From a virus: a DNA stretch of 41,082 nt. The notes under the pieces are model-generated. The model was not told the origin of the DNA, did not search any database, and worked only from the letters and a program-made list of their open reading frames with translations. Below are positions 1 through 41,082 of the stretch, one piece after another (the first letter of the stretch is position 1; the number at the start of each line of letters is the position of its first letter). The stretch lies in IMG/VR virus record IMGVR_UViG_3300030238_000004, positions 1 through 41,082 of that record; one strand, given 5' to 3'. The translations under genes and the position numbers were made by a program.

Positions 1-99
1 CTTGTATCCAGTTTATTATGATGAGTATCCTTAGTATCAAATAGATTCTGGAAGTTGTCATCAGCAGCACTGAAAGGAACATCACGAGGTGCGGTCTTA
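1..99. repeat. Terminal assembly overlap (identical to 40984-41082)
   Basis: Base-by-base comparison: cttgtatccagtttattatg...gaggtgcggtctta occurs at both window ends. It lies inside an open reading frame. Confidence 0.95.
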
Positions 100-602
100 A
101 CGTCTTGTCCATCAGGGAATAACTCAAAGTATTCCTTTGCAGATGTACCTAAAGCATCGACCTTACCACCTTGGAATGTACCACGTTCTAACATCTTCTT
201 CATTTCACCAGTTCCCAATAGATGAGAAGCAGCTTTAAGACGTTCAGGAGTGATAGTCATACCGTCGATTTGTTGTCCACCATACTGTTCTAAAAGAGGT
301 GCAGTACGTTGAGTTAGTAGACCATCCCATTGTGTGAACGCTTCTTCTTGAACATTGTTGTTACTAAGGAAGTCATTCTGAGATTTAATGTTACTTTTAC
401 CTGACCAGTTTGCAGGATTAGATAGGAACTCACTTTGAGTCATACCTTTAGGTTTCTTGTTCTTAATATAACCTAAGTCATGTAGAGCAGCCCAGCCGAA
501 CTGGTACTTACCGATATATCCACCCTCAGTACCAATTGCTTTATAATTACCGCTACTTTCACGCTGACCTAAGATTTCAGAAAAATCTTTAATGTCTGCC
601 AT
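1..602 (-). CDS. Internal virion/ejection protein, T7 gp16-like: N-terminal ~200 codons with a lysozyme-like murein hydrolase domain. The gene continues at 40983->37638.
   Basis: ATG at 602-600 shortly after a promoter +1 (GGAGAAACTAAATG). My hand translation MADIKDFSEILGQRESSGNYKAIGTEGGYIGKYQFGW... is open down to nt 1. It stays in frame across the overlap into ORF 37638..40928 (657 nt between the two ATGs). Confidence 0.85.
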   Translation of the reverse strand, partial: MADIKDFSEILGQRESSGNYKAIGTEGGYIGKYQFGWAALHDLGYIKNKKPKGMTQSEFLSNPANWSGKSNIKSQNDFLSNNNVQEEAFTQWDGLLTQRTAPLLEQYGGQQIDGMTITPERLKAASHLLGTGEMKKMLERGTFQGGKVDALGTSAKEYFELFPDGQDVKTAPRDVPFSAADDNFQNLFDTKDTHHNKLDT

Positions 603-607
603 TTAGT

Positions 608-630
608 TTCTCCTATAGTGGGTGTTATTT
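608..630 (-). promoter_or_regulatory. Phage RNAP promoter upstream of the gp16-like gene
   Basis: - strand 23-mer AAATAACACCCACTATAGGAGAA; core ACACCCACTATAGG. Confidence 0.8.
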
Positions 631-1209
631 AACTTTACCAGCATTACCAGTCTTTCCTACTTTACCTTTCGGAGTAGTTCCCAACATACCACCTAATTGA
701 TATCCAGTGACAACACCTTGAGCAGTAGCTCCTACAGTGTTGGCAATAAGACCCAATTGGTCAGGTTGAGGTACAGACGGCATACCCTCGTAAGCTGAGA
801 TTAACTCATTACGATTGGCTTCACGCTGTGCATAGATGTTGTAGTATGAGCGTTCATAGCTACGATTGATATCGGTTTTAACTGCAAGAGCTTCATTAGC
901 TACTTGACGTTCAATACGTTCCATTGAGCGACCAGAAAGATTAGACTCTCCGATTGCTGTAGATACTGAAGCTTGTGTCTCGATAGCATCAAGGTTAGCT
1001 TCAGCAAGTAGTTCACGAGCTTCATCATAGTTACCCATATCTTGAAGTTGTAAGTTAGCATCTTTGTAGTTACTTTGACGCATCATTTCAATCTTCTGTT
1101 TACGACGAGCTTCTTCCTGTTTGACAGCAGCCTTTTGTTGGTTCTTGCCATCAACGATAGAACCTACAGCAGCTACAGCACTCATTACGATACTTACAGG
1201 TTCACACAT
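625..1209 (-). CDS. Internal virion protein B (T7 gp14-like)
   Basis: 194 aa vs 196 aa in T7. Starts MC..., and AIGESNLSGRSMERIERQ parallels T7 AIGESMLEGSSMDRIKR. AGGAGG RBS; position after gp13-like. Confidence 0.75.
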   Translation of the reverse strand: MCEPVSIVMSAVAAVGSIVDGKNQQKAAVKQEEARRKQKIEMMRQSNYKDANLQLQDMGNYDEARELLAEANLDAIETQASVSTAIGESNLSGRSMERIERQVANEALAVKTDINRSYERSYYNIYAQREANRNELISAYEGMPSVPQPDQLGLIANTVGATAQGVVTGYQLGGMLGTTPKGKVGKTGNAGKVK

Positions 1210-1220
1210 AGTTATTCCTC

Positions 1221-1718
1221 CTATTTCATTAGATGAGGGAAGTCTTCAATGCAGAACTCAAAGGGAACATAGTATTCACCATTCTGACCCAATACTTGTC
1301 CACTCATACGAGCACCACAAGATTCAGTGAACCAGATATGAGCAGGATTACCTACCCAGATGTAGTTATGAAGAACTGGATGAACCAAAAGAGCAGCATC
1401 ACGATTCTTACAGAGTTCATCACGTAGAGCCATGCGTTCTTCTTTGTTGAAGTTCTTCACATAGTTAGACGTTAAGAACCAGCAGATACCTTTATCAGTA
1501 TAACCGCCAATAGCATAAGTCTGTCCTGTCTTCTCGTTAACAATAGAGTAAGACGCTTCACAAGACTTAATGGCTTCTTCGAGTGCAGCCTTAGCATCTA
1601 CATAGACACCTGAGCGATTAGCTACAAGTTCATCATAGTCTTCAGTTGACAGTGATTTAGCTAATTCTTCAGCATCAGATAAACACGCTTTGATTGTCTT
1701 AAAGGATGCGATTTCCAT
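1221..1718 (-). CDS. Internal virion protein A (T7 gp13-like)
   Basis: ORF 1221..1724; I prefer ATG 1718 (GGAGG 6 nt upstream). GGYTDKGICWFLTS...LHNYIWVGNPAHIWF parallels recalled T7 gp13 GGNCGDQCWFVTS...LWNYVWVGNTSHIRF. Confidence 0.6.
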   Translation of the reverse strand: MEIASFKTIKACLSDAEELAKSLSTEDYDELVANRSGVYVDAKAALEEAIKSCEASYSIVNEKTGQTYAIGGYTDKGICWFLTSNYVKNFNKEERMALRDELCKNRDAALLVHPVLHNYIWVGNPAHIWFTESCGARMSGQVLGQNGEYYVPFEFCIEDFPHLMK

Positions 1719-2343
1719 AGACAACCTCCATGATTTCAGCAGCTATAACAGAAGGGATTGCATAGTCTTTACATAAGTCGATTGTAATCAAGTCAGTATT
1801 ATACTCACGAGTAATCTGAGGTAAACAAGCATCATGGAATCGTTTGATATCTTCAATGTAATTTAGTTCATAACCATCTTCACCTTCACGACCACGTTTT
1901 GCGATGGACTCGATGCAGGATTTAGGGTCTTTGTCTAAATACACAACACAGTCAATACGAGGATAATCTGTAAGTCTACGCTTAATGTCGTAGTAGTAAT
2001 CCATGTAATGAGCTGAAGGTAATTCCATGTTTAAGAAGTTCAACTGAGAGAATACAAGGTCAGAGAACAATGAACGCTCAATGATATAGTTAGCATCAGG
2101 TATATCTTTAAGCATTTCTTGACGTTGATTCGTTAGATACTTTTGGAACTCTACACGTTTATCAGGATTGTGAGGGTTCTCGATGTAGACTTTAAGAAGA
2201 CGATGGAACTCAGGGTCTTCATCTACAGGTTCAATTAGAACATTCCAGTCTTCACCAGACCATAGTTGTAGTTCCTCTTTAAGTGGTTCAAGGAGAGTAG
2301 ACTTCCCTGCACCGATATTAGCTTCGATAGCAATGATTTTCAT
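1699..2343 (-). CDS. Deoxynucleoside kinase (dNK/dCK-dGK family)
   Basis: P-loop IEANIGAGKSTLL, ERS motif (IIERSLFSD) and lid AKRGREGEDG. 214 aa. Own variant promoter at 2411-2433. Confidence 0.8.
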   Translation of the reverse strand: MKIIAIEANIGAGKSTLLEPLKEELQLWSGEDWNVLIEPVDEDPEFHRLLKVYIENPHNPDKRVEFQKYLTNQRQEMLKDIPDANYIIERSLFSDLVFSQLNFLNMELPSAHYMDYYYDIKRRLTDYPRIDCVVYLDKDPKSCIESIAKRGREGEDGYELNYIEDIKRFHDACLPQITREYNTDLITIDLCKDYAIPSVIAAEIMEVVYGNRIL

Positions 2344-2410
2344 AATAAGTATTTCTCCTTATGTATTTGAGAGATTGATAGAGAATGAGAGAAGGAACTT
2401 TAAGTCTCCC

Positions 2411-2433
2411 TCTCCCAATAGTGGGTGTTAAAT
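2411..2433 (-). promoter_or_regulatory. Phage RNAP promoter variant (T at -1) upstream of the dNK gene
   Basis: ATTTAACACCCACTATTGGGAGA; overlaps the gp12 stop codon. Confidence 0.6.
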
Positions 2434-4830
2434 ACCTGAACTTCGACGTATGTAGTTACCTTCCCAACCACCACCAATGATAGCAACAGGGTTCGGAGTG
2501 TCTGATTCAAGAGTCACAGTGATAGTCTTAGCGTCACCACCAATCGGATAACGGAATTGACCAGTATCCAAAGACTCATCACCAAGAATCATTTCCTGAG
2601 TGTTCAAGCGGTTGCCTGTCATGTCATACACGAACTTACGAGCTTGATTCTGTACGGTCATCTTGAAGCTACCAGAGTTCTCATAGTTAACCCATGCTCT
2701 ACGTAACTGTAAACGACCAATGTCTTCAGTGGAAACACCACCAGCAGTATCGGTATTCTTAATGAGGAACTTAGAGAACTGGTAATACATGTTGTATGCC
2801 TCTCCGATATAGAAAGTCATACCAGCCCAGTTACCATCAAGTTCGATGGTACCTTTACTTTTCCAACCACCTGTAGGGCAATCAAAACGGAACATAGCGT
2901 TGTTGGATACTTCATCTTGTTCGTTTGTAGGATGAATCACATAGTAATCACCATAAGAAGGTGTTGCACCATAAACATCTTGAAGATGGATAGTAGTTGT
3001 ATATGTATCATCATTGTATGCACCAGATGGAATCAGGTAAGGAGTCTTACGGTCAATGTACAAACGGAAAGGTTCTTCTTTGAAATCCTTAGTATTCTGA
3101 GTAAACTCAATACGTTCAAGGAATATACCAGACTTAGTGTCAATCGTTAAGTACATCTTAGAGCCAAGCATATCGCATGATAATACCTTGTTACCTTCAC
3201 CGAAGTCCCAATGACTCCATGATTGTTGTACAAGACTTTCCTGCAAGTAGAGGAACTTATAGAAGAATACTTTATGAGGTGAACCCTCAGAGAGCATCGT
3301 CAAGAAGTTCTCAGTTGAACTTCCACAAATCTTAAAGACTCCATTAGGAATATAAGATGGGATATGTGCAGAGATATCTTCAGCGTTCTTTACTTGTGTT
3401 ACATCTTGCACAGCGTAGTATCGACGGACACTTGAGAACTGAGCACGAGGAGCTACAAAGTAGACACCACGACCGATACCATAAGGACGAGCCTTGTCGG
3501 TAATCTCAAACTCAGTAGTCATATCGAGTCGTACAGAGGAAGCAGTTAGAACACCATCAGCAGTCAATACGAACTGTGATTGGTCAGACCATAATAGAAG
3601 TTCTTCAGCGAATGGCACAGCGTACTTCAGGATAGAGATACGGTTTGTACTTACAGCTACGTCGATAGGGTCAGCATCAGTAAAGGCAGCTACGGACTTA
3701 GGGAAGAAGTTCCAGTAAGAACCAGCTTCAGATAACACAACGTTCTCTCCACTTAGGAAACCTAAACGGTTACGGAAGAAGAACACATCGTGTAACTTAC
3801 CGTCTACGAAAGATGGATAAGGGTTAGTATTATCATCACCAGCACTACGAGCATCCCATGAAGCAGCTTTAAGTTGGAACGTACCGTTAGCTTGGCGAAC
3901 CAATATATGAGGCATAGTGTCAACATTAAAGTTAGACAATAGGTTAGGCTTAGCACATTCGTTCCATACTGCTTTATTAGCATCGAACATAACCCAGAAA
4001 TCATCATCACCACTTGTAGCATCACCAGCAACGTTCACAATGTGACCATTAAAGGTTTCTTTAGGTAAGTCAGTTGTCTTCTGAACGTCATTTATAGCAC
4101 CAGACATTAGAGCACCATTGTAACCATCTTCCAGTTTCAATGAGTTCATATCTACAGTAGATGAAATCTCAAGGAAACCACCAGCACGGCTCGTACAGGT
4201 TGCATTCGTCATCTTAAAGGAAGCCTTTAGCTTATCCATGATGAAACGAATATCAATCTGTTTAGCATGTTCAGGTTTATCACCAAGTGGAGTCTCATAA
4301 GCAGCTACTTGAGAGTCATTAATAGTGATACGATAAGTACGACCATATTGACCACCTTTAACTTGAACAGAGGCTTTACGTTTAAGACCACCACCAGCAG
4401 GAGTCTTTGCAGTTCCCTTAGCGATTGTCTTGGTTTTATTAACGATGAACGTGTAGTCAGCTACAGTTACCATACGCAAGTCTTCACGAGGATTCGGAGT
4501 CTTGATATAGTTTAGAGCATTTCCTACAGGAGACACAGCGACTTCATTACCTGTCAAAAGGTCAATCACTTTGATTGTACTACCAGTAAAGATTACAGAG
4601 TATTGTTCAGTGTCATCACGGTTAATATTGTGGAAGTAAGGTTCAGTACCGAAGTATCCTGTATTACCAAGACGCTTAATGTTAACTGTAGGTGGACGCT
4701 TTTGTAAGCCTTCAACTTCTGAGCTAAAGGCATTTACTTGGGATTCACCTTGGTCACTGAACCGTAGGATATCAGGTTGTTGACTGATACCACCTTTTAA
4801 ATTCTTGATTGACTGACTAACAAGACTCAT
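2428..4830 (-). CDS. Tail tubular protein B (T7 gp12-like)
   Basis: ORF 2428..4836; ATG 4830 has AAGGAG upstream. MSLVSQSIKNLKGGISQQPDILRF... parallels the T7 gp12 N-terminus. 800 aa vs 794. Confidence 0.9.
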   Translation of the reverse strand: MSLVSQSIKNLKGGISQQPDILRFSDQGESQVNAFSSEVEGLQKRPPTVNIKRLGNTGYFGTEPYFHNINRDDTEQYSVIFTGSTIKVIDLLTGNEVAVSPVGNALNYIKTPNPREDLRMVTVADYTFIVNKTKTIAKGTAKTPAGGGLKRKASVQVKGGQYGRTYRITINDSQVAAYETPLGDKPEHAKQIDIRFIMDKLKASFKMTNATCTSRAGGFLEISSTVDMNSLKLEDGYNGALMSGAINDVQKTTDLPKETFNGHIVNVAGDATSGDDDFWVMFDANKAVWNECAKPNLLSNFNVDTMPHILVRQANGTFQLKAASWDARSAGDDNTNPYPSFVDGKLHDVFFFRNRLGFLSGENVVLSEAGSYWNFFPKSVAAFTDADPIDVAVSTNRISILKYAVPFAEELLLWSDQSQFVLTADGVLTASSVRLDMTTEFEITDKARPYGIGRGVYFVAPRAQFSSVRRYYAVQDVTQVKNAEDISAHIPSYIPNGVFKICGSSTENFLTMLSEGSPHKVFFYKFLYLQESLVQQSWSHWDFGEGNKVLSCDMLGSKMYLTIDTKSGIFLERIEFTQNTKDFKEEPFRLYIDRKTPYLIPSGAYNDDTYTTTIHLQDVYGATPSYGDYYVIHPTNEQDEVSNNAMFRFDCPTGGWKSKGTIELDGNWAGMTFYIGEAYNMYYQFSKFLIKNTDTAGGVSTEDIGRLQLRRAWVNYENSGSFKMTVQNQARKFVYDMTGNRLNTQEMILGDESLDTGQFRYPIGGDAKTITVTLESDTPNPVAIIGGGWEGNYIRRSSGI

Positions 4831-4993
4831 TTTCACTCCTTAGATACTTAATAGCCTTTTGTAAGACATTGGTATCATCTTTAAATGTTATACCATGTTT
4901 AGCTACAAGTTTATCTAAACGTGAACAATTTTGACATCTCTGGCGTTTACCTGTAAAAATTGTACCAGAACATCTTTTACATATTTTCTGCAT
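4817..4993 (-). CDS. Small zinc-ribbon protein (58 aa), unknown function
   Basis: Below the ORF-track cutoff. Hand translation MQKICKRCSGTIFTGKRQRCQNCSRLDKLVAKHG... has two CxxC pairs. AAGGAG lies 7 nt before ATG 4993, and the 3' end overlaps the gp12 start. Confidence 0.55.
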   Translation of the reverse strand: MQKICKRCSGTIFTGKRQRCQNCSRLDKLVAKHGITFKDDTNVLQKAIKYLRSENESC

Positions 4994-5002
4994 AAAGACT
5001 CC

Positions 5003-5596
5003 TTATCGGTCAATGGTTAGGTTGTCGAACATGTTGAATGAACCATAGTCCAGTTCGTATTCCATGACAGACGCTTGTAGGTCGATAATCTCATTACCTA
5101 ACACAGTATCAATCTCAGGAGCACCAAAGAATCGAATGTTAAATTCCTTAGCAGCTTTAGTCACAATAAGTGATTTAAATTGTTCAGGCATTTCATCAAA
5201 GGTTTTCTGAGAGATTAGGTTTACAGTGATAGCTGAAGGGAAACGGTCAGTACGAGCGATACGGTCATAGACGTAACCACCACGATTGACATAAGGTGTG
5301 TTACCTTCAGTTGAAATCACAGATAGATAATCAGGCATATAATTGATAAGACCAGAGAATGTATCAGGAGTTAGTGTAGCACCTTCATCAATATTGAATG
5401 TCCAACCTTTAGATTGCTCTTGGCGATTAATCTTCTGTAGGATACGACGAGCATTCACTACGTCCAAGTTAGCATCACCTTCAAGTGTGTTCACTGGGGA
5501 TTCACCAATAGCAGCCAGAATGTCATTCACAGCAGATAGTTCAGCTTGATATGACCATGAGGATTCATAAGGGTTTATTGTTGTTGTTGTCGTCAT
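5003..5596 (-). CDS. Tail tubular protein A (T7 gp11-like)
   Basis: ORF 5003..5635 trimmed to ATG 5596 (AAGGAG RBS). [26 protein letters not shown]... and [10 protein letters not shown] parallel T7 gp11. Confidence 0.9.
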
Positions 5597-5611
5597 AATG
5601 TTACTCCTTAA

Positions 5612-5639
5612 CGAAAAAGGCATCCCGAAGGACACCTTT
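5612..5639 (-). terminator. Hairpin + U-run terminator after the capsid gene (T-phi analogue)
   Basis: RNA AAGGUGUCC-UUCG-GGAUGCCUU followed by UUUCG. 9-bp stem with a UUCG loop, in the same position as T7 T-phi (between genes 10 and 11). Confidence 0.7.
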
Positions 5640-5656
5640 AGTTTGTAGTTAAGCTA

Positions 5657-6787
5657 TTACGCTTGACGTTTGTTACGAGTAGCAGCTTGAGCAACGCTAA
5701 CTGTTTTAACATCAAGAACTGGATGCGTAGCAGTAGCACGTACAACGATAGCACCAACAGCTTCAGGACGTAGACCACCGTGACCCATAGCGTATTTAGC
5801 GATGATTTGGTCAGCTTGGTATTCTGGACGACGAGCACGTTCAAGAGCCATATCTTTTAGCTTAAGAGTTGCAACAGCAGAACGGTGAACAGTCAGACCA
5901 ACAACGTTGTTAACACCAACAGTGTATGAACCTTGAGTAGTAGTTTCACCAGTTACAGGGAAGATGTGACCAGCGCCATCGAAAGCATCAGCAGGGTTAT
6001 CTACAGCACCACCAACATGAGCAAGAGTCATCAGTGGAGTTTCAACAACTTCAAAGCCCATTACGTTACGGATATTACCAGTTTCAGGGTCAATCAGAGC
6101 AGCATAGTTAGCAGCGTTAGGCATCATTGCAGTTAGAATCGCAGAGTAAACTTCTGGGTTCGTGTAGAATGTACGGTCACCAGCAGGAACGAAGTTGCGA
6201 GTGAAAGCAGCGCGCATAAGAGTTAGAGATTCAATCACTTGAACACCAACAGTCTTAGGGTCTGTAGAATCAGTCATAGACACAAGTGGAGAACGACCAA
6301 GACCAGCAATGTTCTCATCTTTCTCAGTAGCACGAGAGTTCACAAGTTTAGCCATTTCAGCGAAGTTCGCAGAGTCAGCAGCAAGAGCCATAGCTTCACC
6401 CATTTGAGTAGAGTATTCAGCACGAACATCGTAGTGGTTCATTGCGTCTTCAATGTCGTAAATCAATACGTCAGTTGTTAGAAGACCATCAATTGTGATT
6501 ACTTTCTCAGAGTGTTTAATCTCTTTACGGTTGTCATCAAGAGACTGACCTTGCTTCAAGTAACGAGCAGATGTACGACCCATCACAGGGAATGACGCAG
6601 ATTTACCGTTAGCGATAGTACGAGTCATAACTTTATCAAGAGTCTTAGTCATACGAGCGAAAGCAGTTAGAACTTCACCACCGTAAACTTTAAGGAAGTT
6701 AGCAAGTAAATCGTTGTTAGTAACGCCTTTACCTTGGTTCTTACCGATTTGTTGTGCGCCAGCAGGCATTACAGTTTTAGTAGTCAT
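5657..6787 (-). CDS. Major capsid protein (T7 gp10-like)
   Basis: KVITIDGLLTTDVLIYDIEDAMNHYDVR and ADQIIAKYAMGHGGLRPEA are near-identical to recalled T7 gp10A. 376 aa. Confidence 0.95.
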   Translation of the reverse strand: MTTKTVMPAGAQQIGKNQGKGVTNNDLLANFLKVYGGEVLTAFARMTKTLDKVMTRTIANGKSASFPVMGRTSARYLKQGQSLDDNRKEIKHSEKVITIDGLLTTDVLIYDIEDAMNHYDVRAEYSTQMGEAMALAADSANFAEMAKLVNSRATEKDENIAGLGRSPLVSMTDSTDPKTVGVQVIESLTLMRAAFTRNFVPAGDRTFYTNPEVYSAILTAMMPNAANYAALIDPETGNIRNVMGFEVVETPLMTLAHVGGAVDNPADAFDGAGHIFPVTGETTTQGSYTVGVNNVVGLTVHRSAVATLKLKDMALERARRPEYQADQIIAKYAMGHGGLRPEAVGAIVVRATATHPVLDVKTVSVAQAATRNKRQA

Positions 6788-6824
6788 AATATAGTTCTCC
6801 TTTGAGATTAAATAGAAGTAGTGT

Positions 6825-6871
6825 GGAGACAGAACCCTCAGAATCGCCTGAAGGAATAATCATCTGTCTCC
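6825..6871 (-). promoter_or_regulatory. 5' leader stem-loop of the capsid mRNA
   Basis: From +2: GGAGACAGA...UCUGUCUCC (9 bp) enclosing CCUUCAGG-CGAU-UCUGAGGG. Analogous to the T7 phi10 leader hairpin. Confidence 0.6.
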
Positions 6872-6889
6872 CTATAGTGGGTGTTAATT
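6867..6889 (-). promoter_or_regulatory. Phage RNAP promoter (consensus) upstream of the capsid gene
   Basis: AATTAACACCCACTATAGGGAGA. Confidence 0.9.
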
Positions 6890-6896
6890 AAATTGC

Positions 6897-7754
6897 TTAG
6901 AAGTTCGACACTAATAGTCGTTGTTCTACTTTAGCACGGAACGCTGAATCAGTACGGTATTCACGAGAAGCCATAGCTGTAATCATTTCCTGACGAGAAC
7001 CAAAAGGCTCAACTGCATTAACAGCTTTAGGAACAACTGTAGGTTTAGCAGCAGCCATTAGGTTAACTTTAGGACGTTCACCAAAAGATTGACGATGTGT
7101 AGCCTTAGCTGAATCAATCAGGGCTTTCATAGTCGTCACATCGTTACGGTCAAGAGCTGCATTAAAGGCATCAGCCATAGCACCATTACCAGATAGAACA
7201 TCCTGTACTTTACCAAATGCAGCTTCACCGCCAGTGTACTCAATGATAGACTTAACGAACTGTGCAGCTACAGCTTCTTGTCCCTTAACGTAAGAGTCAA
7301 TGAAACCTTTAGTGTAACCAGCAGCAGCCAGAGCTTCATAAGAAGCATCAGAAAGACCTTCATCAGAGTTATATTCAGCTTTGATTGTTTCTACCATTTC
7401 AACTGGAAGACCACGTTCAATAGCTGACTGAATGATTTCTTCAGTACCTTGAATTGCTTCTTGAATAGCTACACCAGCTTCTTCAAATGTTTTAGGGTCG
7501 CCAGAAGCAGGAAGCTCATCTGAATCAGACTCACCAAGTTCTTCAGTGTCCATGTCTTCATCAGATGAGAATTCACCAGTTTCAGTATTAATTTCAATAC
7601 GGTCAACATCTACTTCTTCACTACCAATCTCTGCAACATCGAGATTAAATTCAATACGGTCATCACCATCACGAACATCAACAGGCATTTGAATCATCGC
7701 TTCTTCATGAGCTTCAGTTGAGATAACAGCATTAGATAAATGTGAATAAGGCAT
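6897..7754 (-). CDS. Scaffolding protein (T7 gp9-like)
   Basis: 285 aa, strongly acidic N-terminal half. Lies between portal and capsid as in T7. Confidence 0.75.
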   Translation of the reverse strand: MPYSHLSNAVISTEAHEEAMIQMPVDVRDGDDRIEFNLDVAEIGSEEVDVDRIEINTETGEFSSDEDMDTEELGESDSDELPASGDPKTFEEAGVAIQEAIQGTEEIIQSAIERGLPVEMVETIKAEYNSDEGLSDASYEALAAAGYTKGFIDSYVKGQEAVAAQFVKSIIEYTGGEAAFGKVQDVLSGNGAMADAFNAALDRNDVTTMKALIDSAKATHRQSFGERPKVNLMAAAKPTVVPKAVNAVEPFGSRQEMITAMASREYRTDSAFRAKVEQRLLVSNF

Positions 7755-7784
7755 AATAGTTCTCCTTTGAGAGTTATAAGAATA

Positions 7785-7805
7785 GGGAAACGTGAGGTGT
7801 CTCCC
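7785..7805 (-). promoter_or_regulatory. 5' leader stem-loop of the scaffold mRNA
   Basis: GGGAGACACCUCACGUUUCCC starting at +1. Same architecture as the T7 phi10 leader GGGAGACCACAACGGUUUCCC. Confidence 0.6.
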
Positions 7806-7822
7806 TATAGTGGGTGTTAATT
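7800..7822 (-). promoter_or_regulatory. Phage RNAP promoter (consensus) upstream of the scaffold gene
   Basis: AATTAACACCCACTATAGGGAGA. Confidence 0.9.
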
Positions 7823-7825
7823 AAA

Positions 7826-9424
7826 TCAGCCTTGAGGCATCATTGTTTGAGCTTGTTGAGCCATAGCTTCAGCAGCCATTTGACCACCAGCACCACCAGC
7901 AGATTGAGCAGCAGCCATAGTACCTTGAGCAGCAGCTTGTTCACCAAGTAGCTTCTGTTTATCTTCAGGAGTCATTAGAAGACCTGCAGTGTCGATACCC
8001 AGAGAGTTCGCTACACGCATCTTAACGTCTGCCATGTTGATATCAGGGTCCTGTAGACCAGCTAATTGAATCATGTAGTCAAGGAACATCTTGAGTTTAT
8101 TCAAGTCATGACCACGACCAAGAGCTTCCAGACCAGTTGCTACAGCAGGTTCTACCGCTTCTTTAGGAAGGTTAGGAATCTTAGAGGTTGCTTGAAGCTC
8201 TTGAAGGAGAATCTTCACGAGAGGAAGTTGTAACTCTTGGGACAATAGTGAGTAAACACCACCCAGAGTATCTTCAAGCTCTCCTGCAACATAACGGATT
8301 TCTTCAGCAGTCACACGGTCGCCACCACGTTGTACAGCAGAGTTCAACATAAAGGCATACGACAGTCGAGACTCAATATCATTCGCTACAGTCTTAGCTG
8401 TGTTGAAGTCATTGTGTTTCTCTAACTGGAATACTTCTACGTCTTGCTTACGACCAGCAACGAAGTCACCTGTCTGAGCCTTAGCTACACGACGAATCTG
8501 AGTAGTACCATTAGGGTTCACGAAGAACAATACCTTAGCACTAATCATGCTCATCTTAATGATAGCTTCGTAAAGAGACTCAAGGGACTTTAAATCGCCT
8601 AAGTATTCTTCAACGAATGAACGACCATAGTCTTCACCAGCCATCTTGATTAGACGAACAGGAATCCACGGACAAGCGTCTAAAGGATATTCACCTTCAG
8701 TACCAGCTACCATTTCACCATCAATCTCTTGATAGCTTACATACATCTTCTTCTCGTTATCACGATAGATATGCGTGTAGATAGTTAGTTCTTCAGAAGG
8801 AGTACCTTCACCAGTTTCAGACACAGACGATTGAAGGTCTTCGGGTAAAGCACCACGAGCAATCTTGTCTTCAGTAATGATTTGAAGTACGTTGTCGAAG
8901 GAGTCACGTTCAATCACAAAGTTGTGCAATTTGTAAATCTTAAGAGCAGCAGACTCATCTTCATTCTCAGGACGAGGAACATACGCTAATACGTTACCAG
9001 CCACAAGCAACTGACGGACACCATCATGTAGAGCTGGACGGTAGCTATTAGCTTCCATATAATTCATACAAATACGTTCAACCATACCTAAACCTGTAGA
9101 GATTTGTTGGATAGCTGAAGGGTCTTGAGAGGCTTGCTTAACTTCCATTTCAGAAATATTAAGTTTGAAGAATGGAGTCCCCACAGGGAACAGAGCGAGC
9201 ATCAGTTTAGATGCCAAGTTGTTTAGACCACGAGCACCGATAGATTGCCAAGGCGTAGTATAGTTAGTAGAACCTGTGTCATCTGCTTTAGGAAATAGAG
9301 CAGGAATAGTGAACTTCGCACAGTCTTCTGCACGAGTCACATAAGGAGCACGGTCGTTCTCTAAACGTTTGTACGTATTAGCAGCACCAGCAGCAGCGAA
9401 GCCTTCTTTCTTAATGTCAGCCAT
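7826..9424 (-). CDS. Portal / head-tail connector (T7 gp8-like)
   Basis: 532 aa vs 536. YKRLENDRAPYVTRA, GARGLNNLASKLMLALFP and RVTAEEIRYVAGELEDTLGGVYS parallel T7 gp8. Confidence 0.95.
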   Translation of the reverse strand: MADIKKEGFAAAGAANTYKRLENDRAPYVTRAEDCAKFTIPALFPKADDTGSTNYTTPWQSIGARGLNNLASKLMLALFPVGTPFFKLNISEMEVKQASQDPSAIQQISTGLGMVERICMNYMEANSYRPALHDGVRQLLVAGNVLAYVPRPENEDESAALKIYKLHNFVIERDSFDNVLQIITEDKIARGALPEDLQSSVSETGEGTPSEELTIYTHIYRDNEKKMYVSYQEIDGEMVAGTEGEYPLDACPWIPVRLIKMAGEDYGRSFVEEYLGDLKSLESLYEAIIKMSMISAKVLFFVNPNGTTQIRRVAKAQTGDFVAGRKQDVEVFQLEKHNDFNTAKTVANDIESRLSYAFMLNSAVQRGGDRVTAEEIRYVAGELEDTLGGVYSLLSQELQLPLVKILLQELQATSKIPNLPKEAVEPAVATGLEALGRGHDLNKLKMFLDYMIQLAGLQDPDINMADVKMRVANSLGIDTAGLLMTPEDKQKLLGEQAAAQGTMAAAQSAGGAGGQMAAEAMAQQAQTMMPQG

Positions 9425-9444
9425 TTAGAAGACCTCCTGTTTAA

Positions 9445-9747
9445 TTAAATGTTAATACCAGAACCAGAAGCACGAGAGATAGAAAGACCTTTCTTACCAC
9501 CTTTCAGTTTCTTCTTCTGAGCTGATTGCTTAGTCCCTTCAGAACCAATATCAGTCTCAGCCTGTTCAGCACCTTGACCAGCAGTTGACGCAGCCGATTG
9601 AGCAGCTTCAAGTTCAGCTTGTTCACGAGCACGTTTCTCAGCTTCTTCTTTAGCACGTTGTTCAGCGTTACGAGCTTCTTCTTCAGCCTTTGATTTGCCT
9701 GTAACTTTGTCACGAGCACGACGAAGTTCTTTACCTACTTTACCCAT
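9445..9747 (-). CDS. Tail/host-range protein (T7 gp7.3-like)
   Basis: 100 aa vs 99. Starts MGK, and the C-terminus GGKKGLSISRASGSGINI parallels T7 GGKKSLSVARSSGGGINI. Confidence 0.65.
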   Translation of the reverse strand: MGKVGKELRRARDKVTGKSKAEEEARNAEQRAKEEAEKRAREQAELEAAQSAASTAGQGAEQAETDIGSEGTKQSAQKKKLKGGKKGLSISRASGSGINI

Positions 9748-9749
9748 AG

Positions 9750-10145
9750 TTAAATCTCCTTAGTAATAATTGTTTGACGAAATGGAGAATCCCAATGAGT
9801 CCTTTGATAATACTTGCAACCAAATGTTTTAGAGAAACCCTTGACACACTCGAAGAACATCTTGTGAATCTTTCGGCTATCTACTTTCATAAAATGACAA
9901 CCTACTACACAGACATTTCCAAAGTGCATATCATAGTCTCGCATTAAGGCGAAGCAACCAACAGGTTTACCATCGTCATACACGGTGTATTCAACACGAG
10001 GACAGGCTTCAATAACATCCAACATGATGTGGTAATGTTTAGTCATACCATCTTCCTTAGCAAGATACTCAAGGAATAACTCATGGTTAACTGGATGTAA
10101 ACACTCATCTTCGTTACGTTGAATGTGTGGAATAGTAATACTCAT
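9750..10145 (-). CDS. Hypothetical protein at the T7 gene 7 position (Cys/His-rich, 131 aa)
   Basis: ATG 10145 lies 10 nt after a promoter +1. I recognise no motif; size and position resemble T7 gp7 (133 aa). Confidence 0.6.
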   Translation of the reverse strand: MSITIPHIQRNEDECLHPVNHELFLEYLAKEDGMTKHYHIMLDVIEACPRVEYTVYDDGKPVGCFALMRDYDMHFGNVCVVGCHFMKVDSRKIHKMFFECVKGFSKTFGCKYYQRTHWDSPFRQTIITKEI

Positions 10146-10149
10146 GGTA

Positions 10150-10172
10150 TTCTCCTATAGTGGATGTTAATT
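10150..10172 (-). promoter_or_regulatory. Phage RNAP promoter variant (T at -9)
   Basis: AATTAACATCCACTATAGGAGAA. Confidence 0.6.
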
Positions 10173-10404
10173 AAATAGCTTGTTTCTTAGGTGTAACAGC
10201 ATGGTTAACACCAGTTTTAGAAGGTTTCAACTCTTTAGGTTTCTTAGTAATCTTAAGAGAGTCCTTGCCAGTTTTCTTAGTGTCATTATCAGAACCACCG
10301 AACTTCACTTCACCTACAGTCTTTTCCTCATCAATAGGAGGCGGTAGTGGTGCAGGAGTTGGGGTATCAGGAATAGACACATCAGGTGCGCTAAAGAAAC
10401 ACAT
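10171..10404 (-). CDS. Virion protein (T7 gp6.7-like)
   Basis: MCFFSAP...VKFGGSDND parallels recalled T7 gp6.7 MCFSPK...VEFGGSSDE. 77 aa. Confidence 0.55.
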   Translation of the reverse strand: MCFFSAPDVSIPDTPTPAPLPPPIDEEKTVGEVKFGGSDNDTKKTGKDSLKITKKPKELKPSKTGVNHAVTPKKQAI

Positions 10405-10421
10405 AGTTGTTGTTCTCCTTG

Positions 10422-10688
10422 TTAGTTATCGAGGTAATTCTCAGTCACATCAACAAGTTCTTCATTATGACCTTCTTGATTAGTAATGATAGTACGAATC
10501 ACTGATTGAGCAAATCCAAGACCACCAAGGAAACCAAGAAGATATGCTTCAGAACGGACTACATTAGGGTCACTAAGTAAACCATCTGCAATCTGATTGT
10601 CTGAACTAAATTGTTCTAACAGGTATTCCGCAAGTGGAGCACTAAGATGAGGCACTGTGTAGTCTGGATTGTTATTTGTAATATCCAT
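10422..10688 (-). CDS. Hypothetical protein (88 aa; T7 gene 6.5 position)
   Basis: ORF with AAGAGGA RBS downstream of the promoter at 10742-10764. No recognisable motif. Confidence 0.6.
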   Translation of the reverse strand: MDITNNNPDYTVPHLSAPLAEYLLEQFSSDNQIADGLLSDPNVVRSEAYLLGFLGGLGFAQSVIRTIITNQEGHNEELVDVTENYLDN

Positions 10689-10741
10689 AATTATTTATCC
10701 TCTTAAAGTTAATCTTATAGATAGGAATCTTTTAGTCCCCC

Positions 10742-10764
10742 TCTCCCTATAGTGGGTGTTAATT
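10742..10764 (-). promoter_or_regulatory. Phage RNAP promoter (consensus)
   Basis: AATTAACACCCACTATAGGGAGA, followed by GGGGGACTAAAAG. Confidence 0.9.
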
Positions 10765-10773
10765 ACAATCATA

Positions 10774-10799
10774 AAGGCATCTAAGTGAATAGATACCTT
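10774..10799 (-). promoter_or_regulatory. Conserved intergenic stem-loop (RNase III-site-like)
   Basis: RNA AAGGUAUCUA-loop-UAGAUGCCUU, 10 bp. Flanked by the shared ACUCA / UUAUGA motifs. Confidence 0.55.
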
Positions 10800-10813
10800 G
10801 AGTTTATAACTAA

Positions 10814-11010
10814 TTATTCATTGAACAGTTTACCTTCAGGTTTACATTTACCACCGTTCTAACGTACAGCAGATGCAATCGGGTATAGGTAATGATGACC
10901 GAAGTCAAGTTTGTTAGTTACTTTACGAGCACCAGTTGGATGTTTACAGTCCCAAGTCTTCTTCTTCTTCTTCTTATCGAAGTGCTTGCAGTCTGTACAA
11001 TGTAACTCAT
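10814..11010 (-). pseudogene. Disrupted small Cys-rich ORF (start out of frame, in-frame TAG)
   Basis: The frame reading ..NELHCTDCKHFDKKKKKKTWDCKHPTGARKV...ASAVR*NGGKCKPEGKLFNE* has no ATG. The only ATG (11010) is in another frame. TAG at 10859-10861. Contains (AAG)6 at 10958-10975. Confidence 0.4.
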
Positions 11011-11028
11011 TGGTAGTAATAAAGTGAA

Positions 11029-11886
11029 TCAGTTGGTTTCAGGAGTCCATAGGATTACCTCTTTAGTCTTAAAGTTAAAGTCAGATGCACGACAGATACG
11101 AGCTACTTGAGCTTGAACCAGTAGTTCTTCTTCAGTCATACCAGCTTTTGCAGCAAGAGTAACCATGCAACTCCATAGGGTATCACCTTCTTCCATTGGG
11201 TGTTTCTTCCATTCCATTACAGATTGTCCTTTACGAGCACCCGACTTGAATACTTTCTCAGTCTGAATGAACTTGTATGGACTCTCAAGGAACGCTAAAG
11301 ATGTATCCTTACCCATGCCTTTAAGACCTGAATAACCATCTGTAGTATCGCCCATAAGCGTTTGAAGCATATGCCAGTGGTCAGCATCTTCAAGACTAAT
11401 CTGTTTGATTTCACCAGTAGTTAACCAGAAGAACTCACAAGGAATAGTGTTGAAATCTTTATCACAAGATACGATTGTAGCAGTCTTACAGCCAACCAGA
11501 GAAGGTTTAGTCGCAAGGATGCCCATACAGTCATCACCTTCAAGAGTTGGACGTAGGAAAGCATTCCAGTCTTCTACAGCCATAACTTCATCAACAAACG
11601 TCATGTAGCCTGTAGGTTTACGAGTCTTCTTACGGTTCTCTTTATAAGTCGGTAAGACACCTTTACGCCAGTTGTAAGTATCAGTGAAGCACATAACCAA
11701 CTTACTTGTTGCCCATGCTTTACGTTTAGCTACGATAGCTTTGATGGAATTGTGTAGGATATCCCATGCTTTGTTATGGTCACATTCAAGTGTCCACACA
11801 TTGTCTTCCCACTTAGTTTCAATTTCAGAAGCAGCCATAGCTTGATAAACCAAGTAGTCAGCATCAAGGATTAGAGCATGACTCAT
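11029..11886 (-). CDS. 5'-3' exonuclease (T7 gp6-like)
   Basis: LEGDDCMGILA, SCDKDFNTIP, GDTTDGYSGL and AKAGMTEE parallel T7 gp6. Confidence 0.9.
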   Translation of the reverse strand: MSHALILDADYLVYQAMAASEIETKWEDNVWTLECDHNKAWDILHNSIKAIVAKRKAWATSKLVMCFTDTYNWRKGVLPTYKENRKKTRKPTGYMTFVDEVMAVEDWNAFLRPTLEGDDCMGILATKPSLVGCKTATIVSCDKDFNTIPCEFFWLTTGEIKQISLEDADHWHMLQTLMGDTTDGYSGLKGMGKDTSLAFLESPYKFIQTEKVFKSGARKGQSVMEWKKHPMEEGDTLWSCMVTLAAKAGMTEEELLVQAQVARICRASDFNFKTKEVILWTPETN

Positions 11887-12095
11887 TATAAGCCTCCCGT
11901 TGAGTAGCAGTTAAGGAATGAATGACCTATCGTTGAAATCTTCCAGCGACCAGTAGAGTTACCATTCTCAAGACAAGTAATATGACCACGACTTGAAGCT
12001 TCAGCATAAAGAGAAGCATTGTGTCGAAAGTGATTACTTTGGAAAGTCTGAGGGTGATTCAAGATGTGTTTCAATACTTTTAGATAATTATTCAT
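11886..12095 (-). CDS. T7 gp5.7-like small protein (69 aa)
   Basis: ORF 11886..12143 trimmed to ATG 12095 (GGGGA RBS). MNNYLKVLKHILNHPQTFQSNHFRHNASLYAEASSRGHITCL resembles recalled T7 gp5.7 (also 69 aa). Confidence 0.55.
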   Translation of the reverse strand: MNNYLKVLKHILNHPQTFQSNHFRHNASLYAEASSRGHITCLENGNSTGRWKISTIGHSFLNCYSTGGL

Positions 12096-12597
12096 AGTTA
12101 TTCCCCTTTTTGAAGTGATTATAACAAACAGACTCATAGGCATCTTTACCTAATCCCTTTGTTTTATTATGTAGAATCGCAGTGCAACCACAATGGTCAC
12201 AGAACGAATGAAGATGGTCGAACTCATCAGCCAACATAAAGAGGTTACGTGAAGCAGGGAACATCTGTCCCTCAAAGTCTGAACGTAATCCAAAGCAATG
12301 AATCTCAACGTTCATCATATCTGCATATCTACGCAGCTTCTTAATGTGATGACCTTTAAGCCATTGACATTCATCTACAAAGATATACCTAACGAACTTT
12401 AAATCAGCATCTTGGAATAGAGCATCAATATGTTTACATGGACGTTTAATCCCTAAGCGAGAACTGATAGAACTGCAAGAAGTCTGAGCAGTATAAACAT
12501 CCATTGACTTCTTACCGTCTAACTGATACGCCATCTGTAAGAGCTTCGCTGATTTACCAGCATTCATAGCTCCAAAGTGGAAAACCAGCTTACCCAT
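12088..12597 (-). CDS. tdk: Thymidine kinase
   Basis: ORF 12088..12684 trimmed to ATG 12597. FGAMNAGKS P-loop, VDECQW, GLRSDFEGQMF and a C-terminal CDHCG zinc motif. Confidence 0.8.
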   Translation of the reverse strand: MGKLVFHFGAMNAGKSAKLLQMAYQLDGKKSMDVYTAQTSCSSISSRLGIKRPCKHIDALFQDADLKFVRYIFVDECQWLKGHHIKKLRRYADMMNVEIHCFGLRSDFEGQMFPASRNLFMLADEFDHLHSFCDHCGCTAILHNKTKGLGKDAYESVCYNHFKKGNNYE

Positions 12598-12598
12598 A

Positions 12599-12913
12599 TT
12601 ATTTAGCCTTAGTGATTTCAAGTACAGATTTAACTGGTGATACACGCATGAACTCAGTGTTAAACATTTCAGCGTTAGCTTCATTAAGAGTTGTACGAGT
12701 CAATAGACGAACGATTTCCATTGAGAAACCTTCAAGACCAGCAACCTTATGAGCTTCAAGAAGAAGACAGTTCTGAGCTTTAGCACGAGCATCAGCATAG
12801 TGACCACCAGCTTCTTTCTCTTGGCACATCTTAAGAGCAGCTTCCATTTGTTCCTTATCAAGAACGTGAGTAGAAGTGAAAGAGTGTTGGAAAGTGAATG
12901 TTAGTTTAGACAT
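12599..12913 (-). CDS. T7 gp5.5-like protein (104 aa)
   Basis: Position after DNAP. GLEGFSMEIVR...VSPVKSVLEI loosely parallels recalled T7 gp5.5 GMEGLMTFVVR...QSPATVREV. Confidence 0.45.
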   Translation of the reverse strand: MSKLTFTFQHSFTSTHVLDKEQMEAALKMCQEKEAGGHYADARAKAQNCLLLEAHKVAGLEGFSMEIVRLLTRTTLNEANAEMFNTEFMRVSPVKSVLEITKAK

Positions 12914-12954
12914 AATATGTCTCCTTTGTTAATTAATGATTAAGATTATTCATA

Positions 12955-12977
12955 GAAGCCACCTTAAAGATGACTTC
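12955..12977 (-). promoter_or_regulatory. Conserved intergenic stem-loop (RNase III-site-like)
   Basis: RNA GAAGUCAUC-UUUAA-GGUGGCUUC, 9 bp including G.U pairs. Confidence 0.55.
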
Positions 12978-12982
12978 GAGTA

Positions 12983-13005
12983 TATTCCTATAGTGGGTGT
13001 TTCAA
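12983..13005 (-). promoter_or_regulatory. Phage RNAP promoter overlapping the DNAP stop codon
   Basis: TTGAAACACCCACTATAGGAATA. Confidence 0.75.
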
Positions 13006-15038
13006 TGGCAAATCGCCCAGTTACCACCTTTCTTACCTTCAGTATCCAGAGGACACTTAAAGTTCCAGTGTTCACCAACTCGACGCATAGCTTCTTGAGC
13101 AATACGAATAGAGTCATCAGCAATAGCATCTGTACGACAAGCAAGTTGAGCTTCATCGTGAACCCATGCCATAAAGCAATAGTCACCGTCCCAACCGTGT
13201 TTGTAGCCAGCAGCTTTCATACCCCTGTCCCATTCCACAATCCACTTCTTACAGATTAATGCACCAGCAGACTGAAGGAGAGTGTTAAGAGCAGCATGAG
13301 GAGAACGAACGTGGACTTTACGACCATCAAGACCTTTAATCCATTTACGTTTCCATTTGATTTGCTGAGTACCACCAATCCATTTAGCTTCCTTAATGAG
13401 CACTTCTTGTACCTGTTCACGTAGAGCAGCAATAGCAGGAGTGTTATTCAGGAAGTCTTCGATTAGAGCTTTACCCCGTTTATTACCTTCGGCACCGAAA
13501 GCCCCTACGATTTGTCCAATCTTTTCAGCACCAGCCCCATATAGGAATCCGTAGATGAAGGTCTTAGCGTTATCACGAGTCGGTAGCTTTGCAGCCATTT
13601 GGTTTGCTGTATGAATGTCACCGTTAAGGATAACATCAATATACTCACCGTTATCGAAACGAGCCATGAAGTGTCCTAAACAACGAAGTTCAAGACCTGA
13701 AGCATCGACACCAACTTGTACCCAAGGTTTACCTGTAGCAAAGTCACGATGATGTTCAGCACCAAATAAGCTACGACATTCAACACCTTTGTACTTACGG
13801 ATACTTGGTACTTGAGCAAGGTTAGGGAAGCTATGAGTTGCACGACCAGTTACAGCACCATTAGGATTAACGTTACCATGAATGTATCCATCCTTTTGTA
13901 GACGTAACCATGCGTTATCACCTTCTGCAAGTTGACCGATAAGTTTCTGAATAGTCAGATACTCTTTAATCAATTCAACTTTAGGTAAGAACTCATCGGG
14001 AATTAGACCATGTTCAATAACAAGAGTCAGAGTCTCATCGTCTACAACAGGTTTACCAGCATCAGAAAATGATGTAGGAATCCAGCCACAGTCTTTAAGA
14101 ACCTTGATGATGTTATCACGAGAACTTGGATTGAATGTAATGTGTTTCAACGGAGTGAATGGAGCATCTTTAAAGTAAAGAGTCTTGCTCAGAGTTGGTT
14201 TCTTAGCAGCAGTATACATACTACCAGCTTTAGGGTACTTCACACGAGGATACTTATGCAGCTCCTTACCAGTGCGAGGGTGAAGGAAGATTTGTGTTCC
14301 TCCTTTTGGCTCATACCAAGAGCCGAATGTGGTGGTCAATTCAATAAGAATATCACTACGACGAGCAGCAGTTTCACAATACAGTCTTTCAGCAGAGTCA
14401 ACGTCAAACGCATAACCATTACGTTGTTGTTTAGCCATTAACCATGCAGCTTCATGTTCAAGTAGAACACTTTCAGATAAACCTTCAGCACCATTAGGGA
14501 AGTACCAACCATCTTTCATGAACTTGTCAAACAGTTGTCGAGTTACCTCAACGTCTTGCTTACAGTAGTCCATCATTGGTTCGTTAAACTCAACCCATGC
14601 AGCTTCTTGTTCACCATAGTCACCCTTAAAGCAACCAAGACGCATACCCCAAGCCTTTAGAGCATGAGAGCCATACATTTTACCTGTGATACGACCTGAG
14701 CGTAGAAGACCAGCATCAGTATCTTTAAGGTTTGAATGAAGAAGACGAGATATTACAAGAGTGTCCAGTACGTTCTTCTTAGGGATATTTAGATTCTTCC
14801 CGAAGTGTTTCTTCTTGAGAATCTTTAAGGCTGGATGGTCATACCCAATCCCGTTATGGAAGCAGATAAGACCACCTTCTGCAGCGCATTGTTCAAGGTC
14901 TTTGATGTAATCAGCGAAGTCTGAAGGGCGGTAAGCCTTCCATTCACCAGTGAAGTAATCAACAGTCCATGAGCAGTGAAATTTACTAACAGTGTCTAAT
15001 AGACCATCTGTTTCGATATCGGTAATGAGTAGACGCAT
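13002..15038 (-). CDS. DNA polymerase (T7 gp5-like, family A)
   Basis: Long collinear similarity to T7 gp5: NPNGAVTGRATHSFPNLAQVP, RDNAKTFIYGFLYGAG, GLDGRKVHVRSPHAALNTLLQSAGALICK, C-terminus NWAICH. Confidence 0.97.
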   Translation of the reverse strand: MRLLITDIETDGLLDTVSKFHCSWTVDYFTGEWKAYRPSDFADYIKDLEQCAAEGGLICFHNGIGYDHPALKILKKKHFGKNLNIPKKNVLDTLVISRLLHSNLKDTDAGLLRSGRITGKMYGSHALKAWGMRLGCFKGDYGEQEAAWVEFNEPMMDYCKQDVEVTRQLFDKFMKDGWYFPNGAEGLSESVLLEHEAAWLMAKQQRNGYAFDVDSAERLYCETAARRSDILIELTTTFGSWYEPKGGTQIFLHPRTGKELHKYPRVKYPKAGSMYTAAKKPTLSKTLYFKDAPFTPLKHITFNPSSRDNIIKVLKDCGWIPTSFSDAGKPVVDDETLTLVIEHGLIPDEFLPKVELIKEYLTIQKLIGQLAEGDNAWLRLQKDGYIHGNVNPNGAVTGRATHSFPNLAQVPSIRKYKGVECRSLFGAEHHRDFATGKPWVQVGVDASGLELRCLGHFMARFDNGEYIDVILNGDIHTANQMAAKLPTRDNAKTFIYGFLYGAGAEKIGQIVGAFGAEGNKRGKALIEDFLNNTPAIAALREQVQEVLIKEAKWIGGTQQIKWKRKWIKGLDGRKVHVRSPHAALNTLLQSAGALICKKWIVEWDRGMKAAGYKHGWDGDYCFMAWVHDEAQLACRTDAIADDSIRIAQEAMRRVGEHWNFKCPLDTEGKKGGNWAICH

Positions 15039-15064
15039 AATAATAATAATGTTTCCTTAATGAT

Positions 15065-15087
15065 TGTTCCTATAGTGGGTGTTAAAG
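15065..15087 (-). promoter_or_regulatory. Phage RNAP promoter upstream of DNAP
   Basis: CTTTAACACCCACTATAGGAACA. Confidence 0.8.
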
Positions 15088-15555
15088 ACTTGCATCATTC
15101 AACAGAACACCAGAGATAATAGCTTTACGTTGACTACGAGGTGAGTAGCATAACCACTTGTCCATGCCAGCTTGTTGTACTACATTGAAGTTCATACCTT
15201 CAGAGAAACCAGCTTGACGTAACTCAAGGAACTTGTCCTCATTGATACGCTTACCGATTACAACTTTAGCACCAGCGTGAATGAATTGAGGTCGGACAGT
15301 TTCTACACGGTCTTTAACCATATCTGGATGAACACTCATAGATGAGTTCATAGGTTTGATAGGTTTGTTAAAAGTAGTATTACCGCCAATGCGATTAGGT
15401 ACAGGGTTATTGAATCCCCATTTATCATCTTCTACTACTACAGCTTTAGGAGCTGGTGAATTGATAGCAATAAGAAGTTCATTAGCGACTTCCTTTTGAA
15501 CAGCTTCAAGTTTGTCAGCAAGACCACGTAGAAATTCAGGTGTTAAAGTATTCAT
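15082..15555 (-). CDS. Hypothetical protein (157 aa)
   Basis: ORF 15082..15624 trimmed to ATG 15555 (AAAGGAAAC RBS). The longer start would span the conserved hairpin. No motif recognised. Confidence 0.6.
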   Translation of the reverse strand: MNTLTPEFLRGLADKLEAVQKEVANELLIAINSPAPKAVVVEDDKWGFNNPVPNRIGGNTTFNKPIKPMNSSMSVHPDMVKDRVETVRPQFIHAGAKVVIGKRINEDKFLELRQAGFSEGMNFNVVQQAGMDKWLCYSPRSQRKAIISGVLLNDASL

Positions 15556-15591
15556 ATATTTGTTTCCTTTTATTAACAAATGACAGTAATA

Positions 15592-15613
15592 AGAGCCTCC
15601 TGAAGAAGACTCT
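15592..15613 (-). promoter_or_regulatory. Conserved intergenic stem-loop (RNase III-site-like)
   Basis: RNA AGAGUCUUC-UUCA-GGAGGCUCU, 9 bp. Confidence 0.55.
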
Positions 15614-15624
15614 GATAATATCAC

Positions 15625-16062
15625 TTAAAGATGATTTTCAATAAAACTATGCACATCAAAAGAAGGGCAAGCCTTGTCAGACACATCACAGTGTCCTTTA
15701 ACTTCTGCTTTAGGGTAAGAAGCCTTGAGAGTCTTGAGTAGAACCTTAAGTGCTTCGTATTGTTCACAAGTAAAGTTCGCATCTGCTTGACCTTGAGCGT
15801 TAATTCCACCCACAAGGCAAACTGCCACACTATCGCCATTATAACCATAAGCATGAGCACCAACAACGTTAACTGGACGACCATCTTCAATAACTCCATT
15901 GCGACGAATCACAAAGTGATAACCAATGTCCAACCAACCATTGTCAGATTTATGCCAGATACGAATATCACGAGCACCAATATCTTGAGTAGGTTTGGTT
16001 GCACTACAATGCACAAAGATTACATTAGTCTCTGTACGTTCTTTAAATTTAACTTTAGCCAT
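15625..16062 (-). CDS. N-acetylmuramoyl-L-alanine amidase (T7 lysozyme gp3.5-like)
   Basis: FVHCSATKP, WLDIGYHFVI, VCLVGGI and KACPSFD parallel T7 gp3.5. Confidence 0.95.
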   Translation of the reverse strand: MAKVKFKERTETNVIFVHCSATKPTQDIGARDIRIWHKSDNGWLDIGYHFVIRRNGVIEDGRPVNVVGAHAYGYNGDSVAVCLVGGINAQGQADANFTCEQYEALKVLLKTLKASYPKAEVKGHCDVSDKACPSFDVHSFIENHL

Positions 16063-16516
16063 TGTGTTTGTCTCCTGTTAATTCAAGGAGAGCAGCTTTA
16101 GATTTTACATTTGTCTTTTCCTTTAGCCATTCGGTTGGGATTAGTTTATCTGCGAATTTAAAGCCATTCTTAATACACCAATCTGCATAAGTGGTCTTAG
16201 AGCCTTTGTAAAGCTTGGTAGCACTACGAGAGAACACAAAGCGTAGGTCTAATTCTGGATGCTGTTCTTTTAGAAGCAAATGCTTCTGTCTATCAGCTAC
16301 ATCAAATAGACCTTTAGACTCAATAAGGATACCATTAGGTAACACAAAGTCTACACAGTATTTGTGATTGGTTTGGGGTTTAACATAAGGAATCTTGTAT
16401 GCTTCATATTCAGCATTGACTCCTGCTTTTTCAAGTTGCTCAGAGATTTTAACCTCCAAGCCACTTCGATATGCGCTCACAGTGTGTTTACGAGCGTAGA
16501 AATTAGGTCGTGCCAT
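16055..16516 (-). CDS. Endonuclease I / Holliday junction resolvase (T7 gp3-like)
   Basis: AYRSGLEVKISEQLE, PNGILIESKGL, LLLKEQHPELDLRFVFS and KLYKGS..Y parallel T7 gp3. Confidence 0.95.
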   Translation of the reverse strand: MARPNFYARKHTVSAYRSGLEVKISEQLEKAGVNAEYEAYKIPYVKPQTNHKYCVDFVLPNGILIESKGLFDVADRQKHLLLKEQHPELDLRFVFSRSATKLYKGSKTTYADWCIKNGFKFADKLIPTEWLKEKTNVKSKAALLELTGDKHNG

Positions 16517-16904
16517 AATCTTCCTCCTTTGATATTAAATATATATGAGAGCGAGACACTCCATAAATATCAGCTAACTCTTTTTGAGTCTTACCAGTGG
16601 ATAGGTAGATTTCTTTGACTTGTTCTTCTGTTAAGCGTGAACGTGGGTGTTCTGTGCCTTTTAGAACAACTTTACGACCAGCGTTAATCATATCATAGAC
16701 ATTATCCTTTTGAGTACCTAACTCAAGGTGTTCTGGATTGATACAAGAGGGGTTATGACATTTATGACGAACTACCAGACCATCAGGGATTTCTCCTTTA
16801 TTAATCTGGTAGGAATGTCTATGAGCAAGGACTGTTTTAGCCCCTACTCGTTGTACACCGTAACCATGCTTGTTTTTGTAACCTTTGAAGATTACACAAG
16901 ACAT
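16503..16904 (-). CDS. HNH homing endonuclease with C-terminal HTH
   Basis: VLAHRHSYQINKGEIPDGLVVRHKCHNPSCINPEHLELGT. Inserted between SSB and endonuclease I, with the ATG abutting the SSB stop. Confidence 0.8.
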   Translation of the reverse strand: MSCVIFKGYKNKHGYGVQRVGAKTVLAHRHSYQINKGEIPDGLVVRHKCHNPSCINPEHLELGTQKDNVYDMINAGRKVVLKGTEHPRSRLTEEQVKEIYLSTGKTQKELADIYGVSRSHIYLISKEEDYGTT

Positions 16905-17558
16905 TTAGAAGTCTTCATCTTCTTCTGGTGTTTCTTCTTCTTCTTCGTAGCCATTAGACTCAGCGAACTCATCTTTAGGTTTGTCTTGAGCTATATAACC
17001 ACCAGACATTTCATCGTCATCACCACCACCGAAGGTATCGTTACCACCAGCTTGATATTCAACAAGGTCTTTAAGTTGGAACTTAGACAATTGAAGTTTA
17101 ACAGAAGCACCTACAGCACCACTTGGAGTGTAAGCAAATAAGCTGAACTCAACTTTACCAGTAGAGCCACCAGAGATATTAGGAACATCCATGATGCGCT
17201 TACCTTGGCTATCGTAAACACGTAGAGTTAGTTCTTTGTGTTCACCTGTAGATTGGTCTTTGAATGAACCATACATCTTGAACGTGAAGATTACATTACC
17301 TTCATCGTCTTCAAAGAATGGCATGCCACCTTCCTTGATACGCTTACCTTTGAACTTAGGGTTAGCTTTTAGCTTCGCCATGTTCTCTTGATGAGCTTTG
17401 TCGATTAGGTTGATAAGACCTTGAGCTTTGTCAGATGGTACTGCAAGTTTGATGCGGTATTCACCACGGTCATTGTACTGAGTATCAGGACGCTGAATGT
17501 AAGCGTATGGTTGAACTGTGCCAAGTGGAGTAGTGTAAAATTTCTTATCTGAAGCCAT
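16905..17558 (-). CDS. Single-stranded DNA-binding protein (T7 gp2.5-like)
   Basis: ORF 16905..17648 trimmed to ATG 17558 (AAGGAGA RBS). PLGTVQPYAYIQRPD, GGMPFFEDDEGN, AVGASVKLQL and an acidic tail ending EDEDF, as in T7. Confidence 0.9.
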   Translation of the reverse strand: MASDKKFYTTPLGTVQPYAYIQRPDTQYNDRGEYRIKLAVPSDKAQGLINLIDKAHQENMAKLKANPKFKGKRIKEGGMPFFEDDEGNVIFTFKMYGSFKDQSTGEHKELTLRVYDSQGKRIMDVPNISGGSTGKVEFSLFAYTPSGAVGASVKLQLSKFQLKDLVEYQAGGNDTFGGGDDDEMSGGYIAQDKPKDEFAESNGYEEEEETPEEDEDF

Positions 17559-17605
17559 GATGTTTCTCCTTATGAGATTGACAGGGAATAGTGTGGAACT
17601 GATTG

Positions 17606-17628
17606 TGTCCCAATAGTGGGTGTTAATT
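17606..17628 (-). promoter_or_regulatory. Phage RNAP promoter variant (T at -1) upstream of SSB
   Basis: AATTAACACCCACTATTGGGACA. Confidence 0.6.
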
Positions 17629-17637
17629 ACAATCATA

Positions 17638-17660
17638 AAGCCCACCATATAGATGAGCTT
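17638..17660 (-). promoter_or_regulatory. Conserved intergenic stem-loop (RNase III-site-like)
   Basis: RNA AAGCUCAUC-UAUAU-GGUGGGCUU, 9 bp. Confidence 0.55.
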
Positions 17661-17684
17661 GAGTTTGTAACTTACAGTAGAGCT

Positions 17685-17798
17685 TTAGCTTTCGCTTTGA
17701 GCTTCATCAGCAGCTTTAGTTTTCTTATCAGCTTTAAGAGCTTCTTTAGCCAGTGACTTTACGGTTGCTTTTAGTACGAAATTAAAGATTGTTTCCAC
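17685..17798 (-). CDS. Possible small ORF (37 aa, GTG start)
   Basis: GTG 17798 after AGGAGA of the promoter transcript. (M)ETIFNFVLKATVKSLAKEALKADKKTKAADEAQSES. Weak: non-ATG start and long spacer. Confidence 0.3.
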   Translation of the reverse strand: METIFNFVLKATVKSLAKEALKADKKTKAADEAQSES

Positions 17799-17807
17799 AT
17801 GATATGG

Positions 17808-17830
17808 TTCTCCTATAGTGGGTGTTAATT
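17808..17830 (-). promoter_or_regulatory. Phage RNAP promoter
   Basis: AATTAACACCCACTATAGGAGAA. Confidence 0.85.
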
Positions 17831-17837
17831 AAGAATT

Positions 17838-19872
<2,035 letters not shown>

Positions 19873-20091
19873 AGAGCCTCCAATTCACGTTTGTAATGAG
19901 TACCTAACATGACACAAGCACTATGTCCAATATTAAAAGGCATAGACCTATGATGGTCATAAGGTAGCTGGTGGATAAATCTGTATGATTCTTTAGTAAG
20001 GCGGTCAATTAAGACCACCTCAATAGTATCAATCAAGAAGCTGTCTTGGAAGACTTTAACTTCAAGGTCGTTAATGAAATCACGCATGGTT

Positions 20092-20114
20092 CATTCCTAT
20101 AGTGGGTGTTAATT
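20092..20114 (-). promoter_or_regulatory. Phage RNAP promoter
   Basis: AATTAACACCCACTATAGGAATG. Confidence 0.8.
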
Positions 20115-20116
20115 GG

Positions 20117-20506
20117 TTACTTAAAGCGTATCTGTGGGATACCACCATTCTGACAAACTTCGATAAGTTCACCAGTAGCAGCCATAGCAAGCATAGTAGA
20201 TGCAGACTTCTTGGTTAACTTCAGGTAGGCATAGACCATACGCTTGAAGTTAGCATGAAGAAACTCTTTCTCAAAACGATAAACGTTATGCTTAAAATGG
20301 AACAATGGAGTACCACTACGAGCCATTTCTACAAGAGCAACTTCACGAAGCAGTTCTTCGATAGAGTTACGTTGTTGAGTCGTCATGATACGCTCAAAGA
20401 GAACACCAGCGATACCAGATTTAACTGAATGAGCATAGTTGTTCATATGTAGAAACCCATCAGGCTTAGAGCGATAACCACCTTGTTTCATATTTGGGAA
20501 TGACAT
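20117..20506 (-). CDS. Hypothetical protein (129 aa)
   Basis: ORF 20117..20539 trimmed to ATG 20506 (TAGGAG RBS). No motif recognised. Confidence 0.55.
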   Translation of the reverse strand: MSFPNMKQGGYRSKPDGFLHMNNYAHSVKSGIAGVLFERIMTTQQRNSIEELLREVALVEMARSGTPLFHFKHNVYRFEKEFLHANFKRMVYAYLKLTKKSASTMLAMAATGELIEVCQNGGIPQIRFK

Positions 20507-20668
20507 AATTAGTCTCCTATTATTCGTCGATTGATTCAATCCAAAGGTCTTTCTTCACTACACGAGGTCGATGACCAGAATTACGTTTAGCCTTTTGATG
20601 AGCTTCTTGTTCTTTCCAGTTACGAGTCTTTTCTTTACGTTTAGTGTTCTTTACGAATGTCATGATTT

Positions 20669-20691
20669 AGTTTCCTATAGTGGGTGTTAAT
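20669..20691 (-). promoter_or_regulatory. Phage RNAP promoter
   Basis: AATTAACACCCACTATAGGAAAC. Confidence 0.8.
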
Positions 20692-20704
20692 TAAGATTAT
20701 TCAT

Positions 20705-20727
20705 AAAGCCCACCTTAAAGATGAGCT
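20705..20727 (-). promoter_or_regulatory. Conserved intergenic stem-loop (RNase III-site-like)
   Basis: RNA AAGCUCAUC-UUUAA-GGUGGGCUU. Part of a ~60-bp module that is near-identical to 12944-13005. Confidence 0.55.
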
Positions 20728-20732
20728 TGAGT

Positions 20733-20755
20733 ATATTCCTATAGTGGGTGTTAAA
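20733..20755 (-). promoter_or_regulatory. Phage RNAP promoter overlapping the HNH stop codon
   Basis: TTTTAACACCCACTATAGGAATA. Confidence 0.75.
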
Positions 20756-21185
20756 ATGGTAAAGCAAGATGCGCTTCTTCTTCAGTCTCGAAGAAACCAT
20801 AATGTTTACCTTTGAAACGAGCTTGCCATTTACCTTTCTGTTTATTCCAGATTACATAATCAAAGCGTGATTGTTTCTCAGAGCTATTACTACGGTTTCT
20901 GTTATTAGCAGACCGTGTAGTTTCTCTTAGATTTTCAATACGATTATCATGTTTAATACGGTTAATGTGGTCAAGGTCTTTCTCAGGTAATTCACCATAA
21001 TAAAGACACCAAGCTACTCTGTGAGCTAATAATGTCTTCTGCTCACCATTAACAGTTGTTGTTGTTAAGTGAAGATAACCTAAACCATTCTTACAGGTAA
21101 CAGGTTTTCCACAACGCTTCTTAGTGATAATCCCAGTGATAGGGTCATAAGAATAACGTTCATGGATTATCTTAACTATGGTCAT
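20751..21185 (-). CDS. HNH homing endonuclease (HNH + AP2-like C-terminal domain)
   Basis: LLAHRVAWCLYYGELPEKDLDHINRIKHDNRIENLR...N, then GKWQARFKGKHYGFFETEEEA. Confidence 0.85.
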   Translation of the reverse strand: MTIVKIIHERYSYDPITGIITKKRCGKPVTCKNGLGYLHLTTTTVNGEQKTLLAHRVAWCLYYGELPEKDLDHINRIKHDNRIENLRETTRSANNRNRSNSSEKQSRFDYVIWNKQKGKWQARFKGKHYGFFETEEEAHLALPF

Positions 21186-21354
21186 GGTAGACCTTCGGGC
21201 GTACTCTTACGACTTCGATACCATGTTTTGCATAAGTTTCATCAGCCCATTCACGAGCTTCATCAAGGTCTTTAGCGAAGATTGGCACTTCAGTTTCACC
21301 ACACATGTTACCCAGTTGGATATGCACGATAAATTGTTTATCACGATTAGACAT
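21172..21354 (-). CDS. Host RNA polymerase inhibitor (T7 gp2-like)
   Basis: 60 aa. TEVPIFAKDLDEAREWADETYAKHGIEVVRVRPKV parallels T7 gp2 [35 protein letters not shown], including the RVRP arginines. Confidence 0.7.
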   Translation of the reverse strand: MSNRDKQFIVHIQLGNMCGETEVPIFAKDLDEAREWADETYAKHGIEVVRVRPKVYHDHS

Positions 21355-21360
21355 AATGTT

Positions 21361-21383
21361 GTCTCCTATAGTGGGTGTTAATT
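21361..21383 (-). promoter_or_regulatory. Phage RNAP promoter
   Basis: AATTAACACCCACTATAGGAGAC; the ATG of the gp2-like gene lies 12 nt after +1. Confidence 0.85.
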
Positions 21384-22107
21384 AATTAAAAGGGCTATTG
21401 ATATAATCTTTAATAGCTACATCATATTGAGTCTTTAAGTGTTGTTTGTTACCAAACTCGTTGACAAACACATGGTCATAATTGAAGTGTTTTGCATGTT
21501 CTTCAATAGGATGAGGTGTGCGATTACTTACAGGGAAACCATCAGTCTTCACCAAGATACTTAAAGCATCATATAGGTCTACTAATAAGTCGAACTCTTT
21601 AGGGTCACGCACATCAGTAATGATAACTAAATCAACATCACCATTGTCTTCCCAATGAGCTAATTGTTCCCACACAAAGTCAATCCACTTCATATCTTTA
21701 CCTAAATGGTCTTTCGTGAAGTTATTGCCATAGTGTTGTAGATGGAAGCGTAAAGAACGGCTTGCTGTTAATTCAACAGGGTCATTCTTAAACATATCAC
21801 CTAAGAAGTTACGGTAAGTTCGGTTAAATGTACAAATACAATGACTCGATGCGCTGGTGGTGGACAATTTGTTAATAGCAAAAGCTGGATGGTCGATATC
21901 CTTAGCGGAATTAAGTACCATCTTTCTCAGTTCTTTCTCATGGAATGTTGTATCACGACCTTTAAATAGGCTTACAACTTCATTACGTAGAGCATCACCA
22001 AAGGCGATACGCTTAATGTTTAGATTATGGTGAACTTCTTGAATGTAGTCAGCCAGTGTATCTTTACCTGACTGCGGAGTAAGTGCTGATAATGAAATAA
22101 CTTTCAT
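21382..22107 (-). CDS. dNMP kinase (T4 gp1-like)
   Basis: MKVISLSALTPQSGKDTLADYI parallels T4 gp1 MKLIFLSGVKRSGKDTTADFI. SLRFHLQHYGNNF and LVIITDVRDPKEFD also align with recalled T4 gp1 segments. Confidence 0.65.
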   Translation of the reverse strand: MKVISLSALTPQSGKDTLADYIQEVHHNLNIKRIAFGDALRNEVVSLFKGRDTTFHEKELRKMVLNSAKDIDHPAFAINKLSTTSASSHCICTFNRTYRNFLGDMFKNDPVELTASRSLRFHLQHYGNNFTKDHLGKDMKWIDFVWEQLAHWEDNGDVDLVIITDVRDPKEFDLLVDLYDALSILVKTDGFPVSNRTPHPIEEHAKHFNYDHVFVNEFGNKQHLKTQYDVAIKDYINSPFN

Positions 22108-22146
22108 GATTAAAATCCTATGTTGTTGTTTATATAAGCGATTACC

Positions 22147-22470
22147 TTAGCTTGTCCCTCTGTCTGTCTCGAAGTAACCAAGGCTTGTTGTTGTTATTGT
22201 TTTACCATTCTCAGTGCGTTCTACTCTCCATTTACCAGAGGCTTTATGGAATGTACAAGGTTTACGTCTATGTGGTCTGTTTCTAAACCATCAGGTATTT
22301 CTCCGTAATGAAGTTCCCCAAATAATTTGATGAACAGCACGAATCTTACCTTTAGCGAAAACACGCCAGTAACCTCTTTTGGTTTGACTACCAGCATTAC
22401 CTTTATGCTGACCATCTAACCGATATAAGCAAGATGGACTTGAGGTTTCATATCGGAAGATGTTCTTCAT
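22147..22470 (-). pseudogene. Decayed HNH homing endonuclease (frameshifted, catalytic core deleted)
   Basis: ATG 22470 gives MKNIFRYETSSPSCLYRL...AVHQIIWG and then shifts at a GGGG run. ELHYGEIPDGLETDHID is in frame 2 (track ORF 22221..22415) and KASGKWRVERTENGK..LGYFETD is in frame 3. The segment between DHID and GKW is missing. Confidence 0.7.
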
Positions 22471-22476
22471 AATGTT

Positions 22477-22499
22477 GTCTCCTATAGTGGGTGTTAATT
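22477..22499 (-). promoter_or_regulatory. Phage RNAP promoter
   Basis: AATTAACACCCACTATAGGAGAC. Confidence 0.85.
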
Positions 22500-23481
22500 A
22501 AGATTTGATACCTTCAGAGCCTTCCATATCACGCCAGCGTTGGAATGATGGATGACGTAGCGAACCACTTGGTGTCATCTCCATGTACTTCACTTGAGCT
22601 TGGCGACCATTGAAAGAGTCTTCACCGTGTTGTTCAACATGATAAGTCCATTGGTTCATTTCAAATTGAGAGGCATTGTTAGCATCAACTACAGAACCAG
22701 ATTCAAGTAAGACTTGGAAACCGATAACTTTACCTTCATTAGATAAACCTTCAGTACCCCAATTGATACCAACTACAACACCATCAGCTTCATCTTCAGG
22801 CTTCATCTTGAACCAACCAGTTTTCTTACCACGTTTCCAGCGACACATAGGGTCTTTAATAACAAGACCTTCATGACCAGCTTCACGCTTTGCATTATAT
22901 AAGGCTTCAAGTTCACTCATGTGGTAAACGTCATGAGATTCTGCAAGATGCCATGAAAGTTCAGGGAACAATTCTTTTACTTGATGAATCAACACTTCAG
23001 TTTGCATCTGCATAACACAAGTAGAAACTGGAATGTCTGCTTTAGTGTCTGCCTTAATAGCTTCAAGCGAAAGGATACCATAAATCATGTATTCCAATTG
23101 TGAAGCCTTGATAGGAGTCTTACGACGAAGTAAGCCACTACCAGTATTAAAATCAACACCTTTAACCATCACTTCACCATCAATCATAAGACCAGCAGGG
23201 TATAGGGATTCAGCTAATAGTTGACCTAAAAGAACTCGATAAGCTTCAGTTGAGAATAGTTCACGTAAAGACGGAATCACTTTGTTTGTACGAGATAAAG
23301 CATATAGACGAGCACTTGGCTTGCCTTGAATGTCTTCCGCAGGAACGATACATAAGTGACATCTTAAACCGTCATATTTCGTTTGAACGATTAGAGAACC
23401 ACTGTTAGCCAATGCTTTTTCGATAGCAGATTGTTTGTAGTTCACAGCTTTAAAAGGGTTAATGTTGATGTTAATATTCAT
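22498..23481 (-). CDS. ATP-dependent DNA ligase (T7 gp1.3-like)
   Basis: Adenylation motif TKYDGLRCH (KxDG), EGLVIKD, and C-terminal LRHPSFQRWR. Confidence 0.9.
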   Translation of the reverse strand: MNINININPFKAVNYKQSAIEKALANSGSLIVQTKYDGLRCHLCIVPAEDIQGKPSARLYALSRTNKVIPSLRELFSTEAYRVLLGQLLAESLYPAGLMIDGEVMVKGVDFNTGSGLLRRKTPIKASQLEYMIYGILSLEAIKADTKADIPVSTCVMQMQTEVLIHQVKELFPELSWHLAESHDVYHMSELEALYNAKREAGHEGLVIKDPMCRWKRGKKTGWFKMKPEDEADGVVVGINWGTEGLSNEGKVIGFQVLLESGSVVDANNASQFEMNQWTYHVEQHGEDSFNGRQAQVKYMEMTPSGSLRHPSFQRWRDMEGSEGIKS

Positions 23482-23514
23482 AATATTCTCCGAATGAGTT
23501 GTTTGTTTGTGGAT

Positions 23515-23537
23515 TATTCCTATAGTGGGTGTTAATT
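23515..23537 (-). promoter_or_regulatory. Phage RNAP promoter (proximal of a tandem pair upstream of ligase)
   Basis: AATTAACACCCACTATAGGAATA. Confidence 0.8.
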
Positions 23538-23646
23538 ATATCCCTGTAACCTTTCATCACCAACCCGTAACAATAACCCTCTTACAGTACACACATACAC
23601 ACTATGAGGAGGACTTAAAGATAACATATAGTAACCTTTAGTCCCC
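23538..23646 (-). repeat. Copy L of a dispersed direct repeat (partner 29781-29930)
   Basis: atccctgtaacctttcatcaccaacccgtaac + aataaccctcttacagtacacac...tatgaggaggacttaaagataacatatagtaacctttagtcccc both recur at the right end, with a few substitutions and indels. Confidence 0.85.
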
Positions 23647-23669
23647 TCTCCCTATAGTGGGTGTTAATT
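23647..23669 (-). promoter_or_regulatory. Phage RNAP promoter (consensus; distal of the tandem pair)
   Basis: AATTAACACCCACTATAGGGAGA followed by GGGGACTAAAGG. Confidence 0.9.
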
Positions 23670-23674
23670 CCCTC

Positions 23675-23692
23675 AAAACCAAAACCAAAACC
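23675..23692. repeat. (AAAACC)3 tandem repeat
   Basis: aaaaccaaaaccaaaacc, between the terminator and the promoter pair. Confidence 0.9.
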
Positions 23693-23701
23693 GTAGGAAC
23701 G

Positions 23702-23729
23702 CAAAAAGCCCCATCCGAAGACAGGGCTT
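23702..23729 (-). terminator. Rho-independent terminator immediately after the RNAP gene (early terminator TE analogue)
   Basis: RNA AGCCCUGUC-UUCG-GAUGGGGCU followed by UUUUUG. It starts ~7 nt after the RNAP stop. Confidence 0.75.
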
Positions 23730-23735
23730 AAAGTA

Positions 23736-26426
23736 TTAACTAAATGTGTAAAGTGATTTCAGAATCTCACGGATATCTAAGTTACCTTTACTTGGTAGAG
23801 CTGGCATCTTCTCAAGTTGAGACTCATGAAGTTGTTCAGCGAACTCCTCGAAGAACTCAGCGATTACATCATGTTCTTCATAAGTGTCTACAAGAACTTG
23901 GCGAACCTGTTCAAACATCACATGAGCGAAACCAGCATGACAACCGAAAGAGTCATGAATCATAGCGAAAGAGTGAACACCGTGACGAGCACAAGCGTTA
24001 ACTGTTAGCTGTAAGTGGCTTGCATCCATTGAGTGAATGAAGTTAGGGGCGATACCTGAAGCCTGTTTTGCAGCGTCAATCTCAGGGCGGCCATCTTTAC
24101 CAGTTTTGTCACCAGTGTTAACAGTCACACGGATACGTTGCTGGCCCATGAAGATAAGGTCGATACGCTTTTGGTCTTGCTTAGTGTACTCAGACCATAC
24201 AGGGAAACCAGCAGGAGTCGTCCAGTGTACAGGCATTGCTGGCTTAAGGATTTCCCCTGTCTTCTTCTCTTTAACAACAGCAGAGACAAGTTTAGCAGAA
24301 GACTGTAACCATTCCATTGCTTCAACAGCAGCGATAACAGTAGTCTTAACAGCATTCCAGATTAGTTTAGCCATACCACGAGCATACTGAGAAGCATCAC
24401 GAGCATCACCAAACATAGCACCCTTACCAGAGTCGATAGCTGGCTGGATGGTATCTTCAAGAACTTGGTCGGCAAAACCGTATTCTTTAGAACCATAAGC
24501 CAGTGTCATTACTGAGCGTTTAGTTACACCACGGTTCACACCGAACTCAAGCCATACACGAGCGATACGCTTAGTACCAAACGCAAGACGTTCAACGATT
24601 TCACCTGTCTTCTTGTCTTCCTTGGTCTCGTAGTAATCCTCAGTGCCATTCTCAAGCATATCCTGAAGAACAACGTTTACCTTGTCAGCTACGATACCGT
24701 AAATGTCTTGAGGCTTAGGACTTGGAGTAAGGTTAACAGCAGCACCACCCACTTCATCACGAAGCATTGCAGAGAAGTGTTGTAGACCAGAACAAGTACC
24801 ATCGAAAGCAAGTGGTAGTTGAGATTCAAACAGTTCAGACTTACCAGATTCACAGTAAGCAGCCCACTCGAAGCAGAATGCAAGGAAACAGAACGGTGAA
24901 TCCTGTTCAGCCCACCAAGTGTTATCTAAAGGGGCTTTAGCTGAAGCAATGATGTTAGCTTCGTTATCAGCAACCCATTGTACACGGTCATCAAGAGAAA
25001 CCTTGTCAACACCAGCACAGTTAGAACCATGAACAGCCAGCCAGTAACCACCTTGAGAGCCTACAGGTATTTTATTAGCGAAAATCAGTAAGCCTTTAGT
25101 CATATCGTTACCTTGTGGGTTAAACATTGGGATAGCGTATACACGACCACGCCAGTCCATGTTGTAAGGGAAGTAAATAGAGCCGTACTTAGAGAACTTG
25201 TTAGCTTGCTCAAGGGCAAACTCAAGGCTTAGACGACGAGATTGACGAGCTTTCTCTTTACGGTAGATAACAGCAGCATTCTTCTTCCATTTCTTCATAC
25301 GGTCAGCATCAAGAACTTCACCAGTTTCAGGACACACAACGCCGTCTTCCATCGCTGGTTTGTCAGCTTTGTTTAGACTTGGTACATCTTCAACAGGACA
25401 CTCATCCCAGTTAACAACTTGATTAACAACAGCAAGAACATCACCATTGATTTGCCATGCAGTCTCTTGAACAGTGTTGATTGAAGCGTACACATCAGGC
25501 ATATCAACGTCCATATAACGCTGTAGAGCACGTTTAGAGCCTACACGAATCAAGTTAAGAGGACGGCGACCTTTAGCCCAGTAGCCACCACCTTTCACAC
25601 CATTCCATTTCTTAGGTGGAACAATCATAGGTTGGAACATTGGAGAGATACCAGCCAGAGCATGAGCACGAGTCGTTAGACGCTCGATGTAGTCAGGGGC
25701 AAGGCGTACAAGTTCCTGAGCAGTAGCGCCAGCATGAGCACGTTCCATAACCACCAAGTTAGTAGACTCGATGACCATTTCAATCAGACGAATACCGAGG
25801 TTCATCTTGTCCATCTTGTCCCAAGGCTTCCAAGTGTCGTTCAGTTCACCTTTGTCCAGCATACCAGCTTCAACAGCTTGCATGTATGCCTTCTTGAAAA
25901 TCATACCGTTACGCTTATCAAGGTTAGGTTTCACACGTTGTTTAAAGTGTTGAGCTTCCTGTTCACGGATACGACCAAACTGTACTTCATCTTCGATGTT
26001 GTTAGCGATAGTCGAAGCCACACGTTGTAGGTCAGCAGATTCTTCCTTAGCCAAGACCATTAGGATTGACTTGATAGTAATCACAGCCATTGAATCAGAA
26101 GGACACTGTTTGAATAGGTTCTTCCATACAGGCGGTTTACCTTTACCACCAGCATTCTTGAAGTCCTCAATGTGAGCATGTAGAGCAGGGATAAGAGTGT
26201 CTAACAGAGGTTTAGCGATAGCGTTGTCACAAACTTCACCACGGTTAATTTGACGTTCCAGAGCCTTCATAAAGCGAGCTTCACCAAGAGTGTAAGACTC
26301 ATGTTCAAGCAGCAACTGTTCAGCAGCAAGGTCTTGCCCGAAGTTATCAGCCAGTACATTGTAAGGCATGATTGCATGAGCGATTTCAGAGAAGTTATTC
26401 AGTTCAGGTTTAATCACGTTTGACAT
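23736..26426 (-). CDS. Single-subunit DNA-dependent RNA polymerase (T7 gp1-like)
   Basis: 896 aa vs 883. ASGIAPNFIHSMDASHL, FAMIHDSFG and LHESQLEKMPALPSKGNL parallel T7 RNAP. Confidence 0.97.
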   Translation of the reverse strand: MSNVIKPELNNFSEIAHAIMPYNVLADNFGQDLAAEQLLLEHESYTLGEARFMKALERQINRGEVCDNAIAKPLLDTLIPALHAHIEDFKNAGGKGKPPVWKNLFKQCPSDSMAVITIKSILMVLAKEESADLQRVASTIANNIEDEVQFGRIREQEAQHFKQRVKPNLDKRNGMIFKKAYMQAVEAGMLDKGELNDTWKPWDKMDKMNLGIRLIEMVIESTNLVVMERAHAGATAQELVRLAPDYIERLTTRAHALAGISPMFQPMIVPPKKWNGVKGGGYWAKGRRPLNLIRVGSKRALQRYMDVDMPDVYASINTVQETAWQINGDVLAVVNQVVNWDECPVEDVPSLNKADKPAMEDGVVCPETGEVLDADRMKKWKKNAAVIYRKEKARQSRRLSLEFALEQANKFSKYGSIYFPYNMDWRGRVYAIPMFNPQGNDMTKGLLIFANKIPVGSQGGYWLAVHGSNCAGVDKVSLDDRVQWVADNEANIIASAKAPLDNTWWAEQDSPFCFLAFCFEWAAYCESGKSELFESQLPLAFDGTCSGLQHFSAMLRDEVGGAAVNLTPSPKPQDIYGIVADKVNVVLQDMLENGTEDYYETKEDKKTGEIVERLAFGTKRIARVWLEFGVNRGVTKRSVMTLAYGSKEYGFADQVLEDTIQPAIDSGKGAMFGDARDASQYARGMAKLIWNAVKTTVIAAVEAMEWLQSSAKLVSAVVKEKKTGEILKPAMPVHWTTPAGFPVWSEYTKQDQKRIDLIFMGQQRIRVTVNTGDKTGKDGRPEIDAAKQASGIAPNFIHSMDASHLQLTVNACARHGVHSFAMIHDSFGCHAGFAHVMFEQVRQVLVDTYEEHDVIAEFFEEFAEQLHESQLEKMPALPSKGNLDIREILKSLYTFS

Positions 26427-26572
26427 AAGGATGTTCCTTTAGGGTGTTAAGTTAATAAATAATAATGATTATGATGATTATAGTAATCTTAGAGAAGAAT
26501 ACTTAAAGATATCTTATAGTCAATCATAAAGTTATCTTTAAGGAGTCTTTAAGTTTAAAAGCTCTTATAGTC

Positions 26573-26595
26573 TTTCCCTATAGTGGGTGTTAATT
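26573..26595 (-). promoter_or_regulatory. Phage RNAP promoter upstream of the RNAP gene
   Basis: AATTAACACCCACTATAGGGAAA; left arm of the inverted repeat. Confidence 0.8.
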
Positions 26596-26615
26596 AAGAC
26601 CAGCCATAAGACCAG

Positions 26616-26638
26616 CTTTAACACCCACTATAGGGAGT
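26616..26638 (+). promoter_or_regulatory. Phage RNAP promoter on the + strand (antisense to all genes)
   Basis: CTTTAACACCCACTATAGGGAGT read on the + strand, +1 at 26633. Identical to consensus from -15 to +5. Right arm of the 18-bp inverted repeat. Confidence 0.6.
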
Positions 26639-26646
26639 ACTACATG

Positions 26647-27483
26647 TTATTCACCACGAACCCAACTTACAGGATCAGTAATTACTAATTGTGCCTGTCC
26701 AGCAACCCATTTGACCATCACATTCTCATCATGAGTGTCAAACGATGCGATATCCTTAAAGAACTCACGAATGTTCTTACATTGAGCTACAAAGCCCTCA
26801 AGAACATCTTTACGAGTCTCAAGGACTCGACGTAGTGAACCCACTTCATCATAGCTCTCACAGCTATGTAGTGTTCTCATAGCGAACTGTTCGATAGTCT
26901 TTTCACCATGTAACCAAGCGTTATCAATCAGACCATTAGCGATTTCAAACTGTAGACGAATGAATGCTTTATCATCGTTATGAATATTAGCATCATGAGT
27001 CAGGTCTTCAAAAGTCTGATACTCAGGCATAACAACCATGTAAAACTTATCGAAACGCTTCATGAACTCCACTTCAGCTACACTATCAAACTTAACACCA
27101 ATCAGTTGTTCACCGATTGCGATACGGTCTTTACAGTAAGCAGCATAAGCAGCGCCAGAGTCTTCTTTCTTGAAGCCAATCTTAATGACCTTACCAGCAA
27201 GACCATCAAAGCGTACAGCCATTGAGAAGTGACCAGAGCCAAGCACAGTGATGCCAGCCTCTTGAAACATCAAGCACATCTTATAGTACCAATCTTGACA
27301 ATTAACACCGCAGTCGGCATCTGTAGGGACATCACCCATAGCATGTTTAGTAAGAGCACTAAGAGCATCACAGCAAGCTTCAAGATATTCTTCATGAGTA
27401 CCTTCATGTTTCAAGACATTAAGAGCCTGTACGTCAGCGATTAGGTTGTTAAGAGTGATTGCACGTTCAATAGCGTTAGACAT
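26647..27483 (-). CDS. Protein kinase (T7 gp0.7 position; kinase-like fold)
   Basis: ORF 26647..27531 (GTG) trimmed to ATG 27483 (AAGGAAA RBS). Glycine loop LGSGHFSMAV, lysine KVIKIG, DTHDENVMV (D-x-H-x-x-N) and ITDP (DFG-like). Confidence 0.6.
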   Translation of the reverse strand: MSNAIERAITLNNLIADVQALNVLKHEGTHEEYLEACCDALSALTKHAMGDVPTDADCGVNCQDWYYKMCLMFQEAGITVLGSGHFSMAVRFDGLAGKVIKIGFKKEDSGAAYAAYCKDRIAIGEQLIGVKFDSVAEVEFMKRFDKFYMVVMPEYQTFEDLTHDANIHNDDKAFIRLQFEIANGLIDNAWLHGEKTIEQFAMRTLHSCESYDEVGSLRRVLETRKDVLEGFVAQCKNIREFFKDIASFDTHDENVMVKWVAGQAQLVITDPVSWVRGE

Positions 27484-27523
27484 GATTCTATTTCCTTTAA
27501 GAGTTCGGATGATATTATCCAGA

Positions 27524-27546
27524 GAAGCCACTCATTGAATGACTTC
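27524..27546 (-). promoter_or_regulatory. Conserved stem-loop (RNase III-site-like) upstream of the kinase gene
   Basis: RNA GAAGUCAUUC-AAU-GAGUGGCUUC, 10 bp. Confidence 0.5.
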
Positions 27547-27568
27547 GAGTATACTACCAGACCAGCGT

Positions 27569-27604
27569 AAAGATAATCACAAAGATAATCACAAAGATAA
27601 TCAC
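27569..27604. repeat. 12-bp x3 perfect tandem repeat (aaagataatcac) plus a degenerate 4th unit to 27616
   Basis: Read directly. On the - strand it is GTGATTATCTTT x3, just upstream of a TATACT hexamer (27548-27553). Confidence 0.9.
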
Positions 27605-27682
27605 AAAGAATGTATCTTTGAGCAGTGGATTAGTGAACTTAATGATTGTTAGTGTTAATCAGATTTCAGTCTTCATTATTCA

Positions 27683-28102
27683 TTATTTAGCCATCCAGTA
27701 GTTCATGTTATGGTCTAACGTGTAGATACCTACTTCATGAGCTTCTTCACGGGTAACTTGAGTCCATGTACCCAGTTCTTCAGACCACTCAAGAGCTTTA
27801 AGAGAGCTATGACCATTGTTTTGATTCATCACAAGGATACAATCTTGCTCATAGGTCTTACAGTACATGTTAAGGCACTGATTCACCTCAGTCAAGCTAA
27901 GGTTCTGAATCATTAGAGAGACTTCACGACTTGCTTCAGGCATACCATCTTCATGATACACACCTACAACAGTCTTCAGGTCACACATACCATTCTTGAT
28001 GAGGCGAGCCGTTACATCTTCATGACGCTCAAGGTTCTCATTAGTTGATAGAGTAGCACGGAAAGCAGAAGCAATTACAGTGAAGTGATTAGAGTTATTC
28101 AT
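27683..28102 (-). CDS. S-adenosylmethionine lyase/hydrolase (T3 gp0.3 SAMase-like)
   Basis: FTVIASAFRATLSTNENLERH, GVYHE and YEQDCILV parallel recalled T3 SAMase VLVSAFRSNLCDEVNMSRH, GCYRE and WEQDCVLV. Early-gene position. Confidence 0.55.
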   Translation of the reverse strand: MNNSNHFTVIASAFRATLSTNENLERHEDVTARLIKNGMCDLKTVVGVYHEDGMPEASREVSLMIQNLSLTEVNQCLNMYCKTYEQDCILVMNQNNGHSSLKALEWSEELGTWTQVTREEAHEVGIYTLDHNMNYWMAK

Positions 28103-28113
28103 GGAGTTATTCC

Positions 28114-28347
28114 TTAAAGAGTAAATGTTAGTTGAGAAGCAACAAAGTAACCAAGACCAATACCACCAGCCAAGGATACTACAGACATACCAGCAAGTGC
28201 AACCATTAAGTTACGCTTCAGGTTGATTCCCTTGTGTGCTAACGTTAAGCTACCAGCAAAGTATTCAACTGGTTTGCCCTTACCATGCCATTTAGAAGCA
28301 CATTTAGCGTTAGACCAAGCAAGAGTCATAGTAGACATAGTAGTCAT
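28114..28347 (-). CDS. First early protein: small tail-anchored membrane protein (77 aa)
   Basis: ORF 28114..28401 trimmed to ATG 28347, because the longer start spans the promoter. The C-terminal segment LMVALAGMSVVSLAGGIGLGYFVA is hydrophobic. Confidence 0.55.
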   Translation of the reverse strand: MTTMSTMTLAWSNAKCASKWHGKGKPVEYFAGSLTLAHKGINLKRNLMVALAGMSVVSLAGGIGLGYFVASQLTFTL

Positions 28348-28356
28348 AAGAGGTTT

Positions 28357-28379
28357 ATTTCCTATAGTGGGTGTTAATT
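28357..28379 (-). promoter_or_regulatory. Phage RNAP promoter immediately before the first gene
   Basis: AATTAACACCCACTATAGGAAAT. Confidence 0.8.
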
Positions 28380-28389
28380 GATTATCATA

Positions 28390-28414
28390 AAGGCAATTCA
28401 TTTAGAACTACCTT
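28390..28414 (-). promoter_or_regulatory. Conserved stem-loop (position of the T7 R0.3 RNase III site)
   Basis: RNA AAGGUAGUUC-UAAAU-GAAUUGCCUU, 10 bp. Confidence 0.55.
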
Positions 28415-28560
28415 GAGTTAAGCAATTAGCACGACCATACTACCTAATTCCAAATTGTTAAAGAACCGTATTACTACCCTCAGTTACTATGAGTGAGGAC
28501 CCAGAGCCGTTATAGTGTGCTCTCACTTTCCAATACAGTTGCCCTTAGTGGACGATGCAG

Positions 28561-28590
28561 ATTTTAACCTGAAGTGGTTCACCCTGTCAA
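28561..28590 (-). promoter_or_regulatory. Host sigma70-type early promoter (third of three)
   Basis: - strand TTGACA-N18-TAAAAT (GTTGTTGACAGGGTGAACCACTTCAGGTTAAAATC). Confidence 0.65.
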
Positions 28591-28734
28591 CAACTATTCG
28601 ATACTCATTCGGTGATTCATATGCCTACCGATAGCTACTACGTGGGCTATCCTTGCCTCGTATCAAGTTGTATGTGTGTGTGTTTACATCGTCCAGATTA
28701 TTAAAGAGCGGTGTTCCCTTAGAGAACGTTGAGG

Positions 28735-28764
28735 ATGATACCTCAGTGGCTTGTGCCTTGTCAA
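28735..28764 (-). promoter_or_regulatory. Host sigma70-type early promoter (second of three)
   Basis: - strand TTGACA-N18-TATCAT (GTTATTGACAAGGCACAAGCCACTGAGGTATCATC). Its flanks are homologous to the 28561-28590 promoter. Confidence 0.65.
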
Positions 28765-28900
28765 TAACTTTCGGTATCTATCTGATATATCGCACTGTGT
28801 AGCCTTCTGGTCTGCTAATCCTGACCAGTCGCAAGGTATTATCTAATGTTAGCATTTTTACCCTCCTTACTGACTACATATAGCCGTTACCGTAGTAACA

Positions 28901-28917
28901 GTGTGTGTGTGTGTGTG
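28901..28917. repeat. (GT)8 dinucleotide repeat
   Basis: gtgtgtgtgtgtgtgtg. Shorter related tracts lie at 28669-28684 and 23589-23602. Confidence 0.9.
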
Positions 28918-28984
28918 ATAGATACCTAATTGTTAAAGAGCAATATCAAGTAGACTGAGTAACTGTCCCGTCTTGATGTGGCTC

Positions 28985-29012
28985 AGTATAATGATATTTG
29001 AATTGTTGTAAA
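28985..29012 (-). promoter_or_regulatory. Host sigma70-type early promoter (first of three) with an AT-rich upstream region
   Basis: - strand TTTACA-N16-TATACT, preceded by ATTATTTTAGTATTTATTGAAATTAGGAC. Confidence 0.6.
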
Positions 29013-29120
29013 GTCCTAATTTCAATAAATACTAAAATAATTGTTATATGCCTATAATCTGTACAATCTTATAGTTCCCTCTATATAGGCTTAATCTGTA
29101 CTCTTGATGATATCCTTTAG

Positions 29121-29162
29121 GAGTATGTCTTGAGGAGTATGTCTTGAGGAGTATGTCTTGAG
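29121..29162. repeat. 14-bp x3 tandem repeat (gagtatgtcttgag)
   Basis: Read directly; a partial 4th copy lies at 29198-29210. Confidence 0.9.
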
Positions 29163-29245
29163 GATATCCTTATGTACTACTTCTACTTCTACTTCATGAG
29201 TATGTCTTGATGATATCCTTATGTACTACTTCATGAATACATACA

Positions 29246-29363
29246 GATAAACACAATGATAAACATAATGATAAACACTTACAGATAAACATAATGATAA
29301 ACATAATGATAAACACAATGATAAACACAATGATAAACACTTACAGATAAACATAATGATAAT
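29246..29363. repeat. Array of ~10 GATAAACA(C/T)AAT units (12- or 14-bp period)
   Basis: gataaacacaat gataaacataat gataaacacttaca ..., read directly. Confidence 0.9.
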
Positions 29364-29389
29364 CTTGATGATATCCTCTTGTATATGGT

Positions 29390-29437
29390 CTTGATGATTG
29401 TCTTTAAGAGGTACTTGATGATTGTCTTTAAGAGGTA
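29390..29437. repeat. 24-bp x2 tandem repeat (cttgatgattgtctttaagaggta)
   Basis: Read directly; abuts the palindrome at 29436-29450. Confidence 0.9.
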
Positions 29438-29450
29438 CCCTATGGGGGTA
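29436..29450. other. Near-palindrome TACCCCCATAGGGTA, resembling the CCCCCATAGGGGGTACC element ~25 nt from the T7 left end
   Basis: - strand ...AGACCACAGATACCCCCATAGGGTACCTCTTAAAG versus recalled T7 nt 1-50 TCTCACAGTGTACGGACCTAAAGTTCCCCCATAGGGGGTACCTAAAG. Confidence 0.5.
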
Positions 29451-29497
29451 TCTGTGGTCTTGCTTAGATTAGATGGTCACTCAGATTTTTCTGATAG

Positions 29498-29561
29498 TTT
29501 TCTTATCGACTTTCTTATCGACTTTCTTGATGATAATCTTGATGATAAACTTGATGTAGCA
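29498..29561. repeat. Two adjacent 12-bp repeat sets: tttcttatcgac x2, then cttgatgata(at/aa) x3
   Basis: Read directly. Confidence 0.85.
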
Positions 29562-29658
29562 GAGATAAGACCTTAAGACACCTAAGACACTATCTTAAAG
29601 ATAATCTTATAGTATGCTTAAAGTCTTATAAGTAAGTGTTGACTCTAACAATGAATTA

Positions 29659-29784
29659 CTATGCAGTGATTAATGTAATAGTAATTCCATGGAGAAACCA
29701 CTCAATGAAAGACTCACCTTCGCACCACAAGAGAACATAGAGTAATACTTGGAGTAGGAATGGTCTTAGTTGTTTAATAACCAT
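29659..29784 (-). CDS. Small hydrophobic ORF (41 aa) at the T7 gene 19.5 position
   Basis: ATG 29784 with AAGAGGG 8 nt upstream. MVIKQLRPFLLQVLLYVLLWCEGESFIEWFLHGITITLITA. The longer track ORF spans the promoter. Confidence 0.4.
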   Translation of the reverse strand: MVIKQLRPFLLQVLLYVLLWCEGESFIEWFLHGITITLITA

Positions 29785-29930
29785 AACAATAACCCTCTTA
29801 CAGTACACACTATGAGGAGGACTTAGAGATAACATAAAGATAACATATAGCTTATAGTAACCTTTAGTCCCCCCCTCCCTATAGTGGGTGTTAATTACAT
29901 CCCTGTAACCTTTTATCACCAACCCATAAC
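29781..29930 (-). repeat. Copy R of the dispersed direct repeat (partner 23515-23669), including the terminase 3' end and the right-end promoter
   Basis: See copy L; same strand and same order of sub-elements, rotated. Confidence 0.85.
29874..29896 (-). promoter_or_regulatory. Phage RNAP promoter after the terminase gene (phiOR analogue)
   Basis: AATTAACACCCACTATAGGGAGG followed by GGGGGACTAAAGG. Confidence 0.85.
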
Positions 29931-31670
29931 ATTGAGTCCTGAGTAGTCATCATCGTCGTCGTCCTGATTAATCATAATCTCCATGTTACCACTGAGCATC
30001 TGTACGTGAGACTGGTCAGCTTGGAGAGCATCCTTACCGAGCATTTCCTCAAGCCATTCAGCAGTACAGTCATCAGCACCAGACTTAGCATCACGCTCTA
30101 ACTGTTCCACGAAGTACGCTACACCAATCGCAAAGGCATCCAATCGGTCATCATGAGCCAAAGCTCCACGTTCACGAGTAAGACGACTTAGTTGATAGAA
30201 CAATGAGTATTTAACATCATGTACTCCATCAGTGTTACGAGCAGTCTGATAGTCCTTCTGGATTGAAGATTCCATAACAACGATACGGTGAGAACCCATC
30301 ACAGGCTCTAAGGTATCCGCTATACGCATTTCTTTCTGACCTGTACTCTTTGTTTCAGTAAGAGCACAATTATGAATACGATGCAGCACAGGGCTTAGAA
30401 TCTTAAGGTACATACCATCACCAAAGTTACCTTCTACAAGGACTTCGTTAACGTTCCAGCGTTTAGCTACTTTAGCAAGTTCTTCAAGAGTCTTGTCTTC
30501 ATAGCCTCCACGGAAACCACCAGCTTCCATAAGATAGATATAACCATTTAGGAAGTATAACACTGCATAACCAGTTTCATCCTTACCACGACCAGAAGGG
30601 TCAATAGCCATAATCTTAGCGGTGTACGTAGAGCTACGCTTATCAGCAGTCTCATAGCGATGGAATGTATCACCTTTAAGACCAATCTGAGGGACGCTCT
30701 GTAAGAGGTTCTGAGGGTTCGGAAGCCAACCGTAGGTCAATGGTGCTTTATCAGTTTCCAATGCAGCTACGATGAAATCACGGACTTTCAGAGGGTATCT
30801 CTCAGCATCACTAAGGTTAGGGTTAAGCATGTATTGCATCTCAAAACCAGCTTTACCATAAGATAGCTCACGTTCACGCAAGTCTTCATCATCGAAGCGC
30901 ACAGGGTCACATGGAGTCCAAAAGAATGCTTCAGGGTTATCACCCATATCTTCCATAAGCATAGGAGCTAAACGGTCGCCATAAGCATCTAATGAAGCTC
31001 GGTCTTTAGGGTAACGTGCAGTCCAGATAGTTGTCTTATAACCACGTCCCTCAAGCTCTCTGTAAAGAGTCTGTTCGCATTGTGGAGTCCCTAAGTATGT
31101 GATAACACCACTTGGTTTAAGAATAGCATCAAACTCTTTCACAAGCTCACCAAGACGGTCACGAGCCATTTGAGTTGAACTGTTATTAGGAACTTCAACG
31201 TCATCTGCTAAGATGTAATCGGCACGACTACCCGTTAACTGACCTGTAATACCTACTGATTTCACAGAGGGTGAATGGTCAGGTTTAGCTAACCCAACAT
31301 CAAAGCTGATTACAGAATCACGTTGTCCCTGTTTAGGTTTTAGCTCCTCAAGGAAAGGTAGTAGTTCAATAATACGTTTGATAAAGATTGAGTTAGAGTC
31401 GGCCCGTTCCTTACTTGCAGATACAATTAAGAATTTCAACTGTGGGTTATTCCAAAGCTTCCATACTACGAATGCACATAGAAGAAACGATTTTCCAATC
31501 CCTCGAAATGCTTGAAGGATGAATCTACGGCTATCACCCGAAGCTACCTTGCGTGCCATATCCACCTGTGACCTTGTAGGTGGTGGTAAGTTTAAAGCCT
31601 TCCATAGTACCATTACGAATAATACAAAGTCATTCTTAATAGCTTGTAGTTGTTTCTGTTCTTTATTCAT
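29916..31670 (-). CDS. Terminase large subunit (T7 gp19-like)
   Basis: 584 aa vs 586. Walker A-like [15 protein letters not shown], nuclease-domain [12 protein letters not shown]. Last large gene before the repeat region. Confidence 0.9.
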
Positions 31671-32097
31671 ATAAACCTCCTCTGATTTCTTCTCTGATTC
31701 GTATCGCTTCCTCTAAAGTTTTAGATGTAGTTCTGATACGTTTACCTTTACGCATTACTTCAATAGCATAACCATTTTGATGAACGCTAATGTTCTTCTC
31801 TTTAAGCTTGTTATCTTTGTGTGTGCTTGTATTCCAAGAGTTATCAGCAGAGTCAACTAAGCGTAGATTAGAAAGTTTATTATTCTTACGGTTTCTGTCA
31901 ATATGGTCAATCACCATACCCTCAGGAATCTCTCCGTTAATAATCTCCCATATAACTCTGTGAGCTAACTTGAGTCCAAATTTTACTGTCTTGACTTGAT
32001 AATAGCCATGATTACCAACACAACCTAAATGTCTTCCTGTCTTCTTGTTAATTAAACATGAAGGACTTTCTTCATTATAAGCATAATGATTGTTCAT
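31663..32097 (-). CDS. HNH homing endonuclease
   Basis: [44 protein letters not shown]. Its 3' end overlaps the terminase start. Confidence 0.85.
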
Positions 32098-32126
32098 ATA
32101 GTTCTCCTATTATAATAATATTCATA

Positions 32127-32148
32127 AGAGCCTCCCGTAGAAGACTCT
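32127..32148 (-). promoter_or_regulatory. Conserved intergenic stem-loop (RNase III-site-like)
   Basis: RNA AGAGUCUUC-UACG-GGAGGCUCU. Confidence 0.55.
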
Positions 32149-32158
32149 GAGTATATCA

Positions 32159-32293
32159 CTACTCTACATCTAAGATATCAAAGGTAGGTTCTACTACTTG
32201 AGGTGAACGAGATACTTCTACCTGTTCACTTCTGATGATAGTTGTACAAGCACTCATAGAGAATGCTAAAGCGATTGCTAAGATAATTTTCAT
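32159..32293 (-). CDS. Small lipoprotein (44 aa): o-spanin-like or other outer-membrane lipoprotein
   Basis: Hand translation MKIILAIALAFSMSACTTIIRSEQVEV.... Signal peptide plus lipobox-like SMSA|C. AAGGAGA RBS 6 nt upstream. Confidence 0.5.
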   Translation of the reverse strand: MKIILAIALAFSMSACTTIIRSEQVEVSRSPQVVEPTFDILDVE

Positions 32294-32304
32294 AATTGTT
32301 CTCC

Positions 32305-32895
32305 TTATTTAAGTTTACGAATAGTTTTAAGAGCTTGTAGTGACCATGCGATTACACAGCCAGCAGCCCAGATAAATGTAGATTGAGCTAACCAACCAAC
32401 AACAACTTCAGTCATTGGACGAGCGAATGGGTTCTCAGGGAACAGTAAGTCTGTGAACGCTACGAAGAATACAATACCTGAACCCAACAGAGTCGCAGCA
32501 GCATTACTAAACATCATACGAGCAGCAGGATTAGTGAACCACTTACCCATCTTACGGAACACAAGGATATCTACGATACCACCAAAAGTGATAGCAAGTA
32601 GAACACCCACAAAGATTTGAACTGGAAGACCAGCGAAGATTACACATAGACCAGAAACAGTCAGTGATAGTCCAAGCATTTGTCGTACAGTTACCTTAAA
32701 GGATTGACCTTTCTTCTCAGCAGCATCTTGAGTGAATGAACGTAGAACATCAACCAGTGGAACAAGTGTTAAGGCAGATAGAGGCATCCAGATAGGAACT
32801 CCAAATAGAGTCATTAGTTCAATAGGTGTAGTTGTTAGGAATTGGGAAGCAATAGAAGCAAGAATGTATGTTCCAAGTAAGATAAAGTAAGTCAT
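32305..32895 (-). CDS. Polytopic inner-membrane protein (~6 TM), possibly VUT/YhhQ (DUF165) queuosine-precursor transporter family
   Basis: Six hydrophobic spans. GGIVDILVFRKM...ARMMFSNAAATLLGSGIVFFVAF resembles recalled E. coli YhhQ GQILDVHVFNRL...STLFGNVSDTLAFFFIAF. Confidence 0.45.
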   Translation of the reverse strand: MTYFILLGTYILASIASQFLTTTPIELMTLFGVPIWMPLSALTLVPLVDVLRSFTQDAAEKKGQSFKVTVRQMLGLSLTVSGLCVIFAGLPVQIFVGVLLAITFGGIVDILVFRKMGKWFTNPAARMMFSNAAATLLGSGIVFFVAFTDLLFPENPFARPMTEVVVGWLAQSTFIWAAGCVIAWSLQALKTIRKLK

Positions 32896-32946
32896 GTTAT
32901 TTCTCCTTGTACGAATGTATGAAAGTTAAAGGGACACATCTTTCAG

Positions 32947-32968
32947 TATCCCTATAGTGGTGTTTATT
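32947..32968 (-). promoter_or_regulatory. Degenerate phage promoter (one C missing at -9..-7)
   Basis: AATAAACACCACTATAGGGATA, followed by leader hairpin GGGAUAC...GUGUCCC. Confidence 0.45.
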
Positions 32969-33203
32969 GGATAGTGTAGTAGATATCTTCTTCAGTTAAA
33001 TCTGGTAGAGCACTGGCAAGTTCACCAAGAATGCTCTCATCAGGTTGAACCTTAGAGATATTGAATTTGTGACGTTCCAAGAGTTTAGCGATAGCGTTGT
33101 ACAATTGAGGTGTACGCTTCTCATCGTTCTTTAGGTCTTGAAGCATAAGACGAGCAGACTCACTATCGAGTTCTTGTAGCATTTGTTCTAAGACTTTACT
33201 CAT
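32964..33203 (-). CDS. Terminase small subunit (T7 gp18-like)
   Basis: RTPQLYNAIAKLLERHKFNISKVQPD parallels T7 gp18 RSPQLYNAINKLLDRHKFQIGKLQPD. Confidence 0.85.
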   Translation of the reverse strand: MSKVLEQMLQELDSESARLMLQDLKNDEKRTPQLYNAIAKLLERHKFNISKVQPDESILGELASALPDLTEEDIYYTIQ

Positions 33204-33401
33204 CAGATTTGTCCTCCTTATCGTTGTTAATTGTCTTGTAGATAACAGCCCAAGCTTGGACTACAGTATATGTGATAGCAGCAATATAAACCAATCACTC
33301 AGAGATAGTCCCATGAATCTGGTCACAGCGTCAATACCAGCAGCTCCCACCACTGGCACTGAACGAATAACTATATCACCGAATTGAACTTCGAGTGACA
33401 T
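33196..33401 (-). CDS. Type II holin (T7 gp17.5-like), interrupted by an apparent 1-nt frameshift at a TTT run (33288-33290)
   Basis: Frame 1 reads MSLEVQFGDIVIRSVPVVGAAGIDAVTRFMGLSLSDWF and then stops after 8 codons. The -1 frame continues YIAAITYTVVQAWAVIYKTINNDKEDKSDE*. Joined, it parallels T7 ...APIVGTGVADVSARLFFGLSLNEWFYVAAIAYTVVQIG.... Confidence 0.75.
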
Positions 33402-33417
33402 AATGTTTCTCCTTATA

Positions 33418-35280
33418 TTAGTAACCTGAAGCAGACCATGTAATCCACTCTGAGTAATCAGCAGGGGCTACTTCACCACTGGCATAATAATAGAATTTAC
33501 CACGAATACCGCTATCATAGTAACCTGTACGCCAGTGATACGTAGATGTACAGTTCTGCTGAGAACTAATAACCGTAACGGTATCATTAAAGTTTGTGAA
33601 CTGTTTAGGGAATGGTACTTGAGAAGCACCGTGTTGGTCTTTAGGCATATTCTTAAAGAAGAATTGTCCACCTTGTTGAATGAAACCATCAGACCACACT
33701 CGATACCACCATTTATGATGGTCAGTAGTTCGACCTTTAACACTTTGCATGACATAAGGACGTTCTGCAATAGAATCAATGCGCTCATTAATAACAACAT
33801 CAGCAGCTTTAAGAGCTTCCACATCTTCCTTAATCTTAACGACTTCCATAAGACCATCGTTAGCGACTGCACCAGCAGCTTTAATCGCAAAGGTTGTGCC
33901 TGTATGGTCAACATCAAGAGTTTGTCCTTTGTTGAAAGACTCACGGATACCAGTTGTTAGAACTGTATGTTTGTGTTTACCAATAGTAACAGTATGATTA
34001 TGAGAGTCTGAAGATGTGCTACCTGACCATGCACGAGAGGCTTTAAAGTATTGAGTATTATAACGACTACCAGCAGCACCACCACCATGAGTATCACAGT
34101 TTGTTTTACTACCACCATGATAGAAAGCACCTACATGAGCTTCACATGAAATGTTTAAGTTTTCCGCAATACGCATTGAACCTGTAATTTCCATTGAACC
34201 ACGAGTATGGCTATGTGAATCTGAGCCAGATATTTTAGTACCGTGGTCAAAATCAGCAGTATTACCAGCATGGGTATGTTCAGGAATCATCCACGCACCC
34301 AGAGCAGCTACCGTATTAATAGGATAACCTTTAGGGTAACGATTCAGATAACTTGGAAGACGACCATCAGGGTATAACTTAGCAAGCTCAGGAAATTCAA
34401 CTACAGAGAACGTAGGATTAGCAACACAAAGGTCGATATAACCAGCAGGAATAGCTTTATGACCAAACATAGCGATTGTACCCACAGGAACAGCACCAAG
34501 GTCTTTAACATCCATTACTGCTTGTTCTGCATCAATACGAGCCTGTTCTGCACGATTAGCGTCAGCTTCTACAATAGGTACAATAGGGACTACAATACCC
34601 TCAGAGACTTTAGCTTTACGAGCACTTTCAGCAGCAGCAAGTTCAGACTCATGAGCATTATCAGCAGAGCCTTTAGCAGCGACTTGAGATTGACTTGCAG
34701 CATCACGATGTTCACCTGATAGGCGTTCCATTTCGATAGCTACAGTTTCAGATGCTTTAGCTTGTCGTTCAGACTCAGCAGCACGGTCAGCATTATTAGC
34801 AGTAGATGTATCAAAGGTACGTAGTTGTGATAAATTCACAGCATCATTATCTTCAACAGCATCACCAAGGTTAACAATCTTACGACCACGAGCATCTAAG
34901 TTGCCTTCATCGTTGATACCAATAGAGTCACCAGCAAGGTCACGAGCTTCTTCAGCAACGTGTAGAGTTTGAATTTGAGATAAGTTTAAGTCATATGCAC
35001 GAAGGATAGAACCATCATGGAAGTTAACTAAATGGTCAGTAGCCGAAGTGAATCGACGAATCTCAACTGACTCATATCCAACAGGACTTGGGACATTAAG
35101 TGTAATCTGTGTTTTAGTTGTAAAACGATAATCAGTATTCAAGACAAGAGTCTTACGGTCAGCACCAATAAGAGTAACTGCAACGAACTTACGAGCAAGA
35201 TAGTCGAAAGGAATCGTGAAGTCTGCTTGACCTGTTAAATCATACACAACAATCGTTTTAGGAGCACGAGTAATAGCCAT
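33418..35280 (-). CDS. Tail fiber (T7 gp17-like N-terminus; different distal domains)
   Basis: Residues 1-150 parallel T7 gp17 (FTIPFDYLARKFVAVTLIG, GSILRAYDLNLSQIQTLHVAEEARDL, LDARGRKIVNLGDAV). The distal part has a tail-collar-like segment and HxH motifs. Confidence 0.9.
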   Translation of the reverse strand: MAITRAPKTIVVYDLTGQADFTIPFDYLARKFVAVTLIGADRKTLVLNTDYRFTTKTQITLNVPSPVGYESVEIRRFTSATDHLVNFHDGSILRAYDLNLSQIQTLHVAEEARDLAGDSIGINDEGNLDARGRKIVNLGDAVEDNDAVNLSQLRTFDTSTANNADRAAESERQAKASETVAIEMERLSGEHRDAASQSQVAAKGSADNAHESELAAAESARKAKVSEGIVVPIVPIVEADANRAEQARIDAEQAVMDVKDLGAVPVGTIAMFGHKAIPAGYIDLCVANPTFSVVEFPELAKLYPDGRLPSYLNRYPKGYPINTVAALGAWMIPEHTHAGNTADFDHGTKISGSDSHSHTRGSMEITGSMRIAENLNISCEAHVGAFYHGGSKTNCDTHGGGAAGSRYNTQYFKASRAWSGSTSSDSHNHTVTIGKHKHTVLTTGIRESFNKGQTLDVDHTGTTFAIKAAGAVANDGLMEVVKIKEDVEALKAADVVINERIDSIAERPYVMQSVKGRTTDHHKWWYRVWSDGFIQQGGQFFFKNMPKDQHGASQVPFPKQFTNFNDTVTVISSQQNCTSTYHWRTGYYDSGIRGKFYYYASGEVAPADYSEWITWSASGY

Positions 35281-35340
35281 ATTATTCTCCTTATTAGTTA
35301 AGTAATTGAGAGGTTCTTTAAGATATAACCTTTAGTCCCC

Positions 35341-35363
35341 TCTCCCTATAGTGGGTGTTTATT
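35341..35363 (-). promoter_or_regulatory. Phage RNAP promoter upstream of the tail fiber gene
   Basis: AATAAACACCCACTATAGGGAGA followed by GGGGACTAAAGG. Confidence 0.85.
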
Positions 35364-35364
35364 C

Positions 35365-37569
35365 TTACCAAGGGTTAGCTTGTTTGTACGTCTTATGGTT
35401 GTACGGAGAGCCTAACCATGATTGTGTAGCTTCACCTTGAGCTGTCTTCTCGTCAATCATACGGTCAAGTGCTTCTTCATTAGATTCACCTTTCTTACCA
35501 TGAATAGCAATGTAGTTATTCCAGATAGTTTCAGCTTTAGTCTTAACGACTGTACCTGTAGTAGCATCTTCGATATAAACATTACCAAACTGGTCATCAG
35601 AAACCGTAAAGACTGCATTAGGAGAAGCAGCTTTCCATTGAGCTAACTTAACGTTAATAGCATCAAGAATCACAGGGACTTCCTGCTTGTTACCGAAAGG
35701 GGCTAACGTAGAGTTGCTTAGACGGTGTTCACCAGAGTCACCAAAGACTTGTTGAGTCTTCATGTAATCTTTCGTACCTTTCTTAGCAGCTTCTTCAGCA
35801 GAGCTACCAGTACCTAAGTAAAGTTGACCATACATTTCAGCTACCTTTGATTCAGTAGCAGATAGGTTGTGCTTCTTACTCGCATCAGCAAACAACACTG
35901 TGTTAGCAGATTTTTCTTCTTTAGTTAGAAGATGAGCTTTACTCATAGCTTTAGTGTAACCAGTGAAGCCAAGGTTCTCGATACCAGCATGATGGACTTG
36001 CATCTTAGCTAATGTCTCAGAGTCAACCATCTTACCATAAACTTCAGGATTGGCTGTGTATAGCTTCATCTGACGTTCAAAGGATTCAGGCATGTTCTCA
36101 CTAATAATATTATTACCAGCATTAACAATCGCAGAGTCAATCGTATTAATATCTTTCTGAGCAGTCTCAAGGATTGCACTACGTAGAGCAGAATCATCAG
36201 GAACTTCTGAAAGTAGGTTAACTACCTGTTCAGCTTTCTGAATGTCCTTAAGACTTTCATCTGCCATGATAGTGTCATACATAGACTTGTGAGCAAGACT
36301 CATTGTTTCCTTGTCATACTGTTCTAAAGAAGCGATACCACCTGACATTCGAGTACGAGTATCAATAATAGCACTTTGTACTTGAGCAGCTTGTTCACGT
36401 TCTTTCTTAATACGAACTTCACGCTCTTGGTTCAAACGTTCAGTCTTTAAGACAATGTTAGAACGTAGAGTCTGTAGAGCTTGTGCTTGAACAGTACTAT
36501 AATTAGATGGTTGACTTTTCTCTAACCAGTTCTGCATTTCATCAAGTTGCTTTAAGGCTTTCGCAGGGTCAGTCTCAGTAGTCACTTGGATACTTGTAGA
36601 ACGTGAGTTGAACTCAGAGGCTAACTCTTGGTTTTGACTCCACATCACTTCTTCAGCTTTACCAATGGAATCAATCACTACGGCTTCTGGAAGCACATCT
36701 GCAAGAGCTTTACCATCAAGAGAGGCTTGAGGTTGCTCTAACCATGCCATAGCCATGTGTACGTTACCAGCTTTAGCGAAGTTATCAAAGGTATCTTTAA
36801 TGAAGCGTTGTTGTGCTTCAGTACCACGGATAGTACCATCTTTTATAGCCTTATCGAACTTAGCTTGATACAAAGCAACGTTACCTACTTTCTGAGCTAC
36901 AAGACCATTAAATTCAGAGGTCAAGTTCATTACACCTTTAGCTGCAAGTTGAGTCTCAGTTGATAATGCTTGTGTAGTAGCCAGAGCTTTAAGGGACGCT
37001 TCGTTGTTACGAGACATGCCTTTAGTAATGTAGGAGTTATCTTCAGGAACACCATAAGTAGTCGCCAAGGCTTTCATAGCTGAACCACGTTTCTCATCAC
37101 GTTCTTTCAGAGCTTCTTCAAGGTTAACATACTGACCAAGCTTTTCTTTAGCTTCAATCTCTTTGTCAATCTCGAACATCTGACGTTCAGAGTCTTTGTA
37201 CATAGCTACAGCTTTTCGATACTCATTAGGGTCATGACCTACAAGTTCATTGAAACCAGCTTTAAGAGTCCCAAAGAAACCTTGAGCTTCTTCTTCAGCT
37301 TTAGTCTCTAACCATTTAAGTTCATCGAACTCAGGTTTAGAGGAAGCATCAGCAAAGTCTTGTTCAGCTTGTGTCCACTGACGGTCAACGAACTTACCGT
37401 ATTCTTCAGTACCTAATTTCATAAGTCCTGTAAGTTGTCCAGCATAATTAGTTTGATTAACCTTTTGTGCAGTTTGTTGTTGAGCCTGATAAGTACCACC
37501 CTCGATTCTTTCAACTGGAATCTTAAGGGTCTTAACTTTTGATAAGGCTTGTTGTAATTTATTAGCCAT
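35365..37569 (-). CDS. Internal virion protein (T7 gp15-like by size and weak similarity)
   Basis: 734 aa vs 747. The near-C-terminal segment FGNVYIEDATTGTVVKTKAETIWNNY loosely parallels recalled T7 gp15 DSIYLMDTTGQVRVRYDKELLSKVW. Confidence 0.55.
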   Translation of the reverse strand: MANKLQQALSKVKTLKIPVERIEGGTYQAQQQTAQKVNQTNYAGQLTGLMKLGTEEYGKFVDRQWTQAEQDFADASSKPEFDELKWLETKAEEEAQGFFGTLKAGFNELVGHDPNEYRKAVAMYKDSERQMFEIDKEIEAKEKLGQYVNLEEALKERDEKRGSAMKALATTYGVPEDNSYITKGMSRNNEASLKALATTQALSTETQLAAKGVMNLTSEFNGLVAQKVGNVALYQAKFDKAIKDGTIRGTEAQQRFIKDTFDNFAKAGNVHMAMAWLEQPQASLDGKALADVLPEAVVIDSIGKAEEVMWSQNQELASEFNSRSTSIQVTTETDPAKALKQLDEMQNWLEKSQPSNYSTVQAQALQTLRSNIVLKTERLNQEREVRIKKEREQAAQVQSAIIDTRTRMSGGIASLEQYDKETMSLAHKSMYDTIMADESLKDIQKAEQVVNLLSEVPDDSALRSAILETAQKDINTIDSAIVNAGNNIISENMPESFERQMKLYTANPEVYGKMVDSETLAKMQVHHAGIENLGFTGYTKAMSKAHLLTKEEKSANTVLFADASKKHNLSATESKVAEMYGQLYLGTGSSAEEAAKKGTKDYMKTQQVFGDSGEHRLSNSTLAPFGNKQEVPVILDAINVKLAQWKAASPNAVFTVSDDQFGNVYIEDATTGTVVKTKAETIWNNYIAIHGKKGESNEEALDRMIDEKTAQGEATQSWLGSPYNHKTYKQANPW

Positions 37570-37574
37570 ATAGT

Positions 37575-37597
37575 TCCTCCTATAGTGGGTGTTATTA
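37575..37597 (-). promoter_or_regulatory. Phage RNAP promoter
   Basis: TAATAACACCCACTATAGGAGGA; the ATG lies 12 nt after +1. Confidence 0.8.
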
Positions 37598-37610
37598 AAA
37601 GTAATTCATA

Positions 37611-37632
37611 AGAGCCTCCCGAAGAAGACTCT
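37611..37632 (-). promoter_or_regulatory. Conserved intergenic stem-loop (RNase III-site-like)
   Basis: RNA AGAGUCUUC-UUCG-GGAGGCUCU. Confidence 0.55.
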
Positions 37633-37637
37633 GAGTA

Positions 37638-40600
37638 TTACTCTTGGAATAGAGTTGTTAGTTGTTTGTATAACTTACGCATGTGAGGTTCATTAGGGAC
37701 AAACGTTTCAAGAGACTTATAAAGAGCTTTCTCCACGTTCTTCTCTTGGTTGTATCGTAGGTGCTCATCATCAAGCGCGTTCCATGCAAGATGACCAGCA
37801 TTAAATGTAGCAGCACCAGCAGCACCAACTACACGAGCAGGAGCAACCATACCAAGACCATTACGAGTAACATCAGCTAAGAAGCTTTGAGAGGTTTCTC
37901 CACGACCAGCATAAGTACCAGCAACATCTTCAAAAGTAGTCTTACCGATGCCAGCATAAGGAGCATTAACCATACCACCGAAACCATCATAAATCATGTT
38001 CCAACCAGCTAACATAGGGTGACGTTTAAGAGATGCAGCAGCGATTTTATCTAATGAAAGGTTATCATCAAGATACTTCTCACGCTCATACTTATCGTCA
38101 ATCGCAGAGGCTTTGTAAACAGTAGTACCAACATAGTGCATAGTAGCTAAACCACCAGCAGTTAATACACCTACCATACGACCTACACGACCAAGGTCTT
38201 TAATCTCACCAGCATTACGACTAAGAATCTGAGTGGATACTGTAGCGAATCGCTTATACATCCAGAATAGACGACCGAATGCACCTGACGGTTGTACTAA
38301 GGTTTGTCCTACGTTATCAGTCTTAGCCATTAACTCATCGTTAAAAGCATGTACCAAACGCATTACGTTCATAGTGTCAGGAGAGTTCATCCAGCTTGTC
38401 ATATCGAAATCTGACGGTAAATCTTCAGTCTTCACATCAATACCATCTGGTAGTAACTTCAAGTGAGCAATAGCCTTATCAGCTACTTCACGAGGAATGT
38501 TATTAGCTTGTAGGAACTTATCAGAAACAATAGATGTATCTTTAAGCATACGACCTTTAACCATACCACGAGATACACGAAGCATTTCATCAAGAGCTAC
38601 TTGGTTTCCAGCATCAATCATACCCTCATGGATGTAGCGCATAGCACGTACCCAAGGTAGTTTATCAACTGTTAATGCAACACCATAGCGAAGATTAGCA
38701 AGTGCCTTAGAAGCGTTATCAGACTTATCTACACGAGTCATAAGCTGATTCACATAGTCTTCACGAGTCATGTTCATACGACGAGTTAAAGCCTTACCCA
38801 TCATCATAGTACCAAATTCACGTTTAAGTGTCTTAGGTTGCATACGCATGATTTTCTGTAAGTCTTTACCCAAAGCTTTAACAATGTGTTTCATTGCAGC
38901 AGGAACAACACCTTGACGATGTAAGTTACCGAACACTTCAACCATGTTAGCTGTATGAGTCATCGCAGAGGTTAGACCTAAAGTAGCATCACGAAGTGTA
39001 TCCGAAGCTACGTCAATGTTAGTGTACTTATCATAAGGAGAGTTCCTTAAGACGTTATCCAGCATTGATTTAAGAGCTTTACCGCCCTCTGACTGTTTAG
39101 CCATAGCGTCAATCTCTTTAGAGAAATCCTTAACGTGTTTACCTGTCACTGCATTGATAGCAATCTGACCATTAACACTTGTTGAGTAACTTCTCATCTG
39201 AGCACCAAAGTCATTGTATTCTAACTTGAAAGGACTCCATTCAGTACCATCTGGAAGATTAACCTTACCGTGTAACGGGATGTTCATACGAGTTTTGAAG
39301 TGGTCTGTCTTACGAGTAGTAGTACCCTCAAACATATCAGTATCAAACATAGTCGTATTACCATTGTTAATCACACCATAAGCGTAGTTCATAGCGTACT
39401 TATCAAGTAATTCATCTGGAAGTACATCAGCAGCAAGTTCACCCTCAGCAACGACTTCAAGTTCCTCACGGATAACCTTTTCGTTGTAGGCTTTACGAGC
39501 AGCATTCATATCTTCATGAAAAGCTTTCTTGATAGCATCTGCAAACATACGTTGAGCAGCTTCAGGATTGTCAAACTTAGATACAAATTCATTGACCGCT
39601 AAACGGTTATAAGTACGAGTACGCCAGTTCATGTCATCAATCATGTTTTCAGCTACAGCAGGAGCACCTTGTTTACCCGAGACTCTTGATGGGTCTTTGA
39701 TAAACTCAGCGTGTCTTGTAGCAAACTCTTGGTAAGCTTTAATCATTATCTTTTGGGATGGTGTTAGAGTTGTTAAATCCATATTATCATGGTTATCAAG
39801 AATCATCTTGAACTCCACATCAACATCTTCAAGAGACTGATACTTACCTAATGATTGACCACGTTGGAACTCAGCTTCACGATAGTCATCCCATAGAGAG
39901 AATACTTCGTTATCACGGTCATTAAGGTTACGCACTACGTTATTGATAGTAGGAGCACTTGTTGTAAACTCAGTGTCCTTAAAGCCCTGTACAGGTGTAT
40001 CAAACAACATAGCAGTAGAAGCAGTAGCTTTATCTTTAAGAGCCGTTGTGATTGAATCATGTTGCCAGAATCGTAAGTCACTACGAGCTTCACCAGCTAC
40101 AGGTTCATCAATAATACCACGAGTCATAACACGACCTGATTGTAATACTTCAGTATCCTCATCAACTACTGTACGTTCACCTTGTGGGTGCATATCAGCA
40201 GTGTTATAGGTTGGGTCTTCACGACCAGTATTCAAAGCAGTCTCAGAGTTAGATACTCGACGCATCATTGAGTCAAGACCTTTGGATACACCAGCCATAC
40301 CAGTGACCATTACAGTTGCACCAATTAGAGCACCACCTACATCAGCTTCAACACCAGTGATACCATTACGTAGATATTTCTCAGATAGGTATGTAGTTGT
40401 TAATGATTCTGCAAGTTGTGGTACAAGTCTGTTATTGATGATTTTAGTACCCTTAAAGGCTTTATTAGCAAGATTAGCATAACCAAGAGGGACATAAGAA
40501 AAGGGGTCGCCTGTAAAGTCTCCCAAGCCCATAGCCACTTGATGTGACATTCCTTGTTCATTTACCTTATCTTGGAACTTAACGTTTTGTTGAATAACTT

Positions 40601-41082
40601 TAAGTTTAGCTTGTAGATGTTCTTTAGAATCCACGTTCTTCAATAAAGCTTCATAAGCTGTAGATGGTAGACCAGAGTCAATGATAGTCTTACGGTCTTC
40701 ATCATCAGGAGTATAGAACATACCTTGGTCTGGTGCAATTTGAGCAAGACCTTTAGATACACTTCCTGTCTCAAGACCAACCATAAGACCAGTACCCATG
40801 ACACTTGTACCAGCACCTACAGCAGCAGAATCAACAAGACTCCAATCATCATCGGCAATCTGATATTCAGTAGCTTTGCTATTAGCATCACCACCTTGCA
40901 TCAAGATGTTCAAATCTGTAGGCATCATTGAGGAATCTGGTTGTTCTTTAGGTTCTTTAGGTTCAGGGATAAGTTCACCACCACTTGTATCCAGTTTATT
41001 ATGATGAGTATCCTTAGTATCAAATAGATTCTGGAAGTTGTCATCAGCAGCACTGAAAGGAACATCACGAGGTGCGGTCTTA
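37638..41082 (-). CDS. Internal virion/ejection protein (T7 gp16-like), C-terminal ~1115 codons. The true start is ATG 602 across the junction, giving 1315 aa in total.
   Basis: The frame stays open upstream of the listed ATG 40928 to the window end. LDKYAMNYAYGV...LPDGTEWSPFKL...SVNGQIAINAVTGK parallels recalled T7 gp16 VEKYAMDKAYGI...MPDGQQFSVNDL...RVNGDIAIMGSTGK. 1315 aa vs 1318. Confidence 0.85.
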   Translation of the reverse strand, partial: KTAPRDVPFSAADDNFQNLFDTKDTHHNKLDTSGGELIPEPKEPKEQPDSSMMPTDLNILMQGGDANSKATEYQIADDDWSLVDSAAVGAGTSVMGTGLMVGLETGSVSKGLAQIAPDQGMFYTPDDEDRKTIIDSGLPSTAYEALLKNVDSKEHLQAKLKVIQQNVKFQDKVNEQGMSHQVAMGLGDFTGDPFSYVPLGYANLANKAFKGTKIINNRLVPQLAESLTTTYLSEKYLRNGITGVEADVGGALIGATVMVTGMAGVSKGLDSMMRRVSNSETALNTGREDPTYNTADMHPQGERTVVDEDTEVLQSGRVMTRGIIDEPVAGEARSDLRFWQHDSITTALKDKATASTAMLFDTPVQGFKDTEFTTSAPTINNVVRNLNDRDNEVFSLWDDYREAEFQRGQSLGKYQSLEDVDVEFKMILDNHDNMDLTTLTPSQKIMIKAYQEFATRHAEFIKDPSRVSGKQGAPAVAENMIDDMNWRTRTYNRLAVNEFVSKFDNPEAAQRMFADAIKKAFHEDMNAARKAYNEKVIREELEVVAEGELAADVLPDELLDKYAMNYAYGVINNGNTTMFDTDMFEGTTTRKTDHFKTRMNIPLHGKVNLPDGTEWSPFKLEYNDFGAQMRSYSTSVNGQIAINAVTGKHVKDFSKEIDAMAKQSEGGKALKSMLDNVLRNSPYDKYTNIDVASDTLRDATLGLTSAMTHTANMVEVFGNLHRQGVVPAAMKHIVKALGKDLQKIMRMQPKTLKREFGTMMMGKALTRRMNMTREDYVNQLMTRVDKSDNASKALANLRYGVALTVDKLPWVRAMRYIHEGMIDAGNQVALDEMLRVSRGMVKGRMLKDTSIVSDKFLQANNIPREVADKAIAHLKLLPDGIDVKTEDLPSDFDMTSWMNSPDTMNVMRLVHAFNDELMAKTDNVGQTLVQPSGAFGRLFWMYKRFATVSTQILSRNAGEIKDLGRVGRMVGVLTAGGLATMHYVGTTVYKASAIDDKYEREKYLDDNLSLDKIAAASLKRHPMLAGWNMIYDGFGGMVNAPYAGIGKTTFEDVAGTYAGRGETSQSFLADVTRNGLGMVAPARVVGAAGAATFNAGHLAWNALDDEHLRYNQEKNVEKALYKSLETFVPNEPHMRKLYKQLTTLFQE
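40984..41082. repeat. Terminal assembly overlap (identical to 1-99)
   Basis: Exact 99-nt identity with the window start. Confidence 0.95.

Follow-up and report, generated by a model that had tools for sequence, protein, structure and literature searches.

In bacteriophage T7, the tandem promoters phi1.1A and phi1.1B are the primary origins of replication and phiOR is a secondary origin (PMC8373140). The phi1.1A/phi1.1B region consists of two promoters of the same direction 3' of the RNA polymerase (RNAP) gene, a structured transcribed spacer and an AT-rich stretch that comes after. The spacer is a unique RNase III hairpin, R1.1, which is unrelated to the phiOR region of T7, and genes 1.1 and 1.2 follow. 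The promoter phiOR lies between the terminase gene and the small gene 19.5, and phiPorf54 of phage ICP3 is likewise found between terminase and a small 19.5-like open reading frame (ORF). Besides the terminal repeat, T7 contains no intragenomic repeats of more than 42 nt. The phi10 leader of T7 begins with a 5'-terminal hairpin of the kind predicted at the locus described here, as is characteristic of the class III stem-loop leaders, and RNase III processing sites of the T7 type are hairpins with a conserved CCUUUAUGAUUG-type motif.

Rearrangements involving short repeats are also on record for T7. Experimental evolution of T7 produced a 154-bp tandem duplication that includes phi13 and is located next to gene 1 (PMC3737178). 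Deletions between short direct repeats have been documented as well (Studier 1979; Kong & Masker 1994, as cited in PMC5630979).

The locus described here shares with the phi1.1A/phi1.1B region the two same-direction promoters 3' of the RNAP gene and the structured transcribed spacer, and the low-GC sequence after its second promoter may be the counterpart of the AT-rich stretch. It differs in having an early terminator before the promoter pair, a DNA ligase gene directly after it, and a spacer that is a permuted copy of the phage's own phiOR region. At the right genome end, the phage resembles T7 and ICP3 in carrying a promoter between terminase and a small 19.5-like ORF. Compared to phiOR and phiPorf54, however, this promoter lies less than 20 nt from the terminase stop codon without an intervening hairpin, and the unit containing it has also been copied to a second site.

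Genome organization and relatives

The window, which is the whole stretch of DNA that was analysed (41,082 nt), begins and ends with the same 99 nt (positions 1-99 and 40984-41082, an exact overlap). It is therefore a circularly closed assembly with a unique length of 40,983 bp, in which the terminal repeat is collapsed. The closest relatives in GenBank are the Vibrio cholerae phages ICP3, VP4, and N4 (Studiervirinae, Chatterjeevirus), with nucleotide identities of approximately 70% in the RNAP and ligase genes and 81-83% in the terminase gene. All long ORFs are on the minus strand, and the 23-bp T7-type promoter (consensus TAATTAACACCCACTATAGG(G)A) is found 22 times on that strand and once on the plus strand. 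The order on the minus strand is terminase, phiOR-equivalent promoter, 19.5-like ORF, concatemer-junction repeats, sigma-70 promoters, early genes (including S-AdoMet lyase and kinase genes), RNAP, terminator, tandem phage promoters, and DNA ligase. The landmarks are as follows.

29916..31670, minus strand: terminase large subunit gene (584 aa), C-terminus homologous to that of ICP3 (DFSGLNLCGF*)
29659..29784, minus strand: 19.5-like small ORF (41 aa), positional homologue of ICP3 orf54
about 29560-29100, minus strand: concatemer-junction repeats
29012, 28764, 28590, minus strand: three strong sigma-70 promoters
23736..26426, minus strand: T7-type single-subunit RNAP gene (896 aa), with Pfam RPOL_N and RNA_pol on the identical gene of assembly L028 and a match to ICP3 gene 1
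23706..23729, minus strand: intrinsic terminator directly 3' of the RNAP gene (10-bp stem, 4-nt loop, T-run)
22498..23481, minus strand: ATP-dependent DNA ligase gene, the first gene 3' of the tandem promoters

The terminator is the end of the early transcription unit read by the host RNAP, and an equivalent hairpin is present at the same post-RNAP place in ICP3 and in the metagenomic relative L032.

Several other features of the genome were observed. The concatemer-junction region contains arrays of 12- to 14-nt tandem repeats (29099-29400 and 29133-29550), and its length varies among near-identical strains, L028 being without about 317 nt and L029 differing too. Two genes for HNH_3 homing-endonuclease-like proteins of 144 aa each are found on the minus strand (31663-32097 and 20751-21185), one of them directly upstream of the terminase gene and overlapping it. 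The L029 strain is 99.1% identical to the window as far as ligase extends. Past that point (L029 11002-11542 compared to the window below about 22480), the identity drops abruptly to 75% and the ORF content is different, so that there is a mosaic boundary immediately behind ligase, coinciding with the next promoter. The single plus-strand promoter is a perfect match at 26618-26634, TTAACACCCACTATAGGGAGTAC, facing 26593-26577 on the minus strand. It stands back to back with the promoter upstream of RNAP, in the gap after the kinase gene, and transcription from it would be antisense to the entire early region and would proceed in the direction of the left genome end. No opposite-strand promoter was found in ICP3, L032, or L033.

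A permuted copy of the right-end region after the RNAP gene

The tandem promoter pair (23669-23515) is located directly 3' of the RNAP stop at 23736. Read on the minus strand from 23669 to 23519, about 152 nt show the order promoter P2, leader Y, segment X, and promoter P1; this is copy A. At the right end, a unit of 143 bp from 29931 to 29789 shows the order X, which is the terminase 3' end, then phiOR, then leader Y; this is unit (or copy) B. Their parts are listed below.

23647..23669, minus strand: promoter P2, the more upstream of the two tandem promoters, of the phiOR type; class III-like start GGGAGA with +1 at 23652
23606..23652, minus strand: 5' hairpin of the phiOR leader in copy A, GGGAGAGGGGACUAAAGG...CUUUAAGUCCUCCUC, predicted fold about -21 kcal/mol
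23573..23605, minus strand: remainder of leader Y in copy A, where the GT tract is expanded by 8 nt and a remnant of the ribosome-binding site for the 19.5-like ORF persists
23565..23572, minus strand: Y/X junction, TGTTACGG, which is the 8-bp microhomology TGTTATGG in mutated form
23538..23572, minus strand: segment X in copy A, where the final terminase codons with their stop and 3' flank are repeated in non-coding form
23515..23537, minus strand: promoter P1, resident ligase (phi1.3-type) promoter, start GGAATAA
29897..29931, minus strand: segment X in unit B, with terminase codons V-M-G-W, stop codon and flank, starting with the first TGTTATGG
29874..29896, minus strand: phiOR-equivalent promoter, +1 at 29879, in the position of ICP3 phiPorf54 and T7 phiOR
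29789..29879, minus strand: phiOR leader Y in unit B, consisting of a 5' hairpin (29814-29879) and a remainder (29789-29813)
29781..29788, minus strand: second TGTTATGG, which holds the ATG of the 19.5-like ORF

P1 and P2 each match the 17-nt promoter core at 17 of 17 positions, in the same orientation and 132 nt apart, and among the promoters of the early/middle region the GGGAGA start is a feature of P2 alone.

Copy A is colinear from end to end with a head-to-tail dimer of unit B. With indels excluded, 143 positions could be aligned, of which 139 match and 4 do not; the four indels are of 1, 7, 11, and 8 nt. Segment X, with the promoter included, is 94% identical between the copies over 54 nt. 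The two copies are in direct orientation and 6227 nt apart. In a self-BLAST of the 41-kb genome they appeared as two pieces (E = 1e-21 and 7e-17), forming the largest repeat apart from the assembly overlap. The predicted stem of the leader hairpin is the same in both copies, the extra 7 and 11 nt of copy B being in the loop.

Generic similarity between promoter flanks was gauged by comparing the flanks across all 231 promoter pairs. Among upstream flanks the top score was that of phiOR and P1 (28, median 6.5), and among downstream flanks that of phiOR and P2 (45, median 7). A few other late promoters (at 35361, 10762, and 2431) have in common no more than some 20 nt beyond the start site, GGGAGAGGGGACTAAAGG.

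The limits and the internal joint of copy A are both at recognizable sequences. First, homology between the copies goes no further than the promoter consensus, ending at position -21 in P2 and position +2 in P1. The flank upstream of P2, (GGTTTT)3GAGGG, is proper to copy A, and the sequence downstream of P1, GGAATAATCC.., is like the ligase-promoter starts of ICP3 phiPgene1.3 (GGAATTAAC) and L032 (GGAATAAC). Second, TGTTATGG is found at 29931-29924, where it codes for terminase ..N-V-M-G.., and at 29788-29781, thus flanking unit B; beyond the two unit ends it has one further occurrence on that strand. The Y/X junction is the only place where the end of Y meets the start of X, and this novel joint of copy A coincides with the 8-bp direct repeat that flanks the source, although it now reads TGTTACGG. 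Copy A is a circular permutation of unit B, which goes beyond a mere reshuffling of parts.

These results bear out most of an earlier note on this DNA. The note had described a repeat that extends beyond the promoter, as the alignment, the self-BLAST, and the promoter-flank scores now show, and a rotated order of its elements at the right end, which corresponds to the dimer-colinear permutation. Its first element is indeed the terminase end (..NVMGW*), and the ATG of the 19.5-like ORF does read ACG in the 23.5-kb copy. The differences that it had reported in the length of the CA/GT tract and of the G-run are also seen in the alignment. It had further listed indels of 7 and 12 nt; the former stands, and the larger one is 11 nt in the alignment.

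Source and age of the copy

Comparison with relatives, which the earlier note had named as the way to learn which copy is ancestral, points to the right end. Segment X in unit B is real terminase coding sequence, with a product that can be aligned to the C-terminus of the ICP3 protein. In the same unit, Y ends with the ribosome-binding site and start of the 19.5-like ORF, common to ICP3 orf54. The same sequences in copy A are non-coding, with the start codon ATG changed to ACG. Since both ends of unit B are in contexts shared with ICP3 and copy A is non-coding, the right-end unit is the source and the 23.5-kb copy the derived one. In the hairpin loop, copy A is closer than copy B to ICP3. Local slippage would have followed in both copies, with 7-nt and 11-nt tandem duplications in the hairpin loop of B and an 8-nt duplication in the GT tract of A.

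The copies have diverged by about 3% substitution and four indels, compared to at most 1% between strains, which suggests that the duplication is older than the strains sampled.

Proposed route of duplication

On balance, copy A probably derives from the 143-bp right-end unit as an ectopic and circularly permuted duplicate, which would have arisen at a microhomology, been inserted between promoter limits, and left a promoter and leader plus a scar. In this scheme, slippage or a template switch on the 8-bp TGTTATGG, equivalent to a 143-bp tandem duplication of X-phiOR-Y, would yield a promoter-Y-X-promoter segment. By recombination or copy-choice within the 23-bp promoter repeats, the segment would then replace the spacer of ancestral tandem promoters 3' of the early terminator. 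Each copy would subsequently drift by local slippage and by substitutions, four in all. The scheme is based on the colinearity with the dimer, the junction on TGTTATGG, and the ending of homology at the promoter limits, and P1 is taken as the resident ligase promoter because its start sequence is like that of the relatives' ligase promoters.

A second promoter-anchored duplicated module was found on the minus strand at 12939-13012 and 20690-20763 (74 nt, 88% identity), consisting of a promoter and a 47-nt hairpin spacer. At 20754/20690 an intact second promoter comes after it, giving a tandem pair 64 nt apart, and at 13003 it is followed by a decayed promoter remnant. This second module was counted in favour of the proposed route.

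Two other routes were considered. In the first, phiOR and the ligase promoter would undergo one unequal crossover in a concatemer; it was rejected, since such an exchange could not leave X lying between Y and P1. In the second, a 143-bp circle would be excised and then integrated, which formally amounts to the proposed route, although so small a circle is physically unlikely.

Compared to the duplication that arose in evolved T7, the one described here is similar in containing a promoter, in being about 150 bp long, and in its intergenic position after the RNAP gene. The T7 duplication is tandem, in place, and in an engineered genome, whereas the present one arose naturally, is circularly permuted, lies at an ectopic site 6.2 kb from its source, and is older, its copies being about 3% diverged with 4 indels.

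Spacers of relatives and the search for a pre-insertion allele

The layout of terminator, two tandem promoters, and ligase is retained in ICP3 and L032, with promoter starts 70 and 35 nt apart and spacers of about 50 and 19 nt, respectively. These spacers are unrelated to each other, unique in each genome, and unlike the phiOR region of the phage that carries them. In L033, the post-RNAP site has one promoter only. Collectively, these comparisons show that the tandem-promoter architecture is conserved and its spacer turns over quickly, and that the spacer has been filled from the right end only in this phage, compared to ICP3, L032, and T7. Because the spacers of those three phages are unrelated to their own phiOR regions, the sharing is a lineage-specific duplication and no general property of the two sites.

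Sequences from before or during the insertion were sought in several collections. A BLAST search of the Y-X cassette against GenBank phages matched nothing but the 46 nt at its start, which form the hairpin, and did so at class III promoters in the ICP3 group. Exact scans of IMG/VR gave no match for the leader core and none for the promoter, and all ligase relatives in IMG/VR were at most 45% identical. In a search of 5.8 billion proteins, no ligase fell between 62% and 100% identity, and the contigs with the exact ligase were only strains at least 99% identical, which carry the same copies A and B. Thus, neither a pre-insertion allele nor a right-end tandem-duplication intermediate was found in the IMG/VR, metagenome, and protein searches. 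Every strain seen has kept the cassette in full, which would also be compatible with selection for more than a promoter.

A promoter scan of metagenomes returned 18 contigs, none of them related to the window by tblastx, and these contigs are uninformative for the A/B duplication. Eight from JGI metagenomes (L036, L038, L042, L044, L047, L048, L052, and L053) contain exact matches of 25-27 nt to the full promoter, AATTAACACCCACTATAGGGAGAC. Three of these (L042, L044, and L048) have two promoter copies about 755-760 nt apart, flanking repeat-rich, concatemer-junction-like DNA; the L044 contig is 189.9 kb long. The only Pfam families on the promoter-bearing contigs were DUF4365 and DUF6971. Judging from the promoter matches, such contigs may represent another phage lineage or element with the same RNAP specificity.

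Predicted transcription of the cassette

From its sequence, P2 is predicted to act as a phiOR-type, class III-like promoter. Its transcript would start with the phiOR 5' hairpin, cross the dead ribosome-binding site with its ACG, continue through the terminase fragment and P1, and enter the ligase and middle genes. Hairpins at the 5' end, formed by the GGGAGA start and a downstream pyrimidine run, are predicted for the majority of GGGAGA leaders, both here and in ICP3. As in the class III stem-loop leaders such as phi10, GGGAGA pairs with a downstream pyrimidine run in the duplicated leader, the hairpin of which is longer, with a predicted stem region of about 17 bp. The CCUUUAUGAUUG-type RNase III motif, which is seen in T7 R1.1 and upstream of several promoters of this phage, is absent from the Y-X cassette, and Rfam gave no family match in the window. 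We infer that the cassette may serve mainly as a strong upstream promoter and stabilising leader before the ligase promoter, and that the remainder would be a scar of passenger DNA.

Elsewhere in the genome, the motif GCCTTTATGAT(T/A) occurs just upstream of the minus-strand promoters at 10762, 17626, 20690, and 28377. This motif matches the conserved part of the T7 RNase III sites, of which R1.1 and R0.5 share GAGTGGCCTTTATGATT, and the sites in this phage are probably RNase III processing hairpins.

Correspondence to the T7 origins

A different explanation is that the shared module is a replication-origin element maintained by selection, in which phiOR and its G-rich leader would prime DNA synthesis at both sites. 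By analogy with T7 this would be conceivable, and we consider it unlikely. As the earlier note had pointed out, the two sites match in position phi1.1A/phi1.1B, after gene 1, and phiOR, between genes 19 and 19.5, which are the primary and secondary origins of T7 (PMC8373140). A phage promoter is present between terminase and the 19.5-like ORF near the right end, and approximately the first 28 nt transcribed from phiOR are conserved with T7 and ICP3; the phiOR start sequence GGGAGAGG.GGGAC.AAAGGTTACTATA is common to T7 and this phage, and the phiOR region gives a BLAST piece of 86% identity to ICP3 over 52-58 nt. In addition, the 79 nt after P1, which overlap the ligase start codons, have 29% GC compared to 40.5% for the genome, and the cassette is unchanged in all strains seen.

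Several observations argue against such an element. First, T7, ICP3, and L032 have no spacer sequence common to both sites, so sharing is unnecessary for origin function. Second, the cassette includes obvious passenger DNA, namely the terminase codons and the dead start codon. Third, leader Y is not AT-rich (38.5% GC). Conservation among strains that are at least 99% identical says little, and cumulative GC and AT skew gave no origin signal in this genome, nor at the primary origin of T7, which was used as a control, so that skew was set aside as an indicator. The post-RNAP site itself may well be an origin, by analogy with T7.

A related but still less likely proposal is that the phiOR promoter and leader form a portable origin, or R-loop priming module, that was recruited to the primary-origin site. 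On this view, the 23-bp promoters of T7-like phages would more generally act as recombination handles by which functional cassettes change place. If this were true, replication would start from two identical modules bracketing the packaging junction and the early region.

Recombination between the copies

The two direct repeats might instead be a working recombination substrate, allowing exchange, deletion, or amplification of the 6.2-kb block of terminal repeat, early region, and RNAP gene in concatemers; this seems improbable. That the copies bracket such a block, as the earlier note had proposed, is correct, as the junction repeats, the three sigma-70 promoters, and the RNAP gene all lie within the 6227 nt between them. 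Uninterrupted identity between the copies, which are in direct orientation, extends to about 45 nt at most, and T7 is known to recombine and delete between short direct repeats (cited in PMC5630979). However, a deletion would remove the RNAP gene and the packaging junction and would be lethal or produce a defective phage, the indels cut the homology into short blocks, and there is no hint of selection for such use. Recombinant joints, either terminase-X-P1-ligase or RNAP-P2-Y-19.5, were found in none of the assemblies.

Assembly support

A look-up of the exact ligase protein retrieved two long assemblies (L028 and L029), which come from different samples and were made with different assemblers, and two short Logan unitigs (L030 and L031) from two further sequencing runs. 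Both long assemblies contain the 254-nt intergenic region between RNAP and ligase and the right-end region exactly. Each unitig has one end inside P2 and, at 100% identity, spans Y, X, and P1 and reaches into ligase. Since copy A has substitutions and indels of its own, misplacement of B could not have produced it, and the 23.5-kb copy does not stem from faulty assembly.

De Bruijn assemblies do break and misjoin at repeats, the Logan unitigs do end inside P2, and promoter-flanking motifs do recur among T7-like genomes, but it is very improbable that the repeat is an artefact or a convergent regulatory motif with no true duplication behind it, given that copy A with its own changes lies inside single unitigs and two differently built long assemblies, and that convergence is ruled out by the terminase codons and dead start codon within the repeat, which it cannot explain.

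Significance

The duplication is a variant of the promoter-linked duplications already known in T7-type phages and no new kind of system. It documents in nature, with unusual clarity, the reshuffling of regulatory DNA in these phages: an 8-bp microhomology would have supplied the joint and the scattered 23-bp promoters the homology arms. The outcome would be a late-type promoter and leader placed before the middle genes, at the site of the primary origin of T7. The phage would thus provide a natural test case for two issues: whether phiOR-type leaders carry an origin or mRNA-stability function, and what ectopic direct repeats cost a phage that replicates through concatemers.

Follow-up and report, generated by a model that had tools for sequence, protein, structure and literature searches.

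A probable antisense promoter for the phage RNA polymerase, back to back with the gene 1 promoter, in a group of T7-like phages

Phage T7 is the textbook case of one-directional, temporally ordered transcription, and Dunn and Studier are said to have found in 1983 that all T7 promoters point the same way as the genes. Switch-off of the early genes is only partly explained, by inhibition of the host RNA polymerase (RNAP). The opposite case has been mapped by ONT-cappable-seq in phage LUZ19, where P001, a promoter read by the phage RNAP, faces every gene; it is conserved across 15 Phikmvvirus species (Putzeys et al. 2024, PMC10914365). P001 has been proposed to keep transcription from reaching the early genes or to block read-through from the late region of a neighbouring genome, and its transcripts leave the genome at the left end and continue into the structural genes at the right (PMC10914365). 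In LUZ100, the phage promoter phi1 lies before the RNAP gene and is auto-amplifying, and it has been discussed together with lysogeny control based on MarR (PMC10134795). The work on LUZ19 and LUZ100 was all that our literature search turned up, with no prior description in Studiervirinae of a promoter pair such as the one analysed here, and the paper on Aeromonas phage JELG-KS1, a carrier of such a pair, does not mention promoters. The original prediction for our locus implied that a phage promoter facing all genes lacked precedent. The mapped antisense promoter of the phiKMV-like phages makes it less unprecedented (PMC10914365).

The window, that is, the whole stretch of 41,082 nt analysed here (IMG/VR virus record IMGVR_UViG_3300030238_000004), begins and ends with the same 99 nt, which indicates a circular assembly and a complete genome of ~40,983 bp. 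All long open reading frames (ORFs) lie on the - strand in the T7 order of early genes, gene 1 (RNAP), ligase and remainder (Table 1), and the left end in phage orientation was placed between ~29.0 and 29.65 kb. The RNAP encoded by gene 1 is 70% identical to that of Vibrio phage ICP3/N4 and 83% to P0002. RNAPs of GenBank phages are at most 70% identical to it, with the Vibrio cholerae phages ICP3, N4 and VP4 as the top matches, and an exact-protein look-up of the window RNAP returned no record. The usual tandem promoters after gene 1, at the position of T7 phi1.1A/B, are present at 23649-23667 and 23517-23535.

The original prediction had named the genes on the antisense path as a kinase, an S-adenosylmethionine (SAM) lyase and the first early gene, and domain analysis confirmed these identities. 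The kinase ORF had no Pfam match of its own in the local Pfam copy, and its homologue in the closest relative, L002, carries PF27024, the family of the T7 kinase; the lyase matched PF23780. Short tandem-repeat arrays lie upstream of the sigma-70 promoters at 29012, 28764 and 28590. Along the path of the predicted reverse transcript, the class II T7 pause/termination signal ATCTGTT was not found. A terminator scan detected no intrinsic terminator on either strand in 26300-30000, and an Rfam search of 26000-30000 at E <= 1 gave zero matches.

Table 1 Features of the early region and of gene 1 in the window (positions on the window; promoters are predicted)
Feature	Position	Strand	Remarks
Gene 1, single-subunit RNA polymerase, 896 aa	23736..26426	-	PF14700 and PF00940
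Imperfect inverted repeat in the gene 1 leader, 21-nt arms, 86% complementary	26495..26549	-	Candidate processing/regulatory hairpin
Forward phage-RNAP promoter of gene 1	26573..26595	-	-17 to +6 is AATTAACACCCACTATA followed by GGGAAA; +1 at 26578
Spacer between the 19-nt arms, 24 nt	26594..26617	.	Imperfect 12-nt tandem repeat TAAGACCAGCCA/TAAGACCAGCTT
Reverse phage-RNAP promoter, leftward in phage orientation	26616..26638	+	-17 to +6 is CTTTAACACCCACTATA followed by GGGAGT; predicted +1 at 26633
Last early gene, T7 gp0.7-type kinase homologue, 294 aa	26647..27531	-	58% identity to the PF27024-bearing L002 protein
S-adenosylmethionine lyase, early gene	27683..28102	-	PF23780, E = 1.6e-30
First early ORF, 95 aa	28114..28401	-	No family match
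Three strong sigma-70-type promoters, clustered	28561..29012	-	Presumed host-RNAP early promoters
Sigma-70-type promoter	28590-28561	-	TTGACA-18-TAAAAT
Sigma-70-type promoter	28764-28735	-	TTGACA-18-TATCAT
Sigma-70-type promoter	29012-28985	-	TTTACA-16-TATACT

The pair under study lies where the early region, transcribed by host RNAP, gives way to the phage-transcribed remainder of the genome. Its arms, 26575-26593 (TCCCTATAGTGGGTGTTAA) and 26618-26636 (TTAACACCCACTATAGGGA), are separated by 24 nt and complementary at all 19 positions, which makes the repeat one nucleotide longer than the perfect 18-bp inverted repeat originally described. When 3 mismatches or fewer were allowed, the 19-mer TTAACACCCACTATAGGGA was found 23 times in the window, against 0.01 expected by chance, and 22 of these copies are on the - strand and one on the + strand. 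Likewise, the 10-mer core CCACTATAGG was found 23 times on the - strand and once on the + strand of the window. Since the assembly covers the whole circular genome, the + copy is indeed its sole + strand promoter, as had been claimed. The - strand copy had been placed ~150 nt upstream of the RNAP gene, and the distance from its +1 to the RNAP ATG (26426) is 152 nt. The reverse +1 lies 14 nt from the stop codon of the kinase gene, the first gene met in the antisense direction.

The prediction that the + copy matches the promoter consensus from -15 to +5, with its +1 at 26633, and does so as well as the genic copy near 15067, was borne out. Compared with the strong-promoter consensus (AATTAACACCCACTATA followed by GGGAGA), the + copy departs at -17/-16 (CT for AA), like several genic promoters including the one at 15067. 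On a promoter matrix (PWM) built on the 22 forward sites of the window, it scored 30.0 bits, compared with leave-one-out scores of 23.1-38.1 bits for the forward promoters (n = 22) and a maximum of 12.5 bits for shuffled sequence. It outranks just 2 of the 22 forward promoters on this matrix because of the CT at -17/-16. At its predicted start, CACTATA is directly followed by GGGAGT, so that GGG comes immediately after the CACTATA element as in T7-group promoters, and the reverse copies of the eight phages considered below co-vary with the promoter specificity of each phage. The + copy is thus a T7-group promoter by the sequence-level definition of that group. An assembly artefact was considered and rejected: assembler k-mers are longer than the 19-nt repeat, and seven independent assemblies and one isolate genome show the arrangement again.

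The forward promoter is followed by a very AT-rich leader of 150 nt, which is also the 5'UTR of gene 1. Within this leader, downstream of the forward promoter, lies the imperfect inverted repeat of Table 1, whose sequence is also present in L002 (2885-2930). This repeat overlaps a sigma-70-like TTGACT-16-TATTCT element at 26523-26496.

Relatives were drawn from a large protein collection on the basis of RNAPs 83% to 60% identical to that of the window, and their contigs were examined together with Aeromonas and Escherichia phage records and one MAG-binned contig. Wrong-strand sites in these loci were sought by scanning each locus with a promoter matrix of its own. Other routes gave no close relative, namely megablast of the region against GenBank phages and a search of IMG/VR seeded with the RNAP protein. 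IMG/VR contained no exact match to the pattern of the inverted pair or to the 19-mer alone, and a metagenome scan with a 15-mer returned chance single matches only. A few unrelated phages have a similar promoter without homology to the window.

A back-to-back pair just upstream of gene 1 was found in seven other phages, namely L126, L211, L212, L213, L214, L215 and L128/L297, the last being JELG-KS1. Each pair is made of the carrier phage's own promoter sequence, and apart from the reverse copy no wrong-strand promoter was found in any of these phages. The pairs comprise at least five promoter sequences (TTAACACCCACTATAGGG; TTA(C/G)TGCTCACTATAGGG; CCCTCACTATAGGG; CC(C/G)(A/G)ACTATAGGG; and CCCACACAG(A/T)AG). 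In L126, from a fish-gut metagenome and with an RNAP 65% identical to that of the window, the arms TTA(C/G)TGCTCACTATAGGG are this phage's own promoter and form an 18-nt inverted repeat just upstream of gene 1, 94% complementary and with exactly 24 nt between the arms. In L211, L212, L213, L214 and L215, a forward promoter precedes gene 1 by 90-170 nt, and a single minus-strand promoter lies immediately upstream of it. The cultured carrier, Aeromonas phage JELG-KS1 (ON604651.1; host Aeromonas salmonicida), has a complete genome in which the motif occurs 17 times in the forward and once in the reverse direction, the reverse copy again being upstream of gene 1 as in the window. Its predicted minus-strand start is at nt ~2013, and ORF6 ends at 2003. 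This reverse copy is perfect, its forward partner has a mismatch, and its score of 35.1 bits lies above those of 10 of the 17 forward promoters. JELG-KS1 also has tandem promoters after gene 1, at 5030 and 5078. In phiA014S, the reverse copy is present in decayed form. A forward promoter upstream of gene 1 was found in L002, L125, L126, L127, L128, L129 and L211-L215. The presence of reverse promoters at the same place in seven further phages strongly supports the claim that the + copy is of promoter quality and no chance palindrome, and suggests that the reverse promoter is probably a real control element.

The early genes are not the same among the carriers, which indicates that no particular gene is the target of the reverse promoter. 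We also searched for a hidden leftward gene among antisense ORFs of at least 30 aa following the eight reverse promoters; none was in common with the window and the lengths were unconserved. Similarity of antisense ORFs among carriers was confined to places with homologous sense genes. Right after the reverse +1 of the window there is a 14-codon ORF (beginning GGGAGTACTACATG), which has no counterpart elsewhere.

The distribution of the reverse copy is patchy. The closest relative, L002, whose RNAP is 83% identical, uses the same promoter sequence as the window, with two same-direction promoters 52 nt apart upstream of gene 1 and no reverse copy among its 11 promoter sites. On its own, L002 would suggest a recent and possibly meaningless inversion in the window. 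The original prediction had named absence of the second arm in close relatives as an observation that would count against it. This is literally the case for L002, but is contradicted by the wider clade. ICP3/N4, L003, L125, T7-Ah, L131, Titus and L295 have no reverse copy either. The survey as a whole covered ~100 loci of 8-15 kb. An IMG/VR set of ~80 T7-like loci (6-15 kb, centred on gene 1, RNAPs 45-70% identical, including T7-, T3- and K11-like phages) contained no locus with a wrong-strand promoter. Three minus-strand matches in this set were dismissed, the underlying motifs not being promoters. In a neighbour-joining tree of the RNAPs, seven carriers (phiA014S counted) fall in one clade, and the window is the sole carrier in the sister group formed with L002, L124, L003 and ICP3. 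This pattern implies a history of losses or the transfer of an intergenic module, and the lack of a reverse copy in L002 and other relatives indicates that the element is dispensable.

Six of the eight pairs, the window among them, have their +1 sites 53-55 nt apart, and the other two pairs 41-45 nt, which makes two classes of spacing. It is 55 nt in the window (26578 and 26633) and L126, 54 nt in L213 and JELG-KS1, 53 nt in L214 and L215, 45 nt in L212 and 41 nt in L211; the decayed copy of phiA014S gives 44 nt. The spacers cannot be aligned among carriers, their length being kept and their sequence not. Adjacency of the two promoters is explained by the little room available to them between gene 1 and the early gene before it, where a back-to-back orientation avoids mutual collision. 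The conserved spacing may reflect inheritance alone, or may also couple the promoters locally.

A rival possibility is that an RNA hairpin is the selected feature. In this reading the arms would pair in host read-through RNA, and the stem, lying just before gene 1 in the early RNA, would be processed by RNase III, as at T7 R1, or would stabilise the RNA; the distal arm would resemble a promoter only through complementarity. We regard this as improbable, even though the pair has the map position of R1, just upstream of gene 1, and the window hairpin is predicted to be very stable (-44.1 kcal/mol, z = -8.2). Hairpins are also predicted in all seven relatives (-24 to -40 kcal/mol), and a stable one is expected in host-made read-through RNA wherever two promoters are inverted. 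An R1-like site was assessed by two features. A stable stem-loop in the intergenic early RNA was found in the predicted fold, but pairing maintained by compensatory or G-U changes was not: the arms differ at 46 of 184 positions in the eight phages, and 7 of these differences are G-U compatible. At 35 of the 46, by contrast, the base of the reverse arm is also used at that position by another forward promoter of the same phage. The differences fall mostly at -17 to -11 and +4 to +6, where promoters vary, and at -10 to +3 the reverse arms follow the consensus of their own phage with few exceptions. The reverse arm also retains positions that can have no bearing on pairing when its partner is imperfect. 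It is the forward arm that strays from the consensus in JELG-KS1 and L215, the reverse arm being closer to it. Because the arm differences track promoter variation and not pairing, promoter function is favoured over an RNA hairpin, and since the pattern fits selection on the promoter, the perfect 19-bp repeat in the window would be incidental. The comparison of the arms thus identifies the perfect inverted repeat as a by-product of two near-consensus promoters, itself apparently not selected. Moreover, a perfect 19-bp stem is unlike the interrupted sites of T7 type, and no Rfam family matches it. The gene 1 leader already holds a separate inverted repeat, with its sequence common to L002, together with sigma-70-like elements, so an R1-like role need not fall to the promoter stem. 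The RNase III function included in the original prediction is therefore weakened.

Three further explanations were weighed. The divergent pair might serve DNA metabolism, as a transcription-activated bidirectional origin, or it might prime, open or protect the left end, at a distance of ~2 kb, in the course of replication, recombination or the formation of concatemers. In T7, an origin is a phage promoter with AT-rich DNA behind it, and leading strands are primed by transcripts of the T7 RNAP. The AT-rich leader, which is also the gene 1 5'UTR, comes after the forward promoter here, and a reverse transcript would meet no terminator-like site on its way to the repeat-rich left end. However, the tandem promoters after gene 1 are present in both the window and JELG-KS1, so that an extra origin is not needed, and many relatives are without the reverse copy, which leaves this explanation unlikely. 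Less likely still is a local effect on the gene 1 promoter, in which divergent coupling via negative supercoiling, or steric competition between polymerases, would tune RNAP autoregulation. The promoters are always directly adjacent, the two spacing classes are about one helical turn apart, and spacer length is conserved when sequence is not. Nevertheless, adjacency is equally explained by confinement to an intergenic region of ~200 nt, the spacing classes follow phylogeny and thus amount to few independent observations, and a lone forward promoter before gene 1 is a common arrangement among phages. Finally, the reverse copy could be functionless and left over from a promoter-mediated rearrangement, such as the inversion of one member of a tandem pair like that at the same place in L002, and its absence from many relatives agrees with this. 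A neutral element would be expected to decay, as it apparently has in phiA014S, whereas it is intact in eight phages with RNAPs only 60-67% identical to that of the window, and promoter specificity has changed at least five times with the reverse copy changing in step. Given this conservation across specificity changes, a neutral relic is the weakest rival and very improbable.

Taken together, the recurrence and co-variation of the reverse copies make it likely that selection has kept the + copy as a working leftward promoter of the phage RNAP, for which we infer initiation at 26633 from the sequence. The original prediction offered antisense shut-off of early mRNAs and replication or end processing as roles for such a promoter. 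Sequence alone cannot separate the two, and we favour a version of shut-off. That leftward firing works specifically against early transcription has, in our estimate, close to an even chance, if marginally on the low side. According to this shut-off model, host RNAP would start at the sigma-70 promoters at 28.6-29.0 kb, transcribe the early genes and read through into gene 1. Once made, the phage RNAP would fire rightward from 26578, giving positive feedback on gene 1, and also leftward from 26633, ~2-2.4 kb head-on against host RNAP. The leftward RNA would be complementary to the messages of the kinase gene, the SAM lyase gene and the first early ORF, and would then extend to the sigma-70 cluster and the repeat-rich left end. 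The early programme would be shut off through collision and through sense-antisense duplexes, which RNase III could cut. On concatemers, leftward firing would also block read-through from the late region of the neighbouring genome.

More broadly, and with somewhat less confidence, we propose that a Studiervirinae lineage of Aeromonas and related aquatic and fish-gut bacteria may have a conserved bidirectional promoter module at the early/middle boundary. By means of this module, the RNAP would amplify its own gene in one direction and dismantle the host-driven early programme in the other, by head-on collisions and genome-scale antisense RNA, and the fixed spacing (53-55 nt, or one helical turn less) would reflect promoter coupling. 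A working reverse promoter would break the rightward-only rule of T7. If the proposal is true, early genes would have an active off-switch triggered by the polymerase itself, a regulatory layer missing from the T7 paradigm, and antisense transcription by single-subunit RNAPs would reach beyond the phiKMV-like phages. The carrier JELG-KS1 is in culture, which makes the idea directly testable. In addition, the eight pairs provide ready-made examples of RNAPs matched to promoters of differing specificity, and include compact bidirectional promoter modules that may be of use in synthetic biology.

In comparison with described elements, the forward promoter of the window resembles LUZ100 phi1 in predicting positive feedback of the RNAP on its own gene; phi1, unlike the window promoter, has no described reverse partner (PMC10134795). 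The predicted stem shares with T7 R1 its map position and its stability in host-made early RNA, but it consists of two promoter copies and its pairing is without compensatory change among relatives. With the 23-bp promoters of the T7 group (-17 to +6; class II/III of T7, T3, K11 and SP6), the + copy has in common the AT-rich -17 to -13, the specificity region at -12 to -8, CACTATA at -7 to -1, the GGGAG start and a score inside the range of its own genome. It differs in running against the gene direction, whereas promoters in the ~80 surveyed T7-like loci all run with the genes. The closest counterpart is P001. Both are promoters of the phage's own single-subunit RNAP that face all genes in the early part of an Autographiviridae genome, and both are exceptions among the promoters of the same phage (one of 23 in the window and one of 18 in JELG-KS1). 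The position is conserved here too, upstream of gene 1 in eight phages, with absence in others including the nearest relative. On the other hand, the two belong to different subfamilies and have unrelated promoter sequences, and the start site of P001 was experimentally mapped whereas that of the window is predicted. P001 lies near the left end, while the window site is ~2-2.4 kb inside, at the early/gene 1 boundary, where a leftward transcript would first cross the early genes, and it stands back to back with the gene 1 promoter at a fixed distance. We therefore treat the window element as a putative functional analogue of P001 rather than a member of the same element family.

The leader of gene 1, which encodes the single-subunit RNA polymerase (RNAP), was found to contain a sigma-70-like promoter (TTGACT-N17-TACTAT) downstream of the forward phage promoter and ahead of the start codon. 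Alignment indicated that this promoter is kept throughout the clade, with ACA(C/T)TAAGT repeats on either side of it. Therefore, gene 1 appears to be fed in three ways, by read-through from the early region and by a host promoter and a phage promoter of its own. In addition, a 14-nt unit, ACACTAAGTCTTAA, is repeated about five times in tandem in the gene 1 leader of L214 (5900-6000), a relative carrying the back-to-back promoter pair; this array is an expansion of a motif present in one or two copies in the other phages.

The spacer between the paired promoters of the window (26594-26618) is an imperfect 12-nt tandem duplication (TAAGACCAGCCA/TAAGACCAGCTT). AGACC, which the spacers of three relatives with the pair (L126, L213 and L214) also contain, is frequent immediately downstream of T7-type start sites and may be a remnant of earlier promoter copies. 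In L002, the closest relative of the window, the region between the kinase gene and gene 1 (2440-2990) contains an additional sigma-70-like promoter (TTGACA...TACTAT) and an 82-aa ORF, and the ORF region is followed by two tandem phage promoters 52 nt apart and pointing in the same direction. These tandem promoters may represent an inverted version of the promoter pair of the window, or may have taken its place.

Among the strongest promoters of the window, a subset with a GGGAG start has in common an extended leader, GGGAGAGGGG(G)ACTAAAG, which is transcribed and conserved. This leader is found 3' of gene 1, close to the right end and upstream of some late genes, and could form a 5' stem, be a site of processing or act as a signal for translation. 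Promoters nearly identical to those of the window (AATTAACACCCACTATTGGA) also occur in Escherichia phage vB_Eco_Titus (OX090892.1), whose RNAP is just 61% identical and which has no phage promoter immediately upstream of gene 1. The metagenome scan with a 15-mer further recovered an unrelated contig (Ga0255052_10054065) containing five copies of GTATTAGAGACACCCACTATAGGCCAAGAACACG, 66-138 nt apart, at 59-480, which constitute a repeat array.

Promoters and repeats located in the window and in relatives with the promoter pair
Feature	Genome	Position	Strand or basis
Promoters with the extended leader	Window	10744-10762, 23649-23667, 29876-29894, 35343-35361; also 2413-2431	- strand
Sigma-70-like promoter of the gene 1 leader (examples)	Window	26496-26523	Alignment
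	L126	5930-5965	Alignment
	L128 (Aeromonas phage JELG-KS1)	2093-2125	Alignment
(GT)8 run, left-end region	Window	28901-28917	
Left-end tandem array, 14-nt unit x3.6	Window	29115-29164	
Left-end tandem arrays, 12/24/62-nt units	Window	29239-29373	
Left-end tandem array, 24-nt unit x2	Window	29390-29438	
Left-end tandem array, 12-nt units	Window	29499-29556	

Because its first and last 99 nt (1-99 and 40984-41082) are identical, the window is a complete genome in the form of a circular assembly, with about 40,983 bp of unique sequence and any terminal repeat collapsed; no position for the exact genome ends was found in it. Upstream of the early promoters, the left-end region (28900-29600) is crowded with short tandem repeat arrays, which are reminiscent of the repeat arrays that adjoin the terminal repeats of T7.
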